Assembly (NCBI GenBank): GCA_021399395.1
Contig: JAAFKJ010000043.1
Location: forward strand, 30,886 to 94,885
DNA: 64,000 nt
Direction of reading: 5' to 3'
Source: Candidatus Heimdallarchaeota archaeon
GTDB taxonomy: Archaea > Asgardarchaeota > Heimdallarchaeia > Heimdallarchaeales > Heimdallarchaeaceae
The notes under the pieces are model-generated. The model was not told the origin of the DNA, searched no databases, and saw only the letters and a list, made by a program, of their open reading frames with translations. Position numbers and translations under genes: made by a program. Positions 1 through 64,000 of the stretch are shown here, one piece after another (the first letter of the stretch is position 1; each line of letters begins with the position of its first letter).

Positions 1-2
1 AA

Positions 3-62
3 GAAAGAACAGGTGTAGACTTGTTTTCTCCATTACAAGACCTTGAAATTTCTCTTAAGTAA
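3..62 (+). CDS. 3' end of a gene entering from the left, probably an acyl-CoA synthetase (ADP-forming) alpha subunit (partial)
   Basis: Open frame ERTGVDLFSPLQDLEISLK* resembles the C-terminus (KKRGVDPRSILAEE) of the alpha subunit at 13287 and lies directly upstream of a beta subunit. Confidence 0.4.
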   Translation, partial: ERTGVDLFSPLQDLEISLK

Positions 63-155
63 TTTTCTCGCATTTTTTATTTCTTTTTCTTCAATCCTAT
101 AGTAAATCTTTAAATTGTAAGTTTATCTTAGGAATATGTCAATTTAGTGATTTAG

Positions 156-851
156 ATGAATGATGAAATTACTAAGGTTCTAGAATTATGTGCATCTCAA
201 GGAAGAACCGTACTTTCCTACGAGGAATCTAGAAATGTATTGTCTTTTGCTGGTTTTCCATTAAACAAGATGGCATTTGCGAAAAATCTGGAAGAATGCT
301 TAAACAAAGCTCACGAAATAGGTTACCCCATTGTTCTGAAGGTTGTTTCTGAAGATGTGTTACATAAATCTGATTCAGGTGGTGTCAAGATCAATATTGG
401 TTCAGATGAAGAATTGAAGAAAGCACACGAAGAAATGGTTGAGAGTGTCAAGAATTTCTATCCCTCAGCTAAAATTACTGGGTTTAGTATTGAAGAAATG
501 GTAGAAGGTGTAGAATTACTTATCGGAACCAATACAGATGAGCAATTTGGAAAAATGATTGCATTCGGTATTGGTGGGATTTTTGTTGAAGTTTACAAAG
601 ATGTATCATTCCGTCTGATTCCTGTAAACGAAGATGATATTTTAGAAATGATTGCTGAGATAAAAGGTAAAAAGATGTTAGATGGTTACCGAGGGCAACC
701 TAAAGTTGATCAATCTGAATTAATTTCATTTGTTTTAGGTATTTCTAATCTTATCGAAACTTATCCTCAAATAAAGGAAATGGATCTAAATCCGGTTGTA
801 GCAACTTTAGAGGGACTAAAGGCCATTGATGCGAGAATAATTCTTGAATAA
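156..851 (+). CDS. acdB: Acetate/acyl-CoA ligase (ADP-forming) beta subunit, ATP-grasp
   Basis: GYPIVLKVVS..VLHKSDSGGV, FGIGGIFVEVYKDVSFR, EMDLNP, DARI motifs. Confidence 0.9.
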   Translation: MNDEITKVLELCASQGRTVLSYEESRNVLSFAGFPLNKMAFAKNLEECLNKAHEIGYPIVLKVVSEDVLHKSDSGGVKINIGSDEELKKAHEEMVESVKNFYPSAKITGFSIEEMVEGVELLIGTNTDEQFGKMIAFGIGGIFVEVYKDVSFRLIPVNEDDILEMIAEIKGKKMLDGYRGQPKVDQSELISFVLGISNLIETYPQIKEMDLNPVVATLEGLKAIDARIILE

Positions 852-919
852 TTATACTTTTTCTTAATACAAAATGAAATACTTATTAATATCATAAAAT
901 TATGAAACATGGTGATATA

Positions 920-1192
920 ATGTCTAAAGTTAAAGCAAGTCATATTCTTGTCAAAAAAAGATCACAAGCAGTAGCTATTCTTGAAGAATTACACGGTGGA
1001 GCTAATTTTGCAGAATTAGCTAAGAAACATTCAACATGCCCCTCAGCGAAGAAAGGTGGAGATTTAGGTTTCTTTACAAGAGGTCAAATGGTAAAGGCAT
1101 TCGAAAAAACTGCTTTCTCATTAGGTAAAGGAGAAATTTCAGGTTTAGTTAAGACTGAATTTGGCTATCATATTATTAAAAGAACCAGTTAG
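920..1192 (+). CDS. ppiC: Parvulin-type peptidyl-prolyl cis-trans isomerase
   Basis: [33 protein letters not shown]; start taken at MSKVK after GGTGA. Confidence 0.92.
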
Positions 1193-1279
1193 GTTTTCTC
1201 TTTTTTTATTTCTGTAAGAGAGAAATATTTATATTTGATTGAGTGTGTGTGAATTCAGCACACACGATAGTGATGAATT

Positions 1280-1939
1280 ATGTCAGTAGATGTCGATGAT
1301 AATATCAAAAGACAGGTAAAAGAGATTTTCAAACATATGGAAAATGAAGTATCTGTTAAGTTATTTGTAGATAAAGATAAATGTTTGACATGCGCTCAAA
1401 CAAAAGAAATTCTAGAATTGTTGGTAGAACTAGCACCAGAGAATAAGCTTGTTCTTACAATTTTCAACAAAGAAGATAATCCTCCAGAGATCGATAAGTA
1501 TGGAGTGAAACGATTTCCTACAATTTTACTACATGGGGATGAAGAATACAAAGTTGTTTTCACTGGTATTCCAAGTGGTTATGAATTCGGTTCTCTTGTT
1601 GAAGATATCTTGGATATATCAGCTAGAAAAGTTACCTTGAAACCTGAAAATCTTGAAAAAATTAAGAAAATTGATAAACCAATGCACATTCAAGTATTTG
1701 TTACTCCAACCTGTCCTTATTGTCCAGCTGCAGTCCGAATGGCTCACAAACTGGCTATGGCAAATCCTAACATTACAGGAGAAGCCGTTGAAGCAACAGA
1801 ATTTCCACTCCTTTCGCAGAAATATTATGTAATGGGAGTTCCAAAAACAGTTATTAATGAGGGAAAAGTTTCATTTGAAGGAGCTTATCCTGAAGATGGT
1901 TTTGTAGAAAAAGTACTTGAAGCTTATAAAGAAGCATAG
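1280..1939 (+). CDS. Protein disulfide oxidoreductase (two thioredoxin folds, AhpF N-terminal-like)
   Basis: CLTC and CPYC motifs, GIPSGYEF, GVPKTVIN. Confidence 0.88.
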   Translation: MSVDVDDNIKRQVKEIFKHMENEVSVKLFVDKDKCLTCAQTKEILELLVELAPENKLVLTIFNKEDNPPEIDKYGVKRFPTILLHGDEEYKVVFTGIPSGYEFGSLVEDILDISARKVTLKPENLEKIKKIDKPMHIQVFVTPTCPYCPAAVRMAHKLAMANPNITGEAVEATEFPLLSQKYYVMGVPKTVINEGKVSFEGAYPEDGFVEKVLEAYKEA

Positions 1940-1958
1940 TTGCTCCTATAAGTATTTC

Positions 1959-3023
1959 TTATTTTTCTTCACTCAGATCCTCTTTTATGATTTCACTAGG
2001 GTCTTGTAGTTCTTCCTCTTTCTCCTCATCAATTTGATCTTCAGGGGAGACTTCAGGTTCTATTTCTGCTTTTTCTTCACTTATTGAATCTTCTTTAACT
2101 TCTTCTATAGTTTCTTCAACAATTTCTTCTTCTACAGTTTCTTCCTCTTCTTCAATCTCTTCGTCTGGGTCCAATTCAAACTCTTTCTTTTCGTTATACA
2201 ACTTCTTTATATTTTGCTTTACTAAGTCAACAGCTGTTTTCTTTTGCATCTCTACTTCCTTTAATTTGAGTTTAACATCTTCTTCTGTCAGGATTTTCTT
2301 TGTTTCTTTATCATCTTCAAGGGATATTGATTCAATATAATCTTTCATCATGGTTAATCTCATATTTAGGGCTTTGAATGATTTATAATCTTCAACCTCA
2401 TTGATTTGTTTAGGTAAACCTTGAAGTTCTAAGAGATATTGTTGTATTTGAAATGCAAAATTATCAAGTTCATCCATGGTTTGAAACACTTTTTTCTCAA
2501 GTTCTTTCTCTTCAATATCTGCTTTTGATAATCTAGCACTCTTAGTTTCTTTATCTGTAAATAGAAGGACGTGAACTTTACCGTAACCATAGAGGAGGAT
2601 TGGCATAACAAAAATCATGATGAAAACTGGAATAAAACAGATAAGAGGAATGGCGATGATAGGTCGTAATCCTTGGAAACTATTAAATAAACTCTCTAAT
2701 GTTGCTTGAAAATTATCTATAGTCTCATGAAGTATAACAATGATCATGCTGTAGAACAAGACAACTGGAATTGAAATTCCAAGTGATTTCAATAGTGATT
2801 TCAGCATATTAAATGTTGTATCTAGAGAAACCTCATCCTTATAGTGATATACACACTCTGTTACAGTTATCAAAGCCACAAGAAACGCGAGTGGTACTTC
2901 AAATATTGCTAATATTAGAACATCAGTTGAAAATATTGGTATGAGTAGTAAACTGAAAATTGTTGCAATTATAAACGAAAAAACACTTTGATTAAGATTT
3001 CTAGACATACTTGCGTGAGGCAT
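1959..3023 (-). CDS. Hypothetical membrane protein (about 4 TM) with coiled coil and acidic tail
   Basis: Hydrophobic N-terminal half, Glu-rich C-terminus. Confidence 0.65.
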   Translation of the reverse strand: MPHASMSRNLNQSVFSFIIATIFSLLLIPIFSTDVLILAIFEVPLAFLVALITVTECVYHYKDEVSLDTTFNMLKSLLKSLGISIPVVLFYSMIIVILHETIDNFQATLESLFNSFQGLRPIIAIPLICFIPVFIMIFVMPILLYGYGKVHVLLFTDKETKSARLSKADIEEKELEKKVFQTMDELDNFAFQIQQYLLELQGLPKQINEVEDYKSFKALNMRLTMMKDYIESISLEDDKETKKILTEEDVKLKLKEVEMQKKTAVDLVKQNIKKLYNEKKEFELDPDEEIEEEEETVEEEIVEETIEEVKEDSISEEKAEIEPEVSPEDQIDEEKEEELQDPSEIIKEDLSEEK

Positions 3024-3144
3024 AGTTATTACTTGGTTGGGATTCTAAAAAAAGGTTTTCCATGAAGGAAACCAGAGTTGCATAATATAGGTTCCAATTC
3101 GTTTAGTCGCAATATTTATGAAGAAATAACCAATATTAATATTA

Positions 3145-4455
3145 ATGAGAAATAAAAATTTAACGTTCATCTTTGTGTTATTTCTTACATTAACAGTGTT
3201 GACTAGTAACAATACCTCTTATTCTTTAGATGGTTCTAATATACCTGTAAACACTGAATTACCAACACTTGATGTTCAATATAACGCAACATCTCCTACA
3301 GACTTTTTCAATGAAACTACCTATCCAAGATATGCACTAGCTGCACGACCAATAGGTGAGATAAAGTATCCAAACAAAGTCAATCCATCTATTGTAACAT
3401 ATGGAAATGAAATAAAACTCATGGTTTCAGGATCGTCTTCAGCAGTAAATTGGAATTTCACCTTGATAGATGCTAATATTTCATGCTCTCTTGATGTGGT
3501 TAGTTCTGAATATAAAGAAGATATGTGGTATTTTGATACTATACCCGAAATTCAAAGAGAAGGTCTTTACGATTTACAGCTTAATTTTAGTGAAGGAAAT
3601 GATTATCAGACACATGCAATACAAGTTCTTGAGGAACAACATTATCCATTCACTTTCGCGCATGTATCAGATACACACTTTCCAGCTTACTATGAAGAAT
3701 TCAATACTTCTGATGTCAATTTGCAGGAAATTGAAAAAATAAAGGCATTAGATCCTGATTTTATCATTGTTACTGGTGATTTGATACACGGAGCAACACA
3801 ATATTTTCTTAATCCAGAAACAGGGGAACCGATGAGTGCCGAAATGCAATATAAACTTGCAATCTGGGCTTTAGATCTTTTTGATAAACCAGTTTTTTAC
3901 ATCTATGGAAATCATGAATTTATAACTTCAACATTTCTTCCTGATGACCCTGGTACGCAATACTACAAATATTTCGGTGACATTGTTTATCAGAATTTTA
4001 CATATCTGGATTGGTCTTTTGTTGGTTATGGTGCTGAATGGGATGGATTATCTCAGAAAGATTATGATATAGTAGCCCAGATTCTTACTCAAAATTCTGA
4101 CGATGCAACAGTACTATACTACCATTATGATTTTGCAGATCATGCATATAGTTTGCTGAAGAAATTTCCTATAGAAGTAGCATTGTATGGTCACCTTCAC
4201 CACGAAGATTTGTATATGAAGAAGGATACACTTTATCACCAGCAAGCTCCATTGTTTGATCAGGAATTTACTATAATATCAATATTAAATGAAACAAGTC
4301 TGAGCATCGATTCCCAGACATATAATTTCGAATTATTACCTTATGTGCCTCCAACACCAGTTGAAACAACACCAACGGACGAATCTATTTCATTTGGTCC
4401 TTTAATAATGATATTTGGATTAATGGTTTATTACTTTACAAGAAGAAAGAAGTAA
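3145..4455 (+). CDS. Secreted calcineurin-like metallophosphoesterase with C-terminal membrane anchor
   Basis: Signal peptide; DTH, GD, GNHE, GHLH motifs; Pro/Thr linker, TM, RRKK. Confidence 0.85.
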   Translation: MRNKNLTFIFVLFLTLTVLTSNNTSYSLDGSNIPVNTELPTLDVQYNATSPTDFFNETTYPRYALAARPIGEIKYPNKVNPSIVTYGNEIKLMVSGSSSAVNWNFTLIDANISCSLDVVSSEYKEDMWYFDTIPEIQREGLYDLQLNFSEGNDYQTHAIQVLEEQHYPFTFAHVSDTHFPAYYEEFNTSDVNLQEIEKIKALDPDFIIVTGDLIHGATQYFLNPETGEPMSAEMQYKLAIWALDLFDKPVFYIYGNHEFITSTFLPDDPGTQYYKYFGDIVYQNFTYLDWSFVGYGAEWDGLSQKDYDIVAQILTQNSDDATVLYYHYDFADHAYSLLKKFPIEVALYGHLHHEDLYMKKDTLYHQQAPLFDQEFTIISILNETSLSIDSQTYNFELLPYVPPTPVETTPTDESISFGPLIMIFGLMVYYFTRRKK

Positions 4456-4541
4456 TTTCCTTTTTCCTTTTTCTTTTATCATCAAACATATTTATAATCT
4501 ACATCGTATAAGTGTCTGTTGTTCATAGAAGAGGCATTAAA

Positions 4542-5831
4542 ATGCTAGAGATTGACAGATACAAAACATCATTGAATGAAGTTTTTTCAGAAGAAAGAAA
4601 ATTCGAGTTACAGCTTCTTGTAGAAAAAGAACTAGCAGAAGCAAATTTTCAGTTAGGGAAAATTCCAAAGGAGGCAAATGATGTTATTCAAGAGCGATGT
4701 ACTACTAAATTCGTGAAATTAGAACGTGTTAAGGAGATTGAAAAGGAAGTACACCATGATGTAATGAGTTTAGTTTTTGCAATTGCAGAACAATGCGGAG
4801 ATTATGGGGAATATATTCATCTTGGAGCTACTTCATACGATATTCAAGATACAGTTAGAGGTTTACAATTAAAAGAATCAAAACAACAAATTCTCGAAGC
4901 GTTACAACAAACAATTGAATTTTCAAAAGAATTAACCTCAAAATACAAAGATTTAGCATGTATTGGTAGGACTCATGGGATTCATGCCATTCCAACTACC
5001 TACGGTATGAAATTTGGTAATTTTCTCAATGAACTATTGCTTGCTAAAGAAACACTTGAACAAGTTAAGGTAGATTTTGGTAAAATCTCTGGAGCTGTTG
5101 GTACATACGCTTCATATGGAACTCAAGAAATAGAGAATATAGTTCTGAACAAACTTAAGCTTAGCAATCAACCAGTAACAACTCAAGTGATTACAAGGGT
5201 TGTTCATGCAAAATACATTCAAGCTCTGTCCTTGATAGCATCTGTATTAGAGCACTTTGCTAAAGAGATTAGAAACCTTCATAGAACAGAAATTGATGAA
5301 GTGAGGGAATCTTTTGATGAAAAGCAAGTTGGTTCTTCTACAATGGCACAAAAAAGAAATCCTGAAAAAAGTGAGAGAATATGTGGATTAGCTCGAGTAA
5401 TTAGAAGTTATATACAGCCTTCATTAGAAAATATCAGCTTAGAACACGAGAGAGATTTGTCAAATTCAAGCACTGAACGAGTTATCCTCTCTCAAACATC
5501 AATTCTTACACACTATATAATCCTTCAAATGAACAAAATTCTTACTTCACTTCATTTAAACAAGGAGAAGATACGATCCAATCTCTATCTCCGGGAAGGT
5601 GCACAATGTGCTGAAAATCTAATGATAAAACTAACTGATAAGATCGGCAGACAAAAAGCACATGATTTACTTAAGAATCTAGCAAATGAAGACAACTTCA
5701 CAGAAGCAGTTAAACAAAATGATATTATCTCCAGTCATTTTAATGATGAAGAAATAGAACGAATACTTGATCCTATGAATTATCTGGGTTTATCAAAAGA
5801 AATAGTACAAAAATTACTTGATTCTCTTTGA
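4542..5831 (+). CDS. purB: Adenylosuccinate lyase
   Basis: HHDV, HLGATSYDI, GRTHG, GSSTMAQKRNP signature. Confidence 0.93.
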   Translation: MLEIDRYKTSLNEVFSEERKFELQLLVEKELAEANFQLGKIPKEANDVIQERCTTKFVKLERVKEIEKEVHHDVMSLVFAIAEQCGDYGEYIHLGATSYDIQDTVRGLQLKESKQQILEALQQTIEFSKELTSKYKDLACIGRTHGIHAIPTTYGMKFGNFLNELLLAKETLEQVKVDFGKISGAVGTYASYGTQEIENIVLNKLKLSNQPVTTQVITRVVHAKYIQALSLIASVLEHFAKEIRNLHRTEIDEVRESFDEKQVGSSTMAQKRNPEKSERICGLARVIRSYIQPSLENISLEHERDLSNSSTERVILSQTSILTHYIILQMNKILTSLHLNKEKIRSNLYLREGAQCAENLMIKLTDKIGRQKAHDLLKNLANEDNFTEAVKQNDIISSHFNDEEIERILDPMNYLGLSKEIVQKLLDSL

Positions 5832-5848
5832 AAACCTTCTTCTTCTTC

Positions 5849-8377
5849 TTAATCTTCATCTAAATCTTGAAGTTGCTGTAGAATATTCTTCTCCCCTGCA
5901 AGAATTTCTTCCACAAAAAGATTTTTACTGATTTTTCTCAAAATCTCTAGAAGAACAGTTTCAGGAGAATCATAGGTCTTAGGTGCCCCTAGAATGCTTC
6001 TAATCGTTGTTGCTTTATTCCCCTCCCACTCACTAATGTTGTATTGAATCGTCAAAAGGAAACTTCCAAATTCCTCAATACCTGTACTTGCAAAATATTC
6101 AGATGCCTGCACAACTATTTCATTATAATCTTTTTCTCCTTTTACAATAAATTGCCAGAGTAAATCAATTAAAAACAATACTCCTCTCAAATAGTAATGT
6201 CTAGCTTCAATTACAAGACCACTGATTAAACCGATGTAGTTGTCAACCTCTTGTGCTACAAATGGATCTCGGAGATTGTCCTTATTTATCTCAATTACAA
6301 GAAGTATCAGATTAAATAAAATACCCGAAGATATCAGTTTATCAGTTTCCAGTGTTTTTTGAATTGTTGTAGCTAAACTTGTATAAGCCTCAACATATTC
6401 TTCATTGTACATTTTCTTTAAAGCTTCAAGATATACAATCCAATTATCTAACTCACTTATCTCACTTTGTGATTCTTTGAGCTGAGAAAGAACTTCTTCA
6501 AAGAGTTCATCATTCTTTTCAACTATATATAACAAACCCTTTTCCACATACATTTTGTTTAACATTAGTTTAAGATTATTATCAATTAAGTATCTTTCAA
6601 CATATTTGTAATTCTCTTTGGAATCCTCAAATTTATTCAAATATAGATTGACTTTGGCTTTGTTCATGTTGATTATAACATTTTCAACGTAATCTTCTTC
6701 TTCGCTTAGTAATCCAAGTACTTTGTTATATCTTGCAAGACTTTCTTTGAAATCACCTTTAATAGCAAGAATATCAGCTATTTTTCTTAAACATCGTATT
6801 CTTTTATTTTTATCAAACACATCTGAGTAGTGACTGTAAGAAGATCTTAGTTTTACTAAAGCTTCATCAAATTTACCTTGCTGAATATCGAAGGAAGCTT
6901 GAAGTTCTTTAATTTCGGCAATTTTCATGCTATCTGATATACGTAAAAAGAAATTCTTTGCTTTTTCAAGATGACCCTCAGCTTTCCTTATATCGCTAAG
7001 TTTTGTATAAGCTTCCGCGATAACAATATCACAGTTTGCTATACTATCTTCATCACCTACCTCGTAATACAGGATTTGACATGCTAAAAGTGTGAATATT
7101 TGTTTTCTGATATCTTCACTTCGATCAATAGCAATCTGAGCTCGAATTCTTAAGGCATCTGTTTTTCCTTTTTGATATTGGATTTCTTCAGAAAGTGTTT
7201 CAATTTGATTAGTTCTTTTAATGGCTGAAACAAAATTCCCTTGTCGATAGTCTCCTACTGCTATTTGCACCAAAGCCTTAGCAAATTGCCTTTTATTGGC
7301 TATATTTACGACCTGACCGTATGCTTTGTCATATATTTCTTGAGCTTCTTCCTTATTATTTGTAGTTGCATAGCTATCTGCTATGGCCAGCAATGTCATG
7401 AAAGTGTTGTTGTAATCATGATATTGTTTAAAGAGAGAATGTGCCTTATCCAGGCTGTTTCGTGCTAATTTGTGGTTTCCTAATTTGACCAAAATTTGAC
7501 CTCTGATATAATGCCCTTTGGCTGCATAATATTGAGATATTCCTTGGAGTTTATCCACTGTTTGTGCTGCTAGGATGTTTCCATTTTTCAGCTCACCTTT
7601 CAAAAAGTGCACATGTGCTAGTCCAACATCAGATGCACCAATTAGAGGAATATTAGATAGATTTTCTGCTAACTGTTTTGCTTGAGTAAATATTTTTTCA
7701 GAAGCTATATAGTCTGTTGAGTCTAGTTGTTGATCTCCCAATATCTGTAATGCAATTAATTGCCAATACTGGTCTTTTGCTACTTTCCTTTTTTCAGCAA
7801 ATTCCTCTATTTTCTTTATTCCAGCGATATTGCTTGCTGACTGAAGATCTACGAGACCTTCAATGAAATCCTTTAATTCAATTAATTGTTGAGGAATTCT
7901 TCTTATATTTCTTGAATCAAAAATGCCTTCCAATTGATTTTTGTATCTGTCAATATTTTCTGTGTCACCAATTAGTTGCTTAAGATATGTTATCCAGAAA
8001 ATTGCTTCTATAAGAGGGATATTATCGGATGTTTCATTTTCGATTACCTGCTGAAGCAAGGTTATGGCTTCATCTACTTCACCTATCTCAAAAAGAGCAA
8101 CACTACCCCAGACCTTAGTACCAACAATGGTGTCGGTTATGGATTTTATAGCAAGATCATATTGACCTGTTATTACACCTATTTTACTAGCTAAATATCT
8201 TAGTTCTTCATCAGTTTCATAGACTGGATCATCAATAATGTTCCATAAAATTCTCCCTATTTGCTTTGAGGATTCAGCTGAAAATCTTCCTTCAAGCGTT
8301 TGAACAATAAAATCAGTTAATTCAGGACTTATACGATTTCTGTGAGCAACAATCTCGGGGGGTATAGAATCAGCCAT
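5849..8377 (-). CDS. Large TPR-like alpha-solenoid protein
   Basis: 842-aa ORF with repeated amphipathic helix pairs (A...Y..A patterns). Confidence 0.7.
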   Translation of the reverse strand: MADSIPPEIVAHRNRISPELTDFIVQTLEGRFSAESSKQIGRILWNIIDDPVYETDEELRYLASKIGVITGQYDLAIKSITDTIVGTKVWGSVALFEIGEVDEAITLLQQVIENETSDNIPLIEAIFWITYLKQLIGDTENIDRYKNQLEGIFDSRNIRRIPQQLIELKDFIEGLVDLQSASNIAGIKKIEEFAEKRKVAKDQYWQLIALQILGDQQLDSTDYIASEKIFTQAKQLAENLSNIPLIGASDVGLAHVHFLKGELKNGNILAAQTVDKLQGISQYYAAKGHYIRGQILVKLGNHKLARNSLDKAHSLFKQYHDYNNTFMTLLAIADSYATTNNKEEAQEIYDKAYGQVVNIANKRQFAKALVQIAVGDYRQGNFVSAIKRTNQIETLSEEIQYQKGKTDALRIRAQIAIDRSEDIRKQIFTLLACQILYYEVGDEDSIANCDIVIAEAYTKLSDIRKAEGHLEKAKNFFLRISDSMKIAEIKELQASFDIQQGKFDEALVKLRSSYSHYSDVFDKNKRIRCLRKIADILAIKGDFKESLARYNKVLGLLSEEEDYVENVIINMNKAKVNLYLNKFEDSKENYKYVERYLIDNNLKLMLNKMYVEKGLLYIVEKNDELFEEVLSQLKESQSEISELDNWIVYLEALKKMYNEEYVEAYTSLATTIQKTLETDKLISSGILFNLILLVIEINKDNLRDPFVAQEVDNYIGLISGLVIEARHYYLRGVLFLIDLLWQFIVKGEKDYNEIVVQASEYFASTGIEEFGSFLLTIQYNISEWEGNKATTIRSILGAPKTYDSPETVLLEILRKISKNLFVEEILAGEKNILQQLQDLDED

Positions 8378-8448
8378 TAGTTAATCCTTCTATAAGCAAT
8401 GATTATAAAATAAGGAGAGTTAACAATAAAAAAACTTTATGTAACTGA

Positions 8449-8697
8449 TTAATCCATCTTTAGTGCTTCAAGATTAACATTTACTACCTGTTCAATTCCA
8501 GGAATTCTTTCCTTTAGAATTCGTTCAACATATCCAGTTAATGTTAATTGACTATATGGACATCCTCTGCATGCGCCTTGTAATTCTACTCTCACAATTC
8601 CAGTGTCCTCGTTTACATCAACAAGTTCTATGTCCCCTCCATCTTGTTGAAGAGCAACACGAATTTCATTAAGTGTATCTTGAACTTTATCCTTCAT
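8449..8697 (-). CDS. NifU/NfuA-like Fe-S carrier domain protein
   Basis: DGGDIELV, LQGACRGCP, TL..YVE. Confidence 0.9.
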   Translation of the reverse strand: MKDKVQDTLNEIRVALQQDGGDIELVDVNEDTGIVRVELQGACRGCPYSQLTLTGYVERILKERIPGIEQVVNVNLEALKMD

Positions 8698-8819
8698 AAT
8701 TATCACAAATTTATTTGATTGTGAAAGCGTAGAGAGATTCATTTAAAGATGTTTCTCTCATACAAATTTTCAGAATTTGAATAGCTCATTCTCTTAAATT
8801 CAGAATAAACCTTGCTGCT

Positions 8820-9371
8820 CTAAAATATACCCTTGTCAAGTTTCATATACATACTACTCGTAAATGGAATGAGAGCCATAAATAATGCCCTCTTGAAAAC
8901 TTCCTTTCTCATAACACGATTCCCAGTAAAAATTGCTGTACTTCCTCCTTTTTGTTTCACATTTTCCTCGTTTGTTATTCTATCCATAATTTCCCCCAGC
9001 TCAATTTCTTTATTTTCTTTAAGTTCCTTGTAAATAGCTCTAGGGAGTGGCATTCTACCGCCACCGGCAATTGATTTTTCTCTTTTTCGATTTGCAATGC
9101 AAACATACCAAGTAAGAAAGGAACCAAAATGATCCTCTTCCATTCCCCCCTCCATGCTAACATAATAATCAGCTTTTTCAAGATTTTGAGCAACTTCTAT
9201 ACGTTTCACAGCTGAATTAAGGGTTTCATCAGAGGACATTGGTTGCTTCATAACACCAAGTTTTTGAGAAAGATCTATTGTTTTAACTTCAACATTCTTA
9301 AAATGGGATTTAAACGCTTCTTCGGCAGCTGAAATCTTTACTGGGTTTTTTGAACAGACAATTATTTTCAT
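8820..9371 (-). CDS. yjjX: Inosine/xanthosine triphosphatase (YjjX/DUF84)
   Basis: SKNPVK, QP, EGG, ELG..MD, KQKGG. Confidence 0.85.
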   Translation of the reverse strand: MKIIVCSKNPVKISAAEEAFKSHFKNVEVKTIDLSQKLGVMKQPMSSDETLNSAVKRIEVAQNLEKADYYVSMEGGMEEDHFGSFLTWYVCIANRKREKSIAGGGRMPLPRAIYKELKENKEIELGEIMDRITNEENVKQKGGSTAIFTGNRVMRKEVFKRALFMALIPFTSSMYMKLDKGIF

Positions 9372-9430
9372 TATTTTCAGTCTCTAAATAATGATATCTT
9401 TTTTAAGCATGATGTACAATCATATTTTAG

Positions 9431-10267
9431 GTGTTTAGGATGAATGAGTGCCACTATTGTAGAAACCCGGTACAATCTCATTGGAACTTTTGTCGAAAAT
9501 GTGGAGCAAGGCAGGTTCATAGAGAAGAACCAGAACTGGTTATAAAATCAGAAGAAGTCATCGAAATAGCTAAAGAAGATCCAGAATCCCCAACAGGTAT
9601 GATATATGAACCTCTTGAAGTAGAAGAGATCAAAGTTGAGGAAAAAGAAGAAAAGAAAGATCTCACTGATGATGAGCTTGTTGAAAGAATTGCTGAAGTT
9701 ATTATTAAGCGAGAGCAGTTTAATACACTCCTGAAAAAGAAAGCAGAACTTGATGATGAAATAAATAAACTTCTAGATCGAGTAAAAAACAAATTAATTC
9801 CTAGAGATGAAGCTTTACCAAAAATCAAGAAATTAAAAGAAGAAGTTGAATATATTACTTCCCAAGAAGATGAGTTTGAGGACTTTTCAGCTATTTTGCC
9901 AATCGAGGAGATTATAGAGGATAGAGAAAATGAACGTCAAAAACTCAAAAAACTATCCGGTTTAAAGGGAGACAAAGCTGTTAGTAGAGCTACGTTGGAA
10001 GAAATGGAAACTAAGTTTAAGAAAAACATCGATAATCTCAAAACAAAATTGAATATTGAGTTAGCAAAGATGCGAAAAACCTTTGATGCATTAGAAAGGA
10101 AAATGAAATCTCTTCAGAGAGATTTAGAAGTTCTGTATGTTAACTCACAAACTGGAGAGATTACAGCTAAAAAATACGAGCAACATAAACAAGAGAAATC
10201 TAAAGAAATAGATAAAATGAAGAAAGTTAGTAAAACTGTTGCAAGTATTTTAGCAGAAGCAAGGTAA
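9431..10267 (+). CDS. Zinc-ribbon plus long coiled-coil protein (CdvA-like coiled coil)
   Basis: CHYC/CRKCG ribbon; coiled coil with LEVLY..SQTGEIT..KY. Confidence 0.6.
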   Translation: MFRMNECHYCRNPVQSHWNFCRKCGARQVHREEPELVIKSEEVIEIAKEDPESPTGMIYEPLEVEEIKVEEKEEKKDLTDDELVERIAEVIIKREQFNTLLKKKAELDDEINKLLDRVKNKLIPRDEALPKIKKLKEEVEYITSQEDEFEDFSAILPIEEIIEDRENERQKLKKLSGLKGDKAVSRATLEEMETKFKKNIDNLKTKLNIELAKMRKTFDALERKMKSLQRDLEVLYVNSQTGEITAKKYEQHKQEKSKEIDKMKKVSKTVASILAEAR

Positions 10268-10279
10268 GTGGGTGTAAAA

Positions 10280-11266
10280 ATGATATCAGATCCAATTCAT
10301 ACAATTAATGATAAATTAACTATTATAGATGGACCTTCTGGTGATGGAGGAGAACGTAATAGAGGATATTTACTTGGTAAAGACTCTTTTACTATCATAA
10401 ATACTGGAAGGAAGGGAAGTATAGAGAATACATTTCTTGAGGCTATTCATAATAAGGGAAAGGACACAAAGGATGTAAAATATATTTTCATAACTCATCC
10501 TTATCCAGATGTAATAGGTGGAGTTTATCGTTTAAAGAAAATATTTCCAAAAGCTCAAGTAGCTATCCATGAAAAATGCGAAGAAATAATGAAAGATCCG
10601 AATGCAATTAGAGACGATAATTTTAAATTTACTCGAAAAGAAAAATTGTATTTTGCTATAAAGAAGGATCCTTTTGACGATTTGGAGAAATTCAAACCAG
10701 ATATATATTTCAAAGATGGAGATAAGTTCGAATTGGATAACACAAAACTGATGGTGATAAACTTTGACAGTGTATGTAAAGGTCATAGTATGTTCTTCGC
10801 AACAAAAGAAAGAGCTATGTTCACAGGCGATGCCCTTAATCTCTATCCTGCATTACCCAGCAGTTATCTGATTGATTTTTCAGGATCATACAAGGACTGG
10901 TTAAAGAATCTTTCATTTCTTGAAAAAGCACAGAACATATCAATGATATGTCCAGCTCATGATGGATATCAAGAAGATAGACATGTCATTCCATACATCT
11001 CTGATGTAAAAGAAGCTTTCAACCAATTCGAAAATCAACTCGAAATGGCAATGACTGAGCAGAAGTATTTGACTATGAATGAACTGATTGAAAGAGTTCA
11101 CAATTCCCAAGGAATTGTCTGGTATCATCCATATTCTATTCTTGCGCCAAAAGCAAACATGACTGCACATCTAGCAAAATTGGTGGATGAACAAAAAGTC
11201 CAAAGAAACGAAAAAACAGATCCAGTTACTTATACTTACATCGCTCCAAAAGATGAATTTTTCTAA
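10280..11266 (+). CDS. Metallo-beta-lactamase-fold protein with degenerate metal motif and C-terminal winged-helix-like region
   Basis: IFITHPYPDVIGG, FTGDA, CPAH. Confidence 0.75.
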   Translation: MISDPIHTINDKLTIIDGPSGDGGERNRGYLLGKDSFTIINTGRKGSIENTFLEAIHNKGKDTKDVKYIFITHPYPDVIGGVYRLKKIFPKAQVAIHEKCEEIMKDPNAIRDDNFKFTRKEKLYFAIKKDPFDDLEKFKPDIYFKDGDKFELDNTKLMVINFDSVCKGHSMFFATKERAMFTGDALNLYPALPSSYLIDFSGSYKDWLKNLSFLEKAQNISMICPAHDGYQEDRHVIPYISDVKEAFNQFENQLEMAMTEQKYLTMNELIERVHNSQGIVWYHPYSILAPKANMTAHLAKLVDEQKVQRNEKTDPVTYTYIAPKDEFF

Positions 11267-11276
11267 GCGTCTTTGC

Positions 11277-12461
11277 TTAGAATTCTTTTATTATTTCTTT
11301 CAAAACTGAGAATGGATTTTCTATGTTTTTTACAGAAACTTGTGCGAATGCTTTGCTTCCTCCTCCTTTTGCATCAGTTTTAGAACCAAAAGCACTTACA
11401 ACTTCATTTGCCGGTAAAGACTCGATAGTTGAGAGGAGATATAAAATATCGTTACTCCCCAATAAACCAAGAAAAGCGTTGTTCTCAAGCTCCTTAGCAG
11501 ATGATTGTATGATTTGTCTATCTAATTGTTCTAATTCAAGAAGAGTTACTTGCTTACCATTAATTTCCTCACTCCAGATTTTAGTATTTTCAAAAATCAT
11601 TTTTAATAGTTTAACATTTCCTTGAATTAGGGTTTCAGCGTTTTTTAGTTTGTTTGAAATCAATTCAATAAGTTTCTTATCTTTCTTTTCGGTAATTTCT
11701 TCTAAATTGATCATCAACTCTCGCTGTTGATTAGCGAAGTCGAATGCAAGTTCATCGACAAAATATTTGATAAGATTTCCTTTGACAGTATCCAATACAA
11801 TCCCTTTAATCTCTGAAAGATTTTTGACATGAATACCACCACAACCTACTAGATCATACCCTTCTTCAGAGCCGAGTTGAATTAAACGGATGGTTTTTTC
11901 ATCAGAAGTCTTTCCTCTTATTTTTGATTTATATTCACTAGAATAAGTTTCTTGATTAACTATGATGGATACAACTTCATCTCCTTGATGTAACATTCGG
12001 TTTACTTCTCTGAAAGCATCAACAATCTCAGAAAGTTTAAGCCTTTTATCAACTTCAATCTCTACTCTCCCAATTTCAAAATTAGCTTTAGTTGTTTGGC
12101 ACCTGTATCTCTTTATTAAAACATGAGTGAGTAGATGTTGAGAAGAGTGTGCCCTCATAAAACTATATCTCCTTTCCCAGTCAAGTTTAAGCAGAACTTC
12201 TTCACCAATTTTAAGAGGAATTTTTTTATCCATCTTAATCTTATGCCAGTATCCATCATCTTCTTTGAAAACTTCACTAACAGGAAACTCAGTTGTTTGA
12301 TATATTATGTATCCTCTATCATGTAACTGTCCTCCCCCTCCTGGATAGAAAATTGTTTGATCAAACTGTAGCTTAGAATCTCTAATATTTGTTATTTTAG
12401 CTTTAATCTCTTTTTGATAGGGTGAATCCCAATATATGGGGTTAGAAGTTTCCTGATTCAT
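11277..12461 (-). CDS. Alanyl-tRNA editing protein AlaX with C-Ala/DHHA1 domain
   Basis: TIFYPGGGGQLHDRG, HSSQH, CGGIH, KGGGS..FAQ. Confidence 0.88.
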   Translation of the reverse strand: MNQETSNPIYWDSPYQKEIKAKITNIRDSKLQFDQTIFYPGGGGQLHDRGYIIYQTTEFPVSEVFKEDDGYWHKIKMDKKIPLKIGEEVLLKLDWERRYSFMRAHSSQHLLTHVLIKRYRCQTTKANFEIGRVEIEVDKRLKLSEIVDAFREVNRMLHQGDEVVSIIVNQETYSSEYKSKIRGKTSDEKTIRLIQLGSEEGYDLVGCGGIHVKNLSEIKGIVLDTVKGNLIKYFVDELAFDFANQQRELMINLEEITEKKDKKLIELISNKLKNAETLIQGNVKLLKMIFENTKIWSEEINGKQVTLLELEQLDRQIIQSSAKELENNAFLGLLGSNDILYLLSTIESLPANEVVSAFGSKTDAKGGGSKAFAQVSVKNIENPFSVLKEIIKEF

Positions 12462-12531
12462 TGATGGGAATACTTTGTTTTAATAAAAAAAGTTGTGATA
12501 GAATAGAGGAAATAAGAAATAAAGGTAGGAA

Positions 12532-13176
12532 TTATTGCTTCTTCAGTTTCCCACCACAGCTTGTACAAAATTCATCAGCTGCATTATTGGTAGCTCCACA
12601 GTTAGTGCAGAAAACCTCCCCAGCTTGTTTTACTGGTTTCTCTACAGGTTGGTAAGTAGCTTGAGCTGGTTGAACAGGTTGGTAAGTAGCTTGAGCTGGT
12701 TGAACAGGTTGGTAAGGAGCTGATACATCTGTCTGTTCTCCTGCTTTATCTTTCCATACAGCTTCACCTATGGCTGATCCAATAGCTGCTGTTCCAACAA
12801 AAATAAGTGATGCTACTATCATTACAACTATGAAAATTATCCCAATAACAACAAGCAATATGGCCCCTACTCCTCCTATTAAAGCACCGAAAATGTCATC
12901 AGCTAGGTCTTGAGCAAAAGTTTCTCCTGCAGCGAACATTATAACTCCAACTACTATTCCGAAAAGAGCCATTAACCCAGAAATAGCGCCTGCAATTTTA
13001 ACTCCATCACTCTTATATGCCAAGAATCCTAAAACTAATCCACCTAGTATGACTCCTCCTGTTGTAAAACCTAGAGTGCCATAGTTTCCTGTATTTAGGA
13101 AAATTGCCATAGGAATCATTATTCCGAGTCCTGCTACAGTTCCTAATAAATCGAATAATAATCTATTACGTGCCAT
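12532..13176 (-). CDS. Membrane protein with C-terminal zinc ribbon
   Basis: About 4 TM helices, Pro/Gln repeat linker, FCTNCG...FCTSCG. Confidence 0.75.
   Translation of the reverse strand: MARNRLLFDLLGTVAGLGIMIPMAIFLNTGNYGTLGFTTGGVILGGLVLGFLAYKSDGVKIAGAISGLMALFGIVVGVIMFAAGETFAQDLADDIFGALIGGVGAILLVVIGIIFIVVMIVASLIFVGTAAIGSAIGEAVWKDKAGEQTDVSAPYQPVQPAQATYQPVQPAQATYQPVEKPVKQAGEVFCTNCGATNNAADEFCTSCGGKLKKQ
12644..12716. repeat. Perfect 30-bp coding tandem repeat (about 2.4 copies; YQPVQPAQAT)
   Basis: acaggttggtaagtagcttgagctggttga twice plus a partial third copy. Confidence 0.95.
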
Positions 13177-13286
13177 GAATTATTACTATGCTTTTAACTA
13201 TATATTTGTTTAGAAACCAGAAAATCCTCATTTTCTCTATTTAAAAAGTATTATTCCAAAAATTTTTAACAAAACACAAAGAGTGA

Positions 13287-14720
13287 TTGTTGAGAGCTAT
13301 GACAGCACGACTAGAAAAATATTTCAACGCTAAATCATTCTGCGTTGTAGGGGCATCGACAACACCAAATAAACCTGGAAATGTCGTAGCATACAATTTT
13401 GTTAATTATTTTCCGGGAAAAACATACTTGGTTAATCCAAGAGGTGGAGAATTATTCGATAAGAAACTCTACAAATCAGTTCTGGAAATTGATGATCAGA
13501 TTGATGCGGCTTGTATAATTGTTCCTGCTAAATATGCACCACTAACATTAGAACAATGTGGTCAGAAAGGTATAAAAAATGTGATAATTACTACTGGTGG
13601 TTTTAGTGAAGCAGGTGAAGAAGGTTTAGCATTACAAAAACAAATGCTTGACATTATGGACAAATATCAAATAAACGTTATCGGTCCAAACTGTTTAGGA
13701 TTATATTCTCCTGCACTAGGTTATGACACAATGTTTTTGCCAGCGAGCAAATTAAAGAGACCAAAGAATGGGCCTGTATCGATATTTACACAAAGTGGAG
13801 CTTTTGGTGCTGCTTTTATTGATCAATTATCTAGATTGGGCTCTGGAAAATGGGTATCCAAGTTTGTATCCTATGGAAATGCCAGTGATATAAATGAAAC
13901 AGATGCTCTGGAATATGTTGGTGGTGATCCTGATACTAAGATGGTTCTCATCTATCTTGAGGATTTCAAAGATGGACGAAGATTTATGGAAAAAGCGAGA
14001 GAGATTTCTTTAACGAAACCTATTATGGGGATTAAAGCAAATAGAACCGAAACAGGCGCAAAGGCAGGGGCCTCTCATACAGCTGCTCTATCCTCAGATG
14101 ATGCAATTGTTGATGATCTATTGAGTGATGCGGGTGTCATAAGAGTAATAACATGGGATCAACTAGAAGATTGTGTTCTGGTATTTGGTACACAACCTCT
14201 TCCTCTAGGTGATCGAGTAGCAATAGTAACTGATGGTGGAGGAGCAGGAGTAATGGCCTCTGATATGGTTTCTGATTGTAATCTGAAATTAGCAGAATTT
14301 TCTGTAGATGTCCAAACTAAATTGGATGAGATTTTCCCATCATTTTATTCTACAGGAAACCCCATTGATATTACAGGAAGTGCGACAGCTGAAGATTATA
14401 GGATAGCCTTAGAAGCAGCTTATAACGATCCAAATGTTGATTCAGTTGTTAATATTTGTGTCCCCGTAATCCCTGACTTAGATATTAATGAATATATAGC
14501 TATTACAAAGGAAATTGCGAAGAGAAAGGAAAAGCCATTCGTTACTTCTCTTGTAGGTGGTGAAGAAGCAGATTTCGCAACTGCTGAATTACTAAAAGAA
14601 GATATTCCTGTTTTTACTAGTCCTGGAAGAGCTGTTAAGGCTTTAGGAATGTTAACTGATTATACGAAATATTTGAAGAAAAGAGGAGTGGATCCTCGTT
14701 CAATTTTGGCGGAGGAGTAG
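13287..14720 (+). CDS. acdA: Acetate/acyl-CoA ligase (ADP-forming) alpha subunit
   Basis: VVGAS, IGPNCLG, QSGA, SYGN, SHT (phospho-His), NPIDITG. Confidence 0.92.
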   Translation: MLRAMTARLEKYFNAKSFCVVGASTTPNKPGNVVAYNFVNYFPGKTYLVNPRGGELFDKKLYKSVLEIDDQIDAACIIVPAKYAPLTLEQCGQKGIKNVIITTGGFSEAGEEGLALQKQMLDIMDKYQINVIGPNCLGLYSPALGYDTMFLPASKLKRPKNGPVSIFTQSGAFGAAFIDQLSRLGSGKWVSKFVSYGNASDINETDALEYVGGDPDTKMVLIYLEDFKDGRRFMEKAREISLTKPIMGIKANRTETGAKAGASHTAALSSDDAIVDDLLSDAGVIRVITWDQLEDCVLVFGTQPLPLGDRVAIVTDGGGAGVMASDMVSDCNLKLAEFSVDVQTKLDEIFPSFYSTGNPIDITGSATAEDYRIALEAAYNDPNVDSVVNICVPVIPDLDINEYIAITKEIAKRKEKPFVTSLVGGEEADFATAELLKEDIPVFTSPGRAVKALGMLTDYTKYLKKRGVDPRSILAEE

Positions 14721-14722
14721 AA

Positions 14723-15409
14723 ATGAGCGATATTAACCATATTATACAAAAAGTAAAAATAGAAAATCGTGATGCACTTCTAGAACATGAGGCTAAAGAA
14801 GTTCTGAAAGCAATTGGAATTCATATTCCCCCTTCTATACTTGCTAATAATGAACAAGAAGCAGTTGATGCAGCAGATTCTTTTGGCTATCCAGTTGTGA
14901 TGAAATTAATGTCTCCAGACGTTCTTCATAAAACAGATGCTAAAGCTGTTATAATTGATCTGAATTCCTCTGAAGCTGTTAGACATACTTTTCAAGATTT
15001 CATGAATCGATTTCAAGGGGTGAATGTTGCAGGAGTACTTGTCGAAAAAATGGTCGAGAAGGGTATTGAACTAATTATTGGAACTAATACTGATGATGAT
15101 TTTGGACCTGTGATACTTTTTGGTGTTGGAGGTGTTTTAGTTGAGGCTATCAAAGATGTTGTATTCATGATGTGTCCAACAACAAAGGAACAAGCCACCG
15201 ATGCTATAAATGAAATAAAGGCCAAAGTTATTTTAGAAGGATTTAGAGGACTCCCAGCAGTAAACAAAGATGAATTAGCAGATTTAATTGTTAAAATATC
15301 CTCACTTGCTTGGGAATATAGAGAAGATATACTTGAAATGGATATCAATCCAATAATAGCTAACAGCTCAGGACTTCATCCTGTTGATGCAAGAATCATT
15401 TTGAAATAA
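14723..15409 (+). CDS. acdB: Acetate/acyl-CoA ligase (ADP-forming) beta subunit
   Basis: GYPVVMK..SPDVLHKTD, FGPVILFGVGG, EMDINP; follows acdA. Confidence 0.92.
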   Translation: MSDINHIIQKVKIENRDALLEHEAKEVLKAIGIHIPPSILANNEQEAVDAADSFGYPVVMKLMSPDVLHKTDAKAVIIDLNSSEAVRHTFQDFMNRFQGVNVAGVLVEKMVEKGIELIIGTNTDDDFGPVILFGVGGVLVEAIKDVVFMMCPTTKEQATDAINEIKAKVILEGFRGLPAVNKDELADLIVKISSLAWEYREDILEMDINPIIANSSGLHPVDARIILK

Positions 15410-15458
15410 CTACTTCTTTCTTTTCTTTTTCTTACTTAAAATAGAAAAGAATATTGTA

Positions 15459-17660
15459 CTAGATCTCTTCCCAGTCTTCTTCGAGTTCTATTATTTCTTC
15501 TTCCTCTTCTCTTGAAGCGAATTTCATATCAAGTTCTGATAGTGTTTTCTTGAGAGTTTCTAGTACTTTAGAATCATCTTCATAATGTTGTGAATCAATA
15601 ACTCGTTTGTAAATATCTTCAGGAAGATTTTCAAAATACCTAATGCTGTATGCAATAGAATTTCTGACTTTAGGATTTCGATCATTTTCTAATATATTGA
15701 TTAATCTCTCAAGTGTCTCTTGGTTATTCAAATATAGAAGACACATTGCAGCTGTTGCTCTTTCTATTGGAAACTTACTATCCAACATTGAGATAAGACT
15801 CAAATTAGTTTGAACAGATTCATTTCTTTTAGTAAGTACCAAAGCCAACCAAATACGAATGAATTCTGGAGATTGATCAAAACTTTCTTCAATTTTTGAC
15901 ATATCCAAATCTCTTCTTAGAATCAACTCTTTTATCGCAGTTTCTGTATTGTCTCCAGCCAAAGATAGAACTAAAGATCCGAGATTATCCCTTCTGAGAT
16001 TGGGTAATATAATCATCGGTACATAGAAAACTGCTATTAATGGATAATATCCAACAGTATTATAAACAAGATAGTTGATCGCTACGAAGAAGTAGATTAC
16101 TCCCCCTATTAATCCAATAACTTTCAGAGGATATTGATATTTGAATCTACCTCGGGGGATGGGGTTTTTGACAAAGAAGAAAGCTATAGCAAAGGCTATC
16201 GCCCCAATAGAAATAGGTAATGCAGTGTAAAGGAAGATCGCAGTTCCAACCAATGTCTGACTCGTAATAGCTGTTGCTAGATACATGATAATGAAATAAA
16301 TAACCACAGGTATTCCTGTAGAGAGTGCTAAAATTGTGATTCTTCTCCTACGTAATTTCTTTTCCAAAAGTGAGGATTGTTTTCTTAATGTTGGTACTAC
16401 TGGATCTGTCATTTGAAGAGTAGCTTGTGTCATGCTTTTCATTAAACCAGTATAACTTTGCGCACCATATCTTTTGGTTATAAGTGAATTAACTAACCCT
16501 ACTAATACAATGAATATTATCAACGAAAATAATATTCCAAGAAATTGGAAAATAAACTGCAAAACTATCTCAATTATCATTATTACAATAAAAAATAACA
16601 GAAGTGCTACACCTTGCTTCCTGAGAGTTTTCCAGGTTGTTTTAGCGAAACTAACTGTATCTCTATAGAAAATGATAGGATAGAGCCCCATTCCAAAAAG
16701 TCCAGCAAGCTGGAGGTTTTTCATAACATCGATTAAGGTTGATGAAAGGTAAGAATCCTTGGGAAACCCCCATTTCAAGATTATAAGGAACTCAAAAATA
16801 TTGGATGTTTCGTAACCAAATCCAAACCCTAGAAATAGAATGAGAATTGTTAACTCTATTCTTCTACTTAGGTGATATACCAAGATCGTTACTAAAGACA
16901 CGATCAAATAATAGAATAGATCCGTAAAAAATGGTATAAGCAAAGAGTAAGATTTTTCTTGGAAAGCAGGAATTAGATATTGTGGCATTGAAAATTGCGA
17001 TAATAGATAGAACATCAATAGTATTGTAGCAGCAGCAACTGCAACACCATCCATTGTGTTTACTTTTTTATTTATGGAATACATAATTCCTGCATATAAT
17101 AGTGCGAAAACTGCCGTTGCAAGAATTATTGATCCAAGTAGAAATATGTATTCATTTGTTGCTTTCCAATCTATTTCTACTACAGGAGTTGATGGATCAA
17201 CTGGTTGATCAGGATCTGTTCGACTTATAATTCCCGCAATTTTGTTTGCTGCAGGTTGAAGATGAGAATTATAGAGATATGATAGACCAAGAATAAAAGA
17301 CAAACCGAAGAATGCTATTTTTAATATATTAAGCTTCTTTCCAGCAATCTTTTTAGGGGAATTGATTCGTATTCCCAATTTTATAAAATAATAGACACAC
17401 AATCCCACAACTGCAATCATCGTGCCAACATAAATCAGAATATATGACCCCGGATTAATGGTCTCACTTTGACCAAATAAATCGTTGAAAACTTTTAGAT
17501 TCATGGTAAAACCTAATAGAATAGCTAAAAGAATACCTAATAACTGTCCACCAAATTGAACTGTCCAATCCATGAAAATGAGGTCTCGTGCAAGAATGAC
17601 ACTAAAACGTTCAAACTTCTCTTCTTCGGTTTTCTCTGTTTTAGTTTCCTTTTCTGACAT
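15459..17660 (-). CDS. Polytopic membrane protein with C-terminal HEAT repeats
   Basis: Many TM segments; ERATAAMCL and DRNPKVRNSIAYSI HEAT-like motifs. Confidence 0.7.
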   Translation of the reverse strand: MSEKETKTEKTEEEKFERFSVILARDLIFMDWTVQFGGQLLGILLAILLGFTMNLKVFNDLFGQSETINPGSYILIYVGTMIAVVGLCVYYFIKLGIRINSPKKIAGKKLNILKIAFFGLSFILGLSYLYNSHLQPAANKIAGIISRTDPDQPVDPSTPVVEIDWKATNEYIFLLGSIILATAVFALLYAGIMYSINKKVNTMDGVAVAAATILLMFYLLSQFSMPQYLIPAFQEKSYSLLIPFFTDLFYYLIVSLVTILVYHLSRRIELTILILFLGFGFGYETSNIFEFLIILKWGFPKDSYLSSTLIDVMKNLQLAGLFGMGLYPIIFYRDTVSFAKTTWKTLRKQGVALLLFFIVIMIIEIVLQFIFQFLGILFSLIIFIVLVGLVNSLITKRYGAQSYTGLMKSMTQATLQMTDPVVPTLRKQSSLLEKKLRRRRITILALSTGIPVVIYFIIMYLATAITSQTLVGTAIFLYTALPISIGAIAFAIAFFFVKNPIPRGRFKYQYPLKVIGLIGGVIYFFVAINYLVYNTVGYYPLIAVFYVPMIILPNLRRDNLGSLVLSLAGDNTETAIKELILRRDLDMSKIEESFDQSPEFIRIWLALVLTKRNESVQTNLSLISMLDSKFPIERATAAMCLLYLNNQETLERLINILENDRNPKVRNSIAYSIRYFENLPEDIYKRVIDSQHYEDDSKVLETLKKTLSELDMKFASREEEEEIIELEEDWEEI

Positions 17661-17662
17661 AT

Positions 17663-19531
17663 CTAAACCTCAATATCGCTAAGGATGACATCAAATCTCC
17701 TCTTTCTACTCTTAACATATTTCCTAATTCGTTTTGATACTATATAGAAGATTACTAGAACAATACCAACGGCTATTGCTATTCCTGTATAAATTACATT
17801 CCAATTTCTACTTACAATGATGAAAATTTGATAGGTATTATCAAATTCATAAAGTTCATAGATCTGACTTCCTGCATCAACAGTAATTGAGACATTCCAA
17901 ACTCGTAACCCGAATCCTTGAAATTCATCGTATTGAAGATCAAATGTTTCATCAACATCTAAACTCTCAATTTGTCTAGTCAACTTGATAGTATCATTCA
18001 AAGCTAATGATACCCAGAATGGAGCTGAAAGAATTGTCCCATTGTTCTGAATCGTAAAGTCTATTTGTAGCCTTCTAAATTCCGTAGCATTTTCGGGACT
18101 TACAATAACATCTTTAACGTTTAGGTTTGGAAAACGATACCAAGAATAAATATCAGTCGAGTTTTCATCATATTCCGAAAAATAGGAAAATATATTCATG
18201 GGATAAAGAATATTTGCTGAACTGTTCCAATTTTCATTTTCTGGAGCAGATGTTATAGTATTGCTAAAGGCCTGACCCATTGCTATTATTCCTAAAGAAT
18301 CATTAGAATAATACGTTAGAATACTACCCTCACCTCTAGTTATCATACTTGCTAAGTCATAGATTAATGTCCCATTATCCCCAACATACATGGGAACGAT
18401 ATCAGTCCCATCTTGCAAAACAATGACACCTAATCTTTGGTTAGAGTATGATATTGCCGTATAGAAAAATTCAGCATATTTCATATTGATTGGTGCAATG
18501 TACTGGATTCCTGATTTATGCGCTGTACCATTAATTGTATAATTGTAAAGTATTGATAAAGAGAAATTGGAATTGATAAAAGAAATATTATAAAAAGACT
18601 CACCCGGAGTTATAAGGTCATTTGTAAGAGTAGCAGTGCCATTATTGGGCAAAGTAATAAAACCAGTATCATCTAGATCAGTCTGATAAATAGCATTTCC
18701 TCCTTCTCCTAGTGTTGAGAGAGTTATCTCTGCATCTCCTTGAAGAAGAGGTATCAAATCAGTATCAGGCGGTGGATAGATATAATATTGGGTTCCCCAG
18801 AGAAAATGGGGAATAGCAGTAAAAGCAAAAGAGCCTTCTTGAAGAGAAAGTGAATAGAAAACTACTCCTATTGGACCAGAACCTCTGATAATTGATCCTT
18901 CCATTACATCGACATCTATTGTTTGTCCAACAAAGTCTATGTCTTCAGTTTGGTCAGTTTCACCCGGAGTAATAATTGTTACCTCTGAATTGTTAAACCC
19001 AGCAACAATTTTAGCCTTCATATTATCATGCGGACTTTGATATTCATCACCCCACATAGACATAACTAAGGGAGAATAGGAAAAAGTATCATCTGAATCA
19101 TCGGTTTCAGATTGATGATAAACATTAATCTGTAATGGTACAAATGTCTGTATTAAAGATCCGTTTTCCATATTTAATTCAGTTGCAGAATTTAGGATGA
19201 GTGTTTGATTTGCGTTAATATAAACTGTTGATTCGTATTCTACAGATTCAAAACCAAAGATTATTGGAACTTCATCATAGAAGGATGTGATTTTTACAAT
19301 AGTAGGACCGAAAGGACCGGATCTAAAGAGTAATGGTAATCTATAATTGAGATACAATCCTCCTGCAGAACTCCCACCTCCCGTGTCCTCTCCTCCACCG
19401 GGGGGAGGAATCTCTCCTGAACTGGGACTACCTGCGTAAGTATAACTAACTGAATATGAAGTTGTAATAGATAAAGGACTTACTACTAACATAAAGAAAA
19501 TAAATACTGCTGAAATAACTTGTTTCTTCAT
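17663..19531 (-). CDS. Membrane-anchored surface protein with IgGFc-binding-N-like repeats and CARDB domain
   Basis: Signal peptide; WGDEY/WGTQY repeats; PNL.V...TIQNNG...VD....IYELYEFDN; C-terminal TM plus basic tail. Confidence 0.65.
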   Translation of the reverse strand: MKKQVISAVFIFFMLVVSPLSITTSYSVSYTYAGSPSSGEIPPPGGGEDTGGGSSAGGLYLNYRLPLLFRSGPFGPTIVKITSFYDEVPIIFGFESVEYESTVYINANQTLILNSATELNMENGSLIQTFVPLQINVYHQSETDDSDDTFSYSPLVMSMWGDEYQSPHDNMKAKIVAGFNNSEVTIITPGETDQTEDIDFVGQTIDVDVMEGSIIRGSGPIGVVFYSLSLQEGSFAFTAIPHFLWGTQYYIYPPPDTDLIPLLQGDAEITLSTLGEGGNAIYQTDLDDTGFITLPNNGTATLTNDLITPGESFYNISFINSNFSLSILYNYTINGTAHKSGIQYIAPINMKYAEFFYTAISYSNQRLGVIVLQDGTDIVPMYVGDNGTLIYDLASMITRGEGSILTYYSNDSLGIIAMGQAFSNTITSAPENENWNSSANILYPMNIFSYFSEYDENSTDIYSWYRFPNLNVKDVIVSPENATEFRRLQIDFTIQNNGTILSAPFWVSLALNDTIKLTRQIESLDVDETFDLQYDEFQGFGLRVWNVSITVDAGSQIYELYEFDNTYQIFIIVSRNWNVIYTGIAIAVGIVLVIFYIVSKRIRKYVKSRKRRFDVILSDIEV

Positions 19532-20469
19532 CTTACAAGACCTCTTCTTTTGGAACCAAAATATGTGAGTAATAGTTTCTCCATTAAAACTGTTGTAGGG
19601 GCATCAATTACATCAATATTCAAACCAACTGCTTTTCTTTTGAATTCATTGATTTCCTTTATTTGTAATCCTAGCTCGTACATGAACATACCTCGCTCAA
19701 GTAGATTGCTGAAGTTAACTGCTAAAACTTCACCAGTCTCGGGGTCTTGAAATTTTACTTGTCTAGGATTTTTTGGAAATAGAAATTCTTCAGGATCATG
19801 TATGTGAATAAGTTTAACATCATGATGTTTTACGTTTGCAACTTTAAAACCATCCAATGCTTTCTCAAGATCACCATGAAGATCTGTAAGAATGATGATT
19901 ATTGCTCTTCTTTTTTGTGCTAATGCTATATCTCGGATGCTTTCTCCAATGTCTGTATTTCCAAGTGGAGCAACCTTCAGCATCTCATTGAATATACTAT
20001 AAAGGTGAGTTTTTCCTCCTCTTGGTGGTATATATTTGTGGATTTTATCTGAGAATGATACCCAACCAAAATTATCACGATTATTCATTACAGTATATGC
20101 TAAAGTAGCTATAGCTTCCACTGCCATTTTTATTCTAGGTGTTGGATCACCAAGCAACATTGAATAACTTGTGTCAAGCATCAGGATAACATTGGTGTTT
20201 CTTTCTTGTTCATAATCTCTTACAATTAATTTATGTGGAACTCTTGAAGATGCATTCCAATCTATAAATCTAAGATCATCTCCCTCAGTATACTCTCGTA
20301 AATCAGCATATTCTGTTCCTGGTCCTCGAAAGATAGAACGTCTGTGACCTTGTAAAAAGCTTGTAGATCTCTCTTTTGCAAGAATCTCTAACTTCTTGAG
20401 TTTCTTAAGAGGAATTTTTCCGCTTTCTCTCTTTTCTTTCACTGACTTAGGTCCTTCTGCTAGAGTCAT
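19528..20469 (-). CDS. DUF58 family (VWA-like) protein
   Basis: G.EYADLREY..GDDLRFIDWNASSR, DTSYSM, IILTD. Confidence 0.9.
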   Translation of the reverse strand: MTLAEGPKSVKEKRESGKIPLKKLKKLEILAKERSTSFLQGHRRSIFRGPGTEYADLREYTEGDDLRFIDWNASSRVPHKLIVRDYEQERNTNVILMLDTSYSMLLGDPTPRIKMAVEAIATLAYTVMNNRDNFGWVSFSDKIHKYIPPRGGKTHLYSIFNEMLKVAPLGNTDIGESIRDIALAQKRRAIIIILTDLHGDLEKALDGFKVANVKHHDVKLIHIHDPEEFLFPKNPRQVKFQDPETGEVLAVNFSNLLERGMFMYELGLQIKEINEFKRKAVGLNIDVIDAPTTVLMEKLLLTYFGSKRRGLVR

Positions 20470-20473
20470 ACCC

Positions 20474-22066
20474 TTAACTTCCATTTACTAATTTATCATG
20501 AACATTCTCAATTGATTTGAGTATTTTTTGACCTTCTTTCAAAATATATTTGTCATCCCAAAGTAAACTATCAACAACTTTGAAAACTTGCTTAGCTTCT
20601 TTGTGAATTTGTTTTTCATCCTTAATCATATCTAGAACAATATTGTTGATGTCTACTAATATTCCAATATTAATTTCTCCTTTAACAATAAGAGATAGTA
20701 TCTTTTGATAGGTATCGAGTATTTTGAGTGCTTCTTTACCTTTCTTTTTGATCTTACTGATATCAATTATAAGAGGTTCTTTTACCTTTACTTTATCTTT
20801 CAAATCCTCTTCTAGAATCTCTTCAAGTTCTTTTTCTACTCCTCTGGCTAAACGTAAACTTCTCTTCTTCATTGCTGCTAAATAAGCAAAAATTGGGAAC
20901 AGGTTAAAATACCAACTTGGCTCTAAAATTCCTTTTTCAACCATTAGTTTCTCAAAATATCTATTCAATGAGAGTCCTATTGAAACAAGTATTAGGAATA
21001 AATGACAGATAATCATCCAAGAGTATGAGGTGTCATTTGCATTGAGGAAAATCATCACCGCAACACTCAGTAAAAACCAAATTGCCATTGCTATGAAGAT
21101 GTAACTTTCTTTTTGCCAATAAAGCCAAACTCCAATGAGACTCGCTACTATTGTTACTAAATAGAATATAATTACTTGAACAATTGTAATTCTGGACCAG
21201 AAAGTAAAGTAAAACATGGTTAACATAAGAGTTGAAAACATTGTTGCTCCTATTGCAGCTTGTACTAACTGTCTAACATTGCTCTCAAATCTGATATCTG
21301 ACCTGAATTGATGTCTATCTAAAGTACCTCTGAACTTCTCATAACTTTGATAAAGTACAGCAAACATCATACCTCCCATTATTGCTACATCAATAACAGA
21401 AATTAGGGTTGTGGTACTTAGAAGGGATGCAGCATCTACTTCATAGACTCCAATGAACTTCGAGAAAATATCTTCATGAAAAATCATTGGGGCGAATATA
21501 ATGATTAACACGGCATACAGTAGCCACAAAAGATTGTTTGCGGAGCTTATAAGGTCTAATGCTATTGGAGGTTCAGAGACATTCCATTCAGCACCACTAA
21601 GGAATTTAGGCATTCTATCTTGAATATATCTTGAACGTATGACTCGTTCTAGAATTTCTGATCCTATAATTAGTCCTGCTATTATTGGTAAAGATATCCA
21701 AATACCCAAACCATTTGGATTTGGTCCAAGTATAAGCAAGAAGAGATTCACTCCTGTTGCATTTGCTATTGCAATACCTGCATTTGGGATTGTTGCTTGC
21801 AGAATAGAGAAAATTATTATCAAGAGGAATGGAATTAGTTTTAGGAAGGAGTACCACAGTTTTTCTAATCTTATTCGAATACCTACACCTCTCGCAGTTT
21901 CTACAAGAGTTGCATTTAATTCATATGGGTAGACTTTACGAGAACCTTTGACGATAGCTCTTGTTTGACTTTTGAACAATCGAGTTCTCATTCCAAAAGA
22001 TCTCATGAGTACATCCATTTTCTTCAATGATCTTTCCAAAGGTGTTGTTGGTTCTTTTGAGCTCAT
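20474..22066 (-). CDS. Polytopic membrane protein, hypothetical
   Basis: About 9 TM helices; start moved to MSSKEP just after the upstream stop. Confidence 0.7.
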   Translation of the reverse strand: MSSKEPTTPLERSLKKMDVLMRSFGMRTRLFKSQTRAIVKGSRKVYPYELNATLVETARGVGIRIRLEKLWYSFLKLIPFLLIIIFSILQATIPNAGIAIANATGVNLFLLILGPNPNGLGIWISLPIIAGLIIGSEILERVIRSRYIQDRMPKFLSGAEWNVSEPPIALDLISSANNLLWLLYAVLIIIFAPMIFHEDIFSKFIGVYEVDAASLLSTTTLISVIDVAIMGGMMFAVLYQSYEKFRGTLDRHQFRSDIRFESNVRQLVQAAIGATMFSTLMLTMFYFTFWSRITIVQVIIFYLVTIVASLIGVWLYWQKESYIFIAMAIWFLLSVAVMIFLNANDTSYSWMIICHLFLILVSIGLSLNRYFEKLMVEKGILEPSWYFNLFPIFAYLAAMKKRSLRLARGVEKELEEILEEDLKDKVKVKEPLIIDISKIKKKGKEALKILDTYQKILSLIVKGEINIGILVDINNIVLDMIKDEKQIHKEAKQVFKVVDSLLWDDKYILKEGQKILKSIENVHDKLVNGS

Positions 22067-22067
22067 T

Positions 22068-22817
22068 CTAGTTTTCCTCCTCTTTCTTCGCTTTTTTTTG
22101 CAATTTCTTAAGCCGTCTTTCCTCCCGTTTTTGAGGAGCGTTTGCAATAGCTTCCTTTGTTTTCTTATACGCTATTTTCGATAATTCAACAGTTTTTGGA
22201 ATTCCTATAAATAAAGCAGGAGTAATCATTACTAGAAATATAAAAACAAAAATGATAATCCATCTAACGAATGTTTGTGGGTCTGGAAATCCTGGAAGAT
22301 TGATTATAGGATTTGCATCTCCTCTTTCAACTTGGATATATGATTTGTCTCCAGGAAATTGTGCGATGAAGAGAGAATCTAAAGGATGAGATGAGCTTTT
22401 TGCTATGATCTCAATGGAGATGTTGAATAGATTATAATCTGCTGGTGCAATTAATGTGGTGTTGATATTGTATGCTTGAATAGTTTCGTTTAACACAAAA
22501 TCCTCTGCATGCAAATATCTTGCTTCAGTTTCATTATCTGGGTAGACATAAGTAATATCAACATAAGTTATGGAAATATTGTAACCAGATTGAATATTAG
22601 CTGCTCCAAAAGTAATACTAAAATTGACTCCAACATTTTCCTCCCAACTTAATGGAGCTCTTGAAACAACTGTGAAGTTTGAATTTTCATCAATTTCAAA
22701 TCTATAGGTTGGGGAAGTATATACACTCTCTTGCCCTTTTACTTGATTAATGGGTAATATTGTTAGTGCTAAAATTGTGATTAATATAAGATTAAGTGTT
22801 AGTTTTTTTAACTTCAT
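22068..22817 (-). CDS. Single-pass surface protein with basic tail
   Basis: Signal peptide, beta-rich ectodomain, TM, Lys-rich tail; ATGA overlap with the upstream gene. Confidence 0.7.
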   Translation of the reverse strand: MKLKKLTLNLILITILALTILPINQVKGQESVYTSPTYRFEIDENSNFTVVSRAPLSWEENVGVNFSITFGAANIQSGYNISITYVDITYVYPDNETEARYLHAEDFVLNETIQAYNINTTLIAPADYNLFNISIEIIAKSSSHPLDSLFIAQFPGDKSYIQVERGDANPIINLPGFPDPQTFVRWIIIFVFIFLVMITPALFIGIPKTVELSKIAYKKTKEAIANAPQKREERRLKKLQKKAKKEEEN

Positions 22818-25021
22818 TTTTGCTCTTTTCTCCATTTTTCAAATTTCTGAATTAAACTCATAACAGATTCCACATAATCTCTAGATTGAGGTTTGGTGTA
22901 GTAAACCTGTTCTTCATTCAACATACTATTTGAAATTCCTCTTCCCACAGAAAGGATTTCTAATGTTTCTGAAATTAAGAAAGAAGGAATATATTTACGA
23001 ATAGTTTTCTCTTGCAAATCCTCATTAACTGCAAGTAGGTTGACAGGTACAGCTCTACTTAGATAACCAAGCAGTTCCCAATACTCTCCTAGCATTGCTT
23101 TCCAAGGTTCTTTAGAAACATCTATCTCTCTTGATCTTTTGATAGCATCAATCTGAATTTCTTCAACTGAAACAAGCATTTCATATTTCTGTTCCTCCTC
23201 TTGAATCTTCTTAATCATCCGTCTCCGAACGATGAAATAAGTTAGTAGAAATGCGAGTATAGGTGCAATCAAACCTAAAAGACTTAGAAAGATGAGGTTG
23301 TTCATCAGAGAATTTTTTTGCTCTTCTGTAAGCTCTGTTTCTACTCTGAAATGCTCAAATCTTGCAGATAGATCTTCTATTGCATCAATGACATCAATAA
23401 ATGAATAAGTAATTTGTGCAGAAAATAAATCGTGATACGGGTCAATTTCTCTGTTTGGGTGAATGAATCTGATTTTTGTCCTTCCTTCAGGAGTTTTTTC
23501 TAGTTTTCCTTCACCATCAAGAGTAAGATAATCCTCGGGTGAAGCACTATAAACGATAGAATCTTCAGGCATTATGACGGTGTAATCTATATTTGCCTTT
23601 GAATAGTTATAATCTAATGTGGTATCGTTTTGTAAATCTGGATTAATGAATAAAAGCCAGAAATAATCAAGATATACTAGAATGTTACTATTATTATAAT
23701 ATACGTAGGGTCTAACAATTTCATAGTGAATATAACCTTGAACATTTCTGATAAGATATCGGTCACTAAACTGTTGATAGGAAACAGGTGTGCCGAACTC
23801 GTTGTATGCTGAGAATTCAAGTACCTCGCTGGTATCAATCCAAATACTATAATTGTCGATAAGAAACCCTATGTCAAACTTTACGGTTTCAAATGCAATA
23901 CCATCTGCATCCAAATCAACTATAGTTTCGTAATCCATAACTTCATCCTGATTCAAGATAGGTTCTGCACCTTCCATAGTGACCATTTTATTGTTTGTAA
24001 TTGTTTGATAATTCACGTCATCCGTTGTTTGATCATTTATGTGCATGGTCTGTGATATCAATAGTAAGATGAAGAAAACATTGAATAGAGCAGATACCCG
24101 TTTTCTTGGATCTTGTTCTCCTTCTATGTCTCTCAACATTTTCTTAGGTAAGCTTCTTGCTTCATTTAAACGTGATTTGAATTTCCTTTTTGCCCTCAAA
24201 TAACCATAAAGAGATGCCATTATACTGACCACTACAGCTAAAAATGCAATTAATCTGAAATAAATTTGTAGTAAATCCAACAAACTTTCTATTTGTTCAA
24301 GTTCTTGTTCTTGGCTTTGGTTCTGATACATTTGTTCAGTAAACTGTAGATAAATCGGGTCATAATTGTAAGTTATCTCATATGTTAGCGGGTCATGAAA
24401 TGGATCCATTGCTCTTTCTTCATAATCCCATGTTATACCAAATCTCTCTCCTTCCTTTACAATGACTGCTTTATCCGTAGGCGCAAAACTCACTAAACCT
24501 GCACCCTTTGGTAATATCTGTTTGTTATGGTAAGTCACAGGAGCATATCTTTCTTCTCCTTCTGGAGTAAGGTAACTGAATTGTGCCCAAAAGGTGTCAA
24601 ATATAACAATAAAGTTTGTATCAATGAAATAATCAGGCTCACTATAAACCTCTATTTTATAGTACAATTCAATAGTCCTGGGGTAAATCCTAATCCTATC
24701 ATCGTAAAGAGTGAAATCTACACCTTCTGTTAGATTTCCAATACCATCCCAAAAAGCAATTAACTGCATAGCGGGAACATTTCCATAGATTGTGAGATAA
24801 CCTCCTCCAGAGTTGAGGTCTACCCAACGAATATACCCGTTTGTTTCAGTAATATTGTTTTTGTCATAATATTGGTCTTTACTAATAATAACTGTAAAAT
24901 CAGTCTCTTGAGCTTGAACATTGTTTGTTTTTGAATAGATTACAAAAGCACTACTACCCACTAAAGCAACGACTTCTAGACTAATGATTATGAGCAAGAT
25001 TAACTTACGTTCGATCTTCAT
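22814..25021 (-). CDS. Membrane protein built from two duplicated ectodomain-coil-TM modules
   Basis: Two copies of the ..P....DP(F/Y)HD...ITY motif, each followed by a TM. Confidence 0.7.
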   Translation of the reverse strand: MKIERKLILLIIISLEVVALVGSSAFVIYSKTNNVQAQETDFTVIISKDQYYDKNNITETNGYIRWVDLNSGGGYLTIYGNVPAMQLIAFWDGIGNLTEGVDFTLYDDRIRIYPRTIELYYKIEVYSEPDYFIDTNFIVIFDTFWAQFSYLTPEGEERYAPVTYHNKQILPKGAGLVSFAPTDKAVIVKEGERFGITWDYEERAMDPFHDPLTYEITYNYDPIYLQFTEQMYQNQSQEQELEQIESLLDLLQIYFRLIAFLAVVVSIMASLYGYLRAKRKFKSRLNEARSLPKKMLRDIEGEQDPRKRVSALFNVFFILLLISQTMHINDQTTDDVNYQTITNNKMVTMEGAEPILNQDEVMDYETIVDLDADGIAFETVKFDIGFLIDNYSIWIDTSEVLEFSAYNEFGTPVSYQQFSDRYLIRNVQGYIHYEIVRPYVYYNNSNILVYLDYFWLLFINPDLQNDTTLDYNYSKANIDYTVIMPEDSIVYSASPEDYLTLDGEGKLEKTPEGRTKIRFIHPNREIDPYHDLFSAQITYSFIDVIDAIEDLSARFEHFRVETELTEEQKNSLMNNLIFLSLLGLIAPILAFLLTYFIVRRRMIKKIQEEEQKYEMLVSVEEIQIDAIKRSREIDVSKEPWKAMLGEYWELLGYLSRAVPVNLLAVNEDLQEKTIRKYIPSFLISETLEILSVGRGISNSMLNEEQVYYTKPQSRDYVESVMSLIQKFEKWRKEQK

Positions 25022-25033
25022 TCACTTCAATCT

Positions 25034-26059
25034 CTATGCTTGTACACTTGGAGCTGGAGTATGCTTTAATATTCTATCAATAATAATTTCAGAAGTTGTT
25101 CCATCAAATTCGTATTCAGGTTTAATAAGCACTCTATGTCGTAATACGTTCTTAGCAACCTTTTGAATATCTAATGGATTAACGTACTTTCTACCATCCA
25201 AAGCAGCTGTAGCTTTGGCAGCAATGGTCATCCACAAACTAGCTCGGGGACTAGCACCCATGTAGACTTCTTCGCTCTCTCTAGTGAGATTAACGATCCT
25301 AACAATATATTTAGAAAGATCTTGAGAAATACTAACTTCCTTCCTGACAACTTTTTGTAATTCTAAAACTTCGTCTCCTGTCATTACTGGGACGATGTCT
25401 TCTAATTTATCATAGGAATCATATTCGCCTGTAAAACGGTTAACTATCTCAACTTCGTTTGCTTCTTCAGGGTAGGTAACTAGAAGTTTGAAGGCAAAAC
25501 GATCGATTTGAGCTTCAGGTAAAGGATACGTACCTTCGGTTTCTATGGGGTTCTGCGTGGCAAATACGATGAATGGGGCTGGTAATTCATATGTTTTCTT
25601 TTCAACTGACACCTGTTTTTCCTGCATGCTCTCTAGCATTGCTGCTTGAGTTTTTGGAGGTGCTCTGTTAATTTCATCCGCTAGTAAAAGATTTGTAAAC
25701 ACTGGTCCTTGCTTGAAGTAAAAGTCTCCTGTTTCTGGTCTAAATGCCATGACTCCTGTTACATCAGAAGGCATGAGATCTGGTGTAAATTGAATCCTTT
25801 TGAAATCTGCAGAGATTGCTCTTGCCAAGGCACGTGCCATGAGTGTTTTTGCAATACCTGGTACTCCTTCAAGTAGAACATGACCATCAGCTAGAACTGC
25901 AGCTATCATTGATTCTATTACTTCTTCTTGGCCTACTATTACTTTGCTGATGCTTTGTTTAATCTGCTTAACTTTTTTAGAAATATCTTTGATGCCAACT
26001 TTGGTAGATTGTGTTTTTTTCTTTGAAACTTTTTTCTCCTTAGAACTCATTATTGACAC
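25034..26059 (-). CDS. moxR: MoxR family AAA+ ATPase
   Basis: GHVLLEGVPGIAKT, RIQFTPDLMPSD, DEINRAPPKTQ, ATQNPIE.EGTYPLPEAQ.DRF. Confidence 0.95.
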   Translation of the reverse strand: MSIMSSKEKKVSKKKTQSTKVGIKDISKKVKQIKQSISKVIVGQEEVIESMIAAVLADGHVLLEGVPGIAKTLMARALARAISADFKRIQFTPDLMPSDVTGVMAFRPETGDFYFKQGPVFTNLLLADEINRAPPKTQAAMLESMQEKQVSVEKKTYELPAPFIVFATQNPIETEGTYPLPEAQIDRFAFKLLVTYPEEANEVEIVNRFTGEYDSYDKLEDIVPVMTGDEVLELQKVVRKEVSISQDLSKYIVRIVNLTRESEEVYMGASPRASLWMTIAAKATAALDGRKYVNPLDIQKVAKNVLRHRVLIKPEYEFDGTTSEIIIDRILKHTPAPSVQA

Positions 26060-26145
26060 TCCTTAAGTAGAAAAGTCTAATTCCCTTATAAACGTATTTT
26101 ATTAAAAGAAATTAAAATTATCTGAAGAACAAAAAACTCTAGGAA

Positions 26146-26859
26146 TTATGTTTCTTCTTCTACAGCTTTCTGACTGGGTTCTGTAGCCACTTCTTCTTCC
26201 CACTCTTCATGAAAATCCCACTGTGAAAGCGATATGCTAAAAGAAGAATCTTCTTTCCCTGGACACTCGATTCTTATAGTGAGATGATCCTTAGAAATTT
26301 CTTCTACTTCTGGGTGTAAACAATTCTCTTCTAAAATATCCATAAGAGCTGCGACATATGTGTTTGAGATTTGGTTAATACTTTCCTCTTGGATTTTAAG
26401 ACCAACCTCTCCCAATTTATAGCAAGTTTTACGTCCTTCGCTGAACTTTTCAACTAAATTTGCTTGAACCATTCTATCTGCATGATGTCTTACAGTGTCA
26501 TGATGAATACCTATTTCTTTTGCAATTATTGTTTGATGAATACCTTCATTATTTACAATATAAGCAAAAATTTTCCTTGCAGTTAAATGTTTTAGAACCA
26601 CAAATGCTTTTTCAACATCTTCATCTCTTAATGTTCTTGAAAAATAGACTCTCTTTCCCCCAAATTTCGTAGTCTTGATTAAATTAGCTTCTTCAAGTTT
26701 CCTTAGATGCCAGTTTACAGTACCATGCGGTGCAGTTAAAGTACTTGATAATTCAAAAAAATATGCACCAGGGGTCTCACAAACAAGACGGTAAATCTCA
26801 CGGCGTAATGGATGGAGAAGCAAAGTGAGACGTTTTTCCTTTACTCTCCTTTGAACCAA
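26146..26859 (-). CDS. Double winged-helix transcriptional regulator
   Basis: HPLRREIY...PG, GTVNWHLRKL, second HTH (HDTVRHH). Confidence 0.8.
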   Translation of the reverse strand: MVQRRVKEKRLTLLLHPLRREIYRLVCETPGAYFFELSSTLTAPHGTVNWHLRKLEEANLIKTTKFGGKRVYFSRTLRDEDVEKAFVVLKHLTARKIFAYIVNNEGIHQTIIAKEIGIHHDTVRHHADRMVQANLVEKFSEGRKTCYKLGEVGLKIQEESINQISNTYVAALMDILEENCLHPEVEEISKDHLTIRIECPGKEDSSFSISLSQWDFHEEWEEEVATEPSQKAVEEET

Positions 26860-26874
26860 AAAAGGTTCACTCCT

Positions 26875-27303
26875 TTAAACTGTTAAAGTATCAACTTCGA
26901 CGCTTGATACTCCTTCGATTCGCTCAAGTTCATCCTTGATTTGATCAATACTAACTTCCTTAAGCTCATCAGAGTCAATATAACCTTCATACACACAAGC
27001 ACTTTGTGTGAAACACAAACCAGTACTGTACAGTGTTTTAATACCGAGTCTTATGAAAATAGAACCCATTTTACGAAGGAAATCAGGAGATAATTTTCCG
27101 ATATTGATATTGATTTTAGCTACTTCATTAGTGCTTGTAGGAATAATTCTAATGATTCTAGTATTTGGTGCAAGAATCAACACTGCAAAAGTTTTACCAT
27201 CTGGTTTGAGAGCTGATAGGAATTCTTCTGGTAGTTCAATTGGCTTTTCGGCCTCTAATTTCACCATCTTTGCGATCGTAACTGATTGTTTTTCGCTGCT
27301 CAT
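26875..27303 (-). CDS. Hypothetical protein with ACT-like C-terminal domain
   Basis: LYSTGLC...CVYEGY...L..IEGV..V pattern. Confidence 0.55.
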   Translation of the reverse strand: MSSEKQSVTIAKMVKLEAEKPIELPEEFLSALKPDGKTFAVLILAPNTRIIRIIPTSTNEVAKININIGKLSPDFLRKMGSIFIRLGIKTLYSTGLCFTQSACVYEGYIDSDELKEVSIDQIKDELERIEGVSSVEVDTLTV

Positions 27304-27541
27304 TTTCTTTTTTCTCCATCTGTAACTATTATTGATTACTTTATGTAATTACATTTATATAACTATTTTGCCTTTCTTAAATACTTTACGCTACTGCGGG
27401 GAATATTTAGCTATTTTTCTTTGTTGAATTAAGCTATTATTTAACTAAAGATTTACTTTAGATTTGAGCTAGTTCGAGAATTATTGCAATAAGTTTTAAT
27501 AACACTCGGGCACTCTTAACTTCATACTTGAGGAAGTAATA

Positions 27542-29101
27542 ATGGGCGAATTAACTGCGAATAAAATTGACGATGAAGAGGAAGATCTCTACAAGATTCC
27601 TCATCCTAAACGATCTCTAATCGGTATTTTTATTTCAACATTCTTTCTAAGAGTAGCTTTTGGTAGCACAACTGTTCTTATGCCTATTTACATCTTTCAA
27701 CATCTGGAAGGTTTGGATGGATGGATAGGACATCTTAGTATAGTTATTGTAGAGATAACCTATGCAATCGCAGTAATTATAAGTTCTGGATATTTTGGTT
27801 TTAGATCTGATACTTCAAACTCAAAAAGATGGATACTGATTGGAACAGCTGCGGGAGGAATGATATTAGCTGGATATGGAATTTGTGCCTTAAACTGGGA
27901 TGGATGGATTGGCATCACTCCTTTGGTTAATGGTTTACTTATTTTTGGGATGAGTGTTTATCATTTCTTACATGGTCTTGCGGGTTCATGTAAAGTAAAC
28001 GCATCTTATGGGTACATCTCAAGATTTTCCGTTTATGAAAACAGAGCTACTCGTATAGGATTTTATAATGCGTTTGTAACAGGTGGGAGAGCTGTTGGAG
28101 TAATACTTGCTGGTGTTTTGTATGATCGGATAGTAGGAGTTACAGAAACAAGTGAAACAAGTTGGCATCCAACGAATCCTAATCGTTTAATCTATCTTTA
28201 TCTGATATTTGGTTTCGCAATCTTAATTTCGGCAGTCGTTGTATATTTCATGCTAGACAAAACTAAGTCTGTTGTAAAAGAAGAGAAATACAGTATAAAG
28301 AAAGAATTATTGACCTCTTGGAGATTAATTAAGGATAAAGGCAGAAGGGGAATTATTTTGCCACTTTTAGGAACAGCTTCAATTGTAGGTATTCTAAATA
28401 ATTGGGGATTTCTTATTCTTTCTTTAGAATCAACTCCTGGTGCTGCTAGCTGGACAACAGTTCTCTTCACAGTAGCTATGGGAGCACCTATGGCCTTGTG
28501 GGGTTGGTTAGCCGATAAAATAGGCCGAAAGAAGACATTATGGATAGGTGTTGTAGGTTTACTCATTATGTCTGTGATGATTGGAATTGCTTTCTTTGGA
28601 AATTACTTGACAGGAGGAAATCCATGGTATGATCCCAATTCACAATTTGACTCTGGTGGTTTTATACAACCAGAAAATCTTTGGTTAACAATCATTCTCG
28701 TTATTTCTTTAATTATGGGTTCAGCATATTTTCCTGCAATTAGTGGAAGATTAGGTGATAGTAGTTCAATTGGAGTTACTGAAGAATCTGTAGATGAGAC
28801 ACAAGAACTAGAAAGAACTGCAGAATTTCATGGTGCAACAATGAGTATTCAACAAACAATCCTCTCAATAAGCGAAATTATAGGTATCGTTGTAGGGGGA
28901 GTTGCGTTAATAATTGTTTATGCGATTTCAAAAACAGCAACAAACTTTGCATATAATATGATTGGGATGATTGTTCCAATACTTTTACTGCTCATCTTTA
29001 CAACTATCGTATCCTTCTTGTGGCCAGCTGAAGATGATTTCATCAAAACTAGTAAAGTAAGAAGAAAAGATCAGAAAGAAAGTAGGAAATATAAGCTATA
29101 G
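27542..29101 (+). CDS. MFS transporter
   Basis: About 12 TM; GWLADKIGRKK motif A. Confidence 0.85.
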   Translation: MGELTANKIDDEEEDLYKIPHPKRSLIGIFISTFFLRVAFGSTTVLMPIYIFQHLEGLDGWIGHLSIVIVEITYAIAVIISSGYFGFRSDTSNSKRWILIGTAAGGMILAGYGICALNWDGWIGITPLVNGLLIFGMSVYHFLHGLAGSCKVNASYGYISRFSVYENRATRIGFYNAFVTGGRAVGVILAGVLYDRIVGVTETSETSWHPTNPNRLIYLYLIFGFAILISAVVVYFMLDKTKSVVKEEKYSIKKELLTSWRLIKDKGRRGIILPLLGTASIVGILNNWGFLILSLESTPGAASWTTVLFTVAMGAPMALWGWLADKIGRKKTLWIGVVGLLIMSVMIGIAFFGNYLTGGNPWYDPNSQFDSGGFIQPENLWLTIILVISLIMGSAYFPAISGRLGDSSSIGVTEESVDETQELERTAEFHGATMSIQQTILSISEIIGIVVGGVALIIVYAISKTATNFAYNMIGMIVPILLLLIFTTIVSFLWPAEDDFIKTSKVRRKDQKESRKYKL

Positions 29102-29207
29102 ATCAGAAATTTTCCTAATAAAATAAGAGCAAATTCAAGAGGACAAACCCCCATAAAAAATGCTCTTACCCACAGTTTTTTAACCTAGTATTTCTGGCAA
29201 TCTTTCA

Positions 29208-30086
29208 ATGAAAGACAATTGGCTGTTTCTAAATCAGATGTCATTTAATACTGATTTGATAGATTCCAACACAACTGTAATTGTGGGCTTTTCAGGTTAC
29301 GGTTCAGTTGGTACAACTGTCCTGAATCATATCATTGAGAGATTAGATGTAGAATCCATTGGTTTTTGGGGAACACTTAGCTGGTTCCACAAAGGGGTTC
29401 TAGAAACACCAATAACAATCTATAGACTTGATGTAAAATCTAAAGATGATAAGGAAAACTTTGTATTGGTCACTTCTAGGTTGCCAATACCCGTGGTGGG
29501 GTATAATGCTCTACCAGATGCTTTCTGGAAATGGCTTTCACAAGAAATTCTCTCGTGGAAAGCTAAGCGTTATATCGTTATAGGTGGGTTGAGAGAGGAT
29601 GTTCGAAATTCTTCTGATGATTTATGGACAACTTTGCTACCAACTAAAAGATATACCGAAATTTATGGAACTCAAAGAACCTTCAAAGATGATTTAACAA
29701 TTAAAGGACCTATAAGCTTCCTCCTAACAGAAGGAACAGCATATAATCTTCCCGTACTTGGTGTTCTTTCTTATTGTAACACATACGATGTAGATTTAGA
29801 TGCAGCTTCGATGGCTTTGAAAGACTTAGAAAAACAACTAGAGTTAGATTTAAACTCAAAAGAAATTGAGGAGTTTGATTTCTCATTTTTGGAAAATCAA
29901 GTTGAACTTTTCCAAGATGAAACTGATTTTGAGGAAGAATTTGACTCAGAGTATGAAGAAGAATTTGACGAAGAATTCAAAAGCTTTGATGCAGAAGAGG
30001 ATAGAGAAAAGAAATTCTCTGTTGATGAAAATTCTTCCTTTCACTTAGATCGAACACATAAAGATGATTTGAATAAATATAGATAA
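29208..30086 (+). CDS. PAC2 family (proteasome assembly chaperone-like) protein with acidic tail
   Basis: IVGFSGYGSVG...HI, IVIGGL, I.GP, D.DAA. Confidence 0.75.
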   Translation: MKDNWLFLNQMSFNTDLIDSNTTVIVGFSGYGSVGTTVLNHIIERLDVESIGFWGTLSWFHKGVLETPITIYRLDVKSKDDKENFVLVTSRLPIPVVGYNALPDAFWKWLSQEILSWKAKRYIVIGGLREDVRNSSDDLWTTLLPTKRYTEIYGTQRTFKDDLTIKGPISFLLTEGTAYNLPVLGVLSYCNTYDVDLDAASMALKDLEKQLELDLNSKEIEEFDFSFLENQVELFQDETDFEEEFDSEYEEEFDEEFKSFDAEEDREKKFSVDENSSFHLDRTHKDDLNKYR

Positions 30087-31001
30087 TTACGAGATTATAT
30101 CCTTGTAATTCTTTATTTCTTCTAAAGTTATTGCATTGACGGGGCAAACATTGATGCATATTCCACAAGCTTTACAATAAGTTTTGATGACTCTGACAGA
30201 ATCTCCTTCTTTATGGATTGTTCCTTCTGGACAGTGAAAAAAGCATTGCAAACATTGAATACACTTATCCTGATCAATGTGTGCCTTTTCATTACTCCAA
30301 GCCCCAGTTATTCTAGAAACGGCGGCCCCAGGACCTATTATCTGTCCAGATTCTAGTTTCATTTTTGGAATAATGGTCCCAATTGGTAATTCATCAACAG
30401 TTGGTAACCATGTTCGAATTTTAGTGTTATTTCCTCCTCCCTGAGTTTTTCCAAAAACTGTTTCATCATATGCTATTCTTGCTGCTTCAACATTCATTTT
30501 TGCCATTCGATTACCCAAACGTGTTCCAAAAACAGACATGATCCCCTTCTCTAAATCCTCAAAAGTGATAAATTCTGAACTTCTAATCAGAGCTCCTAGC
30601 ATAGCGCTATTTACAACAGGTTGTACTAAAAATTCTTTTGCGATTTTCGTAGCATCAACAGTTGCTACTTGTGTTGGACTAGACAGTTTGATTTGTTCTG
30701 GTTTTTTTGGTGAGTTCAAAACTCCAATCCCTTCTGGCTTTAAACCTTGAACCACATCCACTAATTCAAGGAGAGAATCATCTAAAACAACAATTATGTC
30801 TGGTTCATAAATTTGTGTTCTCTTATAGATCTTCTTATCATCTATGCGTGCAAAAGCTAGAACCAATGCTCCTCTTCTCTCGGCTCCAAATGAAGGTATT
30901 GCAATTGCATGTTTTCCTGCATAAAAAACAGCTTTTGTTAGTGCTCTAGATGCTAAAACGGAACCTGTCCCACCTCTACCATGGAATCGGATTTCTAACA
31001 T
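30087..31001 (-). CDS. 2-oxoacid:ferredoxin oxidoreductase gamma-delta fusion
   Basis: EIRFHGRGG, FGAERRGA, N.AMLGA; C-terminal CIQCLQC..CP and CKACGIC..VCP. Confidence 0.9.
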   Translation of the reverse strand: MLEIRFHGRGGTGSVLASRALTKAVFYAGKHAIAIPSFGAERRGALVLAFARIDDKKIYKRTQIYEPDIIVVLDDSLLELVDVVQGLKPEGIGVLNSPKKPEQIKLSSPTQVATVDATKIAKEFLVQPVVNSAMLGALIRSSEFITFEDLEKGIMSVFGTRLGNRMAKMNVEAARIAYDETVFGKTQGGGNNTKIRTWLPTVDELPIGTIIPKMKLESGQIIGPGAAVSRITGAWSNEKAHIDQDKCIQCLQCFFHCPEGTIHKEGDSVRVIKTYCKACGICINVCPVNAITLEEIKNYKDIIS

Positions 31002-31056
31002 CTAGTATCACTATAGTTCATGACCTCTGGTACATTATAAAAGTGTTGGAAGAACA

Positions 31057-31620
31057 TTACTCGGTCTTCTTAATTGACTCAATATCTGTCTCTGTTAACC
31101 ATCTATTAAATTCAGTCGCTAAAGAAACTTCTTTATTTCTTCTCGGTTTCCTGAGTGTTCTTATTTTAGTTTCTAAGGTTAATTTTTCTTGAAATAAAGG
31201 TATAATTTTACTCATATCAATAGCATATAAATCGAAAAGAAATGCAATAGGTTTGAAATATACTTGTAAGAATTTTTCAAATTCATCGAAGTAAATCATG
31301 AGTTCTTTATGAGTCTCTCGTGAAACAACAAGATTGACAATGGTAACAGTTTTGCGCTTTAATCTAAAATCTTTAGCATCTAGATTCTTAAGATTCAAAG
31401 CAAAAGCGAAAAGAAAAAGATCATCATCGATTTTAGTAGAAGCTAAACCTTTGATATCTTGGTTTTGCATCATTCCCATCAAAGTAGGATATGTTGTAAG
31501 AACGATTTCGAGTTTCATATCCTCAATATCTGATGCAAAGATTTCAAAACCATTATCCGAAAAGTAAACAATAGCATATCCTTCGATTTTTTGTTTTTCA
31601 GTATCTAATAGAGTAGTCAA
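31057..31620 (-). CDS. Hypothetical protein, possible longin/uDENN-like fold
   Basis: Beta-beta-alpha-beta-beta-beta-alpha pattern (YAIVYFSDNG...FAFAL...AKDFR). Confidence 0.45.
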   Translation of the reverse strand: MTTLLDTEKQKIEGYAIVYFSDNGFEIFASDIEDMKLEIVLTTYPTLMGMMQNQDIKGLASTKIDDDLFLFAFALNLKNLDAKDFRLKRKTVTIVNLVVSRETHKELMIYFDEFEKFLQVYFKPIAFLFDLYAIDMSKIIPLFQEKLTLETKIRTLRKPRRNKEVSLATEFNRWLTETDIESIKKTE

Positions 31621-31718
31621 TCTGCTTCAATGATTCTTCCTCAGTTTATTATAAAAACCCCAATTTGGTTTGTTCTTTTCGGCAAGTTAATTATAGGAGC
31701 GTGGCATAAATTAAAACA

Positions 31719-32438
31719 ATGGAAAAAAAACTTCTCAAACGAATGGAGAATTTCAAGAATACTCCAGATCGCTTAAAATTCGAATTATTAAGAGAATTGT
31801 CCGAATTACCAGAAGAAGAACATATTACTAATTTTCTTCTCAATGTAGTTGAAAATGAGAAATATGATAGAATTCGAATAAATGCTATTCTTAATCTGAA
31901 AAAATATGAAAGTGATTTGATAGTTGAAAAACTCAAAATAATCTTCTCATTTGAGCGTGATAAAAGTGTGAGACTTGTAATTGTTGAAACACTTGGAGAA
32001 AGAGACTCAGATGAAATTGAAGACTTTTTCCAACAAGTTGCTATTAAAGATCTTAATGATATTGTACGTGCAACAGCTATTAGAAAACTCCATGAAAGGG
32101 AAAATATAGATCAAACCGTAATGCACGACTTACTATTAGATGTTATTCAGAATGATTCTTCTGTTTTTCCAAAACAAATTGCTCTAAGTGCTCTTCCATG
32201 TTACGCAACCTCAACCACTTATGACAAACTGAGAAATGTCTTCTTCAGAGAAGAAATGCTTCAAATGAAGAAACTTCTTTTTAAAACATTAGAAGAGATA
32301 TCTACAAAATTTGAGTTGGATTTGGACGTAAAAGAACCAGGAGACCCTATATTTGAAGACACTAAGAAAGCAAGAAGAAAAAGAAGAAAAGAACGTAAGA
32401 AGAAAAAATTGGATAAAGACGATTATCTTTATTTTTAA
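31719..32438 (+). CDS. HEAT-repeat protein
   Basis: IRINAI..L, VRL.IVE.LG, VRATAI..L repeats; basic tail. Confidence 0.75.
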   Translation: MEKKLLKRMENFKNTPDRLKFELLRELSELPEEEHITNFLLNVVENEKYDRIRINAILNLKKYESDLIVEKLKIIFSFERDKSVRLVIVETLGERDSDEIEDFFQQVAIKDLNDIVRATAIRKLHERENIDQTVMHDLLLDVIQNDSSVFPKQIALSALPCYATSTTYDKLRNVFFREEMLQMKKLLFKTLEEISTKFELDLDVKEPGDPIFEDTKKARRKRRKERKKKKLDKDDYLYF

Positions 32439-32459
32439 TTATGAATCTGGTTTCTGAGC

Positions 32460-32600
32460 TACACACGTTATGAAACTTGGTTAAACTTGCCAGAGGCTTT
32501 TTAACCGTCGTCTAAGGTTGTCCCCTCACGTGTGTTGAGGGGAAGAGATCGTAAGGAAGAGGAGTACCCTTGAGGGAAGCGATGTTTAAAGCAGCATTCT
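32460..32600 (-). ncRNA. Putative right-end RNA (reRNA/omega RNA) scaffold of the tnpB element
   Basis: Stems TCCCCTCA/TGAGGGGA (32521-32543) and GGTTAAA/TTTAACC (32479-32506) at the tnpB 3' end and element end; 5' boundary approximate. Confidence 0.5.
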
Positions 32601-34452
32601 CGTGAGAGTTGACCTGTTGACCACATTTTTTACAAGGGGCAACATCATGATGACCTTTAGCACGAGCAATCGTCCCTCCACAACCATAATGTCTGGTGCT
32701 GGTATGATAGGGGGGAACAGCTTCTAACTCTACATCATAGCTTAACTCTAGGGAAGCTAACCAGACTGCTTTCTTGTAAATGTAAAGTTTATCAGGCATG
32801 TTATAGATGGCTTTAGCTAGCGCTCCTTTGGTACCGGTAGGGTCAGCGGTCAACTCCTCAATCTTCAGAGTCTGACACTGTTTCTTCACCATAACTGCAG
32901 CTAAGAAGTGAGGAAGACGACGAGTGATCTCACGGAGTAAACGGCTGCGACGCTGATAGACTCGGTTGAGCTCACCCTTGAGCTTACACGAACCTCGAAT
33001 ATCGTAAACCTTGCGTTTGTTAAAGAACCCCTTATCTAATTCCTTGAGGACTTTATCTGTCAACTTCTGGTAACGTTTAGCTAACTTTAGCAAATCTGGA
33101 GGAAGTGGAACTGGAGTGTTAAATATCACCATATGCTGTCCCAAACGGTTGATATCTACACCTAACACTTTCTTCCTCCCTCTAGGAATGTAAGGGAGAT
33201 AACTACGTAGGAGGGTAGAAGAGCGGAAAGAGGCATGGGATCCTTCTAGCACCACGTCTAAACTGGGTCTGAAACTAGGAGCTCTACCACTACTTACTTG
33301 GAACACTTTGAGTTCTGCACCATTCCGAATATACTCTAACACTTTTGGAGGAAACAGCACTTGAGCAGAAAGCTTTTTCTTCCCTTTTAGAGGGAACCCT
33401 AAAGTGGTGGTTCCTTGCTTCTTGACTTGTCTGGTCAATTCACTTGCATTCCCTTCACGGGTAATAACATACTCTTTTTTCATTAATAGTTTGATTGATA
33501 ATCTTCCTTGCTTTTTTCTTTTGAATGGGAGAGGAACAAGCTTGGCTACAGATAACCCTTGTAGTAACTGAGGGACACTCTGAATGATCTGGTCAAAGAG
33601 TGTGAAAACAACTATCTGCCTTACAGCAGAAAAGAGGTTTCGATTAGGGTTGCCTATTATTGTTGCTAGTTCCTTAGCTAATTTCTTGAGACTTTTCCAA
33701 CGAGATTTCTGATAACTGTTAATCCACGAAGTCACAAACGGTATGACTATCTGTTGCTCTTGTTTGAGGAGACGGAGTTTGTTCAGAAACGCTTGCTGGT
33801 TCTTTGAGAGAGAAGATAACTGGGCAAAGGTGTTGGTTTGGTAAGTTAGAGCGTCATCGATTCCTTGTAAGACCTCCTGTTGAGTGTAAGAGGGTAAGGC
33901 TCCATTAAACACCAGATTGTTGGAGAAATAATGGTTCCTCTTTTTCTTTCTGCTATAAGAATCGAGTTGCATTCTTGAACTTGTCAACAGATTGATAATG
34001 TATCTTCGTTTTAGTTTCCAACGTTTCCCTAAACTACTTTCAGTGTAAGGGGAACGACCAAAGATTATCCACTCTACTTGTTGTTGAGGGTTCTTTTGCA
34101 GAAAGTTGAGTATGTTTTGCACTTTCTGTTCTTTATCCACTTTCCCTTTTACAGCTATCTGGAGCCAGTGGTAAGCACTTTCAGCGATGTTAGGGTTCTT
34201 ACCTACAGCTTTCCCTACTTGGCGCACAAAGAAACGTTCTTTGGGATTGGCGCGATAGATCTCAATTGCCTTTTTGACCACATCTTGAGGGAGGAGGTGG
34301 TATTGCCGTTCTTCTAACGTTCTGATTCGTTGATTAATTTCTTCTCGTTGGACTGATGAGTCACACTTTAGCGCTACCTGATAACTTCTCATCACTGTAT
34401 CTAAGATAAGCGGGTGAGAGGTTTGAGAGGTGCTAACTGTTTGTGAGCTCAT
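32512..34452 (-). CDS. tnpB: Large TnpB-like RuvC protein (646 aa)
   Basis: RuvC-I VLGVDINR, RuvC-II LKIEEL, VPPYHTS, Zn finger HYGC/CKKC, HENAALNI. Confidence 0.82.
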   Translation of the reverse strand: MSSQTVSTSQTSHPLILDTVMRSYQVALKCDSSVQREEINQRIRTLEERQYHLLPQDVVKKAIEIYRANPKERFFVRQVGKAVGKNPNIAESAYHWLQIAVKGKVDKEQKVQNILNFLQKNPQQQVEWIIFGRSPYTESSLGKRWKLKRRYIINLLTSSRMQLDSYSRKKKRNHYFSNNLVFNGALPSYTQQEVLQGIDDALTYQTNTFAQLSSLSKNQQAFLNKLRLLKQEQQIVIPFVTSWINSYQKSRWKSLKKLAKELATIIGNPNRNLFSAVRQIVVFTLFDQIIQSVPQLLQGLSVAKLVPLPFKRKKQGRLSIKLLMKKEYVITREGNASELTRQVKKQGTTTLGFPLKGKKKLSAQVLFPPKVLEYIRNGAELKVFQVSSGRAPSFRPSLDVVLEGSHASFRSSTLLRSYLPYIPRGRKKVLGVDINRLGQHMVIFNTPVPLPPDLLKLAKRYQKLTDKVLKELDKGFFNKRKVYDIRGSCKLKGELNRVYQRRSRLLREITRRLPHFLAAVMVKKQCQTLKIEELTADPTGTKGALAKAIYNMPDKLYIYKKAVWLASLELSYDVELEAVPPYHTSTRHYGCGGTIARAKGHHDVAPCKKCGQQVNSHENAALNIASLKGTPLPYDLFPSTHVRGQP

Positions 34453-34501
34453 CTTCTCTTCAACATATAATGAACAGATTAGTATTTAAGCTCGAGAAAA
34501 C

Positions 34502-34769
34502 TCAACATTTTGGTGGTGCTTTTCCTCTCCGTTGTCTATGTAACCTTCCTGCGTTTTGTTCCACTCACTCTAGCGTATCCCAACACCACTTGGTTGTGTT
34601 GAAGATTGTTTTCCTCCTTCTCTTCTCCTATTATTTGTGCGAGTTTATATCTTCTATGTCCTCCCCTTGTTCTCCCGGAAGGGAGGAGTTTCTCTTCTCT
34701 TTCCCACCTTCTCAGTGTGCTAGCAGACACTCCTTGCATGGATGCTGCTATGCCAATTCTTACTAACAT
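34502..34769 (-). pseudogene. tnpA: IS607 serine transposase TnpA with internal deletion
   Basis: MerR-like HTH (GVSASTLRRWE...GGHRRY) and GYARVS, then a jump to an out-of-frame C-terminal fragment AGRLHRQRRGK. Confidence 0.85.
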
Positions 34770-34836
34770 ACCAGTTTTTTTGTTGTTCCTTTAGATAATG
34801 TTTGTGCTTTTTGGATAAGATTGAGTAAGTTTTCAC

Positions 34837-35478
34837 TCAGCAGTTGCTTACAGTCCAAATGTATCCTCTTCTATCCTTTGGTCGGACCAACCTTACTTCT
34901 TTTGCAATAGAGTATAGTTCCCATCCTTTTAAAGCAGTTTTCAACTCAGTTGTTGTAATAAATCTTAACGGAGGATCTGTTTTGAAATGAGGTTTTACAT
35001 TACCTCCATAAAGAAGAAAACCTCCGGGTTTTACAGCTTCTATCAATTCTAACAATTTTGGTAAAGCTCCCTCATACAGATATTGCAGACATTGTATTGC
35101 TGAGATAACGTCATAACTTTCCGGTTGAAGTTCAAAAGTATCCATATCGGTCAGAAGAATGTTCATCTTGTCGGTTACTCCCAAAGCTTCAGCTCTTTTT
35201 TCTGTGATTTCTATAGCTGAAGGGAGAATATCAACTGCGTCAACCTCAAATCCTAATTGAGCTAAGAAACAAGCATACCTGCCATCGCCAGTGCCGAATT
35301 CAAGAGCTTTTTTCCCCTCATGATCTTTCCCTTGAGTAAATAAGTAATATTCTTGTAAAGCATAATGGACATATTGTTGCGGCAACTCGTCAAGTTTGCC
35401 TTCCATCTGTTTTTTGTAAACATTGTCCCACCCGTCCATATATTTGTCAGGAACTAATGACACGTATTTTTTCGACAT
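34837..35478 (-). CDS. Class I SAM methyltransferase (TehB-like), C-terminus altered by IS insertion
   Basis: LEFGTGDGR, VKPGG; native end AQKPDS* lies at 32439-32459. Confidence 0.85.
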   Translation of the reverse strand: MSKKYVSLVPDKYMDGWDNVYKKQMEGKLDELPQQYVHYALQEYYLFTQGKDHEGKKALEFGTGDGRYACFLAQLGFEVDAVDILPSAIEITEKRAEALGVTDKMNILLTDMDTFELQPESYDVISAIQCLQYLYEGALPKLLELIEAVKPGGFLLYGGNVKPHFKTDPPLRFITTTELKTALKGWELYSIAKEVRLVRPKDRRGYIWTVSNC

Positions 35479-35611
35479 AAGATTAGAGAGTTTAGAACGC
35501 TTATAATCCTCTTGTATTATGCATGGAATGGGAGCAAGTAGTGGTTACTTAGATTTTTAAGCAAAAAAATTTAATTACATGTACAACCTTAAGGGAGAAT
35601 AGGGAGATAAA

Positions 35612-37300
35612 ATGAACTATAAAAGAATCCTGATTGCAAGTGGTTTAATATTAATAGTACTTAATTTAACACCTTCTTTTTCTGAAGCAAAAGAAAGTTC
35701 TCAAACCGATCCAAGCATAATTGTTAACCAAGACGTGGATTTCTATTTCAATGTTACAACTATGCGTACAGATATTTCAATTCGAAGTGATGGTTCTATA
35801 GATATTTATTATCTAATTGAATTCTTTAATCATCCAAATTCTTCATATAGCGAGCCTATATGGGTTTTTGATATCGGTTTTCCAAACGTCTATTATGATC
35901 TCGATTCTGTAAGAGCAAAAATAAATGGTACAGAAGTTACGGAAATTAACAAAAGTCCTTATGTAGATATAGGCGTAGAAGTGATTTTCAATTCATTTGC
36001 TATTCCTTTGGGATACACTGGTGTTCTAGAAGTGTGGTGTCATAATCCAATAATGGTTTTTGAAGATGAAAATGAAGGCTTCGGATCCACTGTCTTTCTA
36101 CAAACATGGTTTTATTGGGAATTTGTTTACAGTCAAACCTTTAGAACAGTTCGGTTTTATTTCCCTGATGGCTTAGAAGACATAACTGTGGTGCAACCAC
36201 GAGTTTATGAATACGGTGATTTTACAACATTTGTCCACCCCACAAATAGTTCTCTATCCTATGTTCAGTTTTATGACATAGGGTATCCTGATGATGGTTA
36301 CTGGGTTGGCGTCGCCTTTCCTGAGGATTATGCAAGAATTTTCAGTTCATTTTGGCGACTAAAAGTTTTCGGAAATATTCTCCAATATCCCATGTTTGCT
36401 GTTGTAATTTCTGTATTGATTCTTGGTTCCATTATTTTAATATTAAATAAAAGAAGAAATAAAAGAAAATACCTTCCTCCATCAATCAGTTCTTTAGGCG
36501 GCGGAGTAAGAGAAAAACTAGACCCCTCTGACGTAGCGATTTTGCTTGAAAGACCCTTAACGCAAGTTGCATCTCTGATGCTTTTTGAAATGATGGAGAA
36601 AGGGTATATCTCTGTGAAGAAAACTGAACCGGCCTTAAGGTTACAAGTAGTAATAGATTCCGAGAAAAAAGCACAGTTACTGAAACACGAAAAGGCAATT
36701 ATTCGAGGTATTGAAAAACGCAATAAAGAAGATATAAAGTGGGAAAAAGGCGCATCACATGGTGCTATACCTCCAGAACCAGTTCATCAAGATGAGATAA
36801 AAATAGCTATAGTTCATCAGATTAAATCGGTTACTAAGAAAATGAAAGGATTTTCAGCTAGAAAAACACGAGATTATTATGAAGCAATTATTGAAAGAGC
36901 TTGGCAAGAAATGAGTAAGTCAAACCCAGAACTGAAAAATGCGTTCTTATGGATAATGGTTGATGAAAAATATGAACAACAACTCGAAAAACAAGGAGCG
37001 GATTATTACTATCCTCGATGGTATGTAAGCAGTTATTATATCTACTTGGGACGTTCTTATACACCATCAAGTAGAAGTCATTTTGTGAGGATTCCTAAGG
37101 GATCACGTATCCCTCATTCAAGACCTGCAAATACGTTTATGTCCGGTCTAATTCACAAACCTCAATCTCTCCATAATTCAATTAGAAATGTAACCAGACC
37201 TCCATCAACATCAAGTGGAGGAAGATCTGGTGGTGGTAGCGGTGGTGGATGTGCATGCGCTTGTGCTTGTGCATGTGCTTGTGCAGGAGGCGGAAGATGA
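35612..37300 (+). CDS. DUF2207-like single-pass membrane protein with C-terminal Gly-(Cys-Ala)6-Gly tail
   Basis: Signal peptide, DISIRSDGSIDI, TM followed by NKRRNKRK, tail SGGGSGGGCACACACACACAGGGR. Confidence 0.8.
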   Translation: MNYKRILIASGLILIVLNLTPSFSEAKESSQTDPSIIVNQDVDFYFNVTTMRTDISIRSDGSIDIYYLIEFFNHPNSSYSEPIWVFDIGFPNVYYDLDSVRAKINGTEVTEINKSPYVDIGVEVIFNSFAIPLGYTGVLEVWCHNPIMVFEDENEGFGSTVFLQTWFYWEFVYSQTFRTVRFYFPDGLEDITVVQPRVYEYGDFTTFVHPTNSSLSYVQFYDIGYPDDGYWVGVAFPEDYARIFSSFWRLKVFGNILQYPMFAVVISVLILGSIILILNKRRNKRKYLPPSISSLGGGVREKLDPSDVAILLERPLTQVASLMLFEMMEKGYISVKKTEPALRLQVVIDSEKKAQLLKHEKAIIRGIEKRNKEDIKWEKGASHGAIPPEPVHQDEIKIAIVHQIKSVTKKMKGFSARKTRDYYEAIIERAWQEMSKSNPELKNAFLWIMVDEKYEQQLEKQGADYYYPRWYVSSYYIYLGRSYTPSSRSHFVRIPKGSRIPHSRPANTFMSGLIHKPQSLHNSIRNVTRPPSTSSGGRSGGGSGGGCACACACACACAGGGR

Positions 37301-38640
37301 TGGATTTAACAGACATACTAAGCAGATTTGGAATAACAACAAAATCCAAAATGTCTCATCAAAGAAATGTAGATACAACAGCGAGAATGCATTTGAGAAA
37401 AGAAAAGAAAGGAAAGAGTCTCTTGTTAGTAAATGCTACAATGATTTTCCACCTCAATAAGACAGCAACTGATTTTGCATCCCGAATAATCGATGGAAAA
37501 GATGATGCTGAAATCATCCGTGAGATGAAAAGAAAGTATCGTGTCTCAGAAGAACAACTGAAATCGGATTTGGATGATCTCAGAAACTCCATTACCAGGT
37601 TAATGGATGAACCCGATATCGATCCGGTTCAGCATTTGTCTCAAGATGTCAGTCCTCTTTTAGAAGCACCCTTCTCAGCTCCATTGCGAATGGATCTTGC
37701 TCTTACTTATAGGTGTAACAACAAATGCTCTAAGTGTTATGTTGAAAATTATAGGGATGTAAAGGAACTATCAACTATTGAATGGAAACAGGTTTTAGAT
37801 ACTCTTTGGGCGAGAGGGATTCCCCATGTTACTTTTACTGGTGGAGAACCTACAATGAGACCTGATCTTCCAGAATTAGTCAAATATGCGGAGGACCTAG
37901 GAATCATAACTGGTCTGATATCCAACGGTAGAAAACTAAAAAACAAGAAATTAGTAAACTCCCTCATAGAAGCAGGAATTGATCATTTTCAAATCACACT
38001 AGAAAGTCACGATGCTTCAGTTCACGACTCTTTAAGTGGAGAACGAGGTGCTTGGAAAGAAACAGTTGAAGGTATTAAGAACATCGTACCTACTCCAGTT
38101 TATATTATGACTAATACTACTCTAACTCCTTACAATGTAAAGGACATAGAAAAAACAGTCGAATTTTTACATTCTATAGGCATTGAACAATTTGCAGCAA
38201 ATAGTATAATAAAATCTGGTGGAGGAAAACAGGAGGATATGGCACTCACTATAGAGGAACTAGATGCGGCTATAACGAAGATTATGAATAAAGCAACTGA
38301 ACTAGGGATGAAATTCATCTGGTATAGCCCAACAAGATATTGTGAATTTAATCCAATTGAGAAAGGATTGGGGATGAAACAATGCTCTGCTGCTCATATT
38401 GCCATGGCTATTGAACCAGATGGTGAAGTGATACCATGTCAAAGCTATTTCGAAACTCTAGGTAATATCCTTACAACAAGATGGAATAAAATCTGGAATC
38501 ATAAAACTGCAAGGAAATTAAGGAATATGAAATATCTTCAAGAGGAATGCCTTGACTGCCCCGAAAGAGAAATTTGTGGTGGGGGATGTCCACTAAACTA
38601 TGCCGCTCCAATGAATCTATGCAAAACTTCATTTTCTTAA
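37297..38640 (+). CDS. Radical SAM/SPASM peptide-modifying enzyme with N-terminal PqqD/RRE domain
   Basis: LNKTA...Y.V...L..DL (PqqD-like), CNNKCSKC, FTGGEP, SPASM C...IEPDGEVIPC...CLDC...CGGGC; ATGA overlap with the upstream gene. Confidence 0.9.
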   Translation: MMDLTDILSRFGITTKSKMSHQRNVDTTARMHLRKEKKGKSLLLVNATMIFHLNKTATDFASRIIDGKDDAEIIREMKRKYRVSEEQLKSDLDDLRNSITRLMDEPDIDPVQHLSQDVSPLLEAPFSAPLRMDLALTYRCNNKCSKCYVENYRDVKELSTIEWKQVLDTLWARGIPHVTFTGGEPTMRPDLPELVKYAEDLGIITGLISNGRKLKNKKLVNSLIEAGIDHFQITLESHDASVHDSLSGERGAWKETVEGIKNIVPTPVYIMTNTTLTPYNVKDIEKTVEFLHSIGIEQFAANSIIKSGGGKQEDMALTIEELDAAITKIMNKATELGMKFIWYSPTRYCEFNPIEKGLGMKQCSAAHIAMAIEPDGEVIPCQSYFETLGNILTTRWNKIWNHKTARKLRNMKYLQEECLDCPEREICGGGCPLNYAAPMNLCKTSFS

Positions 38641-38649
38641 TTTTTCCTG

Positions 38650-46577: not shown

Positions 46578-48398
46578 CTACTTACCATTTTTCAAGTCTT
46601 CTTCAAAATCATGTAATATATCCATATCTTCTTGAAATATCTCATTATGTGCCCGAATATCCTCTGCAAAACGAACTCTAATGTAAATATAAAAATTCGT
46701 AGCTACTCTCTTAATAACCTCTGCAATTGTTTTAATTTTTATTAAAACTAAAACTACAATTCCAGTAAGAAAAAGCCACACTGGTAATAGATACACACCA
46801 TAAAATAATGGCCAATTGTTGAATATTCTTGGATTGGTGAGACTGTAATACTCATCAAGATTTGAGAAACCATCTCCGTCGGGATCTTGATTTGTACTAA
46901 CTTCAAGTGGGTCTAATCTGTATTCTATCTCCCAGTAATCTGGTAATAAGTCGTTATCTGTATCATTTTTGTACATATCCGTATGATAGTAATTTGATTC
47001 AATCAAATCATCCAGAAAATCTCCATCACTGTCAGGCCTACCATGGTGCATATAACTACCACCATAAGTCCACCAAGAACCTGTTGAATTTGTAGATTCT
47101 GTTAATTCAAAGCAGTAAACATCCTCCTGAACAGGTCTAGAAACAATCACCTCTAAATTGGAATCTAAATCAATATCAGTTATTAAGGGAGGTTCTTTAC
47201 TCATACTACCAAGATCTCTAAAAAGCATGAGTTGCCCCAGAACGTTCAAAACAACAAAATGACTTTCACCTTCACTAAACAAAGTTTCAAGTTTTCCATC
47301 ATTATCGATATCTACTAAGGCGGGACTTCCTACTCGCAATGTTGAATTAAAATTCCAAAGATCTTTACCTGTTGAATCAATACAAAAAACCTGACCTCTA
47401 CCTGTTTCCCAGTCATAACTACTAGATACAATTTCTAGCTTTCCATCATCATTCACATCTGCAATGCACGGGTCATAATACATTAGATTACTTCTGTTAT
47501 TCGCATGTTTTTGTTGATAAATCCATTCAATATTACCTTCATGATCAAAACAGTATAGTTTGACAATGTTTCCAATACAAATTTCCAAAGAGTCGTCATT
47601 ATCTAAATCAGCTATACTGAAAAGAGCATCTCCTCTTATTGTAGGACTAGCAATCCATTTTTGCTCTCCTTGTAGTGACATACAATGAAGTTTGTAATCA
47701 TTTCCAATCATAATAATTTCAATCTCACCATCGTAATCTAAGTCGGCTACAGTTGGCGCTCCTCCAAGCATATCTGTCCAAAATCCAGAGTAGTCTAGTT
47801 CAATATTGAATTCTTTGATAAATTCTCCATCATGATTCAAAAGAAATGGTTGGCTAGTGGTTTTTGCAGTTGAAACAAGAATATCTAAATGGCTATCACC
47901 ATCCATATCAAAAACACAGGGAGTAAAATCCTCTAGTTCATAATTAGCTGTATACTCCCATAATTTCCATCCTAAGGAGTTTATACAGATGATTGAAGAT
48001 CTCCCAGTTACAAGTACATCTGGAGCTCCATCCTCATTCAAATCCGCTATAACCATCTTACCCGTTAATGTACTTGTTAGATGAGTTTCCCATCTTAGAC
48101 TCCCATCGGAGTTTATACAATACAACTCGTGAGGTGTTGATATTAAGACCTCTTTGAACCCGTCTCTGTCTAAATCTGCAAGAAGTGGTGGTCCAACAAT
48201 CTCTTTACTAATGAGTCTTACCCAAGATGTTTCTAAATACTCCCTTCCAAAGAAGTCATCATCAAAACCTTTACTAGAAACAGGTTGATAGAATGTCGAT
48301 GATGATAGTACGAGTGCTAATAATAATGTAACTATAACGTTTAAACGTTTAAGATTTGAATTGTGCACTCTAACAACCACAGGAATATGTTCGTTCAA
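46578..48398 (-). CDS. FG-GAP/VCBS beta-propeller surface protein with Ca-binding DxDGD repeats and C-terminal TM
   Basis: Seven (A/F/V/T)D(L/M/V/I)xxDx..(E/D) repeats; DSDGD, DTDND and DPDGDG motifs. Confidence 0.8.
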   Translation of the reverse strand: MNEHIPVVVRVHNSNLKRLNVIVTLLLALVLSSSTFYQPVSSKGFDDDFFGREYLETSWVRLISKEIVGPPLLADLDRDGFKEVLISTPHELYCINSDGSLRWETHLTSTLTGKMVIADLNEDGAPDVLVTGRSSIICINSLGWKLWEYTANYELEDFTPCVFDMDGDSHLDILVSTAKTTSQPFLLNHDGEFIKEFNIELDYSGFWTDMLGGAPTVADLDYDGEIEIIMIGNDYKLHCMSLQGEQKWIASPTIRGDALFSIADLDNDDSLEICIGNIVKLYCFDHEGNIEWIYQQKHANNRSNLMYYDPCIADVNDDGKLEIVSSSYDWETGRGQVFCIDSTGKDLWNFNSTLRVGSPALVDIDNDGKLETLFSEGESHFVVLNVLGQLMLFRDLGSMSKEPPLITDIDLDSNLEVIVSRPVQEDVYCFELTESTNSTGSWWTYGGSYMHHGRPDSDGDFLDDLIESNYYHTDMYKNDTDNDLLPDYWEIEYRLDPLEVSTNQDPDGDGFSNLDEYYSLTNPRIFNNWPLFYGVYLLPVWLFLTGIVVLVLIKIKTIAEVIKRVATNFYIYIRVRFAEDIRAHNEIFQEDMDILHDFEEDLKNGK

Positions 48399-48441
48399 AC
48401 AGTTAAAAATTTACTTAAAAGAACATGAATTTTATCTCTGC

Positions 48442-48729
48442 TTACCCCCCAGCTATCGCTGGCATTAAAACAACCATGTCATCTTCACATAATTTTGTAT
48501 TAAGACCATCTAGTAAGTTAATATTACGTGCATTAACAATGATTCTGTAAATCTTACGAATTTCACCTTTATCATTAAATAACTCTTGTTCAAGTTCAAG
48601 GCCAAATTCTTTGATAAGTTTAGATATCAGATCCTTGACTAAAGTGGCTTCATAAGAAAATTGTTTCTTTCCTATAATCTTTTTTAATCTAGCAAAAGTA
48701 ACAACGTTTACTCTAACCATTTGGATCAC
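48442..48729 (-). CDS. MoaD/ThiS/SAMP ubiquitin-like sulfur carrier
   Basis: FARL, I.VN.RNI..L.GL.T.L, C-terminal AGG. Confidence 0.88.
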   Translation of the reverse strand: MIQMVRVNVVTFARLKKIIGKKQFSYEATLVKDLISKLIKEFGLELEQELFNDKGEIRKIYRIIVNARNINLLDGLNTKLCEDDMVVLMPAIAGG

Positions 48730-48787
48730 ATATTGATATTGTCTTTTTGTGTTCTTGATATTATCTACTAAACTAGAAATAAAAATA

Positions 48788-50731
48788 TTATCTTTTGCTT
48801 GGAAAAATCATTTTTGCAATATCTTCAATCATGATTTTTGAATCAGATACTAAAGCTTTAGAGCATTTCATTGCTTTTATCAGATTTTCCCATACTGAGG
48901 TAGAAGTTCCAATGATTTTTGCAAATGCTTCTAATTTTTGAGATGCAGCGTAAGTTTGTCCTTTTATTACATAACCAAAAAACATGGGTTTCTTTGGTTT
49001 GAGCAAGACTGTATATTCCTGATGCTTTATTCTTTCTACTGATCCTTTAGAAGAAAATGTTTCATTGCAAAAATTGATTATTGCTGCAAGAAACCCTCCC
49101 ACTAAAACTCCATCTAACTCACTACCTTCCAGAAAATTCTTGGTGTATAATGGAGTTCCTGAATCTGCTAGTATGAGGAGCATAACAGGTTCTTCGTTAA
49201 TTAATTGAGGAAATTCAATATCTCCCTTATTACTCAAACTTACCATTAATTCTCCAAATCTTGTTAGTTCTAATCTGTCTTTTAAGCATGCATTTTTGTT
49301 GATTAGGTCTTCCCAATCACTGAGCTGCTCCAACATTACGTCATGTTCGTTCGAAATCTTCATTGCTAGATGTTTGAGATTTTTGTCCTCAGCTATTTGT
49401 TCAGCTTGTGTTAGTAAAATCCTAGCTTTTACTAAATCTAAGTCAATCAGAGCTAGTTGGCTTTGTAGTAAGTATGTTTTTGTGAGTAAAGTAAATGAAT
49501 TTTGATGTTCTGCAATTTCTGATAGGCTTTCTATCATGTTTTTAATCAAATCTAGTAATTCTTGATCTCCAGACATCTTGAGTTCTTCGAGAAGAAGTTC
49601 AATAAAATTGAGGAGTGCAGTAATTGTTAGAGAATGATCCAACACATCTTCTTCTAAAATTCCTTGAAATAATTCTTGTGCTCGGACTTTATCTTTCATT
49701 CTGCTACTGCTTTTTAGATAATAAGCTTCTGCAACTCGACTAATCTGATCGATAAAATCACTTTTATCTTCTCTTTGAATTTCCAAAATTCTGTCTAAGT
49801 ATCTCTTTGCTCTTTCTTTCATCTGGGCATCTAAAGACACGGTAACTAAACCATACAATGATAGGACAATATCTGCTTTATTGCCAATTTTTTCTCTTAG
49901 GTATAAACTCTCTTTATAGTATAATGTTGATGTTTCCCAATCTCCTCTCTGTTGATAAATATCGCCGATATTACAGAGAACTAGTGCTGTATATTGGTTA
50001 TTACCTGTACTTTCCCACAATCTGAGACATTGTTTGAAGTTGTCCAAAGCTTTGTCAATTTCGCCTGTGTAAAGGTAGATATTTCCTATGTTGTTTACAA
50101 TAGTGGCAATGTCATCTTCGTTACCAATCTCTTTGTAAATAGTCAAACTTTGGTCATAATATTCCAATGCTTTATCTAATTCTCCTTTGGTTCTGTATAG
50201 CACTCCTATATTGTTTAATATTGTACTAATTTCTTTTTGATCGTTAAGTACATTCCAGATTTTCAGGCTCTCCGAATACAATTCCAGTGCTTTTTCATGA
50301 TTTCCTTTAGATTGATAGATTACTCCTTTCAATTTGATTGTACTAGCTTGTCGCTTTTTGACTTCTTTCTTCTCTTTTCTTTCAATACTAGAAAGGATTT
50401 CATCATTTTGTTTGAGAATTTCTAGTGCTTGATTAAGTCTCCCAAGTCTCCAAAGAGAATAGGCTTTCTCAATAATTGCATCCATGTGAATAAAATAGAG
50501 ATTGTTGGTTTTACTTCTCTGGGATGTTGATTCTAATAATTCAAGAGCTTGAGAGTATTTTCCTAATTTATTTAAAATCGTGCTCTTACATACTTGACAA
50601 CTAAGCTGTTCCTTAGTAGGGAGTTTTTCGGATTTCTCAAGAGTCTCCACTAGGTGAAGCGCTTCTTCATACTTTCCTTTAACAATTAGTTGATCAGCTC
50701 TATCAAGCTGACTTGAATTTGAACCAACCAT
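48788..50731 (-). CDS. TPR protein with C-terminal longin-like domain
   Basis: LNNIG..Y...GE.DKAL repeats; C-terminal LLILADSG.PLY...F...L.GGFL.AI..F. Confidence 0.78.
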   Translation of the reverse strand: MVGSNSSQLDRADQLIVKGKYEEALHLVETLEKSEKLPTKEQLSCQVCKSTILNKLGKYSQALELLESTSQRSKTNNLYFIHMDAIIEKAYSLWRLGRLNQALEILKQNDEILSSIERKEKKEVKKRQASTIKLKGVIYQSKGNHEKALELYSESLKIWNVLNDQKEISTILNNIGVLYRTKGELDKALEYYDQSLTIYKEIGNEDDIATIVNNIGNIYLYTGEIDKALDNFKQCLRLWESTGNNQYTALVLCNIGDIYQQRGDWETSTLYYKESLYLREKIGNKADIVLSLYGLVTVSLDAQMKERAKRYLDRILEIQREDKSDFIDQISRVAEAYYLKSSSRMKDKVRAQELFQGILEEDVLDHSLTITALLNFIELLLEELKMSGDQELLDLIKNMIESLSEIAEHQNSFTLLTKTYLLQSQLALIDLDLVKARILLTQAEQIAEDKNLKHLAMKISNEHDVMLEQLSDWEDLINKNACLKDRLELTRFGELMVSLSNKGDIEFPQLINEEPVMLLILADSGTPLYTKNFLEGSELDGVLVGGFLAAIINFCNETFSSKGSVERIKHQEYTVLLKPKKPMFFGYVIKGQTYAASQKLEAFAKIIGTSTSVWENLIKAMKCSKALVSDSKIMIEDIAKMIFPSKR

Positions 50732-50812
50732 GGAACCCCTAATAAAATATATGTCATTTACAATTAATAAACTTACGAAGAGGGTAATGTCAAATAAACG
50801 ATTTCACAACTC

Positions 50813-51061
50813 TCATTTTTCGGAAAATTTCTCTCGCAGAATCTTCATGGCTTCAGTACACGATAACTCCTCAAGCTCTTTAGCAGACTTGAAGTGTTTT
50901 TCACAAAACCATTCAGCATATGGAGGGTGACCAACAGATCCTTTTCTTTCCATTTCCTCCTCCCACTCAATATCCCATTTAGTTTTCTTAAAATAGATTA
51001 CATCACCTTCATCTGATGGAGTAAATCTTGTGTCACAAATAATACAAATTGGAGGTTTCAT
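50813..51061 (-). CDS. Small putative zinc-binding protein
   Basis: CIIC...GHPP..EWFCEKH. Confidence 0.6.
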   Translation of the reverse strand: MKPPICIICDTRFTPSDEGDVIYFKKTKWDIEWEEEMERKGSVGHPPYAEWFCEKHFKSAKELEELSCTEAMKILREKFSEK

Positions 51062-51104
51062 TGTTCTTCAAATGGTACTTTATTATATAAAAATTTGGAA
51101 AACA

Positions 51105-51988
51105 TCACTCTAATCTTACACTTCTTCTAATGGCAGTCATAGTTTCAGTTGCCATTAATCTATTATTTGGGTCCTCATCATTTCTTGCAATTTCACCAAG
51201 TATTCCAATCGCTTGAGGTTCCTTCAGAACCCCAATATTACTTATTGCCTCAAATCTTACTCTAGAATGTGCATCATCCAATGCTCTCAAATTAATTTCG
51301 TACATATTTGGATCTTCTATTTCCCCAATATCAATTAATTTCCTTAACTCCTGAAGAGCAAGTAATCTTATTTCCCAATCTTCATCTTCATAGGCTTTTT
51401 CTAAATGAGGAATTGGATTACCTTCAACTCTATAAGTTAAGAATTCAACCACTACTTCTCTTACTAGTTTATTCATGTCTAAGATGAACCTAGCAACCAG
51501 AGAAGCCGGGACTTTAATGGGAAATTGCAGCAATGTAGTCTTGGATTCTTTCCTGACGGATTCTGAGCCATCTTTTAAGGATTCAAATAATGGCTCAATC
51601 ATAGCCATATCATTGAAATTCTTTAGTTCTTTAGCTGATGAATAACGAACCTGTGGGTGTTCATCTCTAAGGCCAAATATAAGAAAACGGACAGTATCTG
51701 GATTTCCATGTTTACCTAGTGATGAAACTGATGCTGCTCTCACTTTCCAATCTGAGTCTTCTAATGCTTGTGCTAAAGCTACTGAAGATTTGCTGAATTC
51801 TACCTCACCAAGAATTTCTGCAGCATAACTTCTAACATCCGCATCTTTATCCTTTAATGATTGGATAATTGCTTGTATCGCTAATTCATGATTCTTGTGA
51901 GGAACCAATTGTTCTAAAGCCAGCTGTCTAAGAGCTGGATTGTCATTTGATAGAAGTTTAGTAATTTGTTGGATTTGATCGTCAGACA
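51105..51988 (-). CDS. HEAT/PBS-lyase repeat protein
   Basis: Repeated L.D....VR..AA..LG; start taken at MSDDQ. Confidence 0.85.
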
Positions 51989-52142
51989 TTTTCTTACCTC
52001 TTTGTGGTATAATTACTAAAGAAAATAAGTAGTTTTGAAATTTAAGAGTAGTGGAAGTATTAAGATACAAACAACTTTTATTGCAAAGTTTTATATAAAA
52101 ATGAAGAAACTCTAATTATCATTATAGAACTAAAGACTTGAA

Positions 52143-53588
52143 GTGCTCATTACAATGCTTACTAACAGACAGAAAATGTACTATGCGATGTGTAGATTTG
52201 GTTCTACTATCTTACTCAATGTAGTTCTTGTTGCTACTTTCTGGATGTATACTAATCAAGTTGAACTTGATCCAATCCTAAATGGTGTTGGTAACGCTGT
52301 AGGAAAATTAGTGATAGGTATTTCTTCTGTTGTGTTTGGTTATTTGTCAGACTCTCTTTCCTCCTCTAAAGCCAGGCTAGGTAGAAGAAAATTGTTTATT
52401 TGGACTGGTGCCCCTATACTGGCATTTTCTTTTGTTATGCTTTTTACTCCCCAATTCTTTATCCCTGATGGTGGTCAAACTATAAAATTTATTTGGTTAC
52501 TTGCTTGGAATGCAACATTTCATCTATTTTACGGTTATCTACTTATTCCATTTCAAAGTTGGATGCCTGAAATTACCACTGAAGAAGAACGAGTTCAAGT
52601 ATCTGGTCTGCAAAATACAGTTAACCTTATTGGTAGTGCAGTAGGTTCTGGTTTTGTTCTTATTATGTCTGGTTTCATAAGTAAAGATCCCGAAGGAATT
52701 ACCGGTACTGCTGGAACTTATCTTCTTATTTTTGCTCTAGCCTTTGCAGTTATTGAAATCTTGTTTTTCTTGCCTGCACTATTAAAGATTAAAGAGAAGA
52801 AAATTGTTCATGAAAAACGTAAAATGTTCGAAGAAATGAAGGTTGCTTTGAGAAACCGTAATTATATGATTTGGGTGGGAAGTTTTACTATTTTAAACGT
52901 TGGAGTAACATTACTCACAGCCTTATTGATTGATTTTCTTGAAAAAGTTTTAGGAGTTGTAAGTGCTATGCAAAAATTCCTATTTGGCGTGAGTATGTTT
53001 CTTGTCATTATTGTCAGTTTCATTTTCTGGACGAGGTTTTCAAAACGATATGGTAAGAAATGGTCACTGATTTTTTCATTTTCCTTTCTATTACTATGGA
53101 TGCCCTTAACACCTTTAGTAGGTCGTATCCCTGGGATTCCTCCAATTGTTCAAGGATATGTTTTCGGGATTGTTGCATTGTTTGGAATGTCCTCTGCTTA
53201 TCTGTTTCCATACGCTATTTTAGCAGATTTTGCAGATGCGGATGAAAGAAAAACAGCAAAAAATAGGTCTGGGATGTACACAGGATTCAAAAGTTTACCC
53301 TTTAACATTGCTCAAGCAGCTGGTTTCATACTTGCAGGTTTTCTACGTGGTTGGTCGAAAGAAAGAATATTGGGCTACGCGGGTGATGGATTTGTAGGAA
53401 ATTGGATTGATAATGTTGGTGAGACAATTAATATAGGGCTTCTCTGGCTAGGACCAATAGTTACGATCTTCTTATTCCTCGCTATTCCTATAATCTGGCA
53501 AGGGGATTTTGATCCATTCATGAAGGATGAGATGGTAAAGAAGACTTCAATATTCAAACAAATATTTAATAAAAATAATTCAAAATAA
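52143..53588 (+). CDS. MFS transporter (MelB/GPH family)
   Basis: GYLSD...LGRRK, PEIT....ER, D.DE....RSGMY.G. Confidence 0.88.
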   Translation: MLITMLTNRQKMYYAMCRFGSTILLNVVLVATFWMYTNQVELDPILNGVGNAVGKLVIGISSVVFGYLSDSLSSSKARLGRRKLFIWTGAPILAFSFVMLFTPQFFIPDGGQTIKFIWLLAWNATFHLFYGYLLIPFQSWMPEITTEEERVQVSGLQNTVNLIGSAVGSGFVLIMSGFISKDPEGITGTAGTYLLIFALAFAVIEILFFLPALLKIKEKKIVHEKRKMFEEMKVALRNRNYMIWVGSFTILNVGVTLLTALLIDFLEKVLGVVSAMQKFLFGVSMFLVIIVSFIFWTRFSKRYGKKWSLIFSFSFLLLWMPLTPLVGRIPGIPPIVQGYVFGIVALFGMSSAYLFPYAILADFADADERKTAKNRSGMYTGFKSLPFNIAQAAGFILAGFLRGWSKERILGYAGDGFVGNWIDNVGETINIGLLWLGPIVTIFLFLAIPIIWQGDFDPFMKDEMVKKTSIFKQIFNKNNSK

Positions 53589-53603
53589 TTAAGAAAAGAG
53601 AGA

Positions 53604-53726
53604 TTAGTAATTGAATATACCATATTCAGCTGCTTGAGTTAGCTGATTGATTCTGCTTAATTCGTTTGCTAACCTTTGATTTTGTTTGTGATTTTTTTGT
53701 TTTTGAGTTTTGATTTTTGCTGCCAT
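53604..53726 (-). CDS. Unannotated 40-aa small protein MAAKIKTQKQKNHKQNQRLANELSRINQLTQAAEYGIFNY
   Basis: Open ATG..TAA frame with an upstream AGGTG SD-like motif in an otherwise empty intergenic region. Confidence 0.5.
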   Translation of the reverse strand: MAAKIKTQKQKNHKQNQRLANELSRINQLTQAAEYGIFNY

Positions 53727-53951
53727 TTTTTTTGCACCTAATATTACATAAAATGCGCATTTATTAAGCATTTATTTAATTAATTCGAATAATCGTTAAA
53801 CTAAGAGGTCAAAACACATAACCCGAATTTAAAACTAGTAAGTTTTGTAATTAAATTGCATAGATGAAACGTGTATGAATTAAACCGAAAGGTTAAAGCT
53901 TGAAAGATGGATGTCTCACAAAGTTTAAGACACAATTAGAAAAGTAAACTT

Positions 53952-54758
53952 ATGAAAGAATGGATGCTGATTTCTTGGAATGTGAATGGAATCCGAGCCG
54001 TTTCCAAAAAAGAAGTGAATGAAAACCTGATTTTCAATGAATGGTTGCATAAGATTTCACCCGATGCATTATGTCTGCAAGAAACAAAAGCTCACCCTGA
54101 ACAACTAACAGCTAAACTTCTCAATCCTCAGGGTTTTGTAAGTAATTGGTCTTCAGCCGAAAGAAAGGGTTATAGTGGTGTAGTAACTTATTCCAAAATC
54201 AAACCCATGAGATTGAACTCTACTCTACCTGCTGATAAATACAATAATGAAGGGAGATTGATGGAAACAGAATTCCCCGATTTTGTTTTATTGAATGTCT
54301 ACTTTCCTAATGGGAAGCTTAATGCTGAACGACTTAGGTACAAAATGGGTTTTTATGATGCATTTCTTGAGCATGTAATAAACTTAAGAAATGAAGGAAA
54401 GTCTGTAATTATTTGCGGAGATGTAAATACTGCACATACAGAGATTGATCTTACTCATCCCAAAAGCAATCAAGATGTATCAGGTTTCTTGCCAAAAGAA
54501 CGAAAGTGGATTGACAAGTTAATTTCTATTGGATTTATAGACACATTTCGACATCTCAATAAAGAACCAGAAAACTATACGTGGTGGTCCGCAAGGGCTA
54601 TTGTGAAAGGCGTTACTGCGAGAGAAAGAAATGTAGGCTGGAGAATTGACTACTTCTATGTTTCAGATGATCTAATTGATAAAGTATCTGAGTCCTATAT
54701 GCTTAAGGATGTAATGGGTTCAGATCATTGTCCAATCGTACTCAAATTGAAAGTCTAA
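53952..54758 (+). CDS. xth: Exodeoxyribonuclease III / AP endonuclease
   Basis: SWNVNG, LQETK, GYSGV, GDVN.AH, WRIDY, SDHCP. Confidence 0.95.
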   Translation: MKEWMLISWNVNGIRAVSKKEVNENLIFNEWLHKISPDALCLQETKAHPEQLTAKLLNPQGFVSNWSSAERKGYSGVVTYSKIKPMRLNSTLPADKYNNEGRLMETEFPDFVLLNVYFPNGKLNAERLRYKMGFYDAFLEHVINLRNEGKSVIICGDVNTAHTEIDLTHPKSNQDVSGFLPKERKWIDKLISIGFIDTFRHLNKEPENYTWWSARAIVKGVTARERNVGWRIDYFYVSDDLIDKVSESYMLKDVMGSDHCPIVLKLKV

Positions 54759-54826
54759 GAGCTGAATTGTCTGTTTATTAGGACATGGGACACAATACTT
54801 ATTTTTGTTTATCTTTTCTTTTTGCT

Positions 54827-55618
54827 ATGTTTGAAATAGTGAAGTTAGAAGATATCGACATTCAGAAATTTTGGGACTATGTCCTCAAAGATATCCCTGG
54901 GTATTTCTTCTTCATACTTGATCAAAAACAATATCCAGAGAGTAGTCAATTCTTGATTGCTTTAGAAGAAGAAAATATAGTGGGGATATGTCTAATTTGG
55001 CAAAAGAGCATTGTACATGTCCGTTGTCATGATGAGGAAATTGTGAAAGCTCTATATGATGCTATACCAAAAGATCTTACGATTACACAAATTAATTTTC
55101 CAATTCAACATAAAGAACTATTACATAGCTTAGTTCCAAAACCAAAATACAATATCTCACAACACAGAATGTTACTAAAAAAAGAGAACATGATTCCTAG
55201 ATTTCAATTAGATAAACCTTTTACTCAAAGAGTTTTAACTAAAGAAGATGCTGAAGAAATTGCAAAACTATGTGCAAAAGCTGACCCATTTTATTGGGGT
55301 AAAATGAAGGCTGAAATTTTCGTTTTTAATGAGAATCAGATTTATACAGGTTTATTCGACGGTAAGAAACTAATTTCTTTCACATTGGCATGGATTGATG
55401 CATCTGCCGCCATCATTTCAACAGCAGCAACACTTCCAAAATATCAAAATCAAGGATTAGCAACATATCTGGTTAATGAAAGTGTTCATAGGATGATGGA
55501 AGATACTGAAATAGCCATTATACATGTTGTTACAGATAATGCACCTGCAATCAAAGTATATTCCAAAGTGGGATACGAAGTATATGCGACCTATGAAATG
55601 GTGGGAATTGGAGATTAA
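54827..55618 (+). CDS. GNAT acetyltransferase (FR47-like)
   Basis: AT.PKYQNQGLA, N.PA..VY.KVGY. Confidence 0.85.
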   Translation: MFEIVKLEDIDIQKFWDYVLKDIPGYFFFILDQKQYPESSQFLIALEEENIVGICLIWQKSIVHVRCHDEEIVKALYDAIPKDLTITQINFPIQHKELLHSLVPKPKYNISQHRMLLKKENMIPRFQLDKPFTQRVLTKEDAEEIAKLCAKADPFYWGKMKAEIFVFNENQIYTGLFDGKKLISFTLAWIDASAAIISTAATLPKYQNQGLATYLVNESVHRMMEDTEIAIIHVVTDNAPAIKVYSKVGYEVYATYEMVGIGD

Positions 55619-55624
55619 CATTAC

Positions 55625-56410
55625 ATGACAGATATTGAAGAATTGAATGAAAATAACATAGAAAAATTCTGGGATTATGTTCTTAGAGATGTTCCTTTAT
55701 ACTTTTTCTTCATCCTAGACTTGAAACAGTATCCTGAAGAATGTCGTTTCTTCTTAGCGCTGGAGAATGGCAGTATAGTTGGTTTGTGTCTCATATGGAA
55801 AAATCATATTGCTCATGTACGGGGGCATAATTCTGATGTTGTGAGATCTCTCTTTGAAACAATTCCAAAAGATATTCCTGTTAAAGAGATAAACTTTGAG
55901 TACAAATATACAGAGTTATTGAGTGAGTTGGTCCCCAATCCAAAACATGAGATATTCTTACACAGAATGAAGTTGAATAAGGAAAAAATGATTCCTCGAT
56001 TCATTTTAGATAACCAATATCTACAACGAGTCTTAACAGAATCAGATGCACCTATAATTGCAAAACTTCTAGCAAAAGCAGATCCTAAATTTTGGGGTGA
56101 CGTCAATCCTAATGATTTTACTTTTGATGAGAGCCAGATTTATGTTGGACTATTTGATAAGAAGAAATTGATTTCATATACCTTAACTTGGATGGATGAA
56201 GAAGCAGCGATTATAGCAACTGCTGCAACACATCCAAAATATCAAAATAAAGGACTTGCATCATATTTAGTTAATGAAAGTATCCATACAATGATGGACC
56301 ATACAGAAATTGCGATTATACACGTGATGACTGAGAACAAACCAGCATTGAGAGTATACTCGAAAGTGGGGTATGAAGTATATGCAACATTTGTAATGGT
56401 TGAATTATGA
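55625..56410 (+). CDS. GNAT acetyltransferase, tandem paralog
   Basis: ATHPKYQNKGLA; collinear with the upstream gene. Confidence 0.85.
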   Translation: MTDIEELNENNIEKFWDYVLRDVPLYFFFILDLKQYPEECRFFLALENGSIVGLCLIWKNHIAHVRGHNSDVVRSLFETIPKDIPVKEINFEYKYTELLSELVPNPKHEIFLHRMKLNKEKMIPRFILDNQYLQRVLTESDAPIIAKLLAKADPKFWGDVNPNDFTFDESQIYVGLFDKKKLISYTLTWMDEEAAIIATAATHPKYQNKGLASYLVNESIHTMMDHTEIAIIHVMTENKPALRVYSKVGYEVYATFVMVEL

Positions 56411-56419
56411 AAAAATAAA

Positions 56420-64000: not shown

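Follow-up and report, generated by a model that had tools for sequence, protein, structure and literature searches.

A His-type TnpB-family gene in a non-autonomous IS607-family element of a Heimdall-group Asgard archaeon

Replacement of the RuvC-III Asp of TnpB by His has already been catalogued. The passages of the survey by Altae-Tran et al. (PNAS 2023, PMC10691335) on which we draw describe a TnpB clade, RIIIr-4, in which this His is conserved over a large clade, some members are archaeal and associated with MazE/RHH, and a C4 zinc finger is missing. The ‘RIIIr’ proteins are still classed there as TnpBs, and the activity of the His clade is deduced from conservation alone, without biochemistry. 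In the literature searched, we found no biochemical test of any His-type TnpB. Among IS607 elements, CboIStron is reported to have a TnpA target that is also the TAM of its TnpB (TGGG, core GG), with a related motif at the right end (10.1101/2023.11.20.567912). The account of Fanzors and pro-Fanzors that we consulted names two signatures, DPG (D-hydrophobic-G) at RuvC-I and a RuvC-II Glu displaced towards the C-terminus, and the published pro-Fanzors are mainly cyanobacterial (10.1101/2023.08.09.552727). TldRs, in the descriptions at hand, are nuclease-dead and host-associated.

The window analyzed here, 64,000 nucleotides of contig JAAFKJ010000043.1 from a Heimdall-group Asgard archaeon, contains an IS607-family insertion sequence in which tnpA is broken and both ends are retained together with an intact 646-aa TnpB-family gene (Table 1). 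This gene starts with ATG and runs through its 646 codons with zero stops. The bounds of the element were set by aligning the DNA of the genome's three copies, by the left-end motif AC[TC]GT...CAAC.G.TGA present in 12 true left ends, by a right-end motif present in 47 copies with unrelated flanks immediately beyond it, and by an empty site in the same-genus genome G001; contigs from other sequencing runs part from the window at 32460/32461. The left end starts with AC[TC]GT (ACTGTAAGCAAC...) and the right end finishes with TG[CT]GT (...CATAACGTGTGT). The two are not inverted copies of one another, that is, the element has no terminal inverted repeats, and comparison of the occupied with the empty site revealed no duplicated flank and hence no target-site duplication.

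Table 1. Coordinates of the element, its genes, domains and predicted RNA features within the window.
Feature	Position	Strand	Basis or remark
IS607-type element, non-autonomous copy	32461..34854	(-)	left end 34854, right end 32461; exact crossover +/- 2-5 nt
Left end (ACTGTAAGCAACTGCTGAGTGAAAACTTACTCAATCTTATCC)	34813..34854	(-)	three-copy DNA alignment and 12 left ends
Host methyltransferase gene	34837..35478	(-)	final codons (TVSNC*) and stop supplied by the left end of the element
tnpA remnant	34536..34769	(-)	77-aa ORF: MerR-type HTH and beginning of serine-recombinase domain, followed by a frameshift and a stop
tnpB-like gene, 646 aa, His-type RuvC-III	32512..34452	(-)	ORF, profile matches, family alignment, AF2 model, dN/dS
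Enlarged all-helical REC lobe	33538..34356	(-)	residues 33-305; two helical sub-domains with disordered linker 171-190 between them; AF2 model
WED beta domain	33238..33495	(-)	residues 320-405; first strand 19-29; secondary structure of the model
RuvC domain with inserted zinc-finger TNB domain	32533..33168	(-)	residues 429-640; disordered lid-like loop 537-551
D433 codon (RuvC-I)	33154..33156	(-)	invariant 96/96; D in 104/104 representatives covering the column (best 150 of 265 matches plus window protein)
E532 codon (RuvC-II)	32857..32859	(-)	invariant 96/96; 107 E, 14 D, 1 H of 122 (best 150 of 265 matches plus window protein)
H617 codon (RuvC-III Asp position)	32602..32604	(-)	invariant 96/96; 115 H, 5 Q, 1 D of 121 (best 150 of 265 matches plus window protein)
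86-nt right-end block	32461..32546	(-)	candidate 3' part of guide-RNA (omegaRNA/reRNA) scaffold and TnpA site
Predicted hairpin 1 (UCCCCUCA / UGAGGGGA)	32521..32543	(-)	RNAalifold helix 4; overlaps last codons (FPSTHVRG)
Predicted hairpin 2 (AAAC..GGUUA..UAACC..GUUU)	32473..32513	(-)	non-coding tail; helices 5-7
Predicted guide-encoding flank	32441..32460	(-)	first 20 nt beyond the right end; inferred from the TnpB paradigm

The element inserted at the end of a host methyltransferase gene. The orthologues of this gene in G001 and in a further genome, G017, terminate in ...IWVVAQKPEKKN and ...VWVVAQKSE, and judging from the orthologous empty site of G001, the flank next to the right end corresponds to the original 3' end of the gene. 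By analogy only with CboIStron, the motif ACYGT is a candidate target motif or TAM; it is missing from both orthologous empty sites, which read GTAGT and GTGGT. A search for a TAM in the left flanks found the 5 nt preceding the left end not to be conserved in the 12 copies, and no other conserved motif there. Excision polymorphism was sought in the contigs of four DNA runs belonging to two studies. None of them showed a joint across the element, and the sole joint in these runs, at 34672-34817 (a single contig of depth 2.4), does not represent an excision. With 77% identity between the copies of this genome and a dS against relatives of about 0.9-1.1, the copies are old. The family is multi-copy in metagenome-assembled genomes (MAGs).

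The tnpA remnant corresponds to TnpA residues 1 to about 73. Its deletion junction lies near 34552/34553, with 326 alignment columns (326 nt) absent relative to the sister copies L003 and L002 of the same genome, which carry full TnpAs of 199 and 196 aa, respectively, upstream of tnpB. These are serine recombinases with an N-terminal MerR-type HTH, a feature of the IS607 family. The 77-aa ORF itself matches MerR (PF00376) with 48.4 bits (cut-off 28.2) and positions 3-69 of the 187-position NCBIfam profile transpos_IS607 with 38.6 bits, under its cut-off of 110. Together with the full TnpA of the sister copies, these matches bear out the IS607 association proposed in the preliminary description of this DNA, in which the break in tnpA had gone unnoticed. 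Across the 57 close-subfamily loci with enough upstream sequence, tnpA is uninterrupted in 9, interrupted in 9, reduced to a remnant in 14 and lacking in 25, and tnpB is intact in 55 of the 60 loci that contain the whole gene, naturally earlier stop codons not being scored as breaks. In a distant subfamily (37-43% identity), tnpA is absent from all 17 loci, 11 of which adjoin tRNA-Asn or tRNA-Cys genes. The conservation of the right end extends to ...TTGCTAA in this subfamily.

The protein carries the motifs GVDIN (residues 431-435), KIEEL (530-534) and NSHENAALNI (615-624), as well as the finger motifs HYGCGG (from 588) and CKKCG (from 607). The ORF, these positions and three alignments agree with the preliminary description, which had recognized a 646-aa TnpB-type frame with the RuvC-I Asp, the RuvC-II Glu, a His at the RuvC-III Asp position and an H-C-C-C finger. 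It had also allowed for a private mutation of this copy. We found the His to be a family trait, both in the 96 full-length homologues and in the distant representatives, which comprise the best 150 of 265 matches among 1.84 billion representatives plus the window protein (Table 1), and the window copy retains all invariant residues of the family. The position of His617 on the RuvC-III Asp emerges from a comparison of the family profile with PDB sequences, which pairs ‘kcgkkvNtHanaakNia’ with KCGYKVNADYNAARNIA of CnCas12f1 (8hr5, E 4.5e-8). An hhalign comparison of the family with ten canonical TnpBs of the same genome likewise pairs VNSHENAALNI with LNADCNAAGNI and LGVDIN with LAIDLG, setting D433 opposite their invariant D191; this match is weak (probability 3.5%, E 0.012), and the residue pairing is sensible whereas the score alone is no proof of homology. 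The NCBIfam profile guided_TnpB (NF040570) covers residues 426-626 only, with 35.7 bits against a cut-off of 100, compared to 138-176 bits for the ten co-resident canonical TnpBs, and PF07282 is matched with 28.3 bits (cut-off 26.3). In the zinc finger, position 588 is H in 108 and C in 16 of 124 sequences (best 150 of 265 matches plus window protein) and the other three Cys are kept; the finger, not C4 in the strict sense, is probably retained.

For two-metal RuvC chemistry, a triad containing only two carboxylates is out of the ordinary. A shifted acid beside the His, suggested earlier as a substitute in the form of a shifted Glu, was considered and rejected. After the His, the next residue varies (F, S, T, A, D, E, I, K ...), and Glu618 of the window copy is therefore not a conserved substitute. 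Nor did a fourth invariant acid appear among the best 150 of 265 matches plus the window protein, where D603 is D in 103/121 and D554 in 88/126.

The RuvC-I Asp lies at residue 433, as opposed to 191 in the co-resident 399-461-aa TnpBs, and the extra length of about 240 residues is found family-wide. Along with the His, this speaks for the distinct, Asgard-centered TnpB lineage that had been proposed. The preliminary description was right about the additional length, which other copies share; however, it took these residues for a long N-terminal extension. In the AF2 model (pLDDT 85.9 overall and 89.4 for the lobe folded alone), they belong to an enlarged REC lobe of about 270 residues inserted in the WED domain, between its first strand and its remainder (Table 1), and the alignment ranges to Cas12f and TnpB begin at model residue 18-21. 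Two HTH-like stretches had also been noted in the extension; they find no support here. A Pfam search of the 646-aa protein returned zero HTH families at E <= 1, the winged-helix and homeodomain matches of the lobe reach only Z 4.5-4.8, and the ESM Atlas, queried for an HTH in the extension, gave scores of 0.92 and 116-128 shared features, values that the guide to this tool equates with chance. Folded alone, the lobe has fold matches at noise level, with a best Z of 7.4 and 0/48,161 chains reaching Z 8. For the whole model, Foldseek gave E values down to 2.4e-9 (AsCas12f), with ISFba1 TnpB at rank 12 and ISDra2 TnpB at rank 17, and the VIA structure comparison gave Z 13.9 for AsCas12f (8dzj, 366 aligned, rmsd 6.3), 13.0 for the IS607 TnpB of ISFba1 (8iaz, 338 aligned) and 12.7 for ISDra2 TnpB (8h1j, 340 aligned). 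As modeled, the protein has the fold of the TnpB superfamily (WED-REC-RuvC with a zinc-finger TNB insertion), Cas12f and TnpB being its nearest folds.

At the other end of the gene, the last 86 nt of the element are conserved at the nucleotide level despite a stop codon that falls in three different places and frames, and sequence similarity ends abruptly at 32461. The same 86 nt occur alone in miniature elements of hundreds of bases, and in run X2 the block coincides with a depth spike of 288 versus 17. The 47 copies have ...AAGTTTCATAACGTGYGT in common; directly beyond GTGYGT follow unrelated flanks, different in all 47, and the predicted guides therefore differ as well. In the RNAalifold prediction, helix 4 has 8 pairs, with 97.6% of cells paired and 5 pairs unvarying, and helices 5-7 account for 5/6 pairs with compensatory changes. 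The whole structure shows 6 compensatory pairs versus 1.6 +/- 0.8 in shuffles (0/500 shuffles as high), and 97.2% of its cells pair compared to 25-49% with partners slid. Near-invariance of the RNA region keeps the covariation modest, and any scaffold would have its 5' half in coding sequence. An Rfam search over 32200-35100 gave no RAGATH-18 match at E <= 10 and returned six unrelated families at E 0.088-6.5. As read from the sequence, the conservation of the right end and its sharp boundary fit a guide-RNA scaffold.

The tnpB gene is under purifying selection, with dN/dS values against six relatives of 0.093-0.175 overall, 0.059-0.222 per domain and 0.085-0.131 in the REC lobe. On balance, we lean towards the view that this copy encodes a D-E-H homing nuclease, guided by RNA and stranded yet kept under selection, whose RNA, target motif and DNA cleavage we infer. 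We propose that the 3' end of the tnpB transcript and the 86-nt right end fold into a guide-RNA scaffold, with read-through into the flank (AGCTCAGAAACC...) providing the guide. The target of the ribonucleoprotein could be the empty donor joint, recognized through a guide match preceded by a short motif that borders the left end, for which ACYGT with GT as crossover core is the candidate. Cleavage of this joint by the D-E-H site might be followed by recombination with a sister copy, thereby restoring the element. His617 potentially replaces the third carboxylate, either as a metal ligand or as a general base. For the window copy to move, the two full copies of the genome would have to provide TnpA in trans.

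A point against cleavage is that RNA processing may be the only role of the conserved site. The protein would then be an RNA-guided DNA binder that leaves DNA uncut, its D-E-H site either processing its own transcript into guide RNA or cutting RNA or single strands only, and binding of the target might benefit the element, for instance if the empty site is thereby blocked or marked, or TnpA steered. This account, which we consider unlikely, would suit a His in place of a metal-binding carboxylate across the clade, and some Cas12 types retain RuvC for crRNA processing without target cleavage. The RuvC site of TnpB is also described as processing its own mRNA into omegaRNA (PMC10278001). However, the family acts as a proliferating transposon passenger, being multi-copy in MAGs, having miniature derivatives and with tnpB outlasting tnpA, and in the IS605/IS607 elements covered by the report we cite such a pattern reflects cleavage-driven homing (10.1101/2023.11.20.567912). 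Moreover, other RNase H-fold enzymes are described as tolerating altered catalytic sets (PMC10691335). Of the two earlier alternatives, altered catalysis or binding only, a RuvC-dead, binding-only protein is the less likely because D433 and E532 are fixed clade-wide, whereas in a dead site one would expect the Asp and Glu to drift.

The dead tnpA of the window copy could also point to a domesticated host regulator of the TldR type, with an immobilized, nuclease-dead TnpB repressing a host gene by means of a fixed guide, and the tRNA-adjoining loci of the distant subfamily, all lacking tnpA, are in line with this. We find such domestication very improbable here: the copy has recognizable transposon ends and an orthologous empty site, each of the 47 close copies has its own flank and hence its own guide, the protein retains D433, E532 and an untruncated C-terminus, and the insertion damaged the end of a neighboring gene instead of pairing with it. 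Alternatively, the element might be a decaying relic whose frame is open by chance and whose protein is functionless, as its lack of autonomy, the age of the copies (dS about 1) and the broken tnpB in 5/60 complete loci might suggest. Low dN/dS both overall (0.09-0.18) and in every domain, 646 codons free of stops and the retention of all invariant family residues make this the least probable account. The homing nuclease remains our preferred reading.

A broader reading joins these observations, and we offer it as a tentative and rather doubtful one. D-E-H may be a working catalytic center unlike that of D-E-D TnpBs, with another metal preference, nicking, or another choice of strand or substrate. 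With a Cas12-sized REC lobe grown inside a transposon and no CRISPR step, the family might represent an independent, Asgard-centered route from a compact TnpB to a large RNA-guided enzyme. Miniature elements with the same right end could supply extra guides in trans, and the clade might also have given rise to tRNA-linked solo genes and to 1200-1800-aa fusion proteins in Odin, Thor, Hod and Loki archaea.

His-type TnpBs constitute a whole clade. If D-E-H cuts DNA, the definition of a competent RuvC site would be widened and Asgard archaea would provide new natural mid-sized RNA-guided nucleases. If it only supports binding, a mobile, undomesticated binding-only TnpB would call for a new account of the benefit to transposons. 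The window copy is suited to a bench test of this point, with its intact gene, defined ends, known predicted guide flank and orthologous empty site.

Among described systems, RIIIr-4 resembles the window family, as far as its published description goes, in the His kept clade-wide at RuvC-III and perhaps in an altered classical C4 finger, here H-C-C-C, and giant Asgard relatives of the window family match MazE weakly. The family may differ from it in conserving a finger-like H/C-C-C-C set, and that description mentions neither a size of 646 aa nor an enlarged REC lobe nor a Heimdall IS607 context (PMC10691335). We judge kinship by description, and Ser-6 and RIIIr-6, which are named there as archaeal, remain alternatives. 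The IS607 elements that we compared (ISFba1 with its TnpB-reRNA structure 8iaz; CboIStron, 10.1101/2023.11.20.567912; ISXfa1, 10.1101/2023.08.09.552727) share, in the features reported for them, a serine-recombinase TnpA with a MerR-type HTH upstream of tnpB, asymmetric ends, the lack of a duplication, a conserved right end against a variable flank, and related short motifs at the left-end boundary and the right-end terminus. In contrast to them, the window protein is about 240 residues longer, has His at RuvC-III and reaches 11.4 bits with the NCBIfam profile IS607_TnpB (cut-off 350); GT takes the place of GG as candidate core dinucleotide, and no Rfam family, RAGATH-18 included, matches the RNA region at E <= 10.

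With TldRs the window protein shares descent from TnpB and an altered RuvC-III, but its Asp and Glu are invariant, its C-terminus is complete and its gene resides in a multi-copy transposon with variable flanks. The relevance to Fanzor origins proposed in the preliminary description did not translate into a special link. Common to both are the IS607 context and the general TnpB fold (ApmFz2, 9b0l, Z 10.6, 335 aligned); by contrast, DPG is absent (G-V-D-I-N, with invariant N435), the host is archaeal, and E532 stands unshifted in K-I-E-E-L, the strand ‘PYHTS’ being without the Glu that is invariant in the ‘ExYTS’ of the co-resident canonical TnpBs. ApmFanzor2 ranks 25th in the structural comparison, behind Cas12f, ISFba1 TnpB and ISDra2 TnpB (Z 12.7-13.9), and the window TnpB carries no special weight for eukaryote origins or Fanzor ancestry. 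Cas12f (AsCas12f, 8dzj/8j3r; CnCas12f1, 8hr5) provides the best fold and sequence matches, at Z 13.1-13.9 and E 4.5e-8, and has the same WED-REC-RuvC-TNB order. Unlike Cas12f, the window gene has no CRISPR array nearby, as had been noted before (no spaced CRISPR-like repeat family within 26000-41000); it is transposon-borne, aligns over 346-366 of its 646 residues and has His at RuvC-III.

The 646-codon ORF is real, and all motifs quoted for it in the preliminary description were located in its product (table). The G+C content of the ORF region is 40%, compared to 32-38% in the remainder of the window. The sole Pfam match of the protein is the zinc-finger domain TNB (PF07282, residues 572-624, 28.3 bits with a cut-off of 26.3), and the NCBIfam guided_TnpB model aligns to residues 426-626 at 35.7 bits, far under its cut-off of 100. 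The observation of a His-type TnpB of this size is confirmed; the interpretation originally attached to it is partly supported.

Features of the IS607-type element, its TnpB protein and the insertion site (window positions unless given as residues)
Feature	Position	Strand	Remark
tnpB-like ORF	32512..34452	minus	646 codons, ATG start
tnpA remnant, 77-aa ORF	34536..34769	minus	directly upstream of tnpB
Methyltransferase gene with rebuilt 3' end	34837..35478		last codons and stop (TVSNC*) from element's left end, 34837-34854
GVDIN (RuvC-I)	residues 431-435
KIEEL (RuvC-II)	residues 530-534
NSHENAALNI (RuvC-III)	residues 615-624
HxxC...CxxC finger	residues 588-591 / 607-610
First strand	residues 19-29		AlphaFold model
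All-helical region	residues 33-305		AlphaFold model
Beta domain	residues 320-405		AlphaFold model
RuvC	from residue 429		with zinc-finger insertion, AlphaFold model
Disordered lid-like loop	residues 537-551		within RuvC, AlphaFold model

A word-indexed search returned 128 homologues, nearly all of 620-650 aa, and every named hit among them came from Heimdallarchaeota. D433, E532, H617, H588, C591 and C607 are invariant in an alignment of 96 full-length homologues, and the profile built from it recovered only 265 proteins (E <= 1e-3) from 1.84 billion representatives. When the best 150 of these 265 were aligned to the profile together with the window protein, the RuvC-I column held D in 104/104 sequences, the RuvC-II column E in 107, D in 14 and H in 1 (n=122), and no fourth invariant acid was found in any column. 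H617 sits on the catalytic Asp in alignments to CnCas12f1 (8hr5) and to the NCBIfam TnpB model, and lies opposite the Asp of N-A-D-x-N-A-A in ten canonical TnpBs that the genome also encodes by hhalign, whose score is itself weak. Since the position after the His is variable among homologues, there is no adjacent substitute acid. A private inactivating mutation does not describe this pattern: the His is present in 96/96 full-length homologues and in 115 of the 121 more distant sequences covering the RuvC-III column in the same best-150 set (Q in 5, D in 1). Judging from these alignments, the RuvC-III His is a trait of the clade.

The long N-terminal extension, said to contain HTH-like stretches, requires a different reading. 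The extra length exists and is shared across the family rather than being peculiar to this copy, while the HTH-like stretches are supported neither by Pfam nor by Atlas. In the AlphaFold model (pLDDT 85.9, pTM 0.75), solved structures of Cas12f, the IS607 TnpB ISFba1 and ISDra2 TnpB align from residue 18-21 to approximately 630 (Z 12.7-13.9; Foldseek E down to 2.4e-9). These alignments span only 338-366 residues, and the surplus therefore falls at the position of the small REC of TnpB and Cas12f, so that the model portrays the ‘extension’ as an enlarged REC lobe and not an add-on. Folded alone, the helical lobe reached a pLDDT of 89.4, and no fold match above noise was found for it (best Z 7.4; 0/48,161 chains reach Z 8). 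Its dN/dS of 0.085-0.131 indicates purifying selection matching that on the remainder of the protein.

The window element is an ordinary, decayed IS607 copy with an intact His-type TnpB gene. By sequence, the 77-aa ORF corresponds to the MerR-type HTH and the first catalytic-domain residues of the IS607 serine recombinase. The gene occurs three times in the assembly; the other two copies, at 77% identity, each have a full-length TnpA (196 or 199 aa) immediately upstream. Alignment of the three at the DNA level revealed 326 columns missing inside the window copy's tnpA and a shifted frame. Their similarity starts at ACTGTAAGCAACTGCTGA (window 34854) and stops at ...CAAGTTTCATAACGTGTGT (window 32461), the latter boundary being independently confirmed by contigs from further public runs, which have the right end in common and diverge precisely at 32460/32461. 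Read depth there, in one public DNA run, rises to 288 versus 17, as expected of a repeat. The orthologous site is empty in a genome of the same genus (...ATCTGG GTAGT AGCCCAGAAGCC...) and occupied in the window (...ATTTGG[element]AGCTCAGAAACC...), with no target duplication between the two. A methyltransferase gene thereby lost its final codons to the insertion, its C-terminus changing from ...VVAQKPEKKN* into ...TVSNC*. The former gene end (AQKP...) has been pushed past the right end, to 32441-32460, where it would serve as template for the guide. In another genome (G017, locus L085), the same intergenic site, flanked by orthologues of the methyltransferase and the HEAT-repeat gene, is taken up by approximately 940 nt of unrelated DNA, which lacks an IS but has an ORF whose small product looks secreted or membrane-bound. 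A (CA)n-encoding repeat at window 37245-37285 has no connection to the element.

Nucleotide-level conservation covers the final 86 nt of the element despite a stop codon at three places and frames among copies, and the flanks are unrelated immediately past GTG[CT]GT in 47/47 copies examined. RNAalifold predicted two hairpins and a long-range pairing to the N-A-A codons, with 97.2% of cells pairing versus 25-49% when partners were slid, and compensatory change in 6 pairs versus 1.6 +/- 0.8 in shuffles; five of the six lie within the predicted non-coding hairpin. No Rfam family matched the RNA region. In the studied IS607 element CboIStron, the TnpA target, TnpB TAM and a related right-end motif are reported to coincide (10.1101/2023.11.20.567912); by analogy, GT would be the crossover core and ACYGT a candidate target/TAM motif. 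At that position, the sequence is GTAGT and GTGGT in the two orthologous empty sites. The same 86-nt right end closes a gene-free miniature element of 357 nt in the window's genome (L106:314-670, contig C18, minus strand; further locus L107:1-292, C152), which begins with an LE-like start (ACCGTAGTCCACCGATGG...) followed by a non-coding interior of ~270 nt. This interior occurs in 12/25 genomes of the genus (up to 30 matches in G008 and 15 in G005), with the right-end motif following it in 10/11 loci inspected, and the element may act as a carrier, mobilised in trans, of additional guide RNAs.

The overall dN/dS of the window tnpB against six relatives is 0.093-0.175. Among 81 loci (79 from public genomes, including one sister copy, plus the window copy and the other sister), tnpB is intact in 55 of the 60 that contain the whole gene, compared to an uninterrupted tnpA in only 9 of the 57 close-subfamily loci whose upstream sequence was long enough (9 interrupted, 14 remnants, 25 absent). 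The tnpB gene thus persists longer than tnpA, a pattern shared with other TnpB-bearing elements. We propose that the protein probably functions in RNA-guided homing cleavage using a D-E-H site. The main rival, that the His-type protein performs binding or RNA processing only, we consider less likely. Our literature search found no bench test of a His-type TnpB.

Of 301 genomes sampled from the phylum, many of them incomplete, 47 matched the family profile (E <= 1e-10). The matches include 22/22 in the window's genus, 26/28 in its family (without the window's own genome) and 7/11 in a sister family; outside these groups, matches were sparse and partial. A distant subfamily (37-43% identity) keeps the His and has tnpA in 0/17 loci. 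Four of its loci lie ~100 nt downstream of tRNA-Asn(GTT) (L055, L057, L058, L059), and seven, from different MAGs including one Thorarchaeote, precede a tRNA-Cys(GCA) on the opposite strand by 100-150 nt (L060, L062, L066-L069, L079). Site-specific homing could explain these positions, as could a fixed and perhaps exapted gene. Giant relatives of 1200-1784 aa (P0144, P0148, P0156, P0161, P0174, P0182, P0187, P0225), all outside the window and, where named, belonging to Odin, Thor, Hodarchaeales and Loki MAGs, carry the His-type RuvC/TNB part C-terminally, some with proline-rich tails; MazE/AbrB hits in two of them are sub-threshold (20.0 and 22.7 bits, cut-off 24.7).

The window's genome also encodes at least 14 canonical TnpBs over the NCBIfam cut-off (contigs C154, C17, C145, C95, C63, C106, C15, C131, C161, C170 and others; L095-L104), and D-type and H-type TnpBs therefore coexist. 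The ten extracted (399-461 aa, N-A-D-x-N-A-A) have an invariant Glu in ‘ExYTS’, not at the usual RuvC-II position, and one Cys at the place of the first CxxC. Fanzor and pro-Fanzor proteins are reported to carry DPG at RuvC-I and a shifted RuvC-II Glu, with mainly cyanobacterial ancestors (10.1101/2023.08.09.552727). Neither signature is present in the 96-sequence alignment of the Heimdall family, and Fanzor2 ranked 25th in structural comparison with the model. Our literature search found no description of this Heimdall family. Altae-Tran et al. 2023 report six branches with altered RuvC-III; RIIIr-4, the largest of them, carries His in place of the Asp, is without the C4 finger, takes in archaeal MazE/RHH-linked TnpBs and was inferred by its authors to be active from conservation (PMC10691335). 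The His-type TnpB clade is thus already catalogued, and the intact window protein probably belongs to it.
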